DNA from: an uncultured Actinomycetota bacterium
GTDB lineage: Bacteria > Actinomycetota > Actinomycetes > JAFAQI01
Direction: 5' to 3'
DNA length: 64,000 nucleotides
NCBI GenBank assembly: GCA_963770565.1
Contig: CAVYQE010000001.1
Coordinates: forward strand, 960,001-1,024,000
Shown: in pieces, positions 1 through 64,000 of the stretch
How the letters are laid out: each line of letters starts with the position of its first letter
Position numbering within the stretch: the stretch's first letter is position 1
The notes under the pieces: generated by a model
Database searches by the model: none
Seen by the model: only the letters and a program-made list of their open reading frames with translations
Told to the model about the DNA's origin: nothing
Translations under genes and position numbers: made by a program

Positions 1-653
1 GGTTCGTCGTCGCCGGCTTCCTGGCGGTCGCGGTGCCGACCCGGGTCTATCGCGACGTGTTCATCAGCGGGCATGGCGGCTGGACGACGGTCGAGAACGC
101 GATCGTCGGGCCGGTCGTCGCGTTCGTCAGCTTCGTCTGCTCGATCGGCAACGTGCCGCTCGCGGCCGCGCTGTGGACCAGCGGCGTCAGTGTCGGAGGC
201 GTGGTCGCCTTCGTGTTCGCCGACCTGCTTTCCGCACCGTTGGTTGCCATTTACCGCCGGCTGTACGGCGGGCGGCAGGCGCTGGTCCTCGTCGGGCTCC
301 TTTGGGCGGTCATGAGTGTGGCCGGCCTGCTGACCGAGCTGCTCTTCCGCGGCGTGGGTCTGCTGCCCCACATTCGCCACGCCCAGCCGGTCCATACCGG
401 CTTCCGTTGGGACGCGACCAGCGTCCTCGACCTGGTCTTCCTGGTGGTGTTCGCCGTGGTCTGGTGGCTCGCCGCGCACCGTGACCCGGACGGAGACGAC
501 AACCGGTTCGCGGCCGACCCGACCTGCGGCATGCAGGTCGAGAAGGCGCATCCCGGCGCGGTCGCCGACCGCGACGGCGTGACGTCGTACTTCTGCTCCG
601 ACGGTTGCCGGGATGCCTTCGTCGCTCAAGGCACCCGGACCGAATCCGTTTAG
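1..653 (+). CDS. Predicted permease (DUF318/ArsP-like) with C-terminal YHS/TRASH metal-binding domain, 5' partial
   Basis: SFVCSIGNVPLA motif, hydrophobic helices, C-terminal DPTCGM...YFCSDGC. Confidence 0.8.
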   Translation, partial: FVVAGFLAVAVPTRVYRDVFISGHGGWTTVENAIVGPVVAFVSFVCSIGNVPLAAALWTSGVSVGGVVAFVFADLLSAPLVAIYRRLYGGRQALVLVGLLWAVMSVAGLLTELLFRGVGLLPHIRHAQPVHTGFRWDATSVLDLVFLVVFAVVWWLAAHRDPDGDDNRFAADPTCGMQVEKAHPGAVADRDGVTSYFCSDGCRDAFVAQGTRTESV

Positions 654-706
654 CGGGCCGCCGGGATGCGGGTACCGTGGACGGTGACAAGCATCAATCC
701 CAACCA

Positions 707-1064
707 GGGGGTGAACGGTTTCGACTTCGGACGTCGATTCGAGAGAAGCGGGCTGAGGATGTCGCGTGAACTCATTAACCATCGCGGCAAAAAGATAAAT
801 GCCGATAATAACCGGCTCGCTCTCGCTGCCTAACCCGTAGCGAAGCTGTCAGCCTAGGGGCGCCTCCGCCCTAGGACCTGGCATCGATAGGAGGCTCAAC
901 CGATAGGTCCGGTCACGGGATCTTGAGGGAAGCCAAACAGTGACTGGGCCTGCAGCGGGGTGCCTGTGCCACCGCTGGGGCCGAGAAAACTGCAGCAGGC
1001 TGCGCCCGGAGAAGTCTCGCTGACACGCCGAAGGACCCGGGTTCGATTCCCGGCACCTCCACCG
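707..1064 (+). ncRNA. ssrA: tmRNA
   Basis: 5' GGGGGTG pairs with CACCTCC (1054-1060) including the G3-U wobble; T-loop GGTTCGATTCC; discriminator A then CC; tag ORF 801-833 ADNNRLALAA*. Confidence 0.97.
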
Positions 1065-1076
1065 ATTCGACGGTCG
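1040..1076 (+). repeat. attL core
   Basis: GGTTCGATTCCCGGCACCTCCACCGATTCGACGGTCG, identical to 15634-15670. Confidence 0.95.
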
Positions 1077-1090
1077 TTGTCACAGCAAAA

Positions 1091-1123
1091 GCCCAGGTCA
1101 GAGGCCTAGAGCTCGACCTGGGC
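1091..1123 (+). terminator. Hairpin downstream of ssrA
   Basis: GCCCAGGTC ... GACCTGGGC inverted repeat. Confidence 0.55.
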
Positions 1124-1140
1124 CTCTGCGTTTCAAGATC

Positions 1141-1165
1141 AAAGCCCGGAAAAGCCCGAAGATCA
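1141..1165 (+). repeat. Putative integrase arm-type site (left)
   Basis: AAAGCCCGGAAAAGCCCGAAGATCA, identical copy at 15463-15487; internal AAAGCCCG tandem. Confidence 0.7.
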
Positions 1166-1261
1166 TTTAGAGAAGGGCGGCGATTAGCGGTTTTGGAGGG
1201 TCGTCGACGGCCCTCGTCGGGCAGGTTCAGACAGCTGGCACGGGCTACCTTCGTCGACAGG

Positions 1262-1290
1262 TGTATGACAATTCGTGATACATTTTCGCC
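1262..1290 (+). promoter_or_regulatory. TA operator and -10 box, probably leaderless
   Basis: Imperfect inverted repeat TGTATGAC-N5-GTGATACA overlapping TACATT, 6 nt before ATG 1291. Confidence 0.5.
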
Positions 1291-1526
1291 ATGACGGCGA
1301 TCAGTGTGCGGCTCGACGATGAGGCGCTCCGAGCTCTGAGTCAGTTGGAGGCTGCGGGTCTCAGCCGCTCGGACGCGATTCGTCGGGCGATCATCGACAC
1401 GGCGGCGAGACAGCAGCGGGGAAAAGCGCTCGCTGAGGAGGTTGCCGCGTTGGAAGCCGATGACTCGACCGGGAAGAGATGCTCGAGGTCGCCTCGCTGA
1501 TGGAGAGCATGCGTGCTTCGCGGTGA
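1291..1526 (+). pseudogene. CopG/RHH antitoxin, one frameshift near 1466
   Basis: ISVRLDDEALRAL...SRSDAIRRAI; continues DREEMLEVASLMESMRASR* in another frame, overlapping the toxin start. Confidence 0.75.
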
Positions 1527-1831
1527 CGTCTACGAGTTCCGGTTGCCTCGCGGCCGTGGACACGAACAGCGCGGTCGACGATTCGGCGTGCTGGTGCAGG
1601 CGAACGAGCTGTTCCCGCGGTCGGTAGTGCTGGTCGGCGCCGACGTCGACGAGCGCTCGGTCGGCGTCATTCCGTCCGGAGATCGAGGTCCAGGGCGAAG
1701 CGACGAAAGTGCTCGTCGAGCAGGTTGGCGCAGTGGACGTCGGTCGGCTGGGAAGCCTGGTCGGTCACGTGACGCGGGAGCAGCAGTGGGGAATCGACGA
1801 GGCATTGGTAACGGTGCTGGGTCTCCGGTGA
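1513..1831 (+). pseudogene. PemK/MazF-family toxin, frameshift near 1636
   Basis: MLRGDVY...GHEQRGRRFGVLVQ, then APTSTSA...VLVEQVGAVD...IDEAL in shifted frame. Confidence 0.8.
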
Positions 1832-1857
1832 GATCGCAGAGACTGTCCGTAGGTCGG

Positions 1858-3043
1858 TCAAGCGCGCTCTCTGCGCAACGGGACGACGCGGCGAGCGGCC
1901 TCGGCTTCGCGGGCAGCGCGGTACTGCTCCCGCCAGATGCTGTAGTCGTCGTTGGCTCGCAGATGCACATAGACCCGGTCGGTGACTGCCACCGACGCAT
2001 GCCCGAGCCAGCGACTGATGACGGATAGCGGGATGCCGTCCTCGTACCAAAGAGTCGCGGCGGTATGGCGAAGGTCGTGGACCCGCAGCCGTGGAATGCC
2101 GATGCGTCGGGCCGCCGGCTTGAGATGCCATTGATAGAAGACGTCCGGGTCGAACGGCTTCGAGGGGTCGGTGCCGTGGCCACCGACGGCGCGACCGTAG
2201 AACAGCGGTGCGTCCGGTTCGGCCGATCGTGGATGGGTGCGCACGTACTCGGCGAGATCTGCAAGCAGTTCGTCGTCAAGGATCGGAACCTCTCGACGTC
2301 CGCGGCGGCTCTTTGGAGTGCCGACGATCCACTCCTCGGTCTTGCGGTCGCGAGTCAGTGTTCGTACGACGGACACGGTGCCGCGATCGAAGTTGAGGTC
2401 GTCGATGTGTAACCCGGCGAACTCCGCCGCGCGGAGGCCGACGGCAGCGAGCAGCCGACCCGCAAGTCCGTACGGCTCCCAGCGGTCGAGCTCTGTGGCG
2501 AGGGCAGCGACGCCCCCGCGCGTCAGTGGCTGTCCCTCGAACTCGGCTTGGTCTGGCTTGGCCGGCAGGTCGACGCCGGAACAGGGGTTGGACCGGATCA
2601 TGTTGTGGCGCTTGGCGTACTTGAACGTCGCGACCAGCGGTGTGTAGACGTTGTGGACGGTTTTCGTCGCGAGACCGGAGTCCGCGAGCGAGCCGAGCCA
2701 TTCCTCGATCTCGCGTGAAGTGATCGAGCCGATCTTGCGGCTTCCCGAAGGCAGGAAGGATGCGAGTGCGCAGCAACTCCTCGTATCCCTCGGCAGTGCG
2801 GAACTTCACTCGTCGCCTGGTGATCTCGAGCCAGGCCTGCGCGATGGTCTCGAATCGTTCGCGTGAGGCCGCCTCGTCGGGCACCTCATCGCGCGCTTCT
2901 TGCGCCACTCGTTCTCGCAAGGCTCGACCGGCGGCGGTCTTACTTCGGTAGGTCCGTTGGCACTCGCGGCCGGCAGCGTCGGTCCAACACACCACGTAAG
3001 AGTCGCGGCCGTCGCCTCGCGTACGTGCTTTCAGATAAGCCAT
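1858..3043 (-). pseudogene. Tyrosine integrase, frameshift near 2745
   Basis: Catalytic R (GLRAAE), K (TPKS), HDLRH, LGHAS, Y (RVYVH); N-terminal part in ORF 2276-3049. Confidence 0.9.
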
Positions 3044-3267
3044 GGCCAAGAACCTCCGAAGTGGCTGGCAGCACTGTGCCTCGCTGCTATGAGCTGGCTG
3101 GGTCCACGCGGCCAGCGGTGATGAACGCGTCGAGGTCGTCGGTGTCGATCCGGACGTGTGCGCCTAGTTTGACGAACCTGATGCGTCGCTCGGCGATCAG
3201 CCGGCGGATGAACCTGCGGTTTGGTGGCGAGCCGTTCGGCGGCTTGGTCGACGGTCAACAGGGTCAT
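3031..3267 (-). pseudogene. Excisionase / HTH_17 DNA-binding protein, frameshifted
   Basis: MTLLTVDQAAERLAT..., then FIRRLIAERRIRFVKLGAHVRIDTDDLDAFI in shifted frame; directly upstream of the integrase. Confidence 0.8.
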
Positions 3268-3324
3268 GGCGGGCTCCTTACCTGCGGCCTCACCGGGACA
3301 TCGCCGGGAAGCAGTGGTCACATA

Positions 3325-3359
3325 ATGCGCGACCATACACCTGATATCGCGCATGGCAA
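3325..3359 (-). promoter_or_regulatory. xis-int promoter with overlapping palindromic operator
   Basis: ATGCGCGA-N14-TCGCGCAT; minus-strand TTGCCA-N16-TATGGT. Confidence 0.5.
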
Positions 3360-3397
3360 GTCCCCATATTCGCTGCGACAGATGTACGGTGACCGGG

Positions 3398-4091
3398 TGC
3401 GAACCCCTCGAAAGGCACGCCCGGACAGCCCCGGACCGACACGGTATGTAGCGGAAGGCGTGAACCTCAACGAGATCGTGGCCTACAACTTCCGGCGGGC
3501 CCGGGAGTTACGGGGCTGGACCCAGGAAGAAGCCGCGGTCGCACTCGAACCGTTCCTCGGGACCCGGCTGCGACAAGCCGCGGTGTCCTCGATCGAAGGC
3601 GCGTTCGGCGGGGACCGCCGCCGGGAGTTCGACGCCCAGGAACTGCTCGCGTTCGCGTGCGGGTTCGACCTGCCGCTGATCTGGTTCTTCCTGCCACCCC
3701 CCGAGGACCACCGCACCCTGCAAGGACCTCCGACATCGTCAGCGAGCTCTACCTGCTCGCCCTGGCCGCAACGACCAGCTCGACCTGCTCCGGGAGCGGT
3801 TCCGGGAACTCGGGCACGCCGAACCGAATGAGGACGACAAGATCCTCGAACGGGTCTACGGCCAGCCCACCGACCGCACCCTGGCGGACTACCCGACCCG
3901 ACGCAAAGGAACTGCTGCTCGCGATGCTCGACCGCCACGCCGACGACCTCGACGCCGCCGCCGACGAACTCGGCGACTTCTTCGACCATCTGCGACAGGT
4001 CGGGATCCGCGGGTTCGTCGCCGAGAAGGCCTTCGACCCCGAATACTTCCTTCCGCCGCCGAAGCGGGCGCGCAGGTCGAAGGACTCATGA
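3398..4091 (+). pseudogene. XRE-family transcriptional regulator, frameshifted
   Basis: NEIVAYNFRRARELRGWTQEEAA...AVSSIEG; divergent from xis. Confidence 0.75.
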
Positions 4092-4100
4092 CCTCTTGTC

Positions 4101-4130
4101 TGGTCGTACTGATGGTCGTACCATAGGGCG
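4101..4130 (+). promoter_or_regulatory. Second TA operator and -10 box
   Basis: Direct repeat TGGTCGTAC (4101-4109, 4113-4121) overlapping TACCAT, 6 nt before ATG 4131. Confidence 0.5.
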
Positions 4131-4438
4131 ATGGGCGTGGTGAAGCGGTCGGTGTCCTTCGACGCGGATGTCTGGGACGGTCTGGTGGCCGAGGCGGGTA
4201 GCGGTCCGGTGTCGCCGTTGGTCAACGATGCGCTCGTGCATTACCTGCGGCGGCAGCAGGGTCTCGCCGTCGTGGCGGCGTATGAGGCCGAGCACGGTGC
4301 GTTCACCGAGGAGGAACTCGCAGCGGCGGATCGCGTCCTCGACGAAGCTGGTGTCGTCGACCTCACTGCGCCGACCGCCACCACGGAGGCGGAAGCGCAC
4401 CACGCGAAGAGTGCGAGTCGGTCCGAGCCCGCACGTGA
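4131..4438 (+). CDS. Antitoxin (CopG/VapB-like), probable frameshift near the 3' end
   Basis: KRSVSFD...VSPLVNDAL...AYEAEHGAFTEEELAAA; GTGA overlap with the PIN gene. Confidence 0.65.
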
Positions 4439-4814
4439 GCGGACTGACCTACGACACCGGCGCGCTGCTGGCAGCCGAGGCCAACGATCGGCGGATGTGG
4501 GCGCTGCACCGGCGAGCTCTTGAGCGGTCGCACACGCCGACCCTGCCCGCGGCCGTCTCGCACAGGCCTGGCGCGGCGGGCCGCAGCCGCTGCTGTCGCA
4601 ACTTATCGATACCTGCGCGGTGGAAGCATTAGACGAGTCGACGGCCCGCTTAGCCGGGGCAATGCTGAGCCGAGCGAAGTCCACCGATGTCGTCGACGCG
4701 AGTGTTGTCGTCGGCGCCTTACGACGTACCGACGCGATCGTCACGAGCGACCGATCCGACATCGAGCACCTGGCCCAAGCAGTCGGCCGGCGGGTCGCCA
4801 TCATCGGCATCTGA
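4435..4814 (+). pseudogene. PIN-domain (VapC-like) toxin, frameshift near 4558
   Basis: LTYDTGALLA...DVVDASVV...IVTSDRSDI acidic PIN motifs. Confidence 0.8.
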
Positions 4815-4829
4815 CGCCGAGCCGGAGTC

Positions 4830-5035
4830 AAGACCTCGCGACACGCCCGACCGCGTGAAAATTTCTCAACGTCATGTCCGACCCACCGCACCCCATCACA
4901 CGACCACCGCCAATGACCCCCAATCACCCACACCGACCACCGCCTCCCGCCACACCCAACCGACCCCAGCACCCCGACCAACCGTCCCCACAACACCGGC
5001 AGACATGTGCATTTGCAATGCGTACGGTGCCGGTC
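4830..5035. other. Candidate oriT region
   Basis: Non-coding C/A-rich tract plus GCATTTGCAATGC palindrome directly upstream of the relaxase. Confidence 0.4.
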
Positions 5036-7812
5036 ATGTTGTCGACGTCGAAGATCGGGACCGCGTCGTGGCGGTACTACTCGAACCAGGTCGCAGCGCG
5101 GTGCGTGCGAGTACTACCTCGGGCGTCGGTGAGGCCCCTGGTCGCTGGCAAGGCCGCGGCCTCGAAGCCCTCGGTCTCGACCCGAAAGCAGTCGTCAGCG
5201 AGCGGGAGCTGGAGGCGCTGTTCGGCCGCGCGATGCACCGCAAGTCCCGTCAACGGCTCGGGAAGCGCGTGGCGCGCGGACGGGGTAACTGGTTACGACT
5301 TGTGTTTCTCCGCACCGAAGTCGGTCAGCGCGTTGTGGGCGGTCGGTGAGGGCAGCGTCCCGGCTGAGGTGATGGCGGCGCACCGCACCGCGGTGCGCAC
5401 CGCACTGGACTACCTGGACACCCACGCGGCGTTTTCCGGGTCGGCACGCAACGGACACACCCAGGTCGAGCACGGACGGGCTCGCCGCCGCTGTGTTTCC
5501 GCATCGGACGTCGCGGGCGGGGGATCCGCAGATCCACTCCCACGCGTTGGTGGTGAACAAGCTCCGCTGCGCGGATGGCGGGTGGCGCACGATCGACGGG
5601 CATGAGATCTACGCGCACAAGAAGTCCGCGGGCACGGTGTATCAGGCCGCGTTGCGGAACGAGCTGACCCGCCGGCTCAACGTGTCATAGGACGTCGGTG
5701 TCGAAGGACGGGCAGGCCGAGATCGCCGGCATGCCGACAGCAGCTGATCAAGGCGTGGTCGAAACGGGCGGTGCAGCTAGACCGGTGAGGCCGCACCCGG
5801 TGATCGCCGCCTACGAAATCGAGCTCGGGTCGGCCGCTGTCCTCAGCGGAACGCACCGCGGTGATGAAGATCGCGGTGCTGAAGACGAGACCGGGAAAGG
5901 ACCAGGTGGACATCGTGGCGCTCTGCGGATCGATGGCAGAGCCGAAGCCGCGGAGTTGGGCTGGGACGGGCTCGGGGTGCAACGCGAGATCGGTAGGGCG
6001 AGCCGGCCACCACAACGAACAGCCGCACTGGTCGAGCAGTTGGACCGCGCCGCTATCGACGCGGTCCGGGCGGCCGGGGCACGGCGAGCGGTGTTCTCCC
6101 GCTCCGATCTCGCGGCCGAGGTCGCGACCCGGCTGCCGACCGGCGGGTTCGACGCGAACCTGGTTCGGACCCTCATCGAGAAGCTGACCGACCAAGCACT
6201 GAGCACACCCGGCGCGGTCACGCTCCGCCCCGAGATCGAGGGATGTCACCGCGGCTCCGACGCCCGCTACGCCTCCCGGTCCACCTTGGATGCGGAGCTG
6301 CGGATCCTCGGAATCGCCGAGGTCGGCCGCTCTCAGGGTGTGGCAGTTGTTGACCCGAGAGAGGTCCGGGCGATCGCGCGCCGCCGTGGCCTGGACGCCT
6401 CGCAGCAGGCCGCGCTCGTCCAGGTCGCGGGCAGCGGAGATGCGGTCTCGGTGCTGGTCGCGCCGGCCGGGACCGGGAAGACCACCGCGCTCGGCGCCGC
6501 GGTCTACGCGTGGCACGCCGCCGGATACCGGATCGTCGGGCTCGGGCCGTCCGCCCGGGCCGCCGCCGAACTACGCGACGCGACGTTCGCCCCGGCCGAC
6601 ACCGTCGCGAAGTTCCTCCACGAACACCAGAAACCCCCAAGCCCGTTCGTGCTCGAGACCGGCCGGTACCGGCTGCATCCGGGGACGGTCGTGATCGTCG
6701 ACGAAGCCTCGATGCTCGCCACCACCGACCTCGACGCGCTAACCCGAGCCAGCTGGGAAGCGGGAGCGAAGCTGCTGCTGGTCGGTGACCCCGCGCAGAT
6801 CGGTGCCGTCGACGCAGCCGGCGGGATGCTCCCTGCCCTCGCCCGACGCCTAGACGCGCCGACCCTGGACACGGTGCACCGGTTCACCGAAGCCTGGGAA
6901 CGTCGCGCATCCCTACGGTTACGGGCTGGAGATCGGACGGTCATCGACGACTACATCGCGGCCGGCCGGGTCCATCACTGCCCCGATGACACCGCGGCGT
7001 ATCAGGCCGTCCTCGACAGCTACCTCGACGCGAGCACGGCAGGGCGCCGGGTGTTGATGCTCGCCCGGACCCACCACGATGTCGACACCCTCAACACCCT
7101 CGCCCGCGCGCACGCGATCGAGACCGGGCAGGTCCACGGACCGATCCTGCTCGACGGTCCGACGCAGTGGCGGGCCGGGGACCGGCTCCGCGCCACCCGC
7201 AACAACCGCACCATCACCGTCGGCGAGGACTACCTGCGCAACGGAGACCAGTTCGTTGTCCTCAATGGTGACCGCGACGGACTTCTTGTCCAGACCCTCG
7301 ACGGCAGCCGGGCGGCGACGCTACCGGCCGACTATGTGATCGCGCACACCACCTACGGGTGGGCGTCGACCATCGACGCCGCGCAAGGCGCCACCGTCGA
7401 CGACGCGGTCCTGCTCGCCCGGCCCGGCATCGACCGCGAACACCTTTACGTCGGACTCACCCGCGGGCGGAATGCCAATCATGTGGTCGTCGCCCAACCC
7501 ATCAGCGACATCGATCGCCACGGCCTACCTAAAGCCGGGGTGCCCCGGGCGGCCAGAGCAATGCTTGCCGACGCGCTCAATGCCAGCGGCCTCCAGAAAG
7601 CCGCCCACACCCGGCTACCCGAGCACCTCCAAATCGAGCCGGCGACGCCTGCAACGCGACCCCGGCCAATGGTTCGACGGCCAAGACCGGCACGAGCGCC
7701 GCTGCAACGGATCGAACGACCTCAACGCAGCATGGAACCTGACCACCACTACCGCGGACTCTCGCACGACCACGAGCTCGGCCAAGATCGAGACTTCGGC
7801 AGCGGACGATAA
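5036..7812 (+). pseudogene. mobF: MobF (TrwC-like) relaxase-helicase, several frameshifts in the relaxase domain
   Basis: WRYY, DLCFSAPKSVS, HRTSRAGDPQIHSH (HUH); helicase APAGTGKT, IVDEASM, VGDPAQ, YVGLTRGR. Confidence 0.9.
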
Positions 7813-7902
7813 CAACCAACTATTCGACGGTTCGAGTCCAACACTAATCACGCCGAGCCGGCTACTTGTTCTCGATCGTTTCGGCGTCAGGCTGGACAGG
7901 TT

Positions 7903-8352
7903 CTAGCTGCAGTCGTTCGCGAAGTCTGCGGTGACTTCGGCGTTGTTGCGCACTGACACTGTATGGCGGACGGAGGCCCAATTGGTCGCCTCGACTTGGT
8001 AGTGACCAGGTGCAATCTGGATGCTGTAGCGGTCACGCGCCGGGTCTCCCACGACAATCCGTTCGGTAGCGACGACGCGGCCACGAAAGAGGATGCGAAC
8101 GGTCGCCGGGTGCGGTGGAACCTTCGCGAGACCGGCGCATTCGTCGTCGACGCCCTGAACAGTGCCCTCGGGACCCTCGGTGTTCGGAGAGGGTGCCTCA
8201 GACGTCGCCGTTGGTTGGGCGGTGCCCACTGGGATTCGCGGTGAGCTTTGGGTCGAGATGGAATGCGAACTGGTGCAACCCACGAGGCTTGAGGCGATCA
8301 CAAGCGGCCAAATGAGCACCGCACCTCGCGTGTACATGACCCTCATAGTCAC
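7903..8352 (-). CDS. Hypothetical lipoprotein
   Basis: Hydrophobic N-terminus with lipobox LVGC, S/T/P linker, small beta-rich domain. Confidence 0.55.
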   Translation of the reverse strand: MTMRVMYTRGAVLIWPLVIASSLVGCTSSHSISTQSSPRIPVGTAQPTATSEAPSPNTEGPEGTVQGVDDECAGLAKVPPHPATVRILFRGRVVATERIVVGDPARDRYSIQIAPGHYQVEATNWASVRHTVSVRNNAEVTADFANDCS

Positions 8353-8442
8353 TTAGACCTCCTGCGTTGCGCAACGGTTCCAGCCCGAACCTATGTGACG
8401 TTCGCGCGCATTCGATCCGGCGTTGTTTGACGTCGCAGTGGC

Positions 8443-8991
8443 CTAGTGGTCTCGGCTAACTGCGATGGCCCCCGTCCAGGGTCGGTAGCGCTCACTCGCC
8501 ATGAATGTCGTCAGTGACAGTCCCTTTGCTTGCGCCCGGCGCAGTTGTGCGGGCGTCGGGACCTGACGCGTGCTGGTGAACGTTGCTCGGGCATACCAGT
8601 CGCCATGCTTGACCCATACCTCGCAAAGCTGAATCCCCGGCGTCAACCCGTCACTGTGCGGTGTGCACTCATGTCCCGAGACGTGAACGCCTGCCTTGGC
8701 GAATGCATGCATAACGTCGCTAATCAGTTCCTGTTGCGGAACATACGGGAGGAAATAGCACCCGACGAATTGGGTATCAGGATCGGAGCCCGATGGGCAC
8801 TGAGGCAGACTCGGATCGCTTGCGGCGAACGCAAAGTTGTCCGCGAGCGCGCGTGCGTCGGCACGGGCGACCGACTGTTGATGTGTCTGCCACCTCGCCC
8901 ACACCATCGGTGTCGCCACCGCGGCGATGATCAGCGCCGCCAGCCCCACGCCAAGGACACGACGCGTGCTCGACAAGCCGAAGACGGTCAT
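8443..8991 (-). CDS. Hypothetical membrane-anchored or secreted protein
   Basis: N-terminal TM helix, four Cys in the soluble part. Confidence 0.5.
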   Translation of the reverse strand: MTVFGLSSTRRVLGVGLAALIIAAVATPMVWARWQTHQQSVARADARALADNFAFAASDPSLPQCPSGSDPDTQFVGCYFLPYVPQQELISDVMHAFAKAGVHVSGHECTPHSDGLTPGIQLCEVWVKHGDWYARATFTSTRQVPTPAQLRRAQAKGLSLTTFMASERYRPWTGAIAVSRDH

Positions 8992-9112
8992 GCCTGTTCA
9001 TCGGCTGATGAGTGGCCGCGCTAAACGGCGACGCGGTGGTGCGGTCAGATGTGCCGCTCGGGAGCACAGGATCCGGCGTTACCGAGCGCGGCGTCTGAGG
9101 CATCATCGACTC

Positions 9113-9736
9113 ATGTCAGACCTTCGGAATGGGTCAGCGATTGAAACGGGCGATGCTCAGGAGCAATTGCGGGAAGCGTTGTCGGAGTTGGAAGCACTTT
9201 GGCGGGAGTACGACTTCTATATCCGCGAGATCGCCGCTCCAGGCTTGAGCGAGGATCACGTCAAGGCGGAGCTTGCCGCCGTCGGCCTTGAGCCGCTTCC
9301 GGAACTGCTCGTCTGGTGGGGATGGCACAACGGGGTCGTCGACGAGGCTCCCCGATCGACTGCCTACACCCAGTTCGGCATCCCGAATTGGTCTCAAATC
9401 TCTCTGCAGCATTCGGTCCAGATTGCCGTGGAGGAGCGGCGGACCGCGGCCGACCTCGCGGCGGAAGGCCGTTCGGTGGTCGCGGAGCTCTTGTGGCATG
9501 ACGATTGGGTGCCTGTGCTGCACGGCGGAGGACCCGAGTTGATGGTTGTTCGAGGCGCCGAGCCCCACCGCGGGACTCTCGCGGTAAGCGACCCCGAGAT
9601 GTTGGGCTCTTCGGCGGATCGGATCGATGCCTCGTCGCTCGCTGACTTGATCTCGACGTCTATCCATGACATCCGCGAAGGAAACGTCCCGGCGGAGGTC
9701 GTCCGAATGTGGCAGAACCGGCCCGGCCAACGCTGA
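9113..9736 (+). CDS. SMI1/KNR4 (SUKH)-like protein
   Basis: APGLSEDHV...LPELLVWWGWHNG...WHDDWVPV pattern. Confidence 0.65.
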   Translation: MSDLRNGSAIETGDAQEQLREALSELEALWREYDFYIREIAAPGLSEDHVKAELAAVGLEPLPELLVWWGWHNGVVDEAPRSTAYTQFGIPNWSQISLQHSVQIAVEERRTAADLAAEGRSVVAELLWHDDWVPVLHGGGPELMVVRGAEPHRGTLAVSDPEMLGSSADRIDASSLADLISTSIHDIREGNVPAEVVRMWQNRPGQR

Positions 9737-9823
9737 GCTCGAAGCGGACCTAGGTGCCACTCTGCGCACCTCGGCGGTCGTGCGCACACAACCTAACCGA
9801 CAGGCTGGCGCGTAAAAATAACT

Positions 9824-10354
9824 ATGGTGATGTCGAAGTCTGACGAGGCGGATTTCCGTGCCTACGTCGCTTCGCGCCAGCTCGCGCTACGTCGATCTGC
9901 CTTTTTGATGTGTGGCGACTGGAACGCTGCGGACGACCTTGTACAGGTCGCGCTCACCAAGCTGTTCCTGGCTTGGCATCGTGTCGATGCTGAGCAAGGG
10001 CCCGACGCTTACGCACGCCGAATCCTGGCCAACACCGTGATTGACGACCGCCGCCGCGCGTGGAGGCGAGAGTCTGCCGTTGAGTACACCGAGGACGTTC
10101 CGCATCCCTACGACGCTCACGCACAAACCGATGAACGACTCGATCTCGCCGCAGCACTCGCACGCCTGCCGACGCGCCAGCGCGTGACATTGGTTCTCCG
10201 CTTCTGGATGGACACCTCGGTCGCACAAACCGCCGAGATTCTCCAATGCTCGACCGGAACGGTAAAGAGCCAGACTGCCAGCGCACTCAACAACCTCCGC
10301 TCTCTGTTCGACCCCTCCGACCTTCCCGCCACGATCCACCAGGAGCCAACATGA
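9824..10354 (+). CDS. ECF sigma factor (SigE-type)
   Basis: ADDLVQVAL, AYARRILAN (region 2); LARLPTRQR...STGTVKSQ (region 4). Confidence 0.9.
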   Translation: MVMSKSDEADFRAYVASRQLALRRSAFLMCGDWNAADDLVQVALTKLFLAWHRVDAEQGPDAYARRILANTVIDDRRRAWRRESAVEYTEDVPHPYDAHAQTDERLDLAAALARLPTRQRVTLVLRFWMDTSVAQTAEILQCSTGTVKSQTASALNNLRSLFDPSDLPATIHQEPT

Positions 10355-10989
10355 CCGATCTCCGAGAATCCATGAGCCGCCTGCTCGAGGACGAGCCAGC
10401 CGCTCCGATGATCGCCGACCAGATCGTCGCCGACGCACGCAAGACACAGCGGCGTCGTCGTTATGTGACCGGTGCCGCATTCGCGGGAACCGTCGCCGTG
10501 GCGGTCGCGGGTGTAGCGGTGGCAGCGTCGAGCACTGGCACCAATCACGACGGCGCGCAAATCGTCATTGCAAGCAGCTCTAGCCCCAGCGCCAGTCCGG
10601 GCAACGACACGACCCCGATGGCCATCTCGATCATCGGCACGAACTCGGGCAACGTTCGGACAGAGGTCCCGCAATGCCCAAGCGGCCAGTTGCCGAACCT
10701 CAAGGTTGATCACGATCAATCGGTAAACCCGAATGCGGCCGTGCATGCTCTTTCCCCCGGCGCTCTCAAGGTCATCGACTACGGTGAACCCTCCAACGAC
10801 TACCAGCCAGCCGATCATTTCTTGGTCGATGGCGCCGCCCCGCCGACCGCTTCGGTGTGGGTCCTTGCATGGAACGCGGCGGGGCCAGCGCAGTTGTCGG
10901 TCCTCTCGACCAACGCGGGTGCCGGCGATCCATTCGGCACGAGCGGCTACAACGCCAGCTACGTCGGCTGCCTGCCAGATCCCAACTAG
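10351..10989 (+). CDS. Putative anti-sigma membrane protein
   Basis: ATGA overlap with the sigma gene; short N-terminus, RRRR, single TM, extracytoplasmic domain. Confidence 0.65.
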   Translation: MTDLRESMSRLLEDEPAAPMIADQIVADARKTQRRRRYVTGAAFAGTVAVAVAGVAVAASSTGTNHDGAQIVIASSSSPSASPGNDTTPMAISIIGTNSGNVRTEVPQCPSGQLPNLKVDHDQSVNPNAAVHALSPGALKVIDYGEPSNDYQPADHFLVDGAAPPTASVWVLAWNAAGPAQLSVLSTNAGAGDPFGTSGYNASYVGCLPDPN

Positions 10990-11162
10990 CGGTCCTGACA
11001 TGCCGGCGATCCCTCAGGACAAAGCTTTAACCGTCCATGAGTCGGATCACCGGCTTAAGTGACGCTCCTGCGCACTCGACAAGCCGCTATGACCTCACTC
11101 AGCACACGGTCGACCAGCGGCACCTTGCGGTTGCGCAGCAGGCATGCGGGTATGCATACAGC

Positions 11163-11441
11163 GTGAGCGCTGGCAGACCTCCGCATGAGGACCGAGGCAT
11201 CAACTTTGGCGATCCGCCCGCGTCTCCAAGAGTACGAAGGTCCATAGCAATCTTCTTCATCGTTCTCGGGGTTATCGAGATCGCGGTCCCCGTGGCGATA
11301 GGAGTGGACAGGGCGACGTTCAAGGATGCGGCCATCACTCTTATCGCCGAAGGTGGCGTTGACTTCGCCCTTGCTTTGCTGACTCTTGTGGCCTACGGAC
11401 TGTGGATTGGGCTCAGGCGCAATCGACGAACCAGCTCCTGA
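11163..11441 (+). CDS. Small two-TM hypothetical protein
   Basis: Two hydrophobic helices; start uncertain. Confidence 0.4.
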   Translation: MSAGRPPHEDRGINFGDPPASPRVRRSIAIFFIVLGVIEIAVPVAIGVDRATFKDAAITLIAEGGVDFALALLTLVAYGLWIGLRRNRRTSS

Positions 11442-11463
11442 CGATTCGCGTGTAAGTGCCGTA

Positions 11464-13029
11464 CTATGCTGACGTCGCCTGTCAAGGGTTTGTGTTCTTT
11501 TCGTTCTTGTTCTTCGGTCGTCTCGCGCGATTCCTTCTGGCGGGCGGAAACGGGGTCAAGGTGGAGCGCTCTACTGGACGAACGACTTGACGCCGGCGCC
11601 GCTCACCAGATTCTTGTGCGCTGAGAAGAACGCCAGGTGTTTGTTCGTTAGCGCATGGCGTGTCCTCACCGGTCGTGGGTCTGATTGTGTCGACGGTTGA
11701 CGGTGAGAGCGCGCGGGCGCCAGGCTTACCTTGGCGCGCGGGCGCGTGCTGCGCCGGTCACAAGAGGAGTGATGGGGTGCCCGCGACGGGCATGAGGGTG
11801 CGACCGTTCAATCTAGTACGGGTCGTCCAGCGGGGCTGGCGAACAACGGCATATTGGGAGCTGGTCGCACCGGTCCCTAAGGTCTCGGTGGTGGGCTGGT
11901 AGGCGGACACGGTCACCGTCCCTCGTCGTTGGTTTGCTAGGTGGGAATCTAGATCCAGGCCTGGTCGCCGAGCGCACGTAGCTGGTGGTGACAGCGGCGT
12001 GCGAGTTTACGGGCGACGACAGCGCGCTCGACGCCACCGATGCGATGAGCTAATCGCAGGTAGTAGCCGTTGTCCGGGCTGGTCTTCTTGTGGGCATGCA
12101 GCGCCTCATAAAGCGCCAGCGCAGCACTGGTGGTCCTTGGCGGGTGAGCTCGGGCGGCCACGGTTCTTGCCGTCGGAGTCATAGACGGAGATGTCCAGTA
12201 CGGCGTGACGCACCGCTTGTCTAGACGCGGAGAACGGCGAGTGTCGCTGAGTTCTTCCCAGACCATCGTGGCGAGCAGCGCACCCAACGCGTACTCATGA
12301 GACAGCTCCCGCGGTCCAGGATGACGGCGACCAAACGCGGTGAGCTCCGCGCGCAGCGGCACCAGATCGGCGTCGATCGCCGCGATCATCCGCACCGCGA
12401 CGTCGACAGCCTGCGCGCCGACCGGGGACAGGTCCGGATCGTCAAGCTCGATCTGCACCGGTCTTCTCGCAACAGCTTGCCGTCAGGCTTGGGCACGCCC
12501 TGATGAAAGAAAGTGGCGTGGATCCGTTTCTGCCATGCCTGCTTGCCTGGACCAAATCCAGATACAGCCGCTTCTCCCGGATCTCCAGGACCTGCCGCGA
12601 CGGGATCCACGAGCGGGATTCACCCTTCTCCATAGCTCGAAGCTTGCGTGCATCGATCCGGTCGGTCTTCGCCCGCTGCTTACGGCTTCGTGCACCGGCC
12701 GCCTCGGCCGGATCAGCGACATGCACCTCGGCGCAGCGGCGAGACATTCCTCAGCGATGAACCGCGAACGGCGCAACCCTCCACCACCAGCTCGACCTTC
12801 TTCTCATCGAACTGAGCGAGCCACTTACGGAAACCGACCGGTCCGCCGGGCTGATCCGACCCCGCCCAGACTCCCCGTTATCGCAGTCCACCCAATCGAG
12901 GTGACGGTAGCCGATGAATGTCCAACGCTCCTACGATCGCCATACCTGGACCTCCTCCAGCTCCTGTTAGAGAACTGCACCTAGCGCAGATCCTTCTCTG
13001 TGCGGAGGGGGTCCGGCATATGTCATCTA
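11464..13029 (-). mobile_element. IS110-family element (IS1111-like layout: short left end, long right end)
   Basis: TAG at both junctions, TTGACA near the right end, ~480 nt non-coding 3' region, weak subterminal inverted repeat TATGC. Confidence 0.7.
11949..12943 (-). pseudogene. IS110-family recombinase, multiple frameshifts
   Basis: MAIVGALDIHR, VEG, RAKTDRIDAR, ...VARKLARRCHH; GGAGG RBS. Confidence 0.85.
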
Positions 13030-13254
13030 TTTTTCTTTTGCGACAAGGACATTGACCGAGCAGAACGAAGCCTCTTTGTTGTCAAGACGGTCGTGCAGCC
13101 GGCTGTGGGCATGGCGGTTTGACCCCTTGGCTGATCGCGGTCGAGGGGTTAGTTTCGGTGGGTCCGGGAGTGACTTTTCCGAACAGCCGGCTATCAGGGT
13201 GTGAGGCCGGCGACGCTGGCTAAGAGACGTCCCTGGTTGTCCTCCCGGACCCTT

Positions 13255-14273
13255 CTATGCGCGCTGGTCGGCGCGGAGCTTTTTGTAGACCGCGTCGCTG
13301 ATCTGTCGTTTCAACGCCCGTCGGGCTTCTTTGGGGCTCTTGCCTTCTTCGAGTTTGCGGTCGTAGTAGACCCGGCCTGGGGTGTCTCGTCGGATCTGGG
13401 TGACGGCGGCCATAGTGCAGGGCGTGGTTGAGCTGACGGTTCCCGCGGGTGTTGAGCCGGTGGCGGACCTTCGGTCCGGATGACGCCTCGATCGGCGCGG
13501 TGCCGTTGTAGCTCGCGTAGTGCCCGGCACTCGGGAACCGGGTGATGTCCCCGGAGTGCCCGATCAGCAGCGCGGCGACGATCGGACCAACCCCATAGAC
13601 GTCGGTGACCGACGTGCCGGAGGCGGTGACCGCGGTCGCGGTGCCTGGCTTTGACCTCGGCGATCGCCCGGTCGAGTCGGCGGACGTCGGCGACGAGGTC
13701 CGCGGCGAGCGCTTTGCGTTGCGTCTCGACCGCGGTGACCGGATGCACCCGGCGCAGGAACTCACTCGCCGCGTTGGCAGATAAGCGTTTCTGCACTCCA
13801 CCGGGAACCAACGCCGCGAGCAACGCATGCAGCCGACCGACCGCTTGAGTCCGTAAGGCGGTCAAGTCCTGGTGACGGTCAGCGAGCAACCGCAACACCA
13901 TCACGTGGTTCTCAGCGGTCACCGTCCGCAAGTGCGGATCACGCAGCGCCGCGATCGCCGTCGACAACGCGTCGTTCGGATCGTTCTTCGACCCGCGACC
14001 CGAACCCAGCAGCCGCACCCGCGCCGCTAACACCGGTGGCACGTCCACCACATCCTCACCGGCCGCCACCAGCTGCTGAGCAAGCAGGAACCCCAACCCG
14101 CCAGCAGACTCAATCGCCCAGGTCCGGAACTCATACGGCTGCGCGAACGCGAGCAACCGCTGCAACTGGCGACGATCCGCCCGAACCTTCAGCCGCGCCA
14201 ACTCCTTCTCATCACCATCGACCACCACCGCGGTATGCGAACTCTTATGCGGGTCGATACCGATCAACACCAT
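13255..14273 (-). pseudogene. IS110-family recombinase, two frameshifts (near 13650 and 13410)
   Basis: DEDD motifs GIDPHK, AIESAGG, KNDPNDA; ASSG serine; GNRQLNHALH. Confidence 0.9.
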
Positions 14274-14294
14274 GACCCCTCCTCGGGACATCGG

Positions 14295-14475
14295 GAACGG
14301 TCGCGCGGGCACTCCTGATATGACCGGTGCTCGCCTCTTTCGAGCCACGCCACGACCTAGGAAGCCCGGTGAGCCAGCGCTTCGTTCGAAAGCCAACCGG
14401 CACCGGTGACAGGCACTTCGTGAGCCAGCCCACCAGGCAACCCGGACGCTACGAGCACACGCTCAGCGTCCACAA
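14295..14475 (+). ncRNA. Candidate bridge RNA, antisense to the IS110 recombinase
   Basis: Guide-like CCTGATA and GCTTCGTTC match the target flank and donor end; each followed by a GAGCCA motif; ends approximate. Confidence 0.55.
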
Positions 14476-14596
14476 CCGAGCATCTATCAGGCACCTCGGT
14501 ATAGCTCAGGATTCAAGGTGCTCCTGGCGCGGGACGACCACTAGATGGAGCCGTCAAGGGACAGCAGGGCCATATCGTTGAAGGCAGGTACTGGAC

Positions 14597-15296
14597 GTGA
14601 AAGCCGTGGTTCTAGCCCTGCTTGTCGTCGGTTGGGCCGCCACACTCGCCGGTCAGGCGTGGCTGATCAACGGGCCAGTGGGTCAGCGAGGACGTGCGAA
14701 GCGACGACAACGAGCGACTGGTATTACTCAGCCGCCCGCCCGGGACACCGGCGGGTTCGGAGTGCCTGCAGATCCCGTCACCGCGCCTGTCCGGTGGGCT
14801 GAACGGCACCCGCTGTCGAGTGCGCTAAGCGTGGCCGTCGGTGCCGCCGTCGGAGCCGGGTTGGTGATGCTCGGCTTTTCCGCGTTGGGATGGAGCGTCC
14901 ATCCCGGTGCGACGCTCGGGCTTGTGGCGATCGTGGTCGTGGCGTGCCTGTCTCTGACGGCTTGGCGTGCGGACAATCGGCACCCGTCGACTGCCCGGAT
15001 ACTCGCCACGTATGCGATTGCCGGGGTGTGTGTTCTCTTTCCCCTCGTTCAGCTCGTCGACGCGCAGGCCACAGGGCACAGCCAAGGAGCAGGAGCATCG
15101 GGACCGCATATCGACGTTGCCAGCCCGGCGTACCAGGCCGGTTATCAGCGGACTACGCGACACCAGCAAGGCCGGCAGCAACCTCCAATCGTGCGTTGAC
15201 GGGTGGCTACTCGTCCCAAAGCCCGTAGAACCCGCCTGGGGAACCTCAACGGAATATTTCGCTGGCTGCCGTGCAGCGACTGCAGCCGCCCAGTAA
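14597..15296 (+). pseudogene. Hypothetical membrane protein, frameshifted C-terminus
   Basis: Four hydrophobic segments; reading continues in other frames to 15296. Confidence 0.45.
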
Positions 15297-15462
15297 CCGA
15301 TCCTCAACCCAGAGGGATCGGACAGAACGCCGGCTCGGTCCGATCGAGTGCGGCCTCGGTATCGAACAGAACAGTCTGCTATCCGTCGCGTCCGTCGAGG
15401 ACCTTGGTCGATCCCACTGGCCGTCGCGACATCACTTGGAGTACGACCCGCGGCGATAAGAA

Positions 15463-15487
15463 AAAGCCCGGAAAAGCCCGAAGATCA
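15463..15487 (+). repeat. Putative integrase arm-type site (right)
   Basis: Identical 25-mer to 1141-1165. Confidence 0.7.
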
Positions 15488-15633
15488 ACAATTCTGGTCG
15501 GTAAACGGCGGCTGACGGTGGTCAACACCGGCACCCAGCAGGAAAAGCGTTTTCGCAGGTCAGCACGCATAAAGTGGTCGTCGAACAAGCTCTGCCGCAG
15601 GTCAGAGCCGAGAGGCGATTTTGGCTTTCGGCA

Positions 15634-15670
15634 GGTTCGATTCCCGGCACCTCCACCGATTCGACGGTCG
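15634..15670 (+). repeat. attR core (displaced ssrA 3' end)
   Basis: 37-bp identity to 1040-1076. Confidence 0.95.
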
Positions 15671-15676
15671 CACCAA

Positions 15677-15753
15677 GCAATGTGACATCGCCCCCACAGA
15701 GTGCTGGGGGAAGTCACATTGCCCCCACGAAGTGCGGGGCAATGTGACATTGC
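15677..15753. repeat. REP-like alternating palindrome cluster
   Basis: GCAATGTGAC / GTCACATTGC / GCAATGTGAC with C-run and G-run arms. Confidence 0.65.
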
Positions 15754-15763
15754 TTTGTACGGG

Positions 15764-16642
15764 CTAGTGGGCGGTTGCGGGCAAGAGGTAGGTCGCACTG
15801 GGCCGGTGGCCGACAACGACCACGGGGACCCGGGCCTGCGCGGCGAGGGAGTGCACGAAGGTTCGCTCGGAGCGATCGTTGCGCCCCGAGTTGCCGATCA
15901 CGAGGAGCGCCCGTTGCTGCTCGGCAATCTCGATCAGCCCCTCGACGGTGCGGTGAGACTGATCGATGCTGCGCGCGGCGTCCTCGGCGGGCAGCACCCG
16001 CCGCAACCAACCGGCAAATGACGGGCCGAAGAACGTTCCTGAACGCGCACCTGCCAGGCCAGCGCCCATCGGTACGACGATCAGTTCCACCTGGCGGCGC
16101 CGCGCCTGCGCCGCGGCCCAGTGCAAGGCCGTCGCGGATGCCTCCGACTGCGCGACGCCGCACACGATGGCGGCTGGCGGGGAGTCGGTCGTGCCCTCCG
16201 GCACGACCAGCACCGGGCAGTGCCCGCGGTCGACCACGATTCGCGAGGTTGCGTCGATGGTGACGACCCTCGGTGAGTTGGACCGGGCGATTCCCACCAC
16301 AACCAGCGAGGCGTCGAGCGAGCAGCAGAGCAGCTCGACCGCGAGCGGCTGGGACGCGATGCGTACGTCGATGACCTTCAGGCCGGAGCGGGCATGGCTG
16401 GCCTGGACCATCAGCTGGGCGATTGCCGCGAGTCGCTCCTTGAGGGTCAAGCCATCGGCTTGCCTGCCTTGTGCAGCCCGCTGGTCGGGCGGCACCCGAA
16501 CGATCGTCAAGCGAGTGCCGCGAATCCGTGCCTCGCGCGCCGCGACCCGGAGCGCTGCATTGCCGGCATCGGTCGGCGTGTAGCCGACCACGACCGGCCG
16601 GCCGTCGGTCGTCTCGTCGCGCCAGCAATCGTCATCGTTCAT
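15764..16642 (-). CDS. Tandem-domain universal stress protein (degenerate)
   Basis: PVVVGY...AAREA, HCPVLVVP, IVCGV...ALHWAA, VPVVVV. Confidence 0.85.
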   Translation of the reverse strand: MNDDDCWRDETTDGRPVVVGYTPTDAGNAALRVAAREARIRGTRLTIVRVPPDQRAAQGRQADGLTLKERLAAIAQLMVQASHARSGLKVIDVRIASQPLAVELLCCSLDASLVVVGIARSNSPRVVTIDATSRIVVDRGHCPVLVVPEGTTDSPPAAIVCGVAQSEASATALHWAAAQARRRQVELIVVPMGAGLAGARSGTFFGPSFAGWLRRVLPAEDAARSIDQSHRTVEGLIEIAEQQRALLVIGNSGRNDRSERTFVHSLAAQARVPVVVVGHRPSATYLLPATAH

Positions 16643-16956
16643 GGGCTCTCCGATTGATCGGGCTAGGCACCACTGTGGCGGAGGCCGGTGACTGATCGGA
16701 AGTGCCGAAGGGTGAGTTGTCAGGGGGCAAATGGCGTCGGTCGCTTGGTGGACAGCACGCGGTCGCCGGTGTTGACAACGTGCTCCACTGAGTAGACGGA
16801 GCCCGGTCAATCTCGTGATGCGTCACAACGAGGTGACCACTCATCGGCACGGCGCGCGGATCCGTACGGGTGAGCACCGAGATCGGGTGAGCTGTGACGC
16901 CCGTCCCTGATGAGGCCTATGAGCGATGTTTGCGTCGGCGGACCTTGGGAATCGCC

Positions 16957-19266
16957 ATGACCCAGACTCAGTCCGCCGCGGCTGAAGAGCGAGCGCTGGC
17001 GGCGATCGTCAGGTCGTCGCACGACGCAGTGATCGCCAAGACCGTCGACGGAATCGTCACCGCCTGGAATCTTGGGGCGACGCTGCTCTATGGCTATCCG
17101 GCTGATCACATGCTGGGCGAGAGCATCGAGCTGACGATCCCGCCGGAACATCTGGACGAGGAACGGGCCCGACACGCACGTGTCGCGCAAGGACATCCGG
17201 AGAGCGGATACCAATGCGTGCGCTTGCGAGCGGATGGTCGCCCGATCCGGGTGGTCATGTCGATGTCTCCGGTGCGCGACGATGACGGCACCGTCGTCGG
17301 CGTTGCCACGATTTCGCGGCCGGTCAGTGACCAGGAGGGCGCCAACGCGCGATTTGCCTCACTGCTCGAGGCAGCGCCGGACGCGATGGTGTGCGTCGAC
17401 GAGTCGGGGCGGATCGAGCTGGTCAACGCCGCGACCAGCACAATGTTCGGATACGCGAGGTCCGAGCTGATCGGTGCCTCGTTGGAGATGCTGATCCCGG
17501 ACGAGCTTCGCAACCTCCATCGCCAGCATCGCGCGGAGTTCTTCCGGGAGCCGACGCCGCGCGCGATGGGTGTCGGGCTGTCGTTGGAGGCCCGGCGCCG
17601 CGACGGTTCGACGTTCCCGGTCGAGGTCAGCCTTGCGGTCGACAAGAGCGGGGAGTCGCTGGCGATCGCCGCGGTACGGGACGTCACTGAAGCGCGTGAG
17701 ATTGCGGCCGCGTTGAGCGAGAGTGAGACGCAGCTGCGTCAGCTCGCTGAGAACGTCGACACGGTGTTCGCGCTCTACCAGATCGATCCGCTCGAATACC
17801 TCTACATCAGCCCTGGATTTCAGAAGCTGACCGGATGGACCCCGGAGGAGCTCAAGGCCGACCCCTCCCTGCCGACCGCCGTCATTCACCCGGACGACCG
17901 GGAGCGCTGGCACACCTCGTTCTTCGCACCCAGCCAGGTCGGGTTGCCGGCGATGTCGGAGCACCGCATCATTCGCGCCGACGGTCAGGTTCGGTGGGTG
18001 CGCTCGTTCGCGAGCATTGTCCCTAACCCGCACGGTCGCCCCGAACGCATCGTGACGACCACCGAGGACATCACCGATCGGGTGGAGGCAGCGCAGGCAC
18101 TTCAGGAGGCCGAGTCCACCGCCCGCGCGGCCAACGACGCCAAGAACGAGTTCCTGTCCCGGATGAGCCACGAGCTGCGGACGCCACTGAACGCCGTGCT
18201 CGGATTCGGTCAGCTGCTCGAGCACCACCTCGTCGAGTCGGAGTATTCCGACTTCGCCCGGCACGTGGTTCGGGCCGGCCGGCACCTGCTGGATCTGATC
18301 AACGAGGTCCTCGACATCGCCAGGATCGAGTCCGGCGAGATGTCGGTCAGCCCTGAGCCGGTGGCGGTAGCCACGATCGTCGGCGAGACCGCACTGCTGA
18401 TGCAACCACTCGCCGAAGCTGCCGGGATAACGATCTCCGTGATCCCCGGCCCACTGACCGAGTACGCCCTCGCCGATCGTCAGCGGCTCCGTCAGATCCT
18501 GCTCAACCTGATCTCCAACGCGGTGAAGTACAACCGGGTGGGCGGTGGGGTCTGGCTGAGCTGGTCGGCAGCCGGCGACGACGAAGTGTCGATCACCGTG
18601 CGTGACGACGGGCCGGGAATCTCCCCCGACCTCTACGAGCGCTTGTTCGTTCCGTTCGATCGGCTCGGCGCCGAGGCCAGCGGAATCGAGGGCACCGGAG
18701 TGGGCCTCACCGTGACGCGCGGTCTCACCGAGCTCATGAACGGCACGCTGCGCTTCGAGTCGGCCGTCGGAAAGGGTACGACGTTCATGGTCGGCCTCCC
18801 GACCGCTCACGAGCCGCTTGCCTCGATCCCCGAGCACGTGGCGCCCAAGCCACACGATCCCGCGGTCGCCGGGTCGGCGACCGTCCTCTACATCGAGGAC
18901 AACGAGCCGAACGTTCGGGTGATGGAGTCAGTGCTGGCGCTACGACCGGAGTGGCGGCTCATCCATGCCGGGCTGGCGAGCCTCGGTCTCGAGCTGGCCC
19001 GGTCGCAGGAGCCGGACTTGATCCTGCTCGACGTCCACCTGCCGGACAGCTCGGGCCAGGACGTTCTGGCCTCGTTGAAGAGCGACCCACGCACCGCCGA
19101 CGTCGATGTCGTCGTACTCAGTGCCGACGCCAGCAACCAGCAGGTCAAGCGGCTGCTGGCGGCCGGCGCCGCGCAGTACATCACCAAGCCGCTGGACCTC
19201 ACCGAAGTGCTGGCGATCCTCGATCGCACCGCCGCTGAGAAGGCGGGGTCTCAAGGCGATGCATGA
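16957..19266 (+). CDS. Cytoplasmic hybrid histidine kinase (3 PAS-HisKA-HATPase-REC)
   Basis: FLSRMSHELRTPLN, NLISNAVKY, DDGPG, GTGVGL; C-terminal receiver IEDN...LLDVHLP...TKP. Confidence 0.93.
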   Translation: MTQTQSAAAEERALAAIVRSSHDAVIAKTVDGIVTAWNLGATLLYGYPADHMLGESIELTIPPEHLDEERARHARVAQGHPESGYQCVRLRADGRPIRVVMSMSPVRDDDGTVVGVATISRPVSDQEGANARFASLLEAAPDAMVCVDESGRIELVNAATSTMFGYARSELIGASLEMLIPDELRNLHRQHRAEFFREPTPRAMGVGLSLEARRRDGSTFPVEVSLAVDKSGESLAIAAVRDVTEAREIAAALSESETQLRQLAENVDTVFALYQIDPLEYLYISPGFQKLTGWTPEELKADPSLPTAVIHPDDRERWHTSFFAPSQVGLPAMSEHRIIRADGQVRWVRSFASIVPNPHGRPERIVTTTEDITDRVEAAQALQEAESTARAANDAKNEFLSRMSHELRTPLNAVLGFGQLLEHHLVESEYSDFARHVVRAGRHLLDLINEVLDIARIESGEMSVSPEPVAVATIVGETALLMQPLAEAAGITISVIPGPLTEYALADRQRLRQILLNLISNAVKYNRVGGGVWLSWSAAGDDEVSITVRDDGPGISPDLYERLFVPFDRLGAEASGIEGTGVGLTVTRGLTELMNGTLRFESAVGKGTTFMVGLPTAHEPLASIPEHVAPKPHDPAVAGSATVLYIEDNEPNVRVMESVLALRPEWRLIHAGLASLGLELARSQEPDLILLDVHLPDSSGQDVLASLKSDPRTADVDVVVLSADASNQQVKRLLAAGAAQYITKPLDLTEVLAILDRTAAEKAGSQGDA

Positions 19267-20437
19267 GTCACTCGCCCCCTTTGCCACCATGTCGGTCCTC
19301 GTCATCGACGACAACCCGGTCAACGTCGACCTGCTGAAGTCGCTGCTCAGGGCCGAAGGAATCTCGCGGGTGATCTGCGAGACCGAGGCCCGTCGGGTCG
19401 CCGGGATCCTTCCGCTCGTCAATCCGGATCTCATCCTGCTCGACCTCCACATGCCGCATGTCGATGGCTACGCCGTACTGGATGAGATCCGGGAGTTCGC
19501 CGCCGGGACCTACCTGCCGGTTCTGGTGGTCACGGCCGACTCGACCCCGGAGGCCCGCAACCGCGCGCTGTCGCACGGTGCGCGCGACTTCCTTACCAAG
19601 CCGCTCGACATCACCGAGATCACCTTGCGGATCGCGAACCTGCTACAGACCCGTCAGCTGTACGCCGACCTGCGCCGAGCCGTCGGCAACACCAACGGCA
19701 AGGTCGACCTGGACCAACCGGTGGTGCGCAACCTCATTCAAACCGTGATCGACGGCCGCCGGATCGCGCCGTTCTTCCAACCGGTCATCGACATCGACGA
19801 CCACGTCACGGTCGGCTACGAGGCGCTGGCCCGGTTCGTCCAGCCGAGCAGTCGCGGACCGGCCGGCTGGTTCGAGGACGCCCATCAGGTCGGACTCGGT
19901 GTCCGGCTCGAGTGGCTCGCCGTCATGCAGGCGTTGCCCTTCCTGGACACGATCCCACCGGACTGCTTCCTTGCCCTGAACATGTCGCCGGCCACGATCC
20001 TTCAGCTGCAGCACCAGGAGCTGTGCAGCGCAGAGATGTGTCCGCAGATCGTCATCGAGCTGACCGAGCATGTGCCGGTCGAGGACTACTCGGCGCTCCA
20101 CGCGGCGCTGCGGGAGATTCGTGAGAACGGCGCCCGACTGGCCGCCGACGATCTCGGCGCGGGGTACGCCGGCTTCCGCCACCTGATCGCTCTTGAGCCG
20201 GACATCATCAAGCTCGACATGTCCTTGGTCAGCGGCATTCACCGCAATCGGGTCGGGCGGGCGCTGTCCCGTGCCTTGGTCGCGTTTGCGAGCGATGTCG
20301 GAGCGGTGGTCATCGCCGAAGGGGTCGAGGACGCCGAAGATCTGGAGGAGCTGCGCAGTATCGGCGTCCATTGGGCTCAGGGTTACCTCCTTGGCCGCCC
20401 GGCGCCCTTGCCGCACAATGGGGCACGAGTCCCATGA
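19259..20437 (+). CDS. Response regulator with EAL phosphodiesterase domain
   Basis: REC IDDN, LLDLHMP, TKP; EAL motifs YEALARF, IELTE, DDLGAGY, IKLD, AEGVE, QGY. Confidence 0.92.
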   Translation: MHESLAPFATMSVLVIDDNPVNVDLLKSLLRAEGISRVICETEARRVAGILPLVNPDLILLDLHMPHVDGYAVLDEIREFAAGTYLPVLVVTADSTPEARNRALSHGARDFLTKPLDITEITLRIANLLQTRQLYADLRRAVGNTNGKVDLDQPVVRNLIQTVIDGRRIAPFFQPVIDIDDHVTVGYEALARFVQPSSRGPAGWFEDAHQVGLGVRLEWLAVMQALPFLDTIPPDCFLALNMSPATILQLQHQELCSAEMCPQIVIELTEHVPVEDYSALHAALREIRENGARLAADDLGAGYAGFRHLIALEPDIIKLDMSLVSGIHRNRVGRALSRALVAFASDVGAVVIAEGVEDAEDLEELRSIGVHWAQGYLLGRPAPLPHNGARVP

Positions 20438-21288
20438 GTGTGATGGGGAGGGAGCAGGTCTTGCCCCGCGACCTCGGCATCGAGATCGTCCTGCAGCGGC
20501 TGCCGGAAGGCCCGGCTGCGGCTGCCTCGTCCGCGCCGTTTCAGCGCGCGGGCCGACGCGATCGGGCGTTGCCGTTCCTCGTCGTCGCGGTGGTCGCCGA
20601 GGCGAGCGTGCTACTGCCGCCCGGCCCGCACTCGACGCTGGAGCTGGTGATCAGCCTTTGCCTGCTTGCCGCGGTGGTCGGATCTTTCTGGCTGCCATGG
20701 GAGCGGATCCCGGCGTGGGCGAGTGTGACGCTTCCGCTTGCCTACTTGGGTTCGACGCTTGCGCTGACGCTCTCGACCGGGCAGAGCGGGTCAGGTATCG
20801 GGATCGTGGTGCTGGTCCCACTGGTGTGGACCGCGCTGTTCCACCGGCTCTGGGAGTCGATCGTCGTCGTCGCCGGTGTGGTGGTCGTCGAGATCGTCAC
20901 AGCCTTGACACCGGTGCACCTGTCCAACACGGTCATTGCCCGTCGGTGCTTCTTCTGGAGTGTGCTCGGCGTACTGATCTCGGTGGCAATCCACGGCCTG
21001 CGGGAACGAGCCCGCAAGGCGCAGCAGGAGGCGATCGACCTGCAGGAGCAGATGCGCGACGCGGCGCTGATGGCCGATCGCGACCGGATCGGGGTGCGGC
21101 TGCACCATTCGACGATCCAGAGAATCAGCTCGGTCAGTCTCTACCTCGAAGGTACCAAGAACCTCACCGACCAGCAGCCGGTCAGCGAGCGTCTTGCTCG
21201 TGCCGTCTCTGACCTCGACGACACCGTTACTGAACTTCGGGTGGCAATCTTCGATCTGGATGCGGGTCCGCCCGACTCGACGACGTAG
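20434..21288 (+). CDS. Membrane protein with HisKA_3 (DosS-like DHp) domain and no ATPase domain
   Basis: 5-6 TM helices, then DRDRIGVRLHHSTIQRI...DLDDTVTELRVAIFDL and stop. Confidence 0.75.
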   Translation: MSVMGREQVLPRDLGIEIVLQRLPEGPAAAASSAPFQRAGRRDRALPFLVVAVVAEASVLLPPGPHSTLELVISLCLLAAVVGSFWLPWERIPAWASVTLPLAYLGSTLALTLSTGQSGSGIGIVVLVPLVWTALFHRLWESIVVVAGVVVVEIVTALTPVHLSNTVIARRCFFWSVLGVLISVAIHGLRERARKAQQEAIDLQEQMRDAALMADRDRIGVRLHHSTIQRISSVSLYLEGTKNLTDQQPVSERLARAVSDLDDTVTELRVAIFDLDAGPPDSTT

Positions 21289-21301
21289 CTGACGAGCAGC
21301 G

Positions 21302-22003
21302 CTAGTCGATCGTGTCCCGGGTTACGTCGTGGGCGAGGACTGCCGCCTGGGTCCTGCGCTCGAGGCCGAGCTTGGCCAGGATGTTCGAGACGTAGTTCTT
21401 CACGGTCTTCTCGGCGAGGAACATTCGTTCGCCGATCTGGCGGTTCGTCAGGCCCTCGCCGACGAGGTCGAGGACTTTGCGTTCCTGGTCGGACAGGGCG
21501 GACAGCCGATGCTGGCTGCGCCCGTGGGTGCGAAGTCGCTCCATGACCTGGTGGGTCGCGGTCGGGTCGAGCAACGAGCCGCCCGCGGCCACGATTCGCA
21601 CCGCGCCGATCAGGTCGGAGCCACGGATCTGCTTCAGTACGTAGCCCTGTGCGCCGGCGATGATCGCGTCGAGCATCGCCTCGTCGTCGGCAAACGAGGT
21701 CAGCATCAGGCAGGCGAGGTCCGGCATGGTGGAGCGGAGCTCACGGCAGGCGGTCACTCCACTTCCATCCGGCAAGCGGACGTCCAGGACGGCGACCTGC
21801 GGACGCACGACCGGTGCGCGGGCCAGGGCCTCGGCGACCGATGATGCCTCGCCGACGACGGTGATGTCGCCTTCGGCCTCGAGCATGTCCTTGACACCAC
21901 GCCGGACGACCTCGTGGTCGTCGAGGAGGAAGACCGTGATGGCCTCGCGCGCGCTACCGGTCGCAGTTTCGGCCGGCTCGGGGCTAGGCCTCGACCGTGA
22001 CAC
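21302..22003 (-). CDS. dosR: DosR/DevR-like NarL-family response regulator (copy 1)
   Basis: [33 protein letters not shown]...[11 protein letters not shown]. Confidence 0.85.
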
Positions 22004-22439
22004 GGTTGTCGATCCGGGTGAGCCCTGGGAGGGAGACGACTGCGCGTTCGGCGGCGAGTCGCTCAGCCGGTGACGACACCTTGCCGGTCAGAGTCACGAC
22101 GTGATCCCGGACCTCGGCGACGACCGCGTCGATCGGTAGGTCAGGGGCGTGTTGAAGTGCCTTCTGGGCCGCATGGGCAAGCTCGGTGTCGGTCTCGCCG
22201 GCCGACTGGGCCGACCGTACGACGATGTCGTCCGCCACTGAGTGCACGCCCCACACCTCGAGGGAGGCCGCGTGTGCGACGTGCCGCTGCGCGTCGGTCG
22301 GGACCTGTCCGGTGAGTGTGACGGTGCCGTGGTCGGCCGAGACTCCGATGTGGGGTGCGTCGTGGCCGAGCGCGGTCCGCAGCGCGGCCTCGACCATGTC
22401 CTGAAGGACTTCGTCTGTAGGGTTCGCGATGTGTTCCAT
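21984..22439 (-). CDS. BON-domain protein (two BON repeats)
   Basis: GTVTLTGQV...GVHSVADDI; VVTLTGKV...GLTRIDNRV. Confidence 0.85.
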
Positions 22440-22472
22440 GCATCAACCGTCGCCGACCGTCCCAACCCGCGC

Positions 22473-22490
22473 TAGGGCCGATAGTCCTCA
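22473..22490. promoter_or_regulatory. DosR-box-like site
   Basis: TAGGGCCGATAGTCCTCA upstream of the BON-dosR pair. Confidence 0.7.
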
Positions 22491-22579
22491 GTTCTGCTGG
22501 GATGAGTCCCGAACCGAGGTACCGTAGACCTGCCGAGATCCCGCGCCTGCTGAAGCCCACTGCCTGGTCGCGAGGAATC

Positions 22580-23557
22580 ATGGCCGAACCTTCACCCGAA
22601 TACTCGTCCTACCTGCCCGCCACCGGCAGCTCGATTGCTGCGGGCCCACTGGCCGCCGCGGCCGCCCAAGTCTCGCTCCGGGGGATCGAACCGCACGTCG
22701 CCCTCGATACGCGGGTCGCCTTCGTCCAGCTGGGCGAGGTGACGCTGTGTGCGCTCGCGGTCGGCGCGGGCGCGACAATGCAGCTGCCCGGATCCGCCTG
22801 CTACCGCGTCGTACTGCCGATCGAAGGCCAGGCGCTTGCCCGGGTGATGGACCGCGGTTCGCGTTCGATCGACCCGGCCATGGGCCTGTGCGTATCGCCG
22901 CGCGACGATGTCGAGCTCACCTGCCACTATCGCTACAGCCACGTGGTCGTCTCCTTCCCGCCGGACCTCGTCCGCCGCGAGGTGGAGCGCCTCGGAGGCG
23001 GGCCGGTCGTTCAGCCGATCGAGTTCGAACCGGCGGTCGACCTCACCGCACCGGTGAGCCGGGCGTGGCGCGACGCGATCGCCGCGGTCGAGATCGGCTC
23101 CTATGCGGCCGGCGTGCTGGGCACGGTCGGTGCGCCTCCGCACCGGATCGAACACTGGCTGTTGACCCTCCTGGTCCGGGATCAACCGTTGCGGCACCCG
23201 GTCGGCGTACGACGACGGCCGGCCGGCATCGCAGGGCGGGTCATCGACGCCATCGAGCGAAGGCCCGAGCATCGTTGGACGGTTGATGAGCTCGCGGCGA
23301 CCGTTCCGTGCGGGGTCCGCACGCTGCAGACAAGCTTCCGTACGTCGACCGGTCTCTCTCCGACCGAGTACTTGCGTGGCGTCCGGCTTCAGCGGGTTCA
23401 CGACGAACTCGAAGGATCCGTGGCCGGACTGGCGACGGTAACGACCATCGCCATGAGTTGGGGCTTCACGCACATGGGTCGTTTCAGCGCTTCGTATCAC
23501 AAGCACTTTCGCGAGTATCCGAGCGAAACTCTGAAGGGTTCACACGAGGTGCACTAG
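22580..23557 (+). CDS. AraC-family regulator
   Basis: TVDELAA...RTLQTSFR...LRGVRL...WGFTHMGRFSASY. Confidence 0.88.
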   Translation: MAEPSPEYSSYLPATGSSIAAGPLAAAAAQVSLRGIEPHVALDTRVAFVQLGEVTLCALAVGAGATMQLPGSACYRVVLPIEGQALARVMDRGSRSIDPAMGLCVSPRDDVELTCHYRYSHVVVSFPPDLVRREVERLGGGPVVQPIEFEPAVDLTAPVSRAWRDAIAAVEIGSYAAGVLGTVGAPPHRIEHWLLTLLVRDQPLRHPVGVRRRPAGIAGRVIDAIERRPEHRWTVDELAATVPCGVRTLQTSFRTSTGLSPTEYLRGVRLQRVHDELEGSVAGLATVTTIAMSWGFTHMGRFSASYHKHFREYPSETLKGSHEVH

Positions 23558-23596
23558 AAGCAGTGCTCGGTCGTACCCGTCAGGGGATGCCGAGGG

Positions 23597-24463
23597 CTAG
23601 AGCCAGTTGCGGAGCATCGCTGTGGCAACCGCGGACGCTCGGTCGCGCGACTTGAGCTTGACGTGCGTGCGCTCGAGATAGGTCTTGATGGTCGAGACGG
23701 CGACGCCGAGCCGGCGGGCGATCTGCTCGTTGGTCGCTCCGCTAGCGACGTGCGTCAACACCTGGCGCTCGCGCGCGGTGAGCGGGTTAGCGGCCGCGAT
23801 TCCGAGCGTGCTGAGCAACTGGCCGAGATGGCCGACCACGGTGATGCCGGTGGTCGTCGACCGCAGGCTGACGTCGACCGAGCGCCCTGGATCGGTGAGC
23901 AGGATCACCCGCGCCCGCCGACCGGTGGACTGGCCGTCGTTGGCGAGCCGAAGGCATCGCGCGATCGCGTCGGCAGACGCCCTCGAGCCGTCGATGATCA
24001 CGAAGTCGATGGTCCTGAGCAGCTGCGAGAACGCGCGGCCGCCGCTGACCGCCGATCGGTCGCCTTGAGTCGGTGTGATCACCATCGACGGGATGCCCGC
24101 CTCGGCCAGGAGATGCGAAGTGCAGGCCGAGACACCGCGGCTGGCCGCGGACAGGATGCAGGCCTGCCAGATCGGACGGCTGCGCGTCGCCGGCCGCAGG
24201 CGCGCCACCAACCGGACCAGGCTGTCGTCGAGCTCAGCTTCGACCAGGGAGTCTGCGTCCGGCTGGCTCGCCACCTGCGCGATGCCCAGTCGCAACTGCT
24301 CGTAGATCCCCACCAGGGGCTGACCGGTCCGCAGGGCCAGATGGATCATCAGATCAGTGGTCTGCTCGTCAACGCTGAGAAACGTGGTGAGCACCGTCGG
24401 GGGCGCCTCGATCGGCGCGCACACGGGCTCGACGAGGGGCGTCACTACATGAAGCGATGTCAT
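23597..24463 (-). CDS. LuxR-HTH regulator with unrecognised N-terminal region
   Basis: LTARERQVL...GATNEQIARRLGVAVSTIKTY. Confidence 0.8.
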   Translation of the reverse strand: MTSLHVVTPLVEPVCAPIEAPPTVLTTFLSVDEQTTDLMIHLALRTGQPLVGIYEQLRLGIAQVASQPDADSLVEAELDDSLVRLVARLRPATRSRPIWQACILSAASRGVSACTSHLLAEAGIPSMVITPTQGDRSAVSGGRAFSQLLRTIDFVIIDGSRASADAIARCLRLANDGQSTGRRARVILLTDPGRSVDVSLRSTTTGITVVGHLGQLLSTLGIAAANPLTARERQVLTHVASGATNEQIARRLGVAVSTIKTYLERTHVKLKSRDRASAVATAMLRNWL

Positions 24464-24673
24464 TTGCGCACGACCTTGTCAACCGAGGGGAATTCGGGCG
24501 GGGTCGTGGCCAGCGGTTCTCGACGCGAGAGTGGGTCGTACCAAACCACGACCGGTGGCTTCGCCGATATGCGGATTCCGAACCTCGCTATCCGTTCAGC
24601 GAATGAATGCAGGTATTTCTCCTGTTATCGGGCTAATAATCCCGTCATGCCGACCCGTACGCGCCTCACGCGG

Positions 24674-25564
24674 TTAGCGGGGGAGTGCCTCGTGGTTCCG
24701 GATCGGGTCGGCGTGCGGGACCACCACGACCGGCACCTTGGACTGCGAGGTGAGGGTCCGTACGACCGAGCGTCCGAGCCGACGACCTGGGCTGTGCGTG
24801 CCGATGACGAGCATTGCGTTGTTGTCGATCGCCAGCTCGAGCAGTCGGTGCCCGGCCGGTCCGGTCTCGCTCGAACAGACCACGGTCGTCGAAGCCGACG
24901 GCAGATGCATCCGAACCCAGTTGCTGAGCGACACCTCGTCAGGATCGGCGGGCCGACCGTCTCGACTCGGGGTCCGAACCTCGACCGCAAGAACGGTGAT
25001 GCCGCGAAGGTCGGCTTCCTTGGCGGCCCAGTGCAGCGCATCGATCGACGCGGTCGATCGGTCCAGCCCGCAGACCAACCGGCTCGGCGACGGAGACTGC
25101 GCGGCCGGCGGCACGAGGATCACCGGGCAGTGGGCGTGGCGGACGACCTCCCGAGGCACGGTGTCGAGCAGCGCGGCGGTAGTCGCATGATTCGTGGTCA
25201 CGCCCAGGACAAGGAGCAGCGCCGAGCGCGACGCGACGATCAACTCCTCCGCGATCGGCGCGGTGGTAACCCGGGCGTCGATGTGCTCGAGGTCCGGTGC
25301 CACCTCGTGCGCGATCGCGGTGACCCGCGACACCGCTGCGTGTCGCCGTTCTTCCGCGCTCTCGATGCTGCCGAAGACCTCCGGTGCCTCCGCTCCGACC
25401 AGCTTGTGGACGACGACCAGCGGGGCTCCGCGGAGCCGGGCCTCGGCGGCGCCGGTCCGCAGTGCATTGGTGCCGGCCGGGCCCTCGAGGTAACCGACGA
25501 TGACCGGACGCGGTCGACTCAGGGCATGAAGTTCGAGTGGGCTCGGCTTCGCCACGTGCGTCAT
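24674..25564 (-). CDS. Tandem-domain universal stress protein
   Basis: VIVGY...EARLRG, HAHCPVILVP, VCGLDRS...HWAAKEA, GRSV...VPVVVVP. Confidence 0.88.
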   Translation of the reverse strand: MTHVAKPSPLELHALSRPRPVIVGYLEGPAGTNALRTGAAEARLRGAPLVVVHKLVGAEAPEVFGSIESAEERRHAAVSRVTAIAHEVAPDLEHIDARVTTAPIAEELIVASRSALLLVLGVTTNHATTAALLDTVPREVVRHAHCPVILVPPAAQSPSPSRLVCGLDRSTASIDALHWAAKEADLRGITVLAVEVRTPSRDGRPADPDEVSLSNWVRMHLPSASTTVVCSSETGPAGHRLLELAIDNNAMLVIGTHSPGRRLGRSVVRTLTSQSKVPVVVVPHADPIRNHEALPR

Positions 25565-25598
25565 TCCTCAATCCTGGGGATTGAGCCAGCGTCGTGAG

Positions 25599-25616
25599 TA
25601 GAGTCCTTGGTCCCTT
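25599..25616. promoter_or_regulatory. DosR-box-like site
   Basis: TAGAGTCCTTGGTCCCTT upstream of the usp gene. Confidence 0.6.
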
Positions 25617-25627
25617 TGTGGCTGGCG

Positions 25628-26569
25628 TCAGACCGTTTCGAGCGCCTGAGCCACGACTGCGGGCCTACTGATGATCGTGCCCGCTTCGCCGGCGAGGATG
25701 CGGTCGGCATCCTCCATCGCGCCGATCGCGGCGATACCGCCGGTGAGTTCCACGAACCGACAGGCGGCTTCGACCTTCGGCCCCATCGAGCCGGCCGGGA
25801 ACCCTTCGCTCCGGAGCTCGTTGGGCGTCGTCGTACCGATCGGCTGTGCGGCTGGGGTGCCGAAGCCGCGCACCACGTTGGGGACGTCGGTGAGGAGCAC
25901 CAACGCGTCGAGCTCGAGGGTGCGCGCCAGCAGTTCAGCGGTGAGGTCCTTGTCGACCACTGCCTCGACGCCGCGCAGATGACCGGTGGACTGGTCCCGG
26001 ACGACCGGCACCCCGCCGCCGCCCGCGCACACGACCAGGCTGCCCGCCGCGACCAAGGTCCGGATGGACGCCGTTTCGATGATCTGCTGCGGCTGTGGTG
26101 AGGCCACCACTCGCCGCCAGGCGTTGCCGTCGGGTCGCACCGTCCAACCGCGGTCCGCGGCGATCGAGTTCGCCTCGTCCTCGGAGTAGGTGGGACCGAC
26201 GAACTTCGTCGGCCGGTCGAATGCCGGGTCGTCGGCGTTGACCAGGGTCTGCGTCAGCAAGGTCGCGACCTGCCGGTCCGGCAGCTCGTTCTGCAGCGCC
26301 TGGGTGAGGATGTAGCCGATCATTCCCTGGGTCTGGGCGTCGAGGACGTCGAGCGGGTAGGGCCGGCTGAGGCCGGGATCCGACGCACTCTCCAGGGCCA
26401 GCATTCCGACCTGTGGGCCGTTGCCGTGGGTGATCACCACCTGGTGGGTGCGCGCGACGCGGGCGATCGCCGCCGCAGCCTTCGTGACGTTGAACTGCTG
26501 CACGTCGGCGTCCGGCCGCTCACCACGGTGAAGCAGCGCGTTTCCGCCGAGCGCGATGAGTACGCGCAT
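25628..26569 (-). CDS. arcC: Carbamate kinase
   Basis: IALGGNALL, THGNGPQVG, PTKFVGP, RRVVASP, VVDKD, GSMGPKV. Confidence 0.95.
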   Translation of the reverse strand: MRVLIALGGNALLHRGERPDADVQQFNVTKAAAAIARVARTHQVVITHGNGPQVGMLALESASDPGLSRPYPLDVLDAQTQGMIGYILTQALQNELPDRQVATLLTQTLVNADDPAFDRPTKFVGPTYSEDEANSIAADRGWTVRPDGNAWRRVVASPQPQQIIETASIRTLVAAGSLVVCAGGGGVPVVRDQSTGHLRGVEAVVDKDLTAELLARTLELDALVLLTDVPNVVRGFGTPAAQPIGTTTPNELRSEGFPAGSMGPKVEAACRFVELTGGIAAIGAMEDADRILAGEAGTIISRPAVVAQALETV

Positions 26570-26574
26570 CAGGC

Positions 26575-27576
26575 TCAGTCTCCAAGGGTTGCGACGAGGA
26601 TCGCCTTGATCGAGTGCAGCCGGTTCTCGGCCTGATCGAAGACGATGGATTCGGGCCCCTCGAAGACGTCCTCGGTGACCTCGAGCGCCTCGAGGCCGTG
26701 CGCCTTGTAGAGCTCCTCGCCGATGACGGTCTGCCGGTTGTGGAACGCCGGCAGGCAGTGCATGACCTTGGTTGAAGGGTTGCCCGTCGCCGCGACGGTC
26801 TTGGCGTTGATCTGGTAGGGCAGCAGCTCCGCGATTCTCTGGGTCCACGCCTCGGCCGGCTCACCCATCGACACCCAGACGTCGGTGTAGAGGAAGTCGG
26901 CGCCGGCGACTGCCGCATCGACGTCGTCGGAGATCAGGATGCGCGCGCCGCTGGCTGCCGCGAGGCTCTGGCAGGTCGCGATGTGATCGGCGTCCGGCCA
27001 TCGGTCCCGGGGCGCCGCGAGCCTGACGTCCATGCCGAGAATGGCGCCGATCGCGAGCAACGAGTTGCCCATGTTGTTACGCGCGTCGCCGAGATAGCAG
27101 TACGCGATCTCCTCGAGCGGTTTGCGGCTGTGCTCGGTCATGGTGAAGACGTCGCACAACGTCTGAGTGGGGTGGAAGCTGTCGGTCAACCCGTTGTAGA
27201 CCGGGACACCTGCGTACGCCGCGAGCTCCTCGACCGTCGCCTGGGCGAAGCCCCGGTATTCGATCGCGTCATACATACGACCGAGGACCCGGGCGGTGTC
27301 GCGCATCGACTCCTTGTGCCCGATCTGCGTACCGCTCGGCCCGAGGTAGGTGGGCCAGGCGCCCTGGTCGACCGCCGCGACCTCGAACGCGCACCGCGTA
27401 CGGGTCGAGGTCTTCTCGAAGATCAGCGCGATGTTCTTGCCCGACAGGTGCTGGCGCTCGGTGCCGGCGTACTTCGCCGCCTTGAGCTCGCCGGTGAGCC
27501 GGAGCAGGAACCGCAGCTCGTCCGCGGTGTAGTCGAGTTCCTTGAGGAAGTGGCGGTTACGAAGGTTGACGGGCAT
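26575..27576 (-). CDS. arcB: Ornithine carbamoyltransferase (catabolic context)
   Basis: [30 protein letters not shown]. Confidence 0.95.
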
Positions 27577-27640
27577 TGCTGGTCAGTCCTTTCGGTGCTT
27601 CGGCCCGGTGGCCGGGAAGCCCATCGATTGCTGCGACCGG

Positions 27641-28885
27641 TTACAAGGAGTCCCGCTGGATCGGGCAGGTCATGCACCGAGGGCCTCCGCGGCCGCGGCC
27701 GAGCTCGCTGCCCGCCACCGAAACCACCTCGATGCCGTGTTTGCGCAGCATCGTATTGGTTGCGACGTTGCGCTCGTACCCGAACGCCACTCCGGGGGCG
27801 ACCGCGAGGAAGTTCGTGCCGTCGTCCCACTGCTCCCGCTCCGCGGCACGGACGTCTTCGTCGGTCGTCAGGACAGTGACCTTGTCGACATCGAGCACCT
27901 CGGCGAGGGTCGACCACAGATCGTCGTTCCGGGCGACGTGCAGCCCGGTGGGGTCGTCGGCCCGGGTGATGGTCCAGGACCGTGGCTTGCGGGTGAAGTA
28001 TGGGTAGAGCACGAAGGTCGATCGGTCGATCATCGTCATCGCCGTGTCGAGGTGCATCATCGCGTGCGACTTCGGCAGCTCGACCGCGATCACGGTGTCG
28101 GCTTGATCGTTGTCGAAGAGGGACCGGGTGAGAATCTCGGCTGCCATCGCGGTAGTTCGCTCGCCCATCCCGATCATCACGGCTCGGTGTCCAAGGACGT
28201 GGACATCGCCGCCCTCGATCGATGCGGGAAGGTGCGGGAGGTCGTCGTCACCGTAGTAGACGATGAAGTCGCGATCGGCGAACAGCGGGTGGTAGCGGTA
28301 GATCGCCCGGCTGTTCAGGGTTTCGCGCTGACGGGCGGGCTTGGCCATCGGGTTGATCGACACCCCGCCGTAGACCCAGCACGAGTTGTCCCGTTGAAAG
28401 AGGTGATTTGGCAACGGGGTCAGCACGAAGTCGTCCTCGCTCAGGGTGTCCCAGTGGAGGGAGTGCATCCGCAGCGGCTGGAGGTCGGCCTTCAACACGC
28501 CACCGACCAGGAAGTCGGCCAGCGTGCGACCGTCGAGGTCGTCGAACAACTGGCGGACCGGCTTGAGGAGAGATGGGCCCAGCGTCTCGGGCGTGCACAG
28601 CCGGTCGAGAACGAACTGCCGCGCGGCCGGGATCTCCAGCGTCTCGCCGAGCAGCTGGCCGAAGTAGTGCACCTCCACGCCGTGCTCGCGAAGCGATTCA
28701 GCGAAAGCGTCGTGCTCTTCCTTCGCTCTGGAAGCCCACAGCACGTCGTCGAAGAGCAGCTCACCGATGTTCTGAGGGGTGAGCCGGGACAGTTCGAGAC
28801 CCGGGCGATGCAGGATCGCCTGTCGGAGCTGACCCACTTCGGATCCGACGAACCATCGGTTGTCGACGCTCTTGACGGGGAGCAT
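27641..28885 (-). CDS. arcA: Arginine deiminase
   Basis: [36 protein letters not shown]. Confidence 0.96.
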
Positions 28886-28970
28886 TTTCGCCTCCAGTGA
28901 TCGGCGTCGGACATCTACCGGCGCGCAACATCTTTCGGTCTTCAGCGTGCGTCGGATCCCGTTGGCACGG

Positions 28971-28988
28971 TAGGGGCTTCGGTCCCAA
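28971..28988. promoter_or_regulatory. DosR-box-like site
   Basis: TAGGGGCTTCGGTCCCAA between the divergent arcA and permease genes; weaker sites near 29045-29082. Confidence 0.75.
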
Positions 28989-29167
28989 CCCGCGCGGGGC
29001 TTTCGGCGGTGCAGGCGTGGGCGTGCCGATCGGCGGTCCGGAGGGCGACCAACGGCCCATGCAGACAGGACCTCCTGCCCTGTTTCCACCTGGCGAGTTT
29101 CCGGAGCATGGATGGTGACAGATCTAACGGATGCACCAACGAGGGAAAGTAGGGGTGGGTGGGTCTC

Positions 29168-30634
29168 ATGGCCGACACCGTGGTTCGCACAGAACGACCA
29201 ACCGGCGCAGTCGCGTCGGAGCCAAAGGGTTCAAAGGAATCGGTGGCCACCCAGCGAGCCCGCGCCTTAGGGCTTCCATCCGCCACCGCGTTGGTGGTCG
29301 GAAGCATCATCGGTACTGGTGTGTTCACGATGCCTGCTGTGATGGCGGGCGCGGGCACCAGTTCACTGCTGACCCTCGGCGTCGTTGCCGTCGGAGCCGT
29401 GCTGCTCGGCACCATGTTCGGTCAGCTCACTAAGCGGATCCCGAACAACGACGGCGGGCTTTACGCCTACGCCCGGCACGAGTTCGGTGACTTCGCCGGT
29501 TACCTGACCGCGTGGTGCTACTGGATCACCGCTTGGGCCGGCAACGCAGCAATCGTGTCCTCCTGGGTCTTCTACGTCGAGTCGTTCTTCTCGATCACGA
29601 ACCCGTCCGCATGGACGAACTTCGGGATCGCCATGACCGGCCTTTGGATCCCGGCGGCCATCAACCTGGTCGGCATCCGGCAGATGGCGTGGTTCCAGAA
29701 CCTCACCGTGATCCTGAAGTTCCTGCCGCTCGTGCTGATCGGCGTGGTCGGCTGGTTCTTCGTCTCCGCGTCCAACTTCGGTCCGTTCAACGCCACCGGC
29801 GGAAGCCTTTACAGCGGCGTCGGCATCGCGGCCGGTGTGGCGCTGTTCTCCTTCATCGGTGTCGAGTGCGCCTCGATCGCTGCGGGCCGGGTCAAGGACC
29901 CGCGCCGCAACGTCGGCCGTGCCTCGGTTCTCGGTACCGCGGCCAGCGCGCTGCTGTACATGTTGGTCACCGCAGTCGTGATGGGGCTGGTGTCACACCA
30001 CAGCCTGAGCGGCAACGGCGCTCCGTTCGTCAACGCCTTCCAGACGATGTTCGGTCACGCCCAATGGGTCGGGAAGCTCGTTGCCGGCACCGCGGTCGTC
30101 TCCGGTATCGGTGCTCTCAACGGCTGGACGATGGTCACGGCCGAGATGCCGTGGGCAGCCGCCAAGGACGGTCTGTTCCTGCCGCAGTTCGCCAAGGTGA
30201 ACCGCGACGGCACCCCGTGGTTCGGCATCCTGGTCTCGACCTTCGTCGCCTCTGCGCTGATGGCTTTCGCCTACAGCGGCAACACCGGCCTGAAGGTCTT
30301 CACCTACCTGGTCGACCTGTCGGTCGTCACGGTCGCGATCCCGTACTTCTTCTCGGCTTGCGCCCAGCTCGCCTACCTGGTGTCCCGCCGCCGCAAGGTC
30401 GTCGGTGTGGTGCTGGTCCGTGACCTGGCCATCGCTGGAGCGAGCGTGCTGTTCTCGCTCTGGGTGACCTTCGCCGCCGGCTACCAGGCCGTCTACCAGG
30501 CAATGCTGCTGGTGCTCGTCGGCCTGCCGATCTACGCCTTCCTGAAGGCTCGCCGTGAGCGGATGGGAGACGCGGAGGAACCGGTCGAGGCGCCAAGCGA
30601 CCTCACCGGAGTTCCACAGGCAGTCACCAACTGA
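29168..30634 (+). CDS. APC-family amino acid permease, probable arginine/ornithine antiporter
   Basis: [22 protein letters not shown], ~12 TM; divergent from arcABC. Confidence 0.88.
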
Positions 30635-30645
30635 GCGAAATGGAG

Positions 30646-30681
30646 GGCCGGCGACCAGGGCGAACAACCTGGTTGCCGGCC
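30646..30681 (+). terminator. Stem-loop between the permease and ddaH
   Basis: GGCCGGCGACCAGG-N8-CCTGGTTGCCGGCC. Confidence 0.6.
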
Positions 30682-30709
30682 ATTTGCTACGTAATGATCG
30701 GGAGTTGAC

Positions 30710-31483
30710 ATGACCAAAGCATTGGTACGCCGGCCCGGCCCCCGGCTCGACGAGGGAATCGTCACGCATATCGCGAGGAGTCCGGTCGACCTGACCCTGG
30801 CCCAGCGGCAGTGGAGCGACTACGTCGCCACGATGGGAAGCGCCGGCTGGGAGACCATCGAGGTTCCTGAGGCGGTCGACTGCCCGGACGCAGTCTTCGT
30901 CGAGGACACGGTCGTCGTTTACAAGAACGTTGCGGTGATCACCCGCCCGGGCGCCGACGCGCGCAAGCCGGAGGTGGCAGACACCGAGAAGATGGTCGAG
31001 GCGCTCGGCTACTCGGTCAACCGGATCCGCCCCCCGGGCACGCTCGACGGCGGCGATGTGTTGAAGGTCGGGGACACCATCTATGTCGGGCGGGGTGGCC
31101 GGACCAACGGCGAGGGTATCCGCCAGTTCCGCGAGCTCCTCGAGCCGCTGGGCGCCAACGTGATCGCGGTCCCGATCACCAAGGTCCTGCACCTGAAGTC
31201 AGCGGTCACCGCACTTCCGGACGGCTCGATCGTCGGCTACCCCCCGCTCGTCGACGACGCGACCTTCTACCCGCACTTCCGCGCGGTCCCGGAGGAGTCC
31301 GGTGCGCACGTGGTCCTGCTGGGTGGCAACCGGCTGCTCATGGCCGCAGACTGCCCGGCCAGTGCCGAGCTCTACACCGACCTCGGATACGAGCCGGTCA
31401 TCGTCGACATCAGCGAGTTCCAGAAGCTCGAGGGCTGCGTCACCTGCCTGTCGGTCCGCCTACGCGGACTGCCCGGCGCCTGA
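30710..31483 (+). CDS. ddaH: Dimethylarginine dimethylaminohydrolase
   Basis: PDAVFVED, LDGGDVL, LHLKS, KLEGCVTCLS. Confidence 0.92.
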   Translation: MTKALVRRPGPRLDEGIVTHIARSPVDLTLAQRQWSDYVATMGSAGWETIEVPEAVDCPDAVFVEDTVVVYKNVAVITRPGADARKPEVADTEKMVEALGYSVNRIRPPGTLDGGDVLKVGDTIYVGRGGRTNGEGIRQFRELLEPLGANVIAVPITKVLHLKSAVTALPDGSIVGYPPLVDDATFYPHFRAVPEESGAHVVLLGGNRLLMAADCPASAELYTDLGYEPVIVDISEFQKLEGCVTCLSVRLRGLPGA

Positions 31484-32488
31484 GCCCTCGTCGGCGAGCA
31501 GGACAGCGGCACCGTCGACCTGGTCGTGGGCCAGGTCGCGCAGCGCCTGATTGGCCGCCGCCAGCGGATAAGCGGTGGTGGTGACGGCAAGGCCAAGCCG
31601 GGCGGCGAGGGCGAGAAACTCCTCGCCGTCGCGGCGGGTGTTGGCGGTGACGCTCCGCATCGACCGCTCCTCGAACAGGTGCTCGGCGTAGTCGAGCACC
31701 GGGATATCGCTGAGGTGGATGCCGGCGATTGCGAGGGTCCCGCCGCGGTCGAGTGCCGCGAGGCAGGCCGGCACGATCGTGCCAGCAGGCGCGAACAGGA
31801 TCGCGGCGTCGAGCGGCTCCGGCGGCGGGTCTGCGGCGCCCGTCGCTGAGTCGACACCGAGGTCGAGGGCAAGTCGCTGGCCGGCCTCCGACCTGGTCAT
31901 CACGTGCACCCTGGCCCCTTGATGCAGCGCGATTTGCGCGGTGAGGTGCGCCGAGGCGCCGAAGCCGTAGATCCCGAGCCGGCCGGCGGGCGGGAGATCA
32001 GCCAGGCGGAGCGCCCGGTAGCCGATGATGCCGGCGCACAGCAACGGTGCGGCGTGCTCGTCGTCGTACTGGTCCGGGATGGGGTAGGCGTACGCCTCGT
32101 CGACCACGGCGTACGGCGCATAACCGCCGTCGTCGTCCCAGCCGGTGAATCGCGGCGAGACGCAGAGGTTTTCCTGTCCATGGCGGCACCACCGGCAGCG
32201 ACCGCAGGTGTGTCTGAGCCATGCGATCCCCACCCGGTCGCCGACCGCGAAGCGGTCGGCACCGTCGCCGAGGGAGTCGACCGACCCGACGATCTCGTGG
32301 CCGGGCGTCACCTGCTTGCGCTTGGGGGCGAGGTCGCCTTCGGCCAGGTGGAGGTCGGTCCGGCATACGCCGCACGCACTGACCCGGATCCTGAGCTGTC
32401 CCGGGCCGGCCACCGGCTCCGGCCGATCTACCTCGACCAAAGGCGATGAGTCGATCGGCCCGGGGCGGTCGACCACCCACGTCTTCAC
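31460..32488 (-). CDS. Zinc-dependent alcohol dehydrogenase family protein
   Basis: CGVCRTD, GHE, CxxCxxC...C, GIYGFGASA. Confidence 0.92.
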   Translation of the reverse strand: MKTWVVDRPGPIDSSPLVEVDRPEPVAGPGQLRIRVSACGVCRTDLHLAEGDLAPKRKQVTPGHEIVGSVDSLGDGADRFAVGDRVGIAWLRHTCGRCRWCRHGQENLCVSPRFTGWDDDGGYAPYAVVDEAYAYPIPDQYDDEHAAPLLCAGIIGYRALRLADLPPAGRLGIYGFGASAHLTAQIALHQGARVHVMTRSEAGQRLALDLGVDSATGAADPPPEPLDAAILFAPAGTIVPACLAALDRGGTLAIAGIHLSDIPVLDYAEHLFEERSMRSVTANTRRDGEEFLALAARLGLAVTTTAYPLAAANQALRDLAHDQVDGAAVLLADEGSGAGQSA

Positions 32489-32563
32489 CGACGCCGTCCC
32501 ATTTTCCCAACGGTAGGTCCTTCGACCGACCCGGAGCCGATTGGGGGCACTCGACTGGTCAGA

Positions 32564-32581
32564 TAGGGACTTTGGTCCCTA
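32564..32581. promoter_or_regulatory. Near-perfect DosR box
   Basis: TAGGGACTTTGGTCCCTA between the divergent adh and cydA genes. Confidence 0.85.
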
Positions 32582-32615
32582 CGCGGGCGAGGTCCGCTCG
32601 ACACAGGCTGGCGGT

Positions 32616-34010
32616 GTGAACGCACTCGACGTCGCCAGGTGGCAGTTTGCTGTCACAACCGTCTACCACTTCATCTTCGTGCCGCTGACGATCGGGCTGT
32701 CGTTGCTCGTCGCGGGCATGCAGACTGCCTGGGTCCGGACGGACAAGCCGATCTACCTTCGGATGACGAAGTTCTGGGGCAAATTGTTCCTCATCAACTT
32801 CGCGATCGGAGTCGCCACCGGCATCGTGCAGGAGTTCCAGTTCGGGATGAACTGGTCGTCGTACTCGCGGTTCGTTGGCGACATCTTCGGTGCACCGCTG
32901 GCGATGGAAGGGCTGCTCGCGTTCTTCCTCGAGTCGACCTTCCTCGGCCTGTGGATCTTCGGGTGGGACAAGCTCCCCAAACGCGTGCATCTCGCGACGA
33001 TCTGGCTCGCGTCGATCGGCACGATGATCAGTGCGTACTTCATCCTCGCGGCGAACTCCTGGATGCAGCACCCGGTCGGCTACAAGATCGACCACGCGAA
33101 GAACCGCGCGGAGCTCACCAGCATCTGGAAGCTGATGACCAACTCGACCGCGCTCGTGACGTTCCCGCACGTGATCTTCGGCGCCTTCATCACCGCCGGT
33201 GCCTTCATCCTGGGAGTGAGTGCCTGGCACATCTCCCGTAAGCGCGACGTCGAGCTCTATCGCAAGTCGATGCGTATCGCGCTGGTCACCACCTTCGTCG
33301 CGGCGATCGGTGTCATGGTCTCCGGCCACATCCAGGGACAGGTCATGACCCGGCAGCAGCCAATGAAAATGGCCGCGGCCGAGGCGCTCTACCACACCGA
33401 GAAGCCGGCGTCGTTCTCGTTGTTCACGATCGGCAGCCTCAACGGCAAGAAGGAGGTCTACAGCCTGCGGGTGCCGGGCGTGCTCTCGTTCCTCGCGACC
33501 GGAAGCTTCAACGGCAAGGTCGAGGGGATCGACGAGATCCAGAGCGACTACACCCAGATGTACGGCCCGGGCAGCTACACGCCCGACATCCCCGTGACCT
33601 ACTGGACCTTCCGGCTGATGATGGGTTTCGGCTTCCTGGCCGCGTTCCTGTCCATCGCCGGCCTGTGGCTGAGCCGGAAGCGGCGCGCGCCCGCGGGGCG
33701 GTGGTTCGTCCGGGCCGCGCTGTGGGGGATCAGCCTCCCGTACCTCGCCAACACCGCGGGCTGGCTGTTCACCGAGATGGGCCGGCAGCCGTGGACGGTG
33801 TTCGGCCTGATGCAGACCAAGAACGCGGTCTCGCCGACGGTCGGACTCGCGTCGGTGATCACGAGCTTTGCAGTCTTCACCCTGCTGTACGGCGTACTCG
33901 CATTCGTCAACGTGCGCTTGATCCTGCAGACCGTCCGCAAGGGCGCGCCGTCCGAGGAATCGCTCACACCCACCGACGGCGTCGCACCGGCGCTCGCCTT
34001 CTCCTACTAG
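32616..34010 (+). CDS. cydA: Cytochrome bd oxidase subunit I
   Basis: ARWQF...YHFIF, EFQFGMNW, QPMKMAAAE, EMGRQPW. Confidence 0.97.
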   Translation: MNALDVARWQFAVTTVYHFIFVPLTIGLSLLVAGMQTAWVRTDKPIYLRMTKFWGKLFLINFAIGVATGIVQEFQFGMNWSSYSRFVGDIFGAPLAMEGLLAFFLESTFLGLWIFGWDKLPKRVHLATIWLASIGTMISAYFILAANSWMQHPVGYKIDHAKNRAELTSIWKLMTNSTALVTFPHVIFGAFITAGAFILGVSAWHISRKRDVELYRKSMRIALVTTFVAAIGVMVSGHIQGQVMTRQQPMKMAAAEALYHTEKPASFSLFTIGSLNGKKEVYSLRVPGVLSFLATGSFNGKVEGIDEIQSDYTQMYGPGSYTPDIPVTYWTFRLMMGFGFLAAFLSIAGLWLSRKRRAPAGRWFVRAALWGISLPYLANTAGWLFTEMGRQPWTVFGLMQTKNAVSPTVGLASVITSFAVFTLLYGVLAFVNVRLILQTVRKGAPSEESLTPTDGVAPALAFSY

Positions 34011-34025
34011 TCCGGAGCTCGGGTC

Positions 34026-35087
34026 ATGCATCTCACGACAGTGTGGTTCGTTCTCATCGCGGTTCTGTGGACCGGCTACTTCATCCTCGACGGCTTCGAC
34101 TTCGGCGTCGGGATGTTGTTGATGGTGCTGGGCCGCGACAACACCGACCGGCGGCTGTGCATCAATGCCATCGGTCCGGTGTGGGACGGCAACGAAGTGT
34201 GGCTGCTGGTGGCCGGCGGCGCGACCTTCGCGGCCTTTCCGGAGTGGTACGCCTCGATGTTCTCGGGCTTCTACCTCGCCTTGCTGCTCATCCTCGTCGG
34301 GTTGATCGTGCGCGCGGTTGCCTTCGAATATCGCGGCAAGGTCGACTCCGACCAGTGGCGTGCCCGCTGGGACGTGGCGATCGGAGTCAGCAGTTTCCTG
34401 CCGTCGTTCCTGTGGGGGGTGGCCTTCACCAACGTTGTCCGTGGCGTGCCGCTCAATGCCGCGCACCACTTCACCGGCAACCTGTTGACCCTGCTCAATC
34501 CACTTTCGCTGCTCGGAGGGGTAGTCACGACGGTGGCATTTGCGTTGCACGGCGCGGTCTTCCTCGCGCTGAAGACCGACGGTGACCTGCGACACCGGGC
34601 TCGGCGGCTCGCCTCGCAGCTGGCAATGGTCGCGGTTGCGGGCGGAGGCCTCTACCTCGTGATCGTCCAGGCCGAGCATGGTCGCCCGGCCGCGGATGTC
34701 CTCGCTGCCGGTGCTGCGCTCGCCCTCGTGGGGGCGGTGTTCGCGACTCTGAGCGGGCGCGAAGGGTGGGCCTTCATCGCGACCGCTGCTGCGCTCGCCT
34801 TCGTGGTCAGCACGTTGTTCGCCGACCTCTGGCCGAACGTGATGCCGTCAAGCACCAGTGCGGCCGACAGCCTGAACGTGCACAACGCGTCGAGCTCGCC
34901 GTACACGCTGGGTGTCATGACGTGGGTGGCCGGCTTTGCGACTCCGGTCGTTCTGGTCTACCAGGGCTTCACCTACTGGGTGTTCCGCAAGCGGCTGACC
35001 CGCTCCGACATCCCCGGCGACGTTCGCACCGACGGCGCACCCACCGGCGGCGCACCCAGCGGCATCGCGGTGACGAGCGGGTCGTGA
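34026..35087 (+). CDS. cydB: Cytochrome bd oxidase subunit II
   Basis: LDGFDFGVG, PVWDGNEVWL, AFPEWYA. Confidence 0.97.
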   Translation: MHLTTVWFVLIAVLWTGYFILDGFDFGVGMLLMVLGRDNTDRRLCINAIGPVWDGNEVWLLVAGGATFAAFPEWYASMFSGFYLALLLILVGLIVRAVAFEYRGKVDSDQWRARWDVAIGVSSFLPSFLWGVAFTNVVRGVPLNAAHHFTGNLLTLLNPLSLLGGVVTTVAFALHGAVFLALKTDGDLRHRARRLASQLAMVAVAGGGLYLVIVQAEHGRPAADVLAAGAALALVGAVFATLSGREGWAFIATAAALAFVVSTLFADLWPNVMPSSTSAADSLNVHNASSSPYTLGVMTWVAGFATPVVLVYQGFTYWVFRKRLTRSDIPGDVRTDGAPTGGAPSGIAVTSGS

Positions 35088-36811
35088 AGCCGCTCGACCC
35101 GCGCCTGCTCCGACGGGCGGCGCCGGCTCGCCGCTACCTCGGCGTGGTGGTGACCGCGGGCGGACTGACCGCAGGGTTGATCGTGGCGCAGGCGACCCTG
35201 CTCGCCTACGCGATCGTGCACGCCGGGCGCGGCCTCAGCGCCCTGCGTGACCCGTTGCTGCTGTTGCTCGCCGTCCTCGTGGCCCGCGGCCTGCTCAGCT
35301 ATGCCGGCGAGGTAAGCGCGCTGCGCGCCGCTGCGGCCGTGCGCTCGTCGCTGCGTCGCGACGTCGCAGCCCAGCTCGTCCGGCTCGGGCCGGCCTGGAC
35401 CAACGGTGAGCGGTCCGGGTCGATCGCCACCTTGATGACGAAGGGTCTCGACTCGATCGACGGCTATTTCGCGCGCTACCTGCCGCAGCTCGTCCTGGCC
35501 GCCTTGGTCCCGGTCGTGGTGGTGGCGCGGGTCGCCGGCTCGGACCTGATCTCCGCGGTGACGATCGGTGCGACCGTCCCGCTCATCCCGGTCTTCATGA
35601 TCCTGGTCGGGATGCACACCAAGGCGCGCACCGATCGTCAGTGGCGCGAGCTGTCGAGGCTGGGCGGGCACTTCCTCGATGTGGTCGAAGGTCTCCCGAC
35701 GCTGAAGGTGTTCGGTCGGGCCAAGGCGCAGGTGGCACTGATCCGGGGAGTGAGCGAGGACTACCGCCGTACCACGATGGGCACCTTGCGGGTGGCCTTC
35801 ATGTCCGCGCTCGTGCTGGAGCTGCTCGCAACGCTGGCAACCGCGGTGGTGGCGGTCGAAGTGGGGCTGCGGCTGCTGGCCGGCGACCTGTCCTACCAGA
35901 CCGCATTGTTGGTGTTGCTCCTCACGCCGGAGGCGTACCTCCCGCTTCGGGCGGTCGGCGCCAGCTTTCACGCCAGCGCCGATGGCGTGGCCGCGGTCAA
36001 CGACGCACTGGCAGTGCTCGACACCGAGCCGGCGACCGGCCTGACCGGAACCGAGCCGTGTGACCTGCGCCGTGACGTGATCCGTCTGGTCGGAGTCAGC
36101 GTGCGTTATCCCGGCCGCGGATCGAATGCCCTGGATCACCTCGACCTCGAGATCGCGCCGGGCGAGCGGGTCGCGGTCCTCGGCGAGTCCGGGGCGGGGA
36201 AGTCCACGCTGCTCTCGGTGTTGTTGGGTTTCGTCCCGCTCGCGGGCGGGACCGTGCGGGTCGGCACTCGACCATGGGCGGATCTCGATCTCGAGCAACT
36301 GCGGGCTCAGATCGCCTGGGTGCCGCAGTCGCCGTACGTGTTCGGCGGGTCGGTCAGCGACAACATCCGGCTCGGCGCTCCTACCGCGTCCGACGAGCGG
36401 GTCGCGGCGGCCGCCACCGCAGCCGGGTTTGCGAGCGTGGTTGCCGAGCTGCCCGACGGCTACGCGACCGTCCTCGGCGACCGGGGGATGACGCTCTCGA
36501 CCGGTCAACGGCAGCGGCTGGCCCTGGCCCGCGCGTTCCTTCGGGATGCCCCGCTCGTGGTGCTCGATGAGCCGGCCGCGCACCTCGACGCATCAACCGC
36601 CGCCGAGATCCGCGCGGCGGTGGCGCGGCTTGCAACCGGTCGCACAGTGATCCTGGTGACCCACGACGAGCGGTGGCTGGACCTGGTCGACCGAACCGTC
36701 GTGCTGCGCGCCGGTCGCGTCGAGCCCGCTCTGCACGATGCGCCGGCTCTGCACGATGCGCCGGCAGAGCCGGCTCTGCCCGATGCGCCGGCAGAGCCGG
36801 CGGTGGCGTGA
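35084..36811 (+). CDS. cydD: ABC exporter subunit CydD
   Basis: MKPLDPRLL, YFARYLPQ, GESGAGKST, LSTGQ, LDEP. Confidence 0.93.
   Translation: MKPLDPRLLRRAAPARRYLGVVVTAGGLTAGLIVAQATLLAYAIVHAGRGLSALRDPLLLLLAVLVARGLLSYAGEVSALRAAAAVRSSLRRDVAAQLVRLGPAWTNGERSGSIATLMTKGLDSIDGYFARYLPQLVLAALVPVVVVARVAGSDLISAVTIGATVPLIPVFMILVGMHTKARTDRQWRELSRLGGHFLDVVEGLPTLKVFGRAKAQVALIRGVSEDYRRTTMGTLRVAFMSALVLELLATLATAVVAVEVGLRLLAGDLSYQTALLVLLLTPEAYLPLRAVGASFHASADGVAAVNDALAVLDTEPATGLTGTEPCDLRRDVIRLVGVSVRYPGRGSNALDHLDLEIAPGERVAVLGESGAGKSTLLSVLLGFVPLAGGTVRVGTRPWADLDLEQLRAQIAWVPQSPYVFGGSVSDNIRLGAPTASDERVAAAATAAGFASVVAELPDGYATVLGDRGMTLSTGQRQRLALARAFLRDAPLVVLDEPAAHLDASTAAEIRAAVARLATGRTVILVTHDERWLDLVDRTVVLRAGRVEPALHDAPALHDAPAEPALPDAPAEPAVA
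36726..36801 (+). repeat. In-frame 18/27-bp tandem repeat in the cydD 3' end
   Basis: GCTCTGC(A/C)CGATGCGCCG x3 with GCAGAGCCG spacers, encoding PALHDA-like units. Confidence 0.75.
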
Positions 36812-38499
36812 TGGCGACCGAGCTCGTTCCGGCGACCCGCTGGCCACTGGTTCGGCTGCTCGCCCTCGGCCGCCCGGTGCGCGCCACGCTGGCACTCGCG
36901 GTGCTGGCCGGCGCCGTCACGGTGGGCGCCGCGATTGCCTTGATGGCCGCGTCCGGCTTCCTGCTGTCTCGGGCGTCCCAGCATCCGAACATCGTCGCGC
37001 TGTCGGTGGCGATCGTGGCGGTCCGCGGGCTCGGCATCACCCGTGGGATCAGCCGGTACGTCGAGCGGCTGGCCGGGCACGATGCGGCGCTGCGCGTCCT
37101 GTCCGACCTCCGCGCCTCGGTCTATGCACGGCTCGAGCAGTTGGCGCCGAGCGGGCTGTCCCGGCTTCGTGGTGGCGACCTGGTGGCCCGCTTCGTCGCC
37201 GACATCGACGCGGTCCAGGACCTGTTCATCCGCGGCATTGCGCCGCCCCTCGTCGCGGCCCTCGTCGGTGGGTTGACGGTCGCGTTCGCGGTGGCGATCG
37301 CGGCACCCGGCGGGGCCATGCTGGCGGTCGGGTTGCTCATCGCCGGGTTGGGGCTGCCGGCCCTCGCGTTCGCCCTCGGGCGGCGGCCGGCGACTGCCGC
37401 GAGCGAGGTCCGCGGCGAGGTCGCAGCCGCGACCGTCGACCTGGTGGCCGGTTCGGCCGAGTTGATCGCGTACGGCGCAGCGGATGCCGCGGTGCAGCGA
37501 CTTGCCGAGCGGGACCACGAGTTGCTGCGGCTGTCCCGCCGCTCGGCGGCGGCGAACGCGCTCGGGGCCGGCGGAGCGACCTTGGTCAGCGGGCTGACCG
37601 TCTTTGCGGTGCTGCTGTCCGGCGTGGCCGCGGTGCACGGGGGAAGCCTCGGTGCAGTGCCACTCGCCGTACTCGTGCTGACGGCCATCGCGGCGTTCGA
37701 GCTGACCGCCCCGCTGCCGGCCGCGGTGCTGGCGGTCGCGTCGGTCCGCGGTTCGGCCCGGCGGGTCTTCGAGGTCATGGACAGCCCGGTCGCAGTGCGG
37801 GACCCGGCGCAGCCGGTTCCGGCCCCGACCGGGCCGGTGACGGTGTGGCTTCGCGGGGTCAGTGCGCGGTATGCGGGGTCGGAGCGCGACGCGATCGCCG
37901 GGATCGACCTCGACCTCGCGCCGGGCCGCCGGATCGGGGTGGTCGGCCGTTCCGGTGCGGGCAAGAGCACCCTCGCGGCCATCCTGATGCGGTTCGTCGA
38001 CATCAGCAGTGGATCGTTCCTCGTGAACGGAGTGCCCGCCGAGCGGCTCGATGGTGACGACGTACGGCGACTGATCGGCGGATGTGCAGCCGATCCGCAC
38101 ATCTTCGACTCGTCGTTGCGGGAGAACCTTCGACTGGCCCGGCCGTCAGCGAGTGACGACGAGCTGCATCGCGTGCTCGCCACAGTGCGCCTCGAGGACT
38201 GGGTGCGCGAGCTGCCCGCCGGTCTCGATACCGAGGTCGGCGCCCGCGGCGTCGCGATCTCCGGCGGTCAGCGGCAGCGGCTCGCGCTTGCCCGCGCGGT
38301 CCTCGCCGATCCGGCCGTCCTGATTCTCGACGAGCCAACGGCGCACCTCGATCCGGAAACGGCCGACGAGGTGATGCGCGACGTGCTCGCGGTCACCCGC
38401 GGACGGTCGACGGTCCTGATCACCCACGACGATCGTGGGCTCGAGGAGATGGACGAGATCATCGAGCTCGGCAACGGCCGGGTGGTCGACCGCCGCTAG
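36811..38499 (+). CDS. cydC: ABC exporter subunit CydC
   Basis: RYVERLAGHD, GDLVAR, GRSGAGKST, SGGQ, LDEPT. Confidence 0.93.
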   Translation: MATELVPATRWPLVRLLALGRPVRATLALAVLAGAVTVGAAIALMAASGFLLSRASQHPNIVALSVAIVAVRGLGITRGISRYVERLAGHDAALRVLSDLRASVYARLEQLAPSGLSRLRGGDLVARFVADIDAVQDLFIRGIAPPLVAALVGGLTVAFAVAIAAPGGAMLAVGLLIAGLGLPALAFALGRRPATAASEVRGEVAAATVDLVAGSAELIAYGAADAAVQRLAERDHELLRLSRRSAAANALGAGGATLVSGLTVFAVLLSGVAAVHGGSLGAVPLAVLVLTAIAAFELTAPLPAAVLAVASVRGSARRVFEVMDSPVAVRDPAQPVPAPTGPVTVWLRGVSARYAGSERDAIAGIDLDLAPGRRIGVVGRSGAGKSTLAAILMRFVDISSGSFLVNGVPAERLDGDDVRRLIGGCAADPHIFDSSLRENLRLARPSASDDELHRVLATVRLEDWVRELPAGLDTEVGARGVAISGGQRQRLALARAVLADPAVLILDEPTAHLDPETADEVMRDVLAVTRGRSTVLITHDDRGLEEMDEIIELGNGRVVDRR

Positions 38500-38597
38500 C
38501 CGGTCGTGGATGCCGACGATCGCGGGACTTTGCGACTAGATTGCGACTGCCCGGTGTCACCATCGCTGCCATCACTCGCCTCACGTCAGGGGTTCCT

Positions 38598-40157
38598 GTG
38601 CGCACGCTCGCCCGTTCCGCGTCCCTTCTGACCGGCCGCCGCACCGTCGCAGTGGCGGCCGCCGTTGCGCTGGTGACCGTCGGTGCATCGTCGGCTGCTC
38701 TCGGCACGACCCGAGCACCGGCGGTCTCGCATCCAGCCGGCAAGGCGTCGCGAGCCAGCGTGAAGGCCGGCCGGATCGGGGCCCCCATCACGCTGGCGCA
38801 CAACGTCAGCTTTGAAGGCGACACCCTGGACTCCCGGATGGCAACGGACAAGTCGGGCACGACGTACATCTCCTGGATCTCCAGCAAGGACAACGACAAC
38901 GGCGGCCTGCGTGTTGTCCATCTCTGTGTGATCCCGAACAATGCCCGTGCCTGTGCGGGCGGGGTGAAGACGCTCGACCCCACCGACAGCTCGACCAGCG
39001 GAAGCCTGCAGATGGTCGTGACACCGAGCGGTCAGGTCACGATCCTGTGGATCGGGAACGACGGCGGCGGCGGCAGCACGATCTACGACACGACCGCCAC
39101 GAAGACCGGCCCGCTGAGCGCCGAGGGCACGCTCCCGTCGCGCACCCCGAGCAATTCCACGATCCTCGACGCGGAGTCCGGACCGGGTGGCAGCATCTGG
39201 CTGCTCGTGAACCCTGACTCCGAGACCTCGATCCAGCTCAGGAGAGGCCTCACGGCTACGCCGGTCACGATCACGACTCCGCACTCGTACCCGTCCGGAG
39301 TCGGCGGAGCGTCGCTGGCGTTCTCCGGCAACACGGCGATCATTGCCATCGAGGCCAACGCGTCGATTCTCTCACCGCCCATTGCCTACGCCGTGGCGAC
39401 CGGGTCGTCCGTCTCCGGGTTCAAGAACATCGCCAACGCCGCGTCTAACGGGACGACTCCGCGTCTTGTCCATACCGGGGCAGGAATCCGGTTGCTCGCC
39501 GGAGACGCCAAGGACTTCTATCAGACGGCGATCTCGAAGTGGACCGGCCACGGCTTCACCCGGGCCACCGCGATCGGGGGATCGATCGACCTTGGATCGC
39601 TCGACGCGTCGACCGATCCAAGCGGTCGACTGCTCGCCGCGGGGGACGACGGTGCGCACGACGGAAAGGTCACCGTCATCAATTTCGCCGACACCGTGCA
39701 TCCGGCCGCCTTCAGCTTCGGGATCGGCGGCGCGACCAACGCAGGCGGAGGCCCGACCGTGACGACCTCCGCGCGGGGGCGCGGCTGGGTGGCCTGGTCG
39801 TACCAAGGCGGCAACAGCACGAACGGTGACACGCTGCTCGCCGCCCCGATCGTGGTTGCAGGGCTGCACGCCAGGAAGACCGCCCACGGCCACCACGGCA
39901 ACGTCACCGTCGTCGGGCCGGCGAGCTGCCTGCCGCCCGTGTCGATCTCGGTCTCCGTCACCGGCCACGCCGACCAGGGCTGGAAGGTCGCCAAGCGCCA
40001 ACTCACCCTCAACGGCAAGAAGGTCGGCGCGACCCTCAACGGCGCATCACTGACCGCCGGCAAGACCTACACGCTGACCGGCACCGTGACCTTCGCCAAG
40101 GGCCACACCCACTCGAAGACCAAGGCCACCCTCAAGTTCCGCTCCTGCCCCAACTAG
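38598..40157 (+). CDS. Secreted beta-rich hypothetical protein
   Basis: Signal-like N-terminus; G/S/T-rich; Lys/His-rich C-terminal domain. Confidence 0.7.
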   Translation: MRTLARSASLLTGRRTVAVAAAVALVTVGASSAALGTTRAPAVSHPAGKASRASVKAGRIGAPITLAHNVSFEGDTLDSRMATDKSGTTYISWISSKDNDNGGLRVVHLCVIPNNARACAGGVKTLDPTDSSTSGSLQMVVTPSGQVTILWIGNDGGGGSTIYDTTATKTGPLSAEGTLPSRTPSNSTILDAESGPGGSIWLLVNPDSETSIQLRRGLTATPVTITTPHSYPSGVGGASLAFSGNTAIIAIEANASILSPPIAYAVATGSSVSGFKNIANAASNGTTPRLVHTGAGIRLLAGDAKDFYQTAISKWTGHGFTRATAIGGSIDLGSLDASTDPSGRLLAAGDDGAHDGKVTVINFADTVHPAAFSFGIGGATNAGGGPTVTTSARGRGWVAWSYQGGNSTNGDTLLAAPIVVAGLHARKTAHGHHGNVTVVGPASCLPPVSISVSVTGHADQGWKVAKRQLTLNGKKVGATLNGASLTAGKTYTLTGTVTFAKGHTHSKTKATLKFRSCPN

Positions 40158-40308
40158 CGGCTACCAGCAAGACGTCTACGGCCGTTCGAAACCATCCAGA
40201 TCGGTGTCTAGACAGTCACCGAAGTTCTGCGGGATGATTTCGTCCGGATCGGGCCGGGACGCGAGGCTCCGTGTCACCGATGTCCGAGAATGACATGTGG
40301 ATGCGGTC

Positions 40309-40343
40309 TTGACGCGTTCTCGGGTCGAACGTATGTTCGAGTG
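40309..40343 (+). promoter_or_regulatory. SigA-type promoter with LexA (SOS) box
   Basis: TTGACG-N17-TATGTT; TCGAAC-GTAT-GTTCGA at 40325-40340; ATG at 40344 (leaderless). Confidence 0.85.
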
Positions 40344-41834
40344 ATGGAGCCGATCCACCCGACGAACCAGGTGCTGTACGCGCGGGCCGCGGTGAAGCTG
40401 GACGAGCTCGAGCAGCTGCCGGTCGGGGTCGGGTTGTATGCCGGTCTGGTCGCGCTGCGGGCCACCCCGATGGATAGTGCGGGTGCGGTCCGGGCGACCG
40501 TGTTGTGGTTGCGGTTCGCGGCGCATTGCGAGGCGCAGTCGATGATCCCGACGGTTGAGGCGGTCAATTCTGCCGACCTGCTTGCCGAGGGCTTCGGTGT
40601 TGATGCGTCACGGTTGATCGGGCACGAGTTGGCTGCGATGTCGAGCATGCCGTACTCGACCTCGCTGGCGCGGGTGGCATTGGCTGACCAGGTCGCAGAG
40701 CAACTGCCGGCGTCCTGGGTTGCGCTCGACCGCGGCGAGATCAGCCTGGCCCATCTCAAGGCATTGGCCAGGGTGGTGAGCGTCGCGACACCGCGGGTCG
40801 CCGCGGCTGTCGAGAGCCGCGTGCTGCCTACGGCGATCCTCCGCGGGTGGACCCCGACTCAGCTGATGCGGGCAGCAGTGAAGGCGCTGATGGCCCTTGA
40901 TCCGGTGGCGGCCGCGGATCGCGCCGCGGCAGCGAAGGCTGACGCCGACGTTCGCTTGTATCCGGGGGTGGACGACACCGCGAGCCTTGTCGCGGTCGGC
41001 GCCGCCGGGCAGGTGCTCCGGGTCAGCGATGCGATTGAGATCCGCGCGGCCGAGCTCGGGCGGGAAGGCGACACCCGCCCGATTGGGCACCGTCGGATGG
41101 ATGCCCTCGCCGATTTGGTGCTCGGCAGCGACGCAGCCCGGCGACCGGTCGTCGAGACCGTGGTCACCGTCGACCTGACCACCCTGCTCGGGCTCACCCA
41201 GCGTCCTGGTGAGCTCTCCGGCTACGGCCCGATCACCGCCGAGTACGCGCGAGAGCTGTCGAAACAGGCGTGGCTGCGGCGACTGGTCACAGATCCCCTC
41301 GATGGCCGGATGCTCGACCTGGGCCGCGACCGCTACCGCCCGTCGGCCGGGCTTCGACGGCTGATCGAGGCGCGGGATCGGACCTGCCGTCACATCGGCT
41401 GCTCCCGGCGCGCGACCAGCTGCGACATCGACCATCGGGTCGCGTGGCCGCTGGGCGGGACCGACGAAGCGAACCTGCACCTGATGTGCCCGATGCATCA
41501 CGACATCAAGACCCGCAAAGCATGGCGAGTCGATATCGAGCCCGACGGGACCGAGGTGTTCACCTCCGCGCTCGGCTTCCAATACCGCCGGCCTCCGGCC
41601 ACCTACCCGATCGACCTGCCCGACCCACCCGACCAGACAGACCCGCCCGACCTCGTCGACCCGCCCGACCCACCGGACCGGACCGACCCACGCGATCCGG
41701 TCGATCTCTTCCCGCAGCCACCGCCACTCAACGAAGAGGAATACACCGAAGTCCGCACCGCCCTCAACGACAGCTTCGGAAACTACGCCGCCCGCGTATA
41801 CGACGTCCTTCGCCAAGCCGAACTAGTGTCTTGA
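40344..41834 (+). CDS. DUF222/HNH endonuclease (13E12-like)
   Basis: RDRTCRHIGC...CDIDH...NLHLMCPMHHDIKT; D/P-rich tail. Confidence 0.9.
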   Translation: MEPIHPTNQVLYARAAVKLDELEQLPVGVGLYAGLVALRATPMDSAGAVRATVLWLRFAAHCEAQSMIPTVEAVNSADLLAEGFGVDASRLIGHELAAMSSMPYSTSLARVALADQVAEQLPASWVALDRGEISLAHLKALARVVSVATPRVAAAVESRVLPTAILRGWTPTQLMRAAVKALMALDPVAAADRAAAAKADADVRLYPGVDDTASLVAVGAAGQVLRVSDAIEIRAAELGREGDTRPIGHRRMDALADLVLGSDAARRPVVETVVTVDLTTLLGLTQRPGELSGYGPITAEYARELSKQAWLRRLVTDPLDGRMLDLGRDRYRPSAGLRRLIEARDRTCRHIGCSRRATSCDIDHRVAWPLGGTDEANLHLMCPMHHDIKTRKAWRVDIEPDGTEVFTSALGFQYRRPPATYPIDLPDPPDQTDPPDLVDPPDPPDRTDPRDPVDLFPQPPPLNEEEYTEVRTALNDSFGNYAARVYDVLRQAELVS

Positions 41835-41865
41835 TGAGAGCCAAGGACGCCTTCGTGGCGGCGCG

Positions 41866-42912
41866 CTAGTCGATCAGGAAGCGTTCGAGTGGCCGGCGCG
41901 GCTGCGCGGCCACCTGCGGTCCGTAGCCGATTCGAAGCAGGAGCTGTGGCACCGCTCCGCCCCCGAGGATGTCGCCGATCTGCGCGCGGGTCGCCGACAC
42001 CTCGATCGCCTGGTTGAGGAAGCCGACCGATAGCCCCGCCAGCGATGCCCGCAGGTGCGCCCGTGCCATCGCTCGACCGGCGTCGAGCCAGGCCGAGCGA
42101 TCATCGGCGGAGGTGGACAGGATCGCGATGACCGGTGAGGCCCCGACCAGGTCGATGTTGTGGGCGCCACGCTGTTTGCCGATATCGAAGGTGCGCACGA
42201 TCAAGGGGCTGGTGAGCGCGACCTCCTCGAGCGGCGACCGCACCGTGTAGCCGTGCAGACCGTCGCGCTGGCGGCTGAACGGGCGGCGCAGCCACGAGGC
42301 AAGCTCACGGCGGAACCGCAAGTCCGACATCTGCTCCCCGTCGGCGGCCGCGACCAGCGACGCGAGTGCCTGCCGATCGTCGGCCTCGGTGAACGGATGC
42401 AGTACGGCGCCTTCCGCGGCGGCCTCGGCGGCGAGCTCCGCGATCAATGCCTCCTCGACGGGGGTGTCGTCGAAGCCCGCATGGCTGGATCGCCGTTGGG
42501 TGATCTGGTCGAACAGCGGCTCGAGCGTCTCATCAGTCGACGCACCGGTGGCGACCGTTACCGCTGCGCAAGCCTCCGGATCCTTCGGATCCGGCCAGTC
42601 GTCCACCTGGGCTTGCAGTCCGAAGTGTGCAAGCGCGATCCGCAGCGTCATGATCGCGGCCCCGACGCTCATTGTTGCCTCGCGGTCGAGCGGATCGGCG
42701 ACGGCAAGGCCGCGGCTGACGTCGAGCCCCACCGTGACGGTGGTGTCGTCGACCTTGAACCACCAGGGCTGGCTGTTGTGCCCGCTCGCGGCGAGGACCG
42801 CGTATCTCAGGCAGAACTTGATGGCGTCCTCGACACTGCCGCGCGCCGGAAAGTCGGCCGCATCGGGGATCCAGTCGGGCTCGATCGGCGGCGGTGTGTT
42901 GGTCGTGGGCAC
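41866..42912 (-). CDS. Acg-family nitroreductase-like protein
   Basis: AASGHNSQPW, SVGAAI, RRSSH, WLDAGR, LLRIGYG, PRRP. Confidence 0.88.
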   Translation of the reverse strand: MPTTNTPPPIEPDWIPDAADFPARGSVEDAIKFCLRYAVLAASGHNSQPWWFKVDDTTVTVGLDVSRGLAVADPLDREATMSVGAAIMTLRIALAHFGLQAQVDDWPDPKDPEACAAVTVATGASTDETLEPLFDQITQRRSSHAGFDDTPVEEALIAELAAEAAAEGAVLHPFTEADDRQALASLVAAADGEQMSDLRFRRELASWLRRPFSRQRDGLHGYTVRSPLEEVALTSPLIVRTFDIGKQRGAHNIDLVGASPVIAILSTSADDRSAWLDAGRAMARAHLRASLAGLSVGFLNQAIEVSATRAQIGDILGGGAVPQLLLRIGYGPQVAAQPRRPLERFLID

Positions 42913-43022
42913 TGGGTGGCTCCTCCGCTGCGTCGCCGCCAGGCCCCGAGAGGCGCAGCCGACGATGTCCACGAGCAGCATAAGCACTGCCGAAACCGGC
43001 TGCGGGTCCTTCGCAGAGCGGA

Positions 43023-43040
43023 ACGGGACGTTCGACCCTG
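43023..43040. promoter_or_regulatory. DosR-box-like site
   Basis: ACGGGACGTTCGACCCTG between the divergent acg and usp genes. Confidence 0.7.
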
Positions 43041-43092
43041 CTCATTCGGGTCCGGATCGGCTCAAAGTGGAAGGAGACCAAGGAGGCTCACC

Positions 43093-43515
43093 ATGACTGG
43101 ATCTGCACACCCCCCGGTCGTCGTGGTCGGTGTTGACGGTTCGACCGACTCAGACGCCGCGCTGGCGTGGGCGCAGCGCTATGCCCACGCGAATGGCGCA
43201 CTGCTCCAGGTCGTCGTCGCGTGGCATTGGCCGACGTCGTACGGCTTCCCGATCGGGTACGACGGTTACTCGCCCGAGGCGGATGCCCAGGACCTCGCGG
43301 ACAAGGCCGTCGCCGGCCTCGACCTACCGGACGAGCGGGTCCGGACCGTCGTGGTCGAGGGCTTTGCCGGCCCGACGCTGGTGAGTGCGAGCGAGCAGGC
43401 CGACCTGCTGGTCGTGGGTTGCCACGGTCACGGCGCGATGTCCAGCGTCCTGCTGGGCTCGGTCAGCGCGCATTGCGTGCATCACGCCAAGGTTCCGGTC
43501 GTCGTCGTCCGCTGA
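43093..43515 (+). CDS. Universal stress protein (single domain)
   Basis: VVVGVDGS...GCHGHG...LGSVS...HHAKVPVVVV. Confidence 0.93.
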   Translation: MTGSAHPPVVVVGVDGSTDSDAALAWAQRYAHANGALLQVVVAWHWPTSYGFPIGYDGYSPEADAQDLADKAVAGLDLPDERVRTVVVEGFAGPTLVSASEQADLLVVGCHGHGAMSSVLLGSVSAHCVHHAKVPVVVVR

Positions 43516-43533
43516 TCGCGGCTCGTCACGACG

Positions 43534-44271
43534 CTACGGCGTACGGCGTCGCAGCGTCGCTGCACCAAGGCCGACGGCAGCCAGGACGCTGCCCAGCACG
43601 ACCACGAGGTCGACCGCCAGCCCGCCGGACCATTGCTCGCCGTTGCCGACCCGGTGCATGGCGTCGATCGCGTAGCTCAACGGCAACACGTCGGACACGG
43701 CGTGCAGGACCGGAGCCATCTGGTTCCGCGGAATGAGCAGGCCGCCGAGCAGGATCTGCGGCAGCACGGTGGCCGGAAGGAACTGCACCGCCTGGAACTC
43801 GGTGCGGGCGAATGCCGACAGGAACAGGCCGAGGGCGGTGCCGAGCAGGGCGTTGCAGGTGGCGATCACCATGATCAGCACGACGCCGCCCGCGACCGTC
43901 ATGCCGAGCACGCCGAGCGACAGCGCGGTGGCCAGGCCGACCTGGACGATCGCCACGAGAGCGAAGGCGAGCGCGTAGCCGGCGATCAGGTCGAGCTTGG
44001 CAATCGGCATGGTGAGCAGTCGCTCGAGGGTCCCCGAGGTTCGCTCGCGCAATGTTGCGACCGATGTCACCACGAACATGGTTGTGAACGGGAAGATGCC
44101 GAGCAACTCCGGGCCGATCCGGTCGAAGACGAGCGGCGATCCGTTGAAGACGTAGCGCAACAGCGTCATCAGCACGCACGGCACGATCAGCAGCAATGCG
44201 ACCGTACGGGGATCGCGCCGGAGCTGGGTCAGCACGCGGCGGGTGGTGGCGATCGTCAGGCGAGGGTTCAT
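43534..44271 (-). CDS. ABC-2 type permease
   Basis: LRERTSGTLERL, ARTEFQAVQF. Confidence 0.9.
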   Translation of the reverse strand: MNPRLTIATTRRVLTQLRRDPRTVALLLIVPCVLMTLLRYVFNGSPLVFDRIGPELLGIFPFTTMFVVTSVATLRERTSGTLERLLTMPIAKLDLIAGYALAFALVAIVQVGLATALSLGVLGMTVAGGVVLIMVIATCNALLGTALGLFLSAFARTEFQAVQFLPATVLPQILLGGLLIPRNQMAPVLHAVSDVLPLSYAIDAMHRVGNGEQWSGGLAVDLVVVLGSVLAAVGLGAATLRRRTP

Positions 44272-44984
44272 GCCGAATCTCCGGCATCGGCGATCCGGAG
44301 GAAGGCATCCTCGACGTCGCTGCCACCGGTGCGCTCGAGCAGGCCGGCGGGCGTGTCGTCGGCGACGATCGTCCCATCGCGCATGAGCAACAACCGGTGG
44401 CAGCGTTCGGCTTCGTCCATGACGTGACTCGACACCACCAGCGAGACCCCGGACGCCGCGAGGTCGTGGAACAGCGCCCACAGGTCGCGGCGCAGGACCG
44501 GGTCGAGTCCGACCGTCGGCTCGTCGAGCACCAGCAGCTCCGGCCCACCGAGCAGCGCCGACGCCAGCGAGACCCTGGCCCGCTCGCCGCCGGACATGCT
44601 GTCGACCACCTGACCCATCCGGTCGCTGAGGTCGACCTGGTCGACCACCCGCGCGATGTCATCCGGCGTCGCGCCCAGGATCGTCGCGTAGTAGCGCAGG
44701 TTCTCCGAGAGGGTGATGTCGGTGTAAATCGCCGGTGACTGGGTCACGTAACCGATCCGCGATCGCAGGTCGGCTGATCCGGCCGGCCGGCCGAGCACCT
44801 CGACCGTGCCGCTCACGATGATCTGGACGCCGACCAGACAGCGCATCAGCGTGGTCTTTCCGCTTCCGCTCGGCCCGAGCAACCCGGTCACGGTGCCGGC
44901 TTCGACGCCGAAGGAGATCTTTCGCAGCACCTCGCGGCCCCCGCGCTCAACGACCAGGTCGGTGGTCGTGATGACTGCCGGCAC
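44268..44984 (-). CDS. ABC transporter ATP-binding protein
   Basis: GPSGSGKTT, MSGGE, LDEPT, SSH. Confidence 0.92.
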   Translation of the reverse strand: MPAVITTTDLVVERGGREVLRKISFGVEAGTVTGLLGPSGSGKTTLMRCLVGVQIIVSGTVEVLGRPAGSADLRSRIGYVTQSPAIYTDITLSENLRYYATILGATPDDIARVVDQVDLSDRMGQVVDSMSGGERARVSLASALLGGPELLVLDEPTVGLDPVLRRDLWALFHDLAASGVSLVVSSHVMDEAERCHRLLLMRDGTIVADDTPAGLLERTGGSDVEDAFLRIADAGDSA

Positions 44985-45018
44985 GGTTGGGTGTCTGCCT
45001 TCCTTGGTCACCGTCGTC

Positions 45019-45036
45019 GAGGGACCTTCGGCCCTA
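45019..45036. promoter_or_regulatory. DosR-box-like site
   Basis: GAGGGACCTTCGGCCCTA between the ABC genes and the usp cluster. Confidence 0.8.
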
Positions 45037-45090
45037 GTAGCGACAGCGATCGCGAGTGAGACTAGCGCCTGCCCATCTAGGAGGTCGGAC

Positions 45091-45513
45091 ATGACGGAGC
45101 CCAGAAACACGCCAGTCGTGGTGGTCGGAGTTGACGGTTCACCGGCCGCTGAGCGCGCCCTCGAATGGGCGACCGCGTACGCCGAGTCCGCCGGTGCGAC
45201 CCTGCGGGTTGTCTGCGCCTGGGCGTTGCCGACCTCGTTCGGCCGTCCGGTGCCGCACGAGGGCTATGAGCCCGCCGTCGCCGCTCGACAGGTCGTCGAG
45301 AAGGCAGTGGCCGGGCTAGGCCTTCCCGCGGACCGGATCGAGACACTGGCGCCGGTCGGATCGGCCGGCGAGGTGCTCGTGGACGTGAGCAAGGACACCG
45401 ACCTGCTCGTGGTAGGTCGCCACGGCCATCGCACCATCGTCAGCCACCTGCTCGGTTCAGTGAGTTCTTACTGCGCTCATCACGCCCAGGTCCCACTGGT
45501 CGTCATCCACTGA
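45091..45513 (+). CDS. Universal stress protein (single domain)
   Basis: VVVGVDGS...GRHGH...LGSVS. Confidence 0.93.
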   Translation: MTEPRNTPVVVVGVDGSPAAERALEWATAYAESAGATLRVVCAWALPTSFGRPVPHEGYEPAVAARQVVEKAVAGLGLPADRIETLAPVGSAGEVLVDVSKDTDLLVVGRHGHRTIVSHLLGSVSSYCAHHAQVPLVVIH

Positions 45514-45568
45514 CCCGACCGGGCGTCGCGGTCAACAGGCGAGAACTCAACACCAGCGAGGAGGAGCA

Positions 45569-45988
45569 ATGTCGAACGACCAGACCGGGACCATCGTCGT
45601 CGGGATCGACGGCTCGACCGAGAGCATCGCGGCGGTCAAGTGGGCCGAGCGCTATGCGACCGCCAGCGGCGCAACGCTGCAGCTCGCCATCGCCTGGCAG
45701 CACGCCATGGCGTACGGCCAGCCGATGATGTTCGAGGGATACCACCCGGAATCAGACGCGCAAGCGGTCGTCGACAAGGTCAAGGCCGATCTGAGCCTGC
45801 CGGCCGACCGGGTCGTGACCCGGACCGCGGAAGGGTCAGCCGGGGTCGTGTTGGTCGGGGCCAGTACAGGTGCGCTCGCGCTCGTGGTCGGCAGCCGGGG
45901 GCACAGCGGGGTCGACTCGCTCCTGCTCGGTTCGGTGAGCAGCTACTGCGTGCATCACGCTGCCTGCCCTGTCGTCATCGTCCGCTGA
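45569..45988 (+). CDS. Universal stress protein (single domain)
   Basis: IVVGIDGS...GSRGH...LGSVS. Confidence 0.93.
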   Translation: MSNDQTGTIVVGIDGSTESIAAVKWAERYATASGATLQLAIAWQHAMAYGQPMMFEGYHPESDAQAVVDKVKADLSLPADRVVTRTAEGSAGVVLVGASTGALALVVGSRGHSGVDSLLLGSVSSYCVHHAACPVVIVR

Positions 45989-45995
45989 GCCGTTC

Positions 45996-46853
45996 ATGGC
46001 CGCCGATGCCGCAGCCGGCGGCCCTCAATCGCTGCCCGGGGTAGCTGAGCTGCTCGTCCCGGTGGACCTCTCGCACGCCTCATGGCGGGCGCTTCCGCTG
46101 GCGCGCTGGATCGGCGATGAGCTGTCGGCCGCAATCGTGCCGCTTTACGTCGACGCCACCTCGCCGGCCACCGGGTCGGAGACCGCGCGACCGGTCGTGC
46201 TCCGCACGAGCGTGGCCGGGACGGCGGTGGCAGTGCAGGTCCTCCCGGGACCGGACGCCGCCGAGGTGGTCGGGCAGCGCGCCCAGCGTCAGCCGGGCAG
46301 CGTGGTGGTCATGTCGACGCATGGTCACAGCTCGCATCCGGAGCTGGCCTGGGGCGAGCTGTGCGACCGCCTGCTGATGGAACACCGGGCCGGAATTCTC
46401 GTCGTCGGCCCGAACTTCGACGCCGACCGCAACGCCGCCGTCAAGCGCGTGGTGGTCTGTATCGACGCGGCCGCGCCGGACCACGAGATTGTGCAGGAAG
46501 CCCTCGCCTGGGCGGATCGGCTGAACGTGAGCTTGATCGTGGTGACGGTCAAGGGCCACGGCCGGTCCCGGCCGGGTGACGACGACACCTACCACGTGCT
46601 GGCATCGGTGTTCGAGGAGCTTCCGCCGGCGCGGGTCTCGGTGACCGCGGAAGCCCTCGATGACCTCGACGTCGCGCCTGCACTGTGCCGGTTTGCCGAG
46701 CGTCAGTCCGGAACATTGCTGGCGTTGGCGCCGGGTGCGGCACCGCGCGCGGTGCATGCGATGACGCACAGCGTGACGATGGCGGTCGCTCGCGAAACCC
46801 GCAGTCCGATGCTGCTTCGCTGGCATCGCGGCGAACCCGGCGATGTGCCGTGA
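45996..46853 (+). CDS. Tandem-domain universal stress protein (degenerate)
   Basis: LLVPVDLS...VVMSTHGH...VVVCID. Confidence 0.75.
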   Translation: MAADAAAGGPQSLPGVAELLVPVDLSHASWRALPLARWIGDELSAAIVPLYVDATSPATGSETARPVVLRTSVAGTAVAVQVLPGPDAAEVVGQRAQRQPGSVVVMSTHGHSSHPELAWGELCDRLLMEHRAGILVVGPNFDADRNAAVKRVVVCIDAAAPDHEIVQEALAWADRLNVSLIVVTVKGHGRSRPGDDDTYHVLASVFEELPPARVSVTAEALDDLDVAPALCRFAERQSGTLLALAPGAAPRAVHAMTHSVTMAVARETRSPMLLRWHRGEPGDVP

Positions 46854-47350
46854 CAGCAGAACCCGCCGGCTCGGCCATCCCGGCCAGTGACTTCCCCGAG
46901 GCGCCATCCCGTTGGCACCGGGCGATCCGGGCGTGGCGGCACGAGACCGAAGAGATCGACCAGTTGGGCGATCGGATTGCTGACTCCGAGACCCGGGCGA
47001 TGATTCGCCGACTCGGCCAGTCATACCTGGAGAGCAGCGAGGCGGCGTTCGCCGGCGCGGCCCACTCCTCTGAGTTCGTGTCGGACCTGGCCTGGCTGGC
47101 GCTGGACTTCGAACGAGTCGGGGCGGGACGCCAGGCCGCGGTCGTCCTCGCGCGCTACCGCGAGCTGGCGGCGACGACGTACCCGCTGTCGTTGCTCCAC
47201 TTCTATGTGGGCTATCACGCGATCGTCCGGGCGCGTCTGTCGGTGATGCGCCGCGGCACGCGGCGCCCGCACGATGCTGAGGTACGCCGGATGGTCGAGA
47301 TCGCGGTCGAGCACCTGCGGCGCGCAGTCCGCGATGCAGTGCCGGCTTAG
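46850..47350 (+). CDS. Short protein resembling the helical part of the Rv2004c-type phosphotransferase-like domain
   Basis: DLAWLALDFER...YRELA...LLHFYVGYHAIVRA; no HGD or P-loop motif. Confidence 0.55.
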   Translation: MTAEPAGSAIPASDFPEAPSRWHRAIRAWRHETEEIDQLGDRIADSETRAMIRRLGQSYLESSEAAFAGAAHSSEFVSDLAWLALDFERVGAGRQAAVVLARYRELAATTYPLSLLHFYVGYHAIVRARLSVMRRGTRRPHDAEVRRMVEIAVEHLRRAVRDAVPA

Positions 47351-47357
47351 TGGCTGG

Positions 47358-48017
47358 CTATTCCTCGATCGACTTGCGCTGGACCTCATGGGCCAGGACC
47401 GCCGCTTGGGTGCGCCGCTCGAGGCCGAGCTTGGCCAGCACGTTCGAGACATAGTTCTTGACGGTCTTCTCGGCAAGGAACATCCGCTCGCCGATCTGCC
47501 GGTTCGTCAGGCCCTCGCCGATCAGGTCGAGCACCTTGCGCTCCTGGTCGGACAGACCGGACAGGCGATCCCGGGTCTCGCCGTGGGTACGCAGCCGCTC
47601 CATCACCCGGCGGGTGGCGGTCGGGTCGAGCAGCGATCCACCGCCCGCAACGGTCCGGACCGCACCGACCAGGTCCGACCCGCGAATCTGCTTGAGGACG
47701 AAGCCCTGAGCGCCGGCCATGATGGCGTCGAGCATCGCCTCGTCGTCGGCGAACGACGTCAGCATGAGACATGCCAGCTCCGGCATGGCCGCACGCAGGT
47801 CGCGGCAGACGTTCACCCCGCTCCCATCCGGCAGCCGGACGTCGAGGATCACCACCTGCGGCCGCAGTGCGGGGACGCGGGCCAGGGCCTCCGATGCCGA
47901 GGACGCTTCACCGATGACGACGATGTCGCCATCGGCCTCCAGCATGTCCTTGACACCCCGACGGACGACCTCGTGGTCGTCACACAAGAACGCTCGGATG
48001 GGTTCGGTCACCCACAT
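47358..48017 (-). CDS. dosR: DosR/DevR-like response regulator (copy 2)
   Basis: [28 protein letters not shown]...RRTQAAV. Confidence 0.88.
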
Positions 48018-48083
48018 ACCGTACGGCGAACGGCCGCGAGGGATCGGGATTGGACGTCAATCAGCCGGCCGGCCGGCGCTCGA

Positions 48084-48515
48084 CTAGGCGCTGACGGCTC
48101 CGGTGATCGCGCGGCCGGTGATGATTCCGGGCACGATCTTGACGAACATCGATCCATCGGCGGCACCTGCGCTGCTGAGCCCGAGCTCCACCGCACGCAG
48201 CCACTCGCTGGCGTACAGCACGGTCGCCGTGCCGACCACGACCACGCTCCAACCGGCCTCGGTAGACGGATCGAAGTCGTCGATCTCAAAGGCCACGATC
48301 GTGTTGCGGCAGGTGCGGTCGAGGAGGCCGCCCTGTTGGGTCCGGAAGACCACATTGGCGGAGTCCATGGCGTAGTTGACCGGCACGATCAGGGGCAGTG
48401 CGCCTTCGCTGACCGCGAGCCGGCCGAGCTGGTGCGCCTGCAGGCGCGTGACGCACTCGTCGCGGGACAGTTCGCGGACCGTATTGATCGGGGTGAGGTT
48501 CTCGGTGTTGTTCAT
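48084..48515 (-). CDS. Pyridoxamine 5'-phosphate oxidase-like (Rv0080-like) protein
   Basis: ELSRDEC...LGRLA...PVNY...VAFEID...GWSVVV...ITGR. Confidence 0.88.
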   Translation of the reverse strand: MNNTENLTPINTVRELSRDECVTRLQAHQLGRLAVSEGALPLIVPVNYAMDSANVVFRTQQGGLLDRTCRNTIVAFEIDDFDPSTEAGWSVVVVGTATVLYASEWLRAVELGLSSAGAADGSMFVKIVPGIITGRAITGAVSA

Positions 48516-48973
48516 CGGGTCGACCCGGCAAGAAGTGCGTCGTCGGAGGCGCACTCGCGACGGAGCCCGAAGTGGGCGACCGCGCGCAGGATGTCGCTGA
48601 TGGTGATCAGGCCGAGCAGCCGACCGCCGTCATCGACGACCGGGACCGCCTCGAGCCGCTCGGTGTTCATGAGCGAGGCGACGTGGGCCAGTGGAGAGGC
48701 GGGCAGGACGCACGAGGTCCGGTCGTGGAGCAGGGTGCGGATCGGCGTCGATCGCAACGCCGACGGGCCGCGCTGCCAGGCCTGGACCAGCACCCGGTCG
48801 TCGACGATTCCGATGCAACGCTCACCCGAAACCACCACAGCATGGTGAACGTGGCAGTTGATGAGCACCGACCAGGCATCCCAAATCGTCCCGGAGTCCT
48901 GAACCGTGACGACCGGTGATGTCATCACGTCGGCCGCCGTGACATCGCGGTACGGAGCGGCGATCGATGTCAT
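48512..48973 (-). CDS. CBS-domain protein
   Basis: DVMTSPVV, VPVVDDGGRLLGLITISD. Confidence 0.85.
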   Translation of the reverse strand: MTSIAAPYRDVTAADVMTSPVVTVQDSGTIWDAWSVLINCHVHHAVVVSGERCIGIVDDRVLVQAWQRGPSALRSTPIRTLLHDRTSCVLPASPLAHVASLMNTERLEAVPVVDDGGRLLGLITISDILRAVAHFGLRRECASDDALLAGSTR

Positions 48974-49034
48974 GGCCTCCTCCGATCTTCGGTTGTTCCG
49001 CACTCTCAGCGTGCTCCTGATGGGGTTCCCGGGC

Positions 49035-49052
49035 TAGGTGCGCAGGTCCCGA
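49035..49052. promoter_or_regulatory. DosR-box-like site
   Basis: TAGGTGCGCAGGTCCCGA between divergent CBS genes; second half-site CAGGACCAAGGTC adjacent. Confidence 0.55.
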
Positions 49053-49107
49053 ACAGACAGGACCAAGGTCGGTAGCGACCGCGCGCGAATGGTCGCACCA
49101 TGTGACT

Positions 49108-49599
49108 ATGACCACCGATGAGAAGGAGCACTGCGCGACCGAGGTGAACGTCAGCGCAGTGATGAGCCAGGCGCTGCTGACCGTTGATGCTTCCGAATCC
49201 GTGCTCATGGCGTACGAGCTGGCGAGCCGTGCCGGTATCCACCACGTCCCGGTCATGGCCCCGGACGGGCGCTGCGTCGGCGTGGTGGGCCTGGACGAGC
49301 TGCGGGTCTGGTCAATCGGACCGCTGGGACAGTCACGCCCCCCGGTCGGCGATCTGATCGACCGTGCGGACGCCCGGGTCACTCGGGCGGCAACGCTTCA
49401 GGAGGCCGCCGCGATGATGGCGGCACACCACACCGACGTCGTCCTGGTCGTCGAGGAAGATCGTCTTGTCGGCCTGCTGACCTGGCGCGACGTGGTGCGC
49501 TGGGTGGCCGGTCTCGCCGGAACCGATCACGGGACCCCGCGTAGCCGGCCGGTGCTGTTCTCGATCGACCCCGTGATCGCCCTGCCGGACCGATCGTGA
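49108..49599 (+). CDS. CBS-domain protein
   Basis: VSAVMS, HHVPV...GVV, LVGLLTWRD. Confidence 0.85.
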   Translation: MTTDEKEHCATEVNVSAVMSQALLTVDASESVLMAYELASRAGIHHVPVMAPDGRCVGVVGLDELRVWSIGPLGQSRPPVGDLIDRADARVTRAATLQEAAAMMAAHHTDVVLVVEEDRLVGLLTWRDVVRWVAGLAGTDHGTPRSRPVLFSIDPVIALPDRS

Positions 49600-49607
49600 G
49601 CCTGCGC

Positions 49608-50579
49608 TCAGGCTGAGTCGGTACGCAGTACCTCGTCCGTGGGTCGTCGCCCGGTCGCCGGCGAGGCCGTTCCGTAGCCCATCCTCAGCACCATCTGCGG
49701 CCACCCGAGCAACCCGAGCTGGGCCCGCAGTTGCTGGCGGGGCGTCGGGTCGTCGATCACCTGATTGAGGGGCGAGGACACGATGCCGAGGCTGGCCGCG
49801 CGAAGCAGCAGGCGAGCCAGCCGCCGGCCGGCATTGAGCCAGTCGAGCTCCCGGTCGTTCGTGGTGCCGACGATGACGACCAGAGGCTTCTCGTCGACCA
49901 CCGGGGTCTCGCTGCCGGGTTCTGAGCCGCCCAGGTGGGCACCGAACTCGCGCTGGACATAGCTGAGGTGCCGCTCCGCGGTCCCCGGGACGGCGGCGTC
50001 GGGGATGCCGTCGGGCGCGTCGCCCTCCCGGCGCCACTGCCGGACCTCCTGCTCGTAGGCCGGGTCGGCGTGCTCGGCGGCGTCGGCGTGCTCGAGCAGC
50101 ACCATCAGCGCGATCGTGTCGTCGGGCCGGGTCACCGGCACCACCCAGGCGTCCGCGACCGCAGCGTCTTCGCGCAGGTCGTCGACGATCTCGGCCGGGA
50201 TCGGGCGCGGGTCGAACGGCGCCCGGACCGTCGTACGGATCGGGATTGCACGGATCAGCTCGGTGTCGACGGCATCGGGCGTCGTGTCGCCGGTAAGCGT
50301 CATCCGGGCCAGCAGGTCGGCGTCGGCCGGGCTGGGAAACGCCTCGATGTCCGCCGATCGACCCTGGGCGAGCAGGGCCAGCCGAAGGTGCTCGAGCGCT
50401 GCGCCGCAGCTGAGCACGAGCTGGCGCCCGGTCGGATCAAGCGCGGGCAGAGCGCGGGTGCGGTCGGCGCGGAGCTCGACGCCGCCATCGCTGGTCACGA
50501 ACCGCCACGGCTGGGTGTTGTGCACCGATGGAGCTCGGCCGGCGAGCTCGACCGCTGCCGTCCAGTCAACGGGGTTCAT
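49608..50579 (-). CDS. Acg-family nitroreductase-like protein
   Basis: RAPSVHNTQPW, SCGAAL, WLNAGR, LRMGYG, TGRRP. Confidence 0.9.
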   Translation of the reverse strand: MNPVDWTAAVELAGRAPSVHNTQPWRFVTSDGGVELRADRTRALPALDPTGRQLVLSCGAALEHLRLALLAQGRSADIEAFPSPADADLLARMTLTGDTTPDAVDTELIRAIPIRTTVRAPFDPRPIPAEIVDDLREDAAVADAWVVPVTRPDDTIALMVLLEHADAAEHADPAYEQEVRQWRREGDAPDGIPDAAVPGTAERHLSYVQREFGAHLGGSEPGSETPVVDEKPLVVIVGTTNDRELDWLNAGRRLARLLLRAASLGIVSSPLNQVIDDPTPRQQLRAQLGLLGWPQMVLRMGYGTASPATGRRPTDEVLRTDSA

Positions 50580-50675
50580 GTGCCCCAGTCCACTCGGTCT
50601 TCGCCGCCCTGGCAAGGCACCGCCCGCGCGGTGCGATGGATGCAGCCGGTTCGCTGTCTGTGGCTATCGTGGCGG

Positions 50676-50691
50676 TGTGACCCAGATCTCT
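50676..50691. promoter_or_regulatory. Possible CRP/GlxR site upstream of dosS
   Basis: TGTGA-CCCAGA-TCTCT, two mismatches to TGTGA-N6-TCACA. Confidence 0.3.
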
Positions 50692-50720
50692 GTCACGCGG
50701 GGGGGAGCGTGGGGGTTTAG

Positions 50721-52457
50721 ATGAGCGAGCACGGCGCGCCCGAGGTGCGACGCGCGGCCGACGCCGCCTCGGAGCCGGCGCGGCTGCGTCTTGACGTGCT
50801 GCTGGCCGAACTCATGGAGCGCGCCAGCGAGGTGCTCGATACCCAAGGCCGGTTGCGTGCGTTGCTCGATGCGGTCGTGTCGATCGCGGAGGACCTGGCC
50901 CTGGAAGCGGTGCTGCAGCGGATCGTCACCGCCGCGTGCGACCTGGTCGGAGCGCGGTACGGCGCGCTCGGGGTGCTCGCGCCCGACCATCGGACCCTGA
51001 GCGACTTCATCACGGTTGGCCTGACCGCCGAGGAGGTGGAGCGGATCGGTGACCTGCCGCAGGGCAAGGGCATCCTCGGCGTCCTGATCGACGCGCCAGA
51101 GCCGCTCAGCCTGGGTCAGCTCGGCGCGCACCCGAAGTCCTTCGGTTTCCCGCCCGGCCATCCGCCGATGTCGACCTTCCTCGGGGTGCCGGTCCGGATC
51201 CGCGACCAGGTGTTCGGCAACCTCTACCTCACCGAGAAGGACGACGGAAAGAGCTTCACTGAGGAGGACGAGCAGCTGGTCGTCGCGCTGGCTGCAGCCG
51301 CAGGCGTGGCGATTCAGAACGCGCAGCTCTTCGACATCCAGCAGCGCCGGCAGCGCTGGCTGACGGCTGGCACCGAGGTTCGAGCGGCCACGACGACCGG
51401 CATCGCGCAGCGCGACTTGTTGGATCTGGTGGCCCGGGAGGGCCGGGTTGCCGCCGTTGCCGACCTGATGGTCCTCGGCATGCCCGACGACGACGGTCGA
51501 TTGGTGGTGCGGGCCGCGGACGGTGCGGACGCCGCCCGCTTTGCCGGGCTGCCGATGAGCGGGCCGAACTCACCCGCCGACCAGGTGGTCAGCACCGGCA
51601 AGCACCTGGTGCTGACCGGTGCCGACGCCGGTGGTTGGCTGGTCGGTGAGACCGACCAGCGATATCGGCTCGCCGTCCTGGCCCCGCTCGGCGGTGACGA
51701 GTCGGGGTCGGCCATTGGCGTCCTGGCGGCCGTCTACAACCGCAGCGTGCATACCGCCGCCGACGACCTCGGCCTCCTGGTCGGGTACGCCGGGCAGGCC
51801 GCGATCGCGCTGCAGCTGACCCGCGCGCGGGCCGACCGCGAGCGGCTGGCGATCCTCGAGGACCGCGACCGGATCGCCCGGGACCTTCACGACCTGGTGA
51901 TCCAACGGCTGTTCGCCACCGGGATGACCCTGCAGAGCGCGGCACCGCGGATCTCCGACCCGGAGGCCGGCCGGCGGATCGCGACGGTGGTCGACGACCT
52001 CGACGCCACCATCCGTGAGCTGCGCCAGGCGATTTACCAGCTGCAGGCGCCCTCGGTCGATGAGGATCTGAGAGCCGACATCCAGCGGGTGGTGGACGAG
52101 GTGGCTGGCGCCTCGGACGCCCGGGTCCGCCTGCACTTCGTCGGCCTGGTGGCCTCGGCCGTGCCGGAGCAGATCCGGCCGCATCTGCTCGCGGTCCTGC
52201 GGGAGGGCTTGTCCAACGCGGTTCGGCACGCCGGTGCGCGCTCGATCGACGTAACGGTCGAGGTCGACCGAGCAGTGGCCGTCACGGTCGCTGATGACGG
52301 CGTCGGCGTGGATCCGGCGGTGACCCGGCGCAGCGGTCTGGCCAACCTCAGCGCCAGGGCGGCGGAGTTCAACGGCAACTGCGAACTGCTCCCCGGCGAG
52401 GGCGGGACCGGGTCGCGACTGGTGTGGCAGGTGCCGTTGGACGGCAGCGAAGCCTGA
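50721..52457 (+). CDS. dosS: DosS/DosT-like GAF-GAF heme sensor kinase
   Basis: ARYGALGV, GFPPGHPPMSTFLGVP (heme His), DRDRIARDLHDLVIQRLF, EGLSNAVRH, DDGVG. Confidence 0.92.
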   Translation: MSEHGAPEVRRAADAASEPARLRLDVLLAELMERASEVLDTQGRLRALLDAVVSIAEDLALEAVLQRIVTAACDLVGARYGALGVLAPDHRTLSDFITVGLTAEEVERIGDLPQGKGILGVLIDAPEPLSLGQLGAHPKSFGFPPGHPPMSTFLGVPVRIRDQVFGNLYLTEKDDGKSFTEEDEQLVVALAAAAGVAIQNAQLFDIQQRRQRWLTAGTEVRAATTTGIAQRDLLDLVAREGRVAAVADLMVLGMPDDDGRLVVRAADGADAARFAGLPMSGPNSPADQVVSTGKHLVLTGADAGGWLVGETDQRYRLAVLAPLGGDESGSAIGVLAAVYNRSVHTAADDLGLLVGYAGQAAIALQLTRARADRERLAILEDRDRIARDLHDLVIQRLFATGMTLQSAAPRISDPEAGRRIATVVDDLDATIRELRQAIYQLQAPSVDEDLRADIQRVVDEVAGASDARVRLHFVGLVASAVPEQIRPHLLAVLREGLSNAVRHAGARSIDVTVEVDRAVAVTVADDGVGVDPAVTRRSGLANLSARAAEFNGNCELLPGEGGTGSRLVWQVPLDGSEA

Positions 52458-52733
52458 TCAGGCAGCGGGCAGGACGACGGCGCGGCCTGCGCTGTCATAG
52501 ATCGCGCCACCGATCCGGCTCAGGACCGAGCTCGAACGGCGGTAGTGGTGGGCGCAGAGCAGGATCTCGATCGGTGCGGTCACGTCCGCGGTAGGCGGCA
52601 GTACGGCCTGAAAGGCCGGCTTGCCCGGGCAGCAACACGATCCCGATGACGGCGCAACGGCGCGCCAGACCAGACGGGGCCATGGCCGGTTGTCAACGGT
52701 AGGTGCTGAGCAGTCGTTGTTCGGTGTCGCCAT
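52458..52733 (-). CDS. Small Cys/His-rich hypothetical protein
   Basis: CCCPGKP...LLCAHH; AGGGAAGG RBS. Confidence 0.6.
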   Translation of the reverse strand: MATPNNDCSAPTVDNRPWPRLVWRAVAPSSGSCCCPGKPAFQAVLPPTADVTAPIEILLCAHHYRRSSSVLSRIGGAIYDSAGRAVVLPAA

Positions 52734-52836
52734 TGGGGTTCCTTCCCTCATTCCTGAGGGTGCCCGCTCGGGTGCCGCCTTAGGCAGAGCAATGCGGCCC
52801 GATCTGGGTGCGGCGATGGTCCTGTCCCGGTGGGCC

Positions 52837-55545
52837 TTAGGGCCCGGCGGTCGAAGGTCCGGGGGACAGCCGGCGTACGAAGGGATCGGGCCCGCCGGCG
52901 GGGGCCAGTCGCACCTTCACGTCGACCGCGCACGCGCCGGTCGGGGAGGCCAGCACCGGGTTGAGGTCGAGCTCGGCGAGCTCGGGCACCTCGACCGCGA
53001 GCTGCCCCACCCGCAACAGCAGGTCGGCGAGGGCTCCCTCGTCCACCGGTTCCGCGCCCCGGTAGCCGTACAACAGCGGCGCGGCGCGTAGCGATCGGAT
53101 CTGAGCCCGGACCTCGGCCCGCCCCAGCGGCGGAAGCCTGAAGCTGCGGTCGGCGAGCAGGTCGGTGGCCACCCCGCCGAGCGCGAACATCGCGATCGGG
53201 CCGACCGCCGGGTCGTTCACGATCCCGACCGCGGTCTCGACTCCGGCCGCCAGCATCGGTTGTACGACGACTCCGGAGTCGGCACCACAGGCCTCCTGGA
53301 TCGCAGCGACGGCGGCGACCACGTCGTCCGGCGTTTGCAGGTCGAGCTTCACGCCACCGATATCGGTCCGGTGCAGGACCGCACCACCCGCGGCCTTGAT
53401 CACGACCGGGAATCCGATCTCGGTCGCGGCCGCGACCGCTTCCGCGGCGGTGTTGGCGCGCACGGTGGTGACGACCGGGACGCCATAGGACGAGACCAGC
53501 GCCGCCGCGCGGTCGGTGTCGAGCCAGCCGCCTTCCGGCTGCTCCTGAAGGAAGGCGGTGACGAGCTCGCGCGCCGCGCGCCGGTGGATTCCTCGCAGCA
53601 GCGGAGGCCGGGGCTCGGGTGTCCGGCGCCATTCCGCGTAGCCGACGACGGCCCCGAGTGCGGTGGCAGCCGTCTCCGGGAAGGCGAAGCAGGGGATCAG
53701 CGAGCCGGCGCCTTCGCGCTGAAGCGGTTCGGGTGCCTCGAGCTGGCCGAGGAATACCCCGATCAGGGTCTTGGCGGGGCGCTCAGCGGCAAGGCGGGCG
53801 AGCGATGCCGCGACGGTGTCGGTGTCGGTGTCACTGAGCGAGGTGTGCACGACCATCACGATGTCGACCTCACCGCTGCGCATCAGCATTTCGGCCGCCG
53901 CGGCGAGCACGCCGGGGGCGCCACCCGCGGTGCTGTCGATCGGGTTCCCGGTCGCCGCGTGCGGCGGCAGGATTCGCGCGAGCTCGCTGCGCGTCTCGGT
54001 GGAGAGCTCGGGAACGACGAGGCCCGCGGCTGCGCTCGCATCAGCAGCGAGTGCTCCCGGCCCGCCGCCGTTGGTGACGATGCCGATCCGCCGGCCGGCG
54101 GGCAACGGCGCATCGGTCACGATGCTCACGATGTCCATGACCTCGCTGAGGCTCTCCGCCCGCATGACCCCGGCCTGCGCGAACAACGCGTTGATCGCCA
54201 CGTCGGGGGTGGCCGCGGCCGCAGTGTGCGACTTGACGCCGCGAGCACCCGCGCTCGACCGCCCGGCGGTGACCGCGATGACCGGCTTCACCCGGGCCAC
54301 CCGGCGGGCGACCCGAGCAAACTTCCGGGCATTTCCGAACGACTCGAGGTAGAGCACGCAAACCCTGGTGTCGCTGTCGCGCTCCCAATACATCAGCAGG
54401 TCGTTGCCGCTCACGTCCGCCTTGTTGCCCATCGAGACGAAGGTCGACAGGCCGATCCGCCGGCGGGTCAGGTAGTCGAGCAGCGCGAGGCCGACGCCGC
54501 CCGACTGGGAGGCCAGGCCGACCGAACCGGCAACCGGTCGGGTCTCGGCGAACGTCCCGTTCATCCGAACCGCTTCGTTGGCATTGACGATGCCGAGACA
54601 GTTGGGTCCGACGAGTCGCATGCCGGCCCGACGGGCGGTGGCCAGGATCGCGGCCTGCTGCGCCTTGCCCTTCGCGCCGAGCTCGGCGAAGCCGTCGCTG
54701 ACGATCACCGCGCCGTACACGCCGATCGAGGCGCAGTCCTCGATCACCGCGGGCACCTCGGGCGCAGGTACGGCGATGATTGCCAGGTCCGGGGGGTGCG
54801 GTAGGTCGCGAAGTGACCCGACTCCGGGAATGCCGCTCACTTCGGCGCCCGACCGGTTGATCGCATACAAGTCGCCGGTGAACCCACCGCTGACGAGGTT
54901 GGCGAGGATTCGATGACCGATGCCGGATCGGCCCGCCCCGACGACGGCGACGCTGCGCGGCGCCAGTACGCGGTCGAGGGAGGCGTGCTCGGCGATCGAC
55001 TCACGGTCCTCGACCGCCAGCCGCCAGGCCGGTCGGTCGGCGACCGCGAACTCCACCTCGACGACCGCGTGCGCCAGGTCCTCGTGGATCTCGGCGCCGA
55101 GATCGCGCAGGACGTGAAGCATCGAGAGGTTCTCGGCCAGCACGTCTGCCCGCAGCCGCCGGTAGCCCATCGAGCGGGCCGCGCCGACGAGCTGCTCGAG
55201 CAGCAGCATGCCGATCCCATTGCCGTGGTGGCTGTCGTCAACGAGCATCGCGAACTCGGCGGTGCCGGGCTTGTCGGTGGCCTCGATGCAGCCGACGCCG
55301 AGCACCGTGGACTGGTCGATCGCGACCAGCGCGTCGTGATCACCCGAGCGCGGGCGCAGCATGCGTTCCACGTCCTGGTGCCCGGCCCGCTCGGAGTAGG
55401 TGAAGAAGCGCAGCCGGAGCGACTCCGCCGCCGTTCGCTCGTAGAGATCGGTGAGGCCGGCCTCGTCGGACGCCTGAACCGGACGAATCGTGACCACCGT
55501 GCCGTCGGTCAACAGGACGTCGGACGACTCCAGAGCAGGCCTCAT
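52837..55545 (-). CDS. GNAT acetyltransferase fused to NDP-forming acyl-CoA synthetase domains (Pat-like)
   Basis: LRLRFF, AEFAMLV...HGNGIG; PRSVAVVGA, GPNCLG, SQSGG, GNKAD, SHTAA; ATP-grasp LDLNP. Confidence 0.9.
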   Translation of the reverse strand: MRPALESSDVLLTDGTVVTIRPVQASDEAGLTDLYERTAAESLRLRFFTYSERAGHQDVERMLRPRSGDHDALVAIDQSTVLGVGCIEATDKPGTAEFAMLVDDSHHGNGIGMLLLEQLVGAARSMGYRRLRADVLAENLSMLHVLRDLGAEIHEDLAHAVVEVEFAVADRPAWRLAVEDRESIAEHASLDRVLAPRSVAVVGAGRSGIGHRILANLVSGGFTGDLYAINRSGAEVSGIPGVGSLRDLPHPPDLAIIAVPAPEVPAVIEDCASIGVYGAVIVSDGFAELGAKGKAQQAAILATARRAGMRLVGPNCLGIVNANEAVRMNGTFAETRPVAGSVGLASQSGGVGLALLDYLTRRRIGLSTFVSMGNKADVSGNDLLMYWERDSDTRVCVLYLESFGNARKFARVARRVARVKPVIAVTAGRSSAGARGVKSHTAAAATPDVAINALFAQAGVMRAESLSEVMDIVSIVTDAPLPAGRRIGIVTNGGGPGALAADASAAAGLVVPELSTETRSELARILPPHAATGNPIDSTAGGAPGVLAAAAEMLMRSGEVDIVMVVHTSLSDTDTDTVAASLARLAAERPAKTLIGVFLGQLEAPEPLQREGAGSLIPCFAFPETAATALGAVVGYAEWRRTPEPRPPLLRGIHRRAARELVTAFLQEQPEGGWLDTDRAAALVSSYGVPVVTTVRANTAAEAVAAATEIGFPVVIKAAGGAVLHRTDIGGVKLDLQTPDDVVAAVAAIQEACGADSGVVVQPMLAAGVETAVGIVNDPAVGPIAMFALGGVATDLLADRSFRLPPLGRAEVRAQIRSLRAAPLLYGYRGAEPVDEGALADLLLRVGQLAVEVPELAELDLNPVLASPTGACAVDVKVRLAPAGGPDPFVRRLSPGPSTAGP

Positions 55546-55579
55546 GCACCGAGGGTGGGGTCGAGGCGGGCCGGTCGCC

Positions 55580-55597
55580 TAGGGCCGAACGTCCCGA
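55580..55597. promoter_or_regulatory. DosR-box-like site
   Basis: TAGGGCCGAACGTCCCGA upstream of the Pat-like gene. Confidence 0.75.
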
Positions 55598-55732
55598 TGT
55601 CAGCGGTCCAAGGCGGCTGAATTTGCGGACTGTTGGTTTGGTCGAACGGGTTTGGCGTGCCACAGTGATCATTAGCACCGGAGCCTCCTACCCGGACCCG
55701 TAGCGATCGCCGGCGATTCCCCATGAAGGGCG

Positions 55733-56464
55733 ATGACAGCGATGGCACGACCCGCCCGTCCCAGCGTGACCAAGGCGGGGGCGGATCCAGCCCTGATGCA
55801 CTCCACCGAGCCGGACAGCCTGCGCCCGCTCTCGGATGCGATGGTCACCGATGCCCTGCTCTGGGCGTTGCTCGATGCGGTTCCCGACGGTCTCGTCCTG
55901 GTCGACACCGACGGCCAGATGCTGCTCGTCAACACCCACCTCGAGGAGATGTTCGGCTACGACCGGGGGGAGTTGCTCGGGCAGTCGGTCGACTTGCTGT
56001 TGCCGGAACGGGCCCGTACGACGCACGCCCAGCATCGGGCCGACTTCATCGAGGATCCCCGGATCCGGGCGATGGGGCTGGGGCTCGACCTCGTCGGCCG
56101 GCATCGCGACGGCCATGACATCCCGATCGACATTCGGCTCAGCCACCTCGACACCTCCGACGGCCTCTGCGTGATCGCTGCGGTGCGCGAGGACAGCGCT
56201 CGCCGGATCGCGATCCAGGACCGTGAAGAGGCGAGCCTGTCCGATCAGAACCTGCGGATCGCGCGGGAGCTCGGCGACACGGTGGTCCGCAGCATCTACA
56301 GCGCAGGCCTGCGGCTGCACACGTTGATGCCCCAGACGACCGAGTCGATTCGAACCGAGATGACCGCCCTGGTTGCCGACCTCGACGCGATCATTAGCGA
56401 GATCCGCAACATCCTGTTCCCGATCGGCGAGTCGGCCCGCCCGACGGAGCCCCGGTCGAGCTAG
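55733..56464 (+). CDS. PAS protein with degenerate DosS-like DHp (His to Gly) and no ATPase domain
   Basis: PAS (PDGLVLVD...FGYDRGELLG), then RIARELGDTVVRSIY...DLDAIISEIRNILF and stop; start may be 55796. Confidence 0.75.
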   Translation: MTAMARPARPSVTKAGADPALMHSTEPDSLRPLSDAMVTDALLWALLDAVPDGLVLVDTDGQMLLVNTHLEEMFGYDRGELLGQSVDLLLPERARTTHAQHRADFIEDPRIRAMGLGLDLVGRHRDGHDIPIDIRLSHLDTSDGLCVIAAVREDSARRIAIQDREEASLSDQNLRIARELGDTVVRSIYSAGLRLHTLMPQTTESIRTEMTALVADLDAIISEIRNILFPIGESARPTEPRSS

Positions 56465-58086
56465 TCGCCGGCCAGATCCCGTCGCGACAGTGCGACGCCT
56501 CCGGTGACTGCGGCCAGGGCGCCGACCGCGACGAGCACCGCTGCGCTCGTGAGGTCGGGCGCCCGGGCCGGCGCAGCGGTCATCTGATGCAGCAGCGACG
56601 TATCGAGCAACCAACGGCTCGACCCCACGATCCCGGCCAGCAGCTCGACCAGGAACGACCAGGCGATGACGGCGTACATGACGGCACTCGCCGCCCGCGG
56701 CCAGAGGCCCAGAGTCAACGTGCCGATGCCGACCAGGCAGAGGGCGGGCGGGATTGTGTTGAGACCGGCACCGAGCAGGCTGGTCACGCTGATCCCGGTC
56801 TGGTTCGCGGCAGTCCCCAACCAGCTGAACACCCCCGCCGTGAGTCCCGACCCGATCACCACCGCAACCGCCACGACCAGCTTGCCGGCCAACCAGGTGG
56901 TCCTGGAGACCGGCCGGACCAAGAAGTGGTCCAAGTGCCCGCTGGACTCTTCGTGGCGGGCCGCGGTGATCTGCCCGGTCGCCACGGCCATCACCAGGAC
57001 CGCCACGATCAAGAACGAGATCGCGAGGTAGGACTTTGCCTGCGCGCCGGACCCTCCCAGCCGGATCAACGCCTGGCCGGCGCCGGAGGTGTCCTGTAGC
57101 GACTTGACCGCTTGCTTGGTCACCGAGCCGATGAGCAGCGCCTCGGCGGCAACGGCGGTCAGCCAGCCGATGACGCTCGGCCGCACGAGCCGCACCGTGA
57201 GCCCGATCGGACCGGTGAGCAATCTCACGTTGGCACGGCCGTCGGCCCGGTCGCGCAGGGTGCCGGTGCCGATATCGCGTCGACCCGCGAGCTGGATGGC
57301 GAGCCACGAGAGAAAGACGGTGAGCGCGGCAATCGGAAGCAGGGCCAGTGGCCGCGGGTTGGCGAACGGTTGCAGGGTTTCCACCCAGCCGAGCGGGCTG
57401 GCCCACCGCAGCCACCCGACACCGCGGGCGGCGTCGGCGACCGCCCGGATCGCGAAGCAGACCCCGAACAACCCGCCGGTGAAGCTTGCGGCCTGCCGAC
57501 GGGTCGTGGCGAGCTGGCTGGCGAGCGCCCCGGCCGCTAGGAACATCGCCGCACCGCACACCACGCTGACCGCGAAGAACAACGCCGAGCCGACCGGCCA
57601 GTCGGTGGTCGAGCCGCGCCCGACCGCGACCGTGATGACCGCCGTGACGGCGAACATCGCGGCAAGTGCGGCCGACAACGCAAGCAACGCCTGCGCGGTG
57701 GCCCGGCGGGGTGTCGTCTGCCCGGAGAGCAGCAACTCCCAGCGCCCGGCGTCTTCCTCGCCGCGCAGCAGCTTGGTGGCCGTGAGCATTCCCCAGACCG
57801 CACCGATGATCGTCAGGACGGCCAGGCTCTTCCAGGCGGTGTAGCCGGCCACGTTCTGGAGCTGATGCCCGGGGCCCATCAATGCGGTCAGTCCGCCGGA
57901 GGAGAACGATCTCGCCAACGTCTCCCGTTGTGCGGCCGTCTTGTACGCCGAGGCGTAACCGTAGGCCTGCAACGCGACGTAGACGCCGAAGACCACACCC
58001 CATAGCAGCCCGGACCGTAGAGACCTGCGCATGGTCTCCCGGGTGACGACCGTACGTGGCCGGAGCTGCGCGGTCGGAGCGGTCAC
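56461..58086 (-). CDS. ABC-2 type double-length permease
   Basis: RGEEDAGRWELLL and RHEESSGHLD internal repeat, ~12 TM. Confidence 0.85.
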   Translation of the reverse strand: MTAPTAQLRPRTVVTRETMRRSLRSGLLWGVVFGVYVALQAYGYASAYKTAAQRETLARSFSSGGLTALMGPGHQLQNVAGYTAWKSLAVLTIIGAVWGMLTATKLLRGEEDAGRWELLLSGQTTPRRATAQALLALSAALAAMFAVTAVITVAVGRGSTTDWPVGSALFFAVSVVCGAAMFLAAGALASQLATTRRQAASFTGGLFGVCFAIRAVADAARGVGWLRWASPLGWVETLQPFANPRPLALLPIAALTVFLSWLAIQLAGRRDIGTGTLRDRADGRANVRLLTGPIGLTVRLVRPSVIGWLTAVAAEALLIGSVTKQAVKSLQDTSGAGQALIRLGGSGAQAKSYLAISFLIVAVLVMAVATGQITAARHEESSGHLDHFLVRPVSRTTWLAGKLVVAVAVVIGSGLTAGVFSWLGTAANQTGISVTSLLGAGLNTIPPALCLVGIGTLTLGLWPRAASAVMYAVIAWSFLVELLAGIVGSSRWLLDTSLLHQMTAAPARAPDLTSAAVLVAVGALAAVTGGVALSRRDLAGD

Positions 58087-58991
58087 CGGGAGTCCGGGCC
58101 GTCGGTGGCGGCGTGACCGTAGTGAGCGAGGAACAGCTCCTCGAGCGAGGGTTCGCGGCTGAGCAGCTCGTGCACACCGGCGACGGCGAGGACCTTCAAC
58201 AGCGGCTCGATCGTGCCCTGGACCTGGCAACGGACCGTGTGCCCTTCGACCACCACTGCGCTGACGCCGGGCACCCGGGTCAGGTCGGGTATTGACCCGT
58301 CAAAGGTTGCCTCGACGGTCAGCGAGGACAGGTGGCGAAGATCGGTCAGGGTGCCGATGTCGACGAGCCGGCCCGCGCGCAGGATTCCGACCCGGTCGCA
58401 CAACGCTTCGACCTCGCTAAGGATGTGGGAGGAGAGGAAGACGGTCTGCTCGCGCTCCTTCGCCTCGTAGATGCAATGGCGGAAGGCTTGTTCCATCAGC
58501 GGGTCGAGACCATTGGTCGGTTCGTCGAGCAGCAGCAGGTCGGGGCGGGTCATCAGCGCCGCGATCAGGATCAGCTTCTGCCGGTTGCCCTTGGAGTAGG
58601 CGCGCACCTTCTTCGCGAGGTCGAGGTCGAAGCGGTCGACGAGCTGGTCGCGATAGGGCTCGTCGACCTGGCCCTGCACCTGACCGAGCAGATGCAGCGT
58701 CTCGGCGCCGGTCAGCGATGGCCAGAGGCTTGCCTCGCCCGGGACATAGGCCAGCCGTCGATGCGCGGCGACCGCGTCCTGCCGGCAGTCCAGACCGAAG
58801 ATCTCGGCCCGGCCGGCACTCGGGTGGATCAGCCCGAGCAACAGCCGGATCGTCGTCGTCTTGCCGGCGCCGTTCGGGCCGAGCACGCCGAGCACCTCAC
58901 CGGGCGCGACCTCGAGGTCGAGCTCGCTCAGCGCTGCGACATGGCCGTAGTGCTTGGTGAGCCCGTACGTGCGGATTGCGGATAACGGCAT
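58083..58991 (-). CDS. ABC transporter ATP-binding protein
   Basis: GPNGAGKTT, YSKGNRQK, LDEPT, LSSH. Confidence 0.92.
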   Translation of the reverse strand: MPLSAIRTYGLTKHYGHVAALSELDLEVAPGEVLGVLGPNGAGKTTTIRLLLGLIHPSAGRAEIFGLDCRQDAVAAHRRLAYVPGEASLWPSLTGAETLHLLGQVQGQVDEPYRDQLVDRFDLDLAKKVRAYSKGNRQKLILIAALMTRPDLLLLDEPTNGLDPLMEQAFRHCIYEAKEREQTVFLSSHILSEVEALCDRVGILRAGRLVDIGTLTDLRHLSSLTVEATFDGSIPDLTRVPGVSAVVVEGHTVRCQVQGTIEPLLKVLAVAGVHELLSREPSLEELFLAHYGHAATDGPDSR

Positions 58992-59043
58992 CGGCGTACC
59001 TCCTGTGTCTGGTGCCAGTACAGAGCGAACCGGCCGGGACAAA

Positions 59044-59129
59044 CAGGGCAGAAGGTCCCGAACTGGTGGTGCGCGGACGCTTCGCCGATCTGGGACCTCT
59101 GGCGAGGGTTGATGGGACCTTCGGTCCTG
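59044..59129. promoter_or_regulatory. Cluster of DosR-box-like sites
   Basis: CAGGGCAGAAGGTCCCGA (59044-59061) and ATGGGACCTTCGGTCCTG (59112-59129), plus half-sites. Confidence 0.7.
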
Positions 59130-59237
59130 TCGGCCGAGCGACCCGGTCGGCAGTTTGATACCAGCCGGCCATCGCTGGATGCGCTCGGCAGGCGACCCGG
59201 ATCACCGGGCCATCATCACTGAAGGAGTTGTTTTCAG

Positions 59238-59804
59238 ATGAAGCGTCGGACATTCGATGCGCTCTTGGCGTCCGTCGGTGTGGCCATTGCGGTCGTCCTG
59301 CTGGTCGCCGGCGGCCTGCTGACCTGGGCCCACTCGTTCATCTCGGGACAGGTGCACGACCAGCTTGCCGCGCAGAAGATCTTCTTCCCGCCGGCGACGG
59401 CGTTTGACCACGCGAAGGTCGGCACCGAGATCACGCCGGACATGAAGCAGTACCTGGGCAAGTACGCCGGCAAGCAGATGACGACCGGCAACGAGGCCGG
59501 CGCCTACGCGAACCACTTCATCGCGGTTCACCTCCAGGAGATCGGCGGCGGCCAGACTTACGCTCAGCTGTCCGCCAAGTCCCTTGCCGACCCGACCAAC
59601 ACCGCGCTCGCCGGCCAGGTCGAGACCGTCTTCAAGGGGGAGACGCTGCGCGGCCTGCTGCTCAACGCCTACGCGTTCGGCAAGATGGCCACGATTGCCG
59701 GCATCGCCGCAATCGTCGCGTATATCGGTGGCGCCGTGATGTTGCTCCTCGCGGCACTCGGGTTCGTGCACCTGCGCCGGACCCCTGCCGACAAGCAGAT
59801 CTGA
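59238..59804 (+). CDS. Two-TM hypothetical protein
   Basis: GAAGGAG RBS; N- and C-terminal TM; QLAAQKIFFP...AYANHFIAVHL...FKGETLRGLLL. Confidence 0.8.
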   Translation: MKRRTFDALLASVGVAIAVVLLVAGGLLTWAHSFISGQVHDQLAAQKIFFPPATAFDHAKVGTEITPDMKQYLGKYAGKQMTTGNEAGAYANHFIAVHLQEIGGGQTYAQLSAKSLADPTNTALAGQVETVFKGETLRGLLLNAYAFGKMATIAGIAAIVAYIGGAVMLLLAALGFVHLRRTPADKQI

Positions 59805-59811
59805 CTCAGCT

Positions 59812-59847
59812 CGGACGGCTCCGCAGGCACCTCTGCGGGGCCGTCCG
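59812..59847 (+). terminator. Hairpin terminator
   Basis: CGGACGGCTCCGCAG-N6-CTGCGGGGCCGTCCG. Confidence 0.65.
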
Positions 59848-59876
59848 CATGAGTCAGGGTCTTTGTTCGCTTGCCA

Positions 59877-59894
59877 TCGGGCCGTTTGACCCTA
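59877..59894. promoter_or_regulatory. DosR-box-like site
   Basis: TCGGGCCGTTTGACCCTA upstream of the usp gene. Confidence 0.7.
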
Positions 59895-59943
59895 GGGTCG
59901 GGGTTGCTCGCGGGCAAGGCTTGACTCAACCGAGGAGGTTGAA

Positions 59944-60363
59944 ATGACGAACGAGCAGACGCAGACCGTCGTGGTCGGCGTCGACGATTCACCGCACTCC
60001 ACCGCCGCCCTGCACTGGGCGGACAACTACGCCGAGACCACCGGGGCTTCGCTGCGGGTAGTCGTGGCGTGGGAGTGGGCGATCGCCTACGGCCGTCCGA
60101 TGGCTTTCGAGGGATACAACCCCGACCTCGACGCCGGTGCGATCGCCGAAAAGGCGGTCGCCGAGCTGAAGACACCGCGCGACCGCATCACGATCGTCGT
60201 ACCGGAGAGCCCGCCAGGCGAGGCGCTGGTCAAGGCCAGCGATGATGCCGACCTGCTCGTGGTCGGTCGTCACGGTCACCGGACTGCGACCAGCCTGCTA
60301 GTCGGTTCGGTGAGCAACTACTGCCTGCACCACGCGAAGGTGCCGGTCGTCGTCGTTCACTGA
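59944..60363 (+). CDS. Universal stress protein (single domain)
   Basis: VVVGVDDS...GRHGH...VGSVS...HHAKVPVVVV. Confidence 0.93.
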   Translation: MTNEQTQTVVVGVDDSPHSTAALHWADNYAETTGASLRVVVAWEWAIAYGRPMAFEGYNPDLDAGAIAEKAVAELKTPRDRITIVVPESPPGEALVKASDDADLLVVGRHGHRTATSLLVGSVSNYCLHHAKVPVVVVH

Positions 60364-60364
60364 A

Positions 60365-60420
60365 CGCCCCGCGGGGTCGGCCTGCGACCGGATAAGGGAG
60401 AAGGCCGGCCCCGCGGAGCG
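60365..60420. terminator. Hairpin between convergent genes
   Basis: CGCCCCGCGGGGTCGGCCT ... AGGCCGGCCCCGCGGAGCG. Confidence 0.6.
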
Positions 60421-60431
60421 GGTCTGTGCGG

Positions 60432-62261
60432 TTAGCCGACGCCGACGGTCCGAAGATCGACGATGCCGAAGTTGGGCTCGATGTAGACGTTCTTCAACCG
60501 GCTGCTGAAGATGTCGAGCGCCTTGTCGTAGGTGAACGGTGCGTCACACGCGTCCTTGAGGACCGTCTGGTCGACCTGCTGCCAGTACGGGTACTCGGCG
60601 GCCGGCGTGGTCTGCTGCACTGCCTTGTTGATCAGTGCGGTGATCTTCGGGTCCTTGCAGGCGCCGTAGTTGGCGTTGCCCTGCGGCAGGATCTTGCGCG
60701 GGTCGACGATGTTCTCGTAGTACCCGTAGGGTGCCGGCCAGTCCGGGCCCCAGCCTGCGAACGCCAGGCCGTAACCGTCCTTCTTGATGTTCGCCGGAAC
60801 GCCGACCACCGACGAGTAGTACGTCGCTGGGTCGAAGGTCTTGATGGTCGCGGTAATCCCGACCGCCTTCAGATCGTTCTGCAGGAACTGCGCCTGCTGC
60901 GGACCCTTGCCCTGGTTGGTGACGACGATCGTGGTGTGGAAGCCGTTCGGCTTCCCGCAGAGCGAGAGCTGCTGCTTGGCCTTCGCCACGTCGGCGGAGC
61001 CCGCCGGAGTCGTGGGATACAGGTCGTAGTCCTTGAAGCCGGCCAATGTGGGCGGTCCGAGGGTGGTGGCGATCGCGCCACCGTAGACGCCACCACGCGC
61101 GTCCTGCTGCTCGGTCTTGCTCATCGCCCATTCGATCGCCTGCCGGCAGTGAACGTTGTTGAACGGCGGGCTCTCGGAAAGGATCGCGACATAGCGGGTG
61201 AAACCGTCGATCGGGTCCAGACTGCGGGCCTTCAATGACGGCGTTGACAGGATCTTGGCCTGGCTGGCCGGCTGCACCCCGGTGCCACCGATGTCGAGGT
61301 CCTGCGTATTAGCGATGATCGTGCTGTCCAGAGTGGGCTGGTCGAAGCTGGTGGTGATGTTCACCTTGTCGGGCAGTGCAGTCCGGGTCGAGTCGGTGGC
61401 CTTGTTCCACTGGGGGTTGCGGACCAGGTCGATGTGCTTGTTCGGCACGTACGACGCGACCTTGTAGGGGCCGGTCGCCTGGACGTTGTTGTTGTAGTTC
61501 GCACCACCGGTCTTCGGGTTCTGGTCGACGCTGACCTCGACCGGAGAGGTGCCGAACAACGTCATGACGTAGTTCCACTCCGCGAACGGCTGGTTCAGGT
61601 TGAACACGATCTTGGTTGCACTAGGCGTCTGAATCGTGGACAAGCCGTAGACCGCGGCCTTGTTCGTGTACGGGCCGCTGTATTTCGAGCAGGCACCCGA
61701 CGCATTGAGGCCGCCCGGGCACAGGAACGTGGCGAAGTAGGTCGGACCACCGTTGATCACGCTGGTCGCGAACGTCCGCTCGATCGCGTACTTGATGGAC
61801 TTCGACGTCACCGGGGTGCCGTCCTGGAACTTGATCCCCGGCCTCAGGGTGTAGGACCAGGTCTTGTCACCGTTGGTCGGCGTCGCCGGGGCGGTCGCAA
61901 TGTCACCGGTCGGCTGAAGCGCCTTCGCGCCGACCCCGTCGGGATAGGTCAGCAGGGTCCGGTTGATGAGCTGGTGAATGTCCCAGCTGAACGCGTAGTA
62001 GGTCCGCGCCGGGTCCATGTAGTCGACGTCGCCGGCCACGCCGACGTTGAGGGTGCCGCCCTTGACGGTGGAGGGGTTGAGCGGCACCTTGGCCGCGAAG
62101 CCGCCGCCTGTGCCGAGTACGTTGCCCTGGATCTGGGCGGGCTTCGAGCCGCCGCTCGGTGGCGGCGAGCTGCCGGAACCGCTGCTGCCGCAGGCCGCCA
62201 GACCCAGCGTCATCGCGATGACGGTGGCGGCAAACCCGGTAGTCGTTCTGGTTCGTAGCAT
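60432..62261 (-). CDS. Peptide ABC transporter substrate-binding lipoprotein (family 5)
   Basis: Lipobox LAAC; GGTL, MDPARTY, LRPGIKFQDG, ATGPY, WGPDWP. Confidence 0.92.
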   Translation of the reverse strand: MLRTRTTTGFAATVIAMTLGLAACGSSGSGSSPPPSGGSKPAQIQGNVLGTGGGFAAKVPLNPSTVKGGTLNVGVAGDVDYMDPARTYYAFSWDIHQLINRTLLTYPDGVGAKALQPTGDIATAPATPTNGDKTWSYTLRPGIKFQDGTPVTSKSIKYAIERTFATSVINGGPTYFATFLCPGGLNASGACSKYSGPYTNKAAVYGLSTIQTPSATKIVFNLNQPFAEWNYVMTLFGTSPVEVSVDQNPKTGGANYNNNVQATGPYKVASYVPNKHIDLVRNPQWNKATDSTRTALPDKVNITTSFDQPTLDSTIIANTQDLDIGGTGVQPASQAKILSTPSLKARSLDPIDGFTRYVAILSESPPFNNVHCRQAIEWAMSKTEQQDARGGVYGGAIATTLGPPTLAGFKDYDLYPTTPAGSADVAKAKQQLSLCGKPNGFHTTIVVTNQGKGPQQAQFLQNDLKAVGITATIKTFDPATYYSSVVGVPANIKKDGYGLAFAGWGPDWPAPYGYYENIVDPRKILPQGNANYGACKDPKITALINKAVQQTTPAAEYPYWQQVDQTVLKDACDAPFTYDKALDIFSSRLKNVYIEPNFGIVDLRTVGVG

Positions 62262-62688
62262 GACTGTCCCTTCACGACATTCACCTGCATCGAGTCGGCA
62301 TCGTCGGCCAACCGAGGACGCAACATAAGGCCGCGAGGGCTGCGATTGCGGGTGGTGGCGCAACCGCCGTCGAACCGAGACGCGACGGTGACGTTGTTCA
62401 TTTTTCGGTGTCGGAACCGGCACGAAAACGAGACGTGGCGGTGATCTTCCGGGCCGATCGACCTCCGCGATGCCCTCGAACCGACGGTCCGGACGATCTG
62501 CGTCGAGTGGGCGTGATGTCGGGAGCGGGAGGCGATTTGGTCACGGCGATGTCACAGGTTCGAATCGGTCCGCCAACAAGTGATCATCACTGAGCGTCAG
62601 CCGCACCGCCGGCACCCTACAGGCCGTTGACTGACGCGACGACGACTTGTCAGTCTTCGCTCGCCACGACACGACGGAGGGACGATTC

Positions 62689-63045
62689 GTGGACGATGTC
62701 GCCACCCTAACCGAGCTCAACCGACAGGTTGTCGAGGCCTTTCAGCGTGGATCAGCGGAGGAACTGCGAGAACTGTTCTCACCGTCGTTCACTTATCTCG
62801 ACGGTGCGACCGGTGAGGTGTGGTGCGCCAACCAATTCCTGCAGGACGTCGTCGACCATCCGTCGCCCACGGTCCGGTTCGACCAACTCGTCATCCATGT
62901 CGACGGCAACACCGCGGCAGTGTCCGCGCGCTCGCTTCGACTCCCCAACTCGAGCCGCCGCTACCTCGACACCTACGAGCGCCGCAACGGCGGGTGGGAG
63001 TGCGTCCACTCCTGCGCCTGGCCGCTGGAGACACGCCTGCCCTGA
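62689..63045 (+). CDS. NTF2-like (DUF4440/SnoaL) protein
   Basis: LTELN...GNTAAVSAR...RYLDTYERRNGGWECVH. Confidence 0.75.
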   Translation: MDDVATLTELNRQVVEAFQRGSAEELRELFSPSFTYLDGATGEVWCANQFLQDVVDHPSPTVRFDQLVIHVDGNTAAVSARSLRLPNSSRRYLDTYERRNGGWECVHSCAWPLETRLP

Positions 63046-63060
63046 CCGGAAGGGTCACCT

Positions 63061-64000
63061 GTGATTCGCTTCCTTGTCCGCCGCACCGTCGGCGCCGCCG
63101 TCGTGCTGGTCGTGATCTCCATCATCACCTTCTGGCTGTTCTACGCGCTGCCGAAGATGCTCAACGCGAACCCGGCCGCGCTGTACGCCGGTCGCAGCCC
63201 TAGTCCGGCGACGATCGCCGCGGTGTCGCAGAAGCTCGGCTTGGACAAGCCGTTCTGGACGCAGTACTGGGACTTCCTCAAGGGCATCTTCGTCGGCCGG
63301 ACCTACGGCACTGGGGTCGCGGCCAACGTCTGTCATCGCCCGTGTCTGGGGTTCTCGTTCATCAACAACGAGCCGGTCTGGTCGGAGATCATCTCCGACC
63401 TGCCGGTGGACATCTCGCTCGCGCTCGGCGCGTCGATCATCTGGCTGATCAGCGGGGTCGCCACCGGCGTGGTGTCGGCGCTTCGGAAGGCCAGCATCTT
63501 CGACCGGTCCGCGATGACGGTCGCGCTCGCCGGCGTCTCGCTGCCGATCTACTTCACCGGCCTGCTGTCGCTGGCCATCTTCAGCTATGGCCCGTCCTGG
63601 CTACGGATCCTTCCCAACGTGCACTTCGTGGGGATTACCGAGAACCCGCTGTCCTGGGCCCGCAACCTGATTCTGCCGTGGGTCTGCCTGGCCTTCACCT
63701 ATGCCGCGCTGTATGCCCGGCTGACCCGCGGCACGATGCTCGAAACCATGTCGGAGGACTACATCCGCACGGCCCGGGCAAAGGGCCTCTCCGAGCACGG
63801 TGTCATCGTCCGGCACGGCCTGCGCGCGGCAATCACGCCGATCGTCACGATCTTCGGGCTGGATCTCGGGCTGCTGCTCGGCGGCTCCGTCCTGGTCGAG
63901 CAGGTCTTCGGCTTCGTCGGCATCGGCAAGCTGGCGATCATCTCGATCGGAAGCCGTGACCTGCCCGTCGTCCTGGGCGTGACGCTCTTCGCCGCCTTCT
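63061..64000 (+). CDS. Peptide ABC transporter permease (DppB/OppB-like), 3' partial
   Basis: MIRFLVRR...LGLDKP...EDYIRTARAKGL (EAA motif); runs off the window. Confidence 0.9.
   Translation, partial: MIRFLVRRTVGAAVVLVVISIITFWLFYALPKMLNANPAALYAGRSPSPATIAAVSQKLGLDKPFWTQYWDFLKGIFVGRTYGTGVAANVCHRPCLGFSFINNEPVWSEIISDLPVDISLALGASIIWLISGVATGVVSALRKASIFDRSAMTVALAGVSLPIYFTGLLSLAIFSYGPSWLRILPNVHFVGITENPLSWARNLILPWVCLAFTYAALYARLTRGTMLETMSEDYIRTARAKGLSEHGVIVRHGLRAAITPIVTIFGLDLGLLLGGSVLVEQVFGFVGIGKLAIISIGSRDLPVVLGVTLFAAF

Follow-up and report, generated by a model that had tools for sequence, protein, structure and literature searches.

The IS110 family of insertion sequences includes the IS1111 group, in which the bridge (or seek) RNA is located in the right end and the sub-terminal inverted repeats are long. 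The bridge RNA of IS621 and of the IS110 group is reportedly the subject of Durrant et al. 2024 and Hiraizumi et al. 2024. According to excerpts of one IS621 study (PMC11208160), the first loop of this RNA binds the target and the second binds the donor, left guides are identical to the top strand and right guides are complementary to it with the core included; on the left it is the bottom strand that pairs with the 5′ guide side, and on the right the top strand that pairs with the 3′ side. The same excerpts describe the IS110 group with a long left end and a short right end (RE). Handshake bases lie 3′ of the core complement, as given in the excerpted text of a companion source (PMC11208158). 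Small RNAs also bear on the present locus: for ISPpu9 of Pseudomonas putida, the small RNA Ssr9, which pairs with Asr9, belongs to a MITE-like unit that has copies of the IS ends on both sides (PMC12288879, in excerpt), while the mycobacterial RNA Mcr11 is placed between an adenylyl cyclase gene and abmR in the available portions of two reports (PMC4109619, PMC7064933).

The stretch of DNA analysed here (the window, 64,000 nt of an uncultured Actinomycetota bacterium) contains at 13071-14488, on the minus strand, what is very probably a copy of an insertion sequence of the IS110 group, IS621-like in its mode of action, with a sense left-end bridge RNA and a separate right-end small-RNA gene. 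A genome search found one full copy in the source genome, which is that of the window. The element, its recombinase gene and its junctions are placed as follows, where LTG and RTG are the target guides and LDG and RDG the donor guides.

13071..14488, minus strand: IS110-family element proper, 1418 bp between two CT cores, defined by guide/DNA matches and homology limits.
13255..14273, minus strand: IS110-family recombinase gene, ATG at 14273, read in three frames in the window copy.
14491..14497, minus strand: left target half (LT) GAGGTGC, chromosomal and outside the element, agreeing with LTG at 6 of 7 positions.
14489..14490, minus strand: left core CT, with C in 40 and T in 41 of 41 left junctions, included in LTG (as CT) and in RDG (as AG).
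13069..13070, minus strand: right core CT, placed by the LDG and RTG matches.
13062..13068, minus strand: right target half (RT) TCGTTCT, chromosomal, matching RTG and common to near-identical copies at other sites, whose flanks diverge beyond 13062.

Residues 1-211 of the window recombinase match PF01548 with 84.5 bits, and tblastn with an intact relative (locus L030) finds the window protein in frames 1, 2 and 3. The gene is interrupted twice, each frameshift being due to one extra base, at 13643 and at 13414, and both bases are missing from the contigs of close relatives in all four of four metagenome runs. The intact relative carries PF01548 together with PF02371, scores 174.6 bits with NF033542 ‘IS110 family RNA-guided transposase’ (cut-off 140), and matches the IS621 transposase chain with E 7.8e-10 and the ISCro4 chain with E 1.2e-10. 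The predicted protein has the architecture of an N-terminal, RuvC-like DEDD domain followed by a C-terminal Tnp domain, as in IS621, from which the window clade differs by a low protein likeness that lies mostly in the Tnp domain (E 7.8e-10).

The preliminary description had bounded the element by two copies of the 8-mer ACCGAGCA, at 13055-13062 and 14475-14482. Both copies are present, but homology with relatives begins at 14497, 15 nt beyond the left 8-mer, and stops inside or beside the right one, at about 13062-13068 (66 aligned left ends, 42 complete relatives). In DNA contigs from all four metagenome runs, the alignment of close relatives extends from 13062-13068 to 14494-14497, beyond which the DNA is unrelated. 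The 8-mer, TGCTCGGT, corresponds to positions 7-14 of both the right donor (RD) and the right target, and this holds for the window copy alone; across 40 elements the likeness of right donor and right target was not above that of shuffled pairings in a wider test (43 of 300 shuffles reach the observed value), nor was that of RD(7-24) and RT(6-18) significant (31 of 500). From the 66 related left ends and 42 complete relatives, the target was reconstructed as GAGGTGC-CT-TCGTTC and the donor as AAAGAGG-CT-GATA, the predicted donor being CAAAGAGGCTGATAGA. Among near-identical copies at other sites, represented in metagenome contigs, LT positions 1-3 vary.

The element would insert at GA(A/G)GTGC-CT-TCGTTC by exchange at the CT core, and the insertion target is often the centre of a longer palindrome. 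Unoccupied target-like sites do exist: a paralogue of the right flank that lacks the IS reads GAAGTGCTTCGTTCTGCTCGG..., GA(A/G)GTGC adjoins the right flank in IS-free paralogues, one of which is a single base off the reconstructed target, in contigs from runs X1 and X4 the right flank is contiguous with ...AGGTGCC, and the exact target GAAGTGCCTTCGTTC is unoccupied in 2 of 5 related genomes. These IS-free sites are paralogues, not orthologous empty sites; among 36 genomes of the family, neither flank gave a syntenic uninterrupted locus that would represent the empty site of the window copy. A genome search for the empty site proposed earlier, CCTGATAGATGCTCGGTCAATG, found nothing when up to 3 mismatches were allowed.

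The left end is 215 nt long, and the segments of its predicted bridge RNA are the following.

14300..14488, minus strand: bridge RNA region of the left end, about 190 nt in recombinase sense, the left end itself extending to the ATG at 14273.
14444..14471, minus strand: conserved 5′ stem-loop GGACGCUGAGCGUGUGCUCGUAGCGUCC, with G.U/A-U and U.G/C-G alternation at pairs 31-57 and 35-54.
14411..14419, minus strand: LTG GAAGTGCCT (GAAGTGC-CT), 5′ side of the first internal loop, covarying with LT.
14396..14407, minus strand: distal hairpin of the target loop, ACCGgugcCGGU, with compensatory changes at pairs 99-118 and 103-115.
14379..14387, minus strand: RTG, GAACGA followed by AG (core complement) and C (handshake-like), forming the 3′ side of the first loop and complementing the right-junction sequence G-CT-TCGTTC.
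14333..14340, minus strand: LDG AAAGAGGC (AAAGAGG and the first core base C), 5′ side of the second loop, covarying with the right-end terminus.
14314..14320, minus strand: RDG, TATC followed by AG (core complement) and G (handshake-like), 3′ side of the second loop, covarying with the first left-end bases.

That the left end encodes a bridge RNA had been proposed in the preliminary description and holds, as the left end is folded and carries four covarying guides; the strand, taken there as antisense to the recombinase, is the opposite one. In RNAalifold, the consensus of 42 left ends reaches −36.48 in sense and −5.54 in antisense. The sense consensus structure has 36 pairs, whose cells over the 42 left ends comprise 1194 Watson-Crick, 225 G.U and only 8 A.C combinations, and G.U alternates with A-U or G-C at many pairs, e.g. 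31-57 (GU 25, AU 17) and 35-54 (UG 20, CG 19). Due to this excess of G.U over A.C in sense and the collapse of the consensus fold on the plus strand, the bridge RNA is assigned, from comparative evidence, to the sense strand of the left end. Folds of the single window sequence give −84.6 for sense and −66.7 for antisense, with z of −1.26 and −1.43, neither of which is significant against shuffles. Comparing G.U with A.C counts across homologues is enough to fix the strand, and no RNA data are needed for it.

The left end would be transcribed in the direction of the recombinase to give a bridge RNA in which a 5′ hairpin is followed by one loop that binds the target and one that binds the donor; recombinase binding, a circular intermediate and the chemistry would follow IS621, from which we infer them. 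A promoter scan of the window with its integrated copy returned 0 sigma-70-like sites, and by eye no −10 element stands at proper spacing from the right-end TTGACA across the junction. The window element differs from IS621 in having no junction promoter recognisable by eye.

Across relatives, all four guides covary with their DNA partners, judged from aligned sequences. LT plus core agrees with LTG at 329 of 396 positions (44 distinct pairs; shuffle mean 285; 0 of 2000 shuffles reach the observed value), RD with RDG at 256 of 350 (mean 223; 0 of 2000), LD, the left donor, with LDG at 200 of 288 (mean 178; 0 of 2000), and RT with RTG, the weakest of the four signals, at 301 of 492 (41 pairs; mean 290; 20 of 2000), where all shuffle counts overstate significance since related sequences are not independent. 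LT position 3 matches its guide in only 10 of the 44 pairs. For LTG, examples of matched change are TAACACCCT with ATAACACCCT in L052, GAATGCCCT in L109 and L112, GCGCC in L034, L035 and L068, and CTGCC in several loci. LDG reads AAACAGG in L047-49, L063, L064, L091 and L109, CAAGAGG in L031 and L033, and GAGGGA in L082, and in 15 loci GAGGA is paired with GAGGAT. RDG changes as AAGCAGG with CCTGCTT in 9 loci, AAGTAGG with CCTACTT in L067, and AATCAGG with CCTGATT. Searches for further target guides were negative: 5-mer sharing between flanks and ends was not above shuffles, and a column-by-column comparison turned up nothing beyond self-overlaps and the x2 position already known.

The pairing pattern is that of IS621. 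In the target loop, the 5′ side fits the bottom strand of LT plus core and the 3′ side the top strand of core plus RT; the donor loop pairs in the same strand pattern with the right-end terminus and the start of the left end. The window copy has CT on either side of the element and, within the guides, in LTG, RTG and RDG, with CG in LDG. In relatives, the left core is CT and the right core is CT or, in about half, AT, and the second core position of LDG is often mismatched (G against T). Further likenesses to IS621 are a DEDD plus Tnp recombinase, a sense left end of about 190-215 nt upstream of the gene, the CT core, a target in palindromic DNA, the order of 5′ hairpin, target loop and donor loop, and 3′ sides that end in a handshake-like base fitting the other DNA. 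The differences are that the first core base is free here (CT or AT at the right end), and that RDG is short, with 4 + 2 + 1 bases in the window copy.

The same arrangement is found in the element of locus L157 on plasmid pRWAY02 of Rhodococcus sp. WAY2, which like L030 is a natural intact copy, whose protein is 48% identical and whose bridge layout is the same, with different guides that fit its own flanks and ends. Its target guides are LTG TTCATACCT with TCCATAC and RTG TAGACGG with CCGTCTA, and its donor guides are LDG AGAGAGGC with CAGAGAGGC and RDG AAGTTGG with CCAACTT. On these matches, the Rhodococcus element is an independent retargeted case of the sense model.

The homology of relatives reaches 14497 on the left and 13062-13068 on the right, and could itself be taken for the extent of the element, which would then run from (CG)AGGTGCCTGAT... 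to ...GGCTTCG, with GAAGTGCCTG and GAACGAAGC in the left end as internal copies of the termini, either long sub-terminal repeats or a donor loop of mirrored polarity. The flanks outside these limits are often short palindromes and would make neat small hairpin targets. Such outer boundaries are nevertheless very unlikely. They would need guide 5′ ends at the core, the opposite of IS621, and leave no role for AAAGAGGC and TATCAGG, which covary with DNA just inside the outer termini. Moreover, IS-free paralogues and unoccupied sites join GA(A/G)GTGC to (C)TTCGTTC, and the outermost three bases vary between near-identical copies. The outer junctions were dropped in part because a core search found no dinucleotide shared between them and no left/right position pair above expectation.

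It is highly improbable that the left-end structure is instead a translational or stability element of the mRNA, comparable to the ISPpu9 5′ UTR, with the guide-like matches as by-products of preferences set by the protein. Excerpts on ISPpu9 (PMC12288879) do indicate that 5′ UTRs in the IS110 family can regulate translation and that this element carries extra small RNAs. However, each of the four segments changes together with its own DNA half-site, base by base, with strand pattern, order and inclusion of the core as in IS621, and the protein, in its intact relative, passes the NCBI ‘IS110 family RNA-guided transposase’ model.

The antisense bridge RNA of the preliminary description, with CCTGATA and CGAGC as target loop and GCTTCGTTC and GAGC as donor loop, is almost certainly wrong: its motifs are present on the plus strand where they had been placed (CCTGATA at 14314-14320, CGAGC at 14341-14345, GCTTCGTTC at 14379-14387, GAGC at 14422-14425), and with the homology limit as element end the plus strand offers GCTTCGTTCG and CAGGCACTTCG with IS621-like polarity towards the joined ends, but reading that strand turns conserved helices into A.C mismatches with an antisense consensus of only −5.54, the supposed left target CCTGATAGA is kept in 66 of 66 left ends beside unrelated flanks and is unique in the genome, CGAGC and GAGC sit in invariant stems, and the sense reading accounts for four covarying guides with one CT core, also in the Rhodococcus element. 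Of the four motifs, CCTGATA and GCTTCGTTC exceed chance and do mark covarying guide segments, and CGAGC and GAGC, lying in conserved stems, do not. CCTGATA, formerly the left target, is C plus core plus right donor, so that 14314-14320 complements RDG; GCTTCGTTC, formerly the left donor, is G plus core plus right target, so that 14379-14387 complements RTG. The positions of RTG and RDG had thus been caught, while LTG (GAAGTGCCT, 14419-14411) and LDG (AAAGAGGC, 14340-14333) had been missed. The covariation across homologues that had been suggested as a check follows the half-sites in the sense reading, and the layout, which had been thought unlike that of IS621, has the order 5′ hairpin, target loop, donor loop that the excerpted IS621 study describes (PMC11208160). 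A boundary error of 7-15 nt can make a canonical guide RNA look antisense.

Beyond the sense bridge RNA of the left end, the element carries a long right end with the following features.

13071..13254, minus strand: right end, 184 nt, conserved in 42 complete relatives.
13085-13080, minus strand: conserved cTTGACA, 9-10 nt from the right-end terminus.
13079-13071, minus strand: left donor (LD) ACAAAGAGG, which follows cTTGACA, ends the right end and matches LDG.
About 13168..13262, plus strand: predicted second RNA gene, convergent with the recombinase gene and overlapping its 3′ end, with three stems and the loop CUAUCAGGGUG (13191-13201).
13160-13165, plus strand: TAGTTT, a conserved −10-like hexamer just upstream of the second RNA gene.

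The possibility of a second RNA in this end had been raised before, along with the placement of CCTGATAG (13198-13191, minus strand) in the loop of a GCCGG/CCGGC hairpin within a right end of about 185 nt. Both points agree with the present results, the RNA being a conserved, structured plus-strand RNA at about 13168-13262. In all 59 distinct right ends examined, it lies between the stop codon and LD. When the right end is read in sense, A.C pairs appear at 25-121 in 34 and at 73-90 in 28 of these 59, and TANNNT stands 4-9 nt upstream of the right-end RNA in 52 of 58. Because of these A.C pairs, the upstream TANNNT and the matches to RF02341 on the same strand, the right-end structure is better explained on the plus strand.

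The nearest RNA families are RF02341 (ncrMT1302, which is Mcr11, of Mycobacterium tuberculosis) and RF02467 (Ms_IGR-2, M. smegmatis). With Infernal, RF02341 scores 30.5 bits against the window plus strand, below the gathering score of 45, and it is found on the same strand in 15 of 20 related loci at 27.3-43.9 bits, also below the gathering score; in a Rhodococcus plasmid IS110 element it reaches 51.5 bits, above 45. The alignment of the plus strand of the right end covers all 109 positions of the model; helices are shared, and long stretches are identical. No match at E up to 1 was obtained in the Streptomyces and Frondihabitans plasmid relatives, two of the three plasmid relatives checked. 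By its score, the right-end RNA of the window is RF02341-like and not a family member. It differs from RF02341 in that its gene lies within a mobile element and overlaps the 3′ end of the recombinase gene.

Stand-alone look-alikes with the same core and upstream TANNNT occur in other Actinomycetota: 6 of 151 Actinomycetota genomes contain a total of 7 RF02341-like matches, all of which stay below the cut-off, and by tblastn none of the 7 lies within 1.5 kb of a relative of the window recombinase. The neighbours of these matches (16 ORFs at 6 of the 7 loci) belong to unrelated families, with one DDE transposase among them. Hence RF02341-like RNA is not confined to IS110 elements. ISPpu9 is similar in that it is an IS110-family element with a small-RNA gene downstream of the recombinase and further copies of the RNA elsewhere in genomes (PMC12288879, in excerpt), whereas the right-end RNA of the window is of another family, convergent with the recombinase, and located between the stop codon and LD.

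A guide function of the right-end loop was rejected, only 3 of 9 loci with RD GCT having C in the loop by eye, and no right-end column tracks target positions, flank self-overlap aside (best z 3.7 in 6262 tests). Since the loop does not covary with target or donor, the right-end RNA, on sequence evidence, most likely acts as a regulator or is carried as a passenger, rather than serving as a guide. The IS1111 group comes to mind from the long structured right end and from the right-end loop CCTGATAG, which resembles the left terminus of the window element. Membership was rejected, as the guides are in the left end, right-end columns do not covary with the target, and the right-end fold is better on the opposite strand. 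Compared with IS621 and the IS110 group, the right end is 184 nt, conserved rather than short, and holds a convergent RNA gene; the short RE is a descriptive trend and not a mechanistic requirement.

It seems rather unlikely that the RF02341-like RNA is a working part of this IS110 clade, regulating the output of recombinase or bridge RNA or excision, in which case Mcr11 and the stand-alone relatives would be related to, or derived from, an RNA carried by IS110. A link of Mcr11 to IS110 or to transposases was not found in the titles and abstracts of the papers listed by literature searches, and the supplementary RNA lists of bridge-RNA papers may already include the clade.

The left-end bridge RNA is a canonical one of the IS621 type, in the usual place and on the usual strand. 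It adds to the IS621 paradigm a well-resolved actinobacterial clade in which the guides can be read, the target is palindromic and 15 nt long, retargeted variants occur naturally and Rhodococcus provides a cultured representative; this clade is useful for the mining of bridge recombinases, and not surprising. The right-end RNA, by its likeness to RF02341, connects mobile elements with a family that is known solely as a regulatory sRNA of mycobacteria.

By sequence comparison, the IS110-family element on the minus strand at 13071-14488 belongs to the canonical IS621 type and has a predicted sense-strand bridge RNA; it is the sole full copy in a 4.4-Mb, 11-contig genome. Relatives were taken from same-family genomes (17 of 36 with a DNA match), species-representative genomes (10 related loci) and metagenome contigs (80 loci, chosen as the best among 505 confirmed stretches); 66 relatives with 240 nt or more upstream of the gene made up the left-end set, and both ends were present in 42. 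Homology in every aligned relative stops on the left at GA(N)G(T/C)GCCTGAT... (14497 in the window) and on the right at ...AAAGAGG(C/A)TTCG(T)T(C) (about 13062-13068), and the DNA beyond both limits is unrelated among them. Copies 95-99% identical at other sites, from four metagenome runs, match the window from 13062-13068 to 14494-14497, beyond which they differ. All motifs named in a preliminary description are in place, including the 8-mer ACCGAGCA (13055-13062 and 14475-14482), which had been taken to bound the element but does not. GTGCCTGATAGAT occurs once in the genome and is therefore not a repeated target.

Taking the homology limits themselves as element ends was tried and rejected. 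Two left-end segments in recombinase sense, CGAAGTGCCTG and CGAACGAAGC, then match the two termini, and an IS621-like polarity is obtained only with an antisense RNA, which seemed to favour the antisense bridge RNA proposed earlier, but the helices speak against it. The RNAalifold consensus of 42 left ends scored -36.48 in sense versus -5.54 in antisense, and the sense structure comprised 1194 Watson-Crick, 225 G.U and 8 A.C cells. Many pairs of the left-end helices switch between G.U and A-U or G-C, and these G.U pairs read as A.C mismatches on the + strand. Because G.U cells far outnumber A.C cells and the antisense fold collapses, the left-end RNA is predicted to be a sense RNA, and the antisense proposal is not supported.

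As outlined for IS621, a loop's 5' side is identical to the left half-site and core on the top strand, its 3' side is complementary to core and right half-site, and the target-binding loop precedes the donor-binding loop (PMC11208160); handshake bases are described 3' of the core complement (PMC11208158). These rules fit the sense RNA once the cores are put at the CT of GTGC-CT-GAT (14490-14489) and the CT of GAGG-CT-TCG (13070-13069), which gives the target GAGGTGC-CT-TCGTTC and the donor AAAGAGG-CT-GATA. Outside the CT cores, the flanks that are conserved represent target halves, whose likeness reflects that of the guides. The parts of the predicted RNA and the gene are as follows.

14471-14444, minus strand, 5' hairpin
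14419-14411, minus strand, left target guide, GAAGTGC-CT
14407-14396, minus strand, distal hairpin
14387-14379, minus strand, right target guide, GAACGA-AG-C
14340-14333, minus strand, left donor guide, AAAGAGG-C
14320-14314, minus strand, right donor guide, TATC-AG-G
ATG at 14273, minus strand, IS110-family recombinase gene (PF01548)

The order of hairpin, target loop and donor loop and the strand rules fit IS621, from which the layout had been thought to differ. The motifs GCTTCGTTC and CCTGATA do mark guide blocks as first noticed, but in other roles, being the complements of the right target and right donor guides.

Covariation in homologues, which the preliminary description had called for, was found between guide blocks and target or donor DNA, on the sense-strand model. 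Left target guide and half change together as TAACACCCT with ATAACACCCT (locus L052), GAATGCCCT (L109 and L112), GCGCC (L034, L035 and L068) and CTGCC (several loci); left donor guide and half as AAACAGG (L047-49, L063, L064, L091 and L109), CAAGAGG (L031 and L033), GAGGGA (L082) and GAGGA with GAGGAT (15 loci); right donor guide and half as AAGCAGG with CCTGCTT (9 loci), AAGTAGG with CCTACTT (L067) and AATCAGG with CCTGATT. Matches were counted over distinct guide/DNA pairs and compared with 2000 shuffled pairings; as the sequences are related, the match counts overstate independence.

Guide/DNA matches against shuffled pairings
Left target half and core: 329/396 matches, shuffle mean 285, observed value reached in 0/2000 shuffles
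C, core and right donor half: 256/350, mean 223, 0/2000
Left donor half and core: 200/288, mean 178, 0/2000
G, core and right target half: 301/492, mean 290, 20/2000

The right target signal is weak, and position 3 of the left target half agrees with its guide in only 10/44 pairs. In an independent case, an IS110 element of Rhodococcus sp. WAY2 plasmid pRWAY02 (L157, 207060-208500; protein 48% identical), the layout is shared, and guides of very different sequence match that element's own flanks and ends. This is a cultured representative, and a protein search gives 7 places in the plasmid.

An IS-free paralogue of the right flank in the same genome (contig C2:758884-758927) reads ...catGAAGTGCTTCGTTCTGCTCGGTCAACG..., so that the left and right target halves meet, a single base short of the reconstructed target. 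Contigs from two metagenome runs (X1 and X4) join the right flank (13030-13064, 0 differences) to ...GGCACCT... on the + strand, AGGTGCC in recombinase sense. The exact 15-mer GAAGTGCCTTCGTTC is unoccupied in 2/5 related genomes; sites with at most 2 mismatches number 68 versus 32 in a reversed-pattern control; the window's own genome has 7 such sites versus 0, none of them exact. An orthologous empty site, looked for from both flanks, was not found in the family's 36 genomes. Many targets are embedded in longer palindromes, and two copies of one element (L047 and L048), alike at 20/22 flanking positions, suggest a repeated palindromic target. The 8-bp repeat, TGCTCGGT on the minus strand (13055-13062, 14475-14482), falls at positions 7-14 from the core in right donor and right target of this copy, and L030, L032 and L033 also have GCTCGG in their right flanks; the right donor/right target likeness was not significant when taken over 40 elements.

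A second, different IS110-family element (11455-13030, minus strand), split into several ORFs in the window, is separated by about 40 nt from the first element's right target half. Its three genome copies (also C6:184158-185769 and C2:891453-893083) are 93-96% identical, in the C6 copy an open frame of 380 residues shows IS110-like motifs, and on one side the copies adjoin GA(G/A)GTGCC, the heptamer of the first element's left target half. A short unit, some 50-70 nt long and with inverted ends, GAAGTGC...TTCTGCTCGGTCAA.GTCCTTGTCGCAAAAGAAAAATA...GGCACTTC, is recurrent upstream of membrane-protein genes; it is seen at C2:758884-758934 and at window 13028-13068 plus 14491-14497, where IS110-family elements lie at both its ends.

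Recombinase residues 1-211 match PF01548 (84.5 bits), after which the broken frame runs on in two others. With an intact 338-residue relative as tblastn query, residues 1-213, 208-288 and 274-337 fall in frames 1, 2 and 3. In all four metagenome runs the contigs, whose copies are 95-99% identical, lack a base at 13643/13644 and another at 13414; the two frameshifts are therefore due to single extra bases, specific to the window copy or its assembly, and may be real mutations or assembly errors. The intact relative has PF01548 and PF02371, scores above the cut-off of NF033542 ('IS110 family RNA-guided transposase'), and matches PDB transposase chains of IS621 and ISCro4.

The right end, 184 nt from stop codon to left donor half, is conserved in 59/59 distinct aligned right ends, with three nested helices and compensatory changes (pair 35-109: AU 37, GC 22; pair 59-103: UA 28, GC 20, GU 8). 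These helices and the RF02341-like matches bear out the earlier suggestion that it may hold a second RNA. Pairs 25-121 (CA 34, UA 19, CG 3, GC 3) and 73-90 (CA 28, CG 29) contain CA, an A.C in sense that becomes G.U on the + strand; pairs 41-51 (GU 17) and 59-103 (GU 8) speak for sense instead. On the + strand the first helix has a TANNNT hexamer 4-9 nt upstream in 52/58, and Rfam matches are on the + strand only. The evidence leans towards a predicted + strand RNA, convergent with the recombinase. RF02341 (ncrMT1302), described as the sRNA Mcr11 (PMC4109619), scores 30.5 bits in the window and 27.3-43.9 bits in 15/20 related loci, all below the gathering score of 45, as are the RF02467 (Ms_IGR-2) matches in 5/20; neither was found in 3/20. 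The Rhodococcus element reaches 51.5 bits with RF02341, above that score. A sub-threshold RF02341 match was also seen in Thermus thermophilus, among 14 control genomes.

Stand-alone look-alikes with the same core and upstream hexamer occur in 6/151 other Actinomycetota genomes, with no recombinase relative beside them. The loop of the right-end hairpin reads CUAUCAGGGUG on the + strand and is similar to the right donor guide; it was rejected as a guide because the stand-alone copies conserve AGGGUG as well and, by eye, the loop does not track right donor changes. A terminator-like + strand hairpin at 13260-13275, CGCGCTGGTCGGCGCG then GAGCTTTTTG, lies just 3' of the right-end RNA within the end of the recombinase ORF, and is apparently not conserved (one relative, L030, by eye). 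In one relative, locus L029 (G004:C14), an insertion of about 1.1 kb in the right end, downstream of the recombinase stop, splits the right-end RNA gene.

A search of titles and abstracts found no publication linking IS110 elements to an Mcr11-like RNA; the IS110-family element ISPpu9, with extra small RNAs of its own, offers a precedent (PMC12288879). With its Mcr11-like convergent RNA, the long right end does depart from the IS621 type, and this predicted RNA may, most plainly, regulate the element or ride on it as a passenger.
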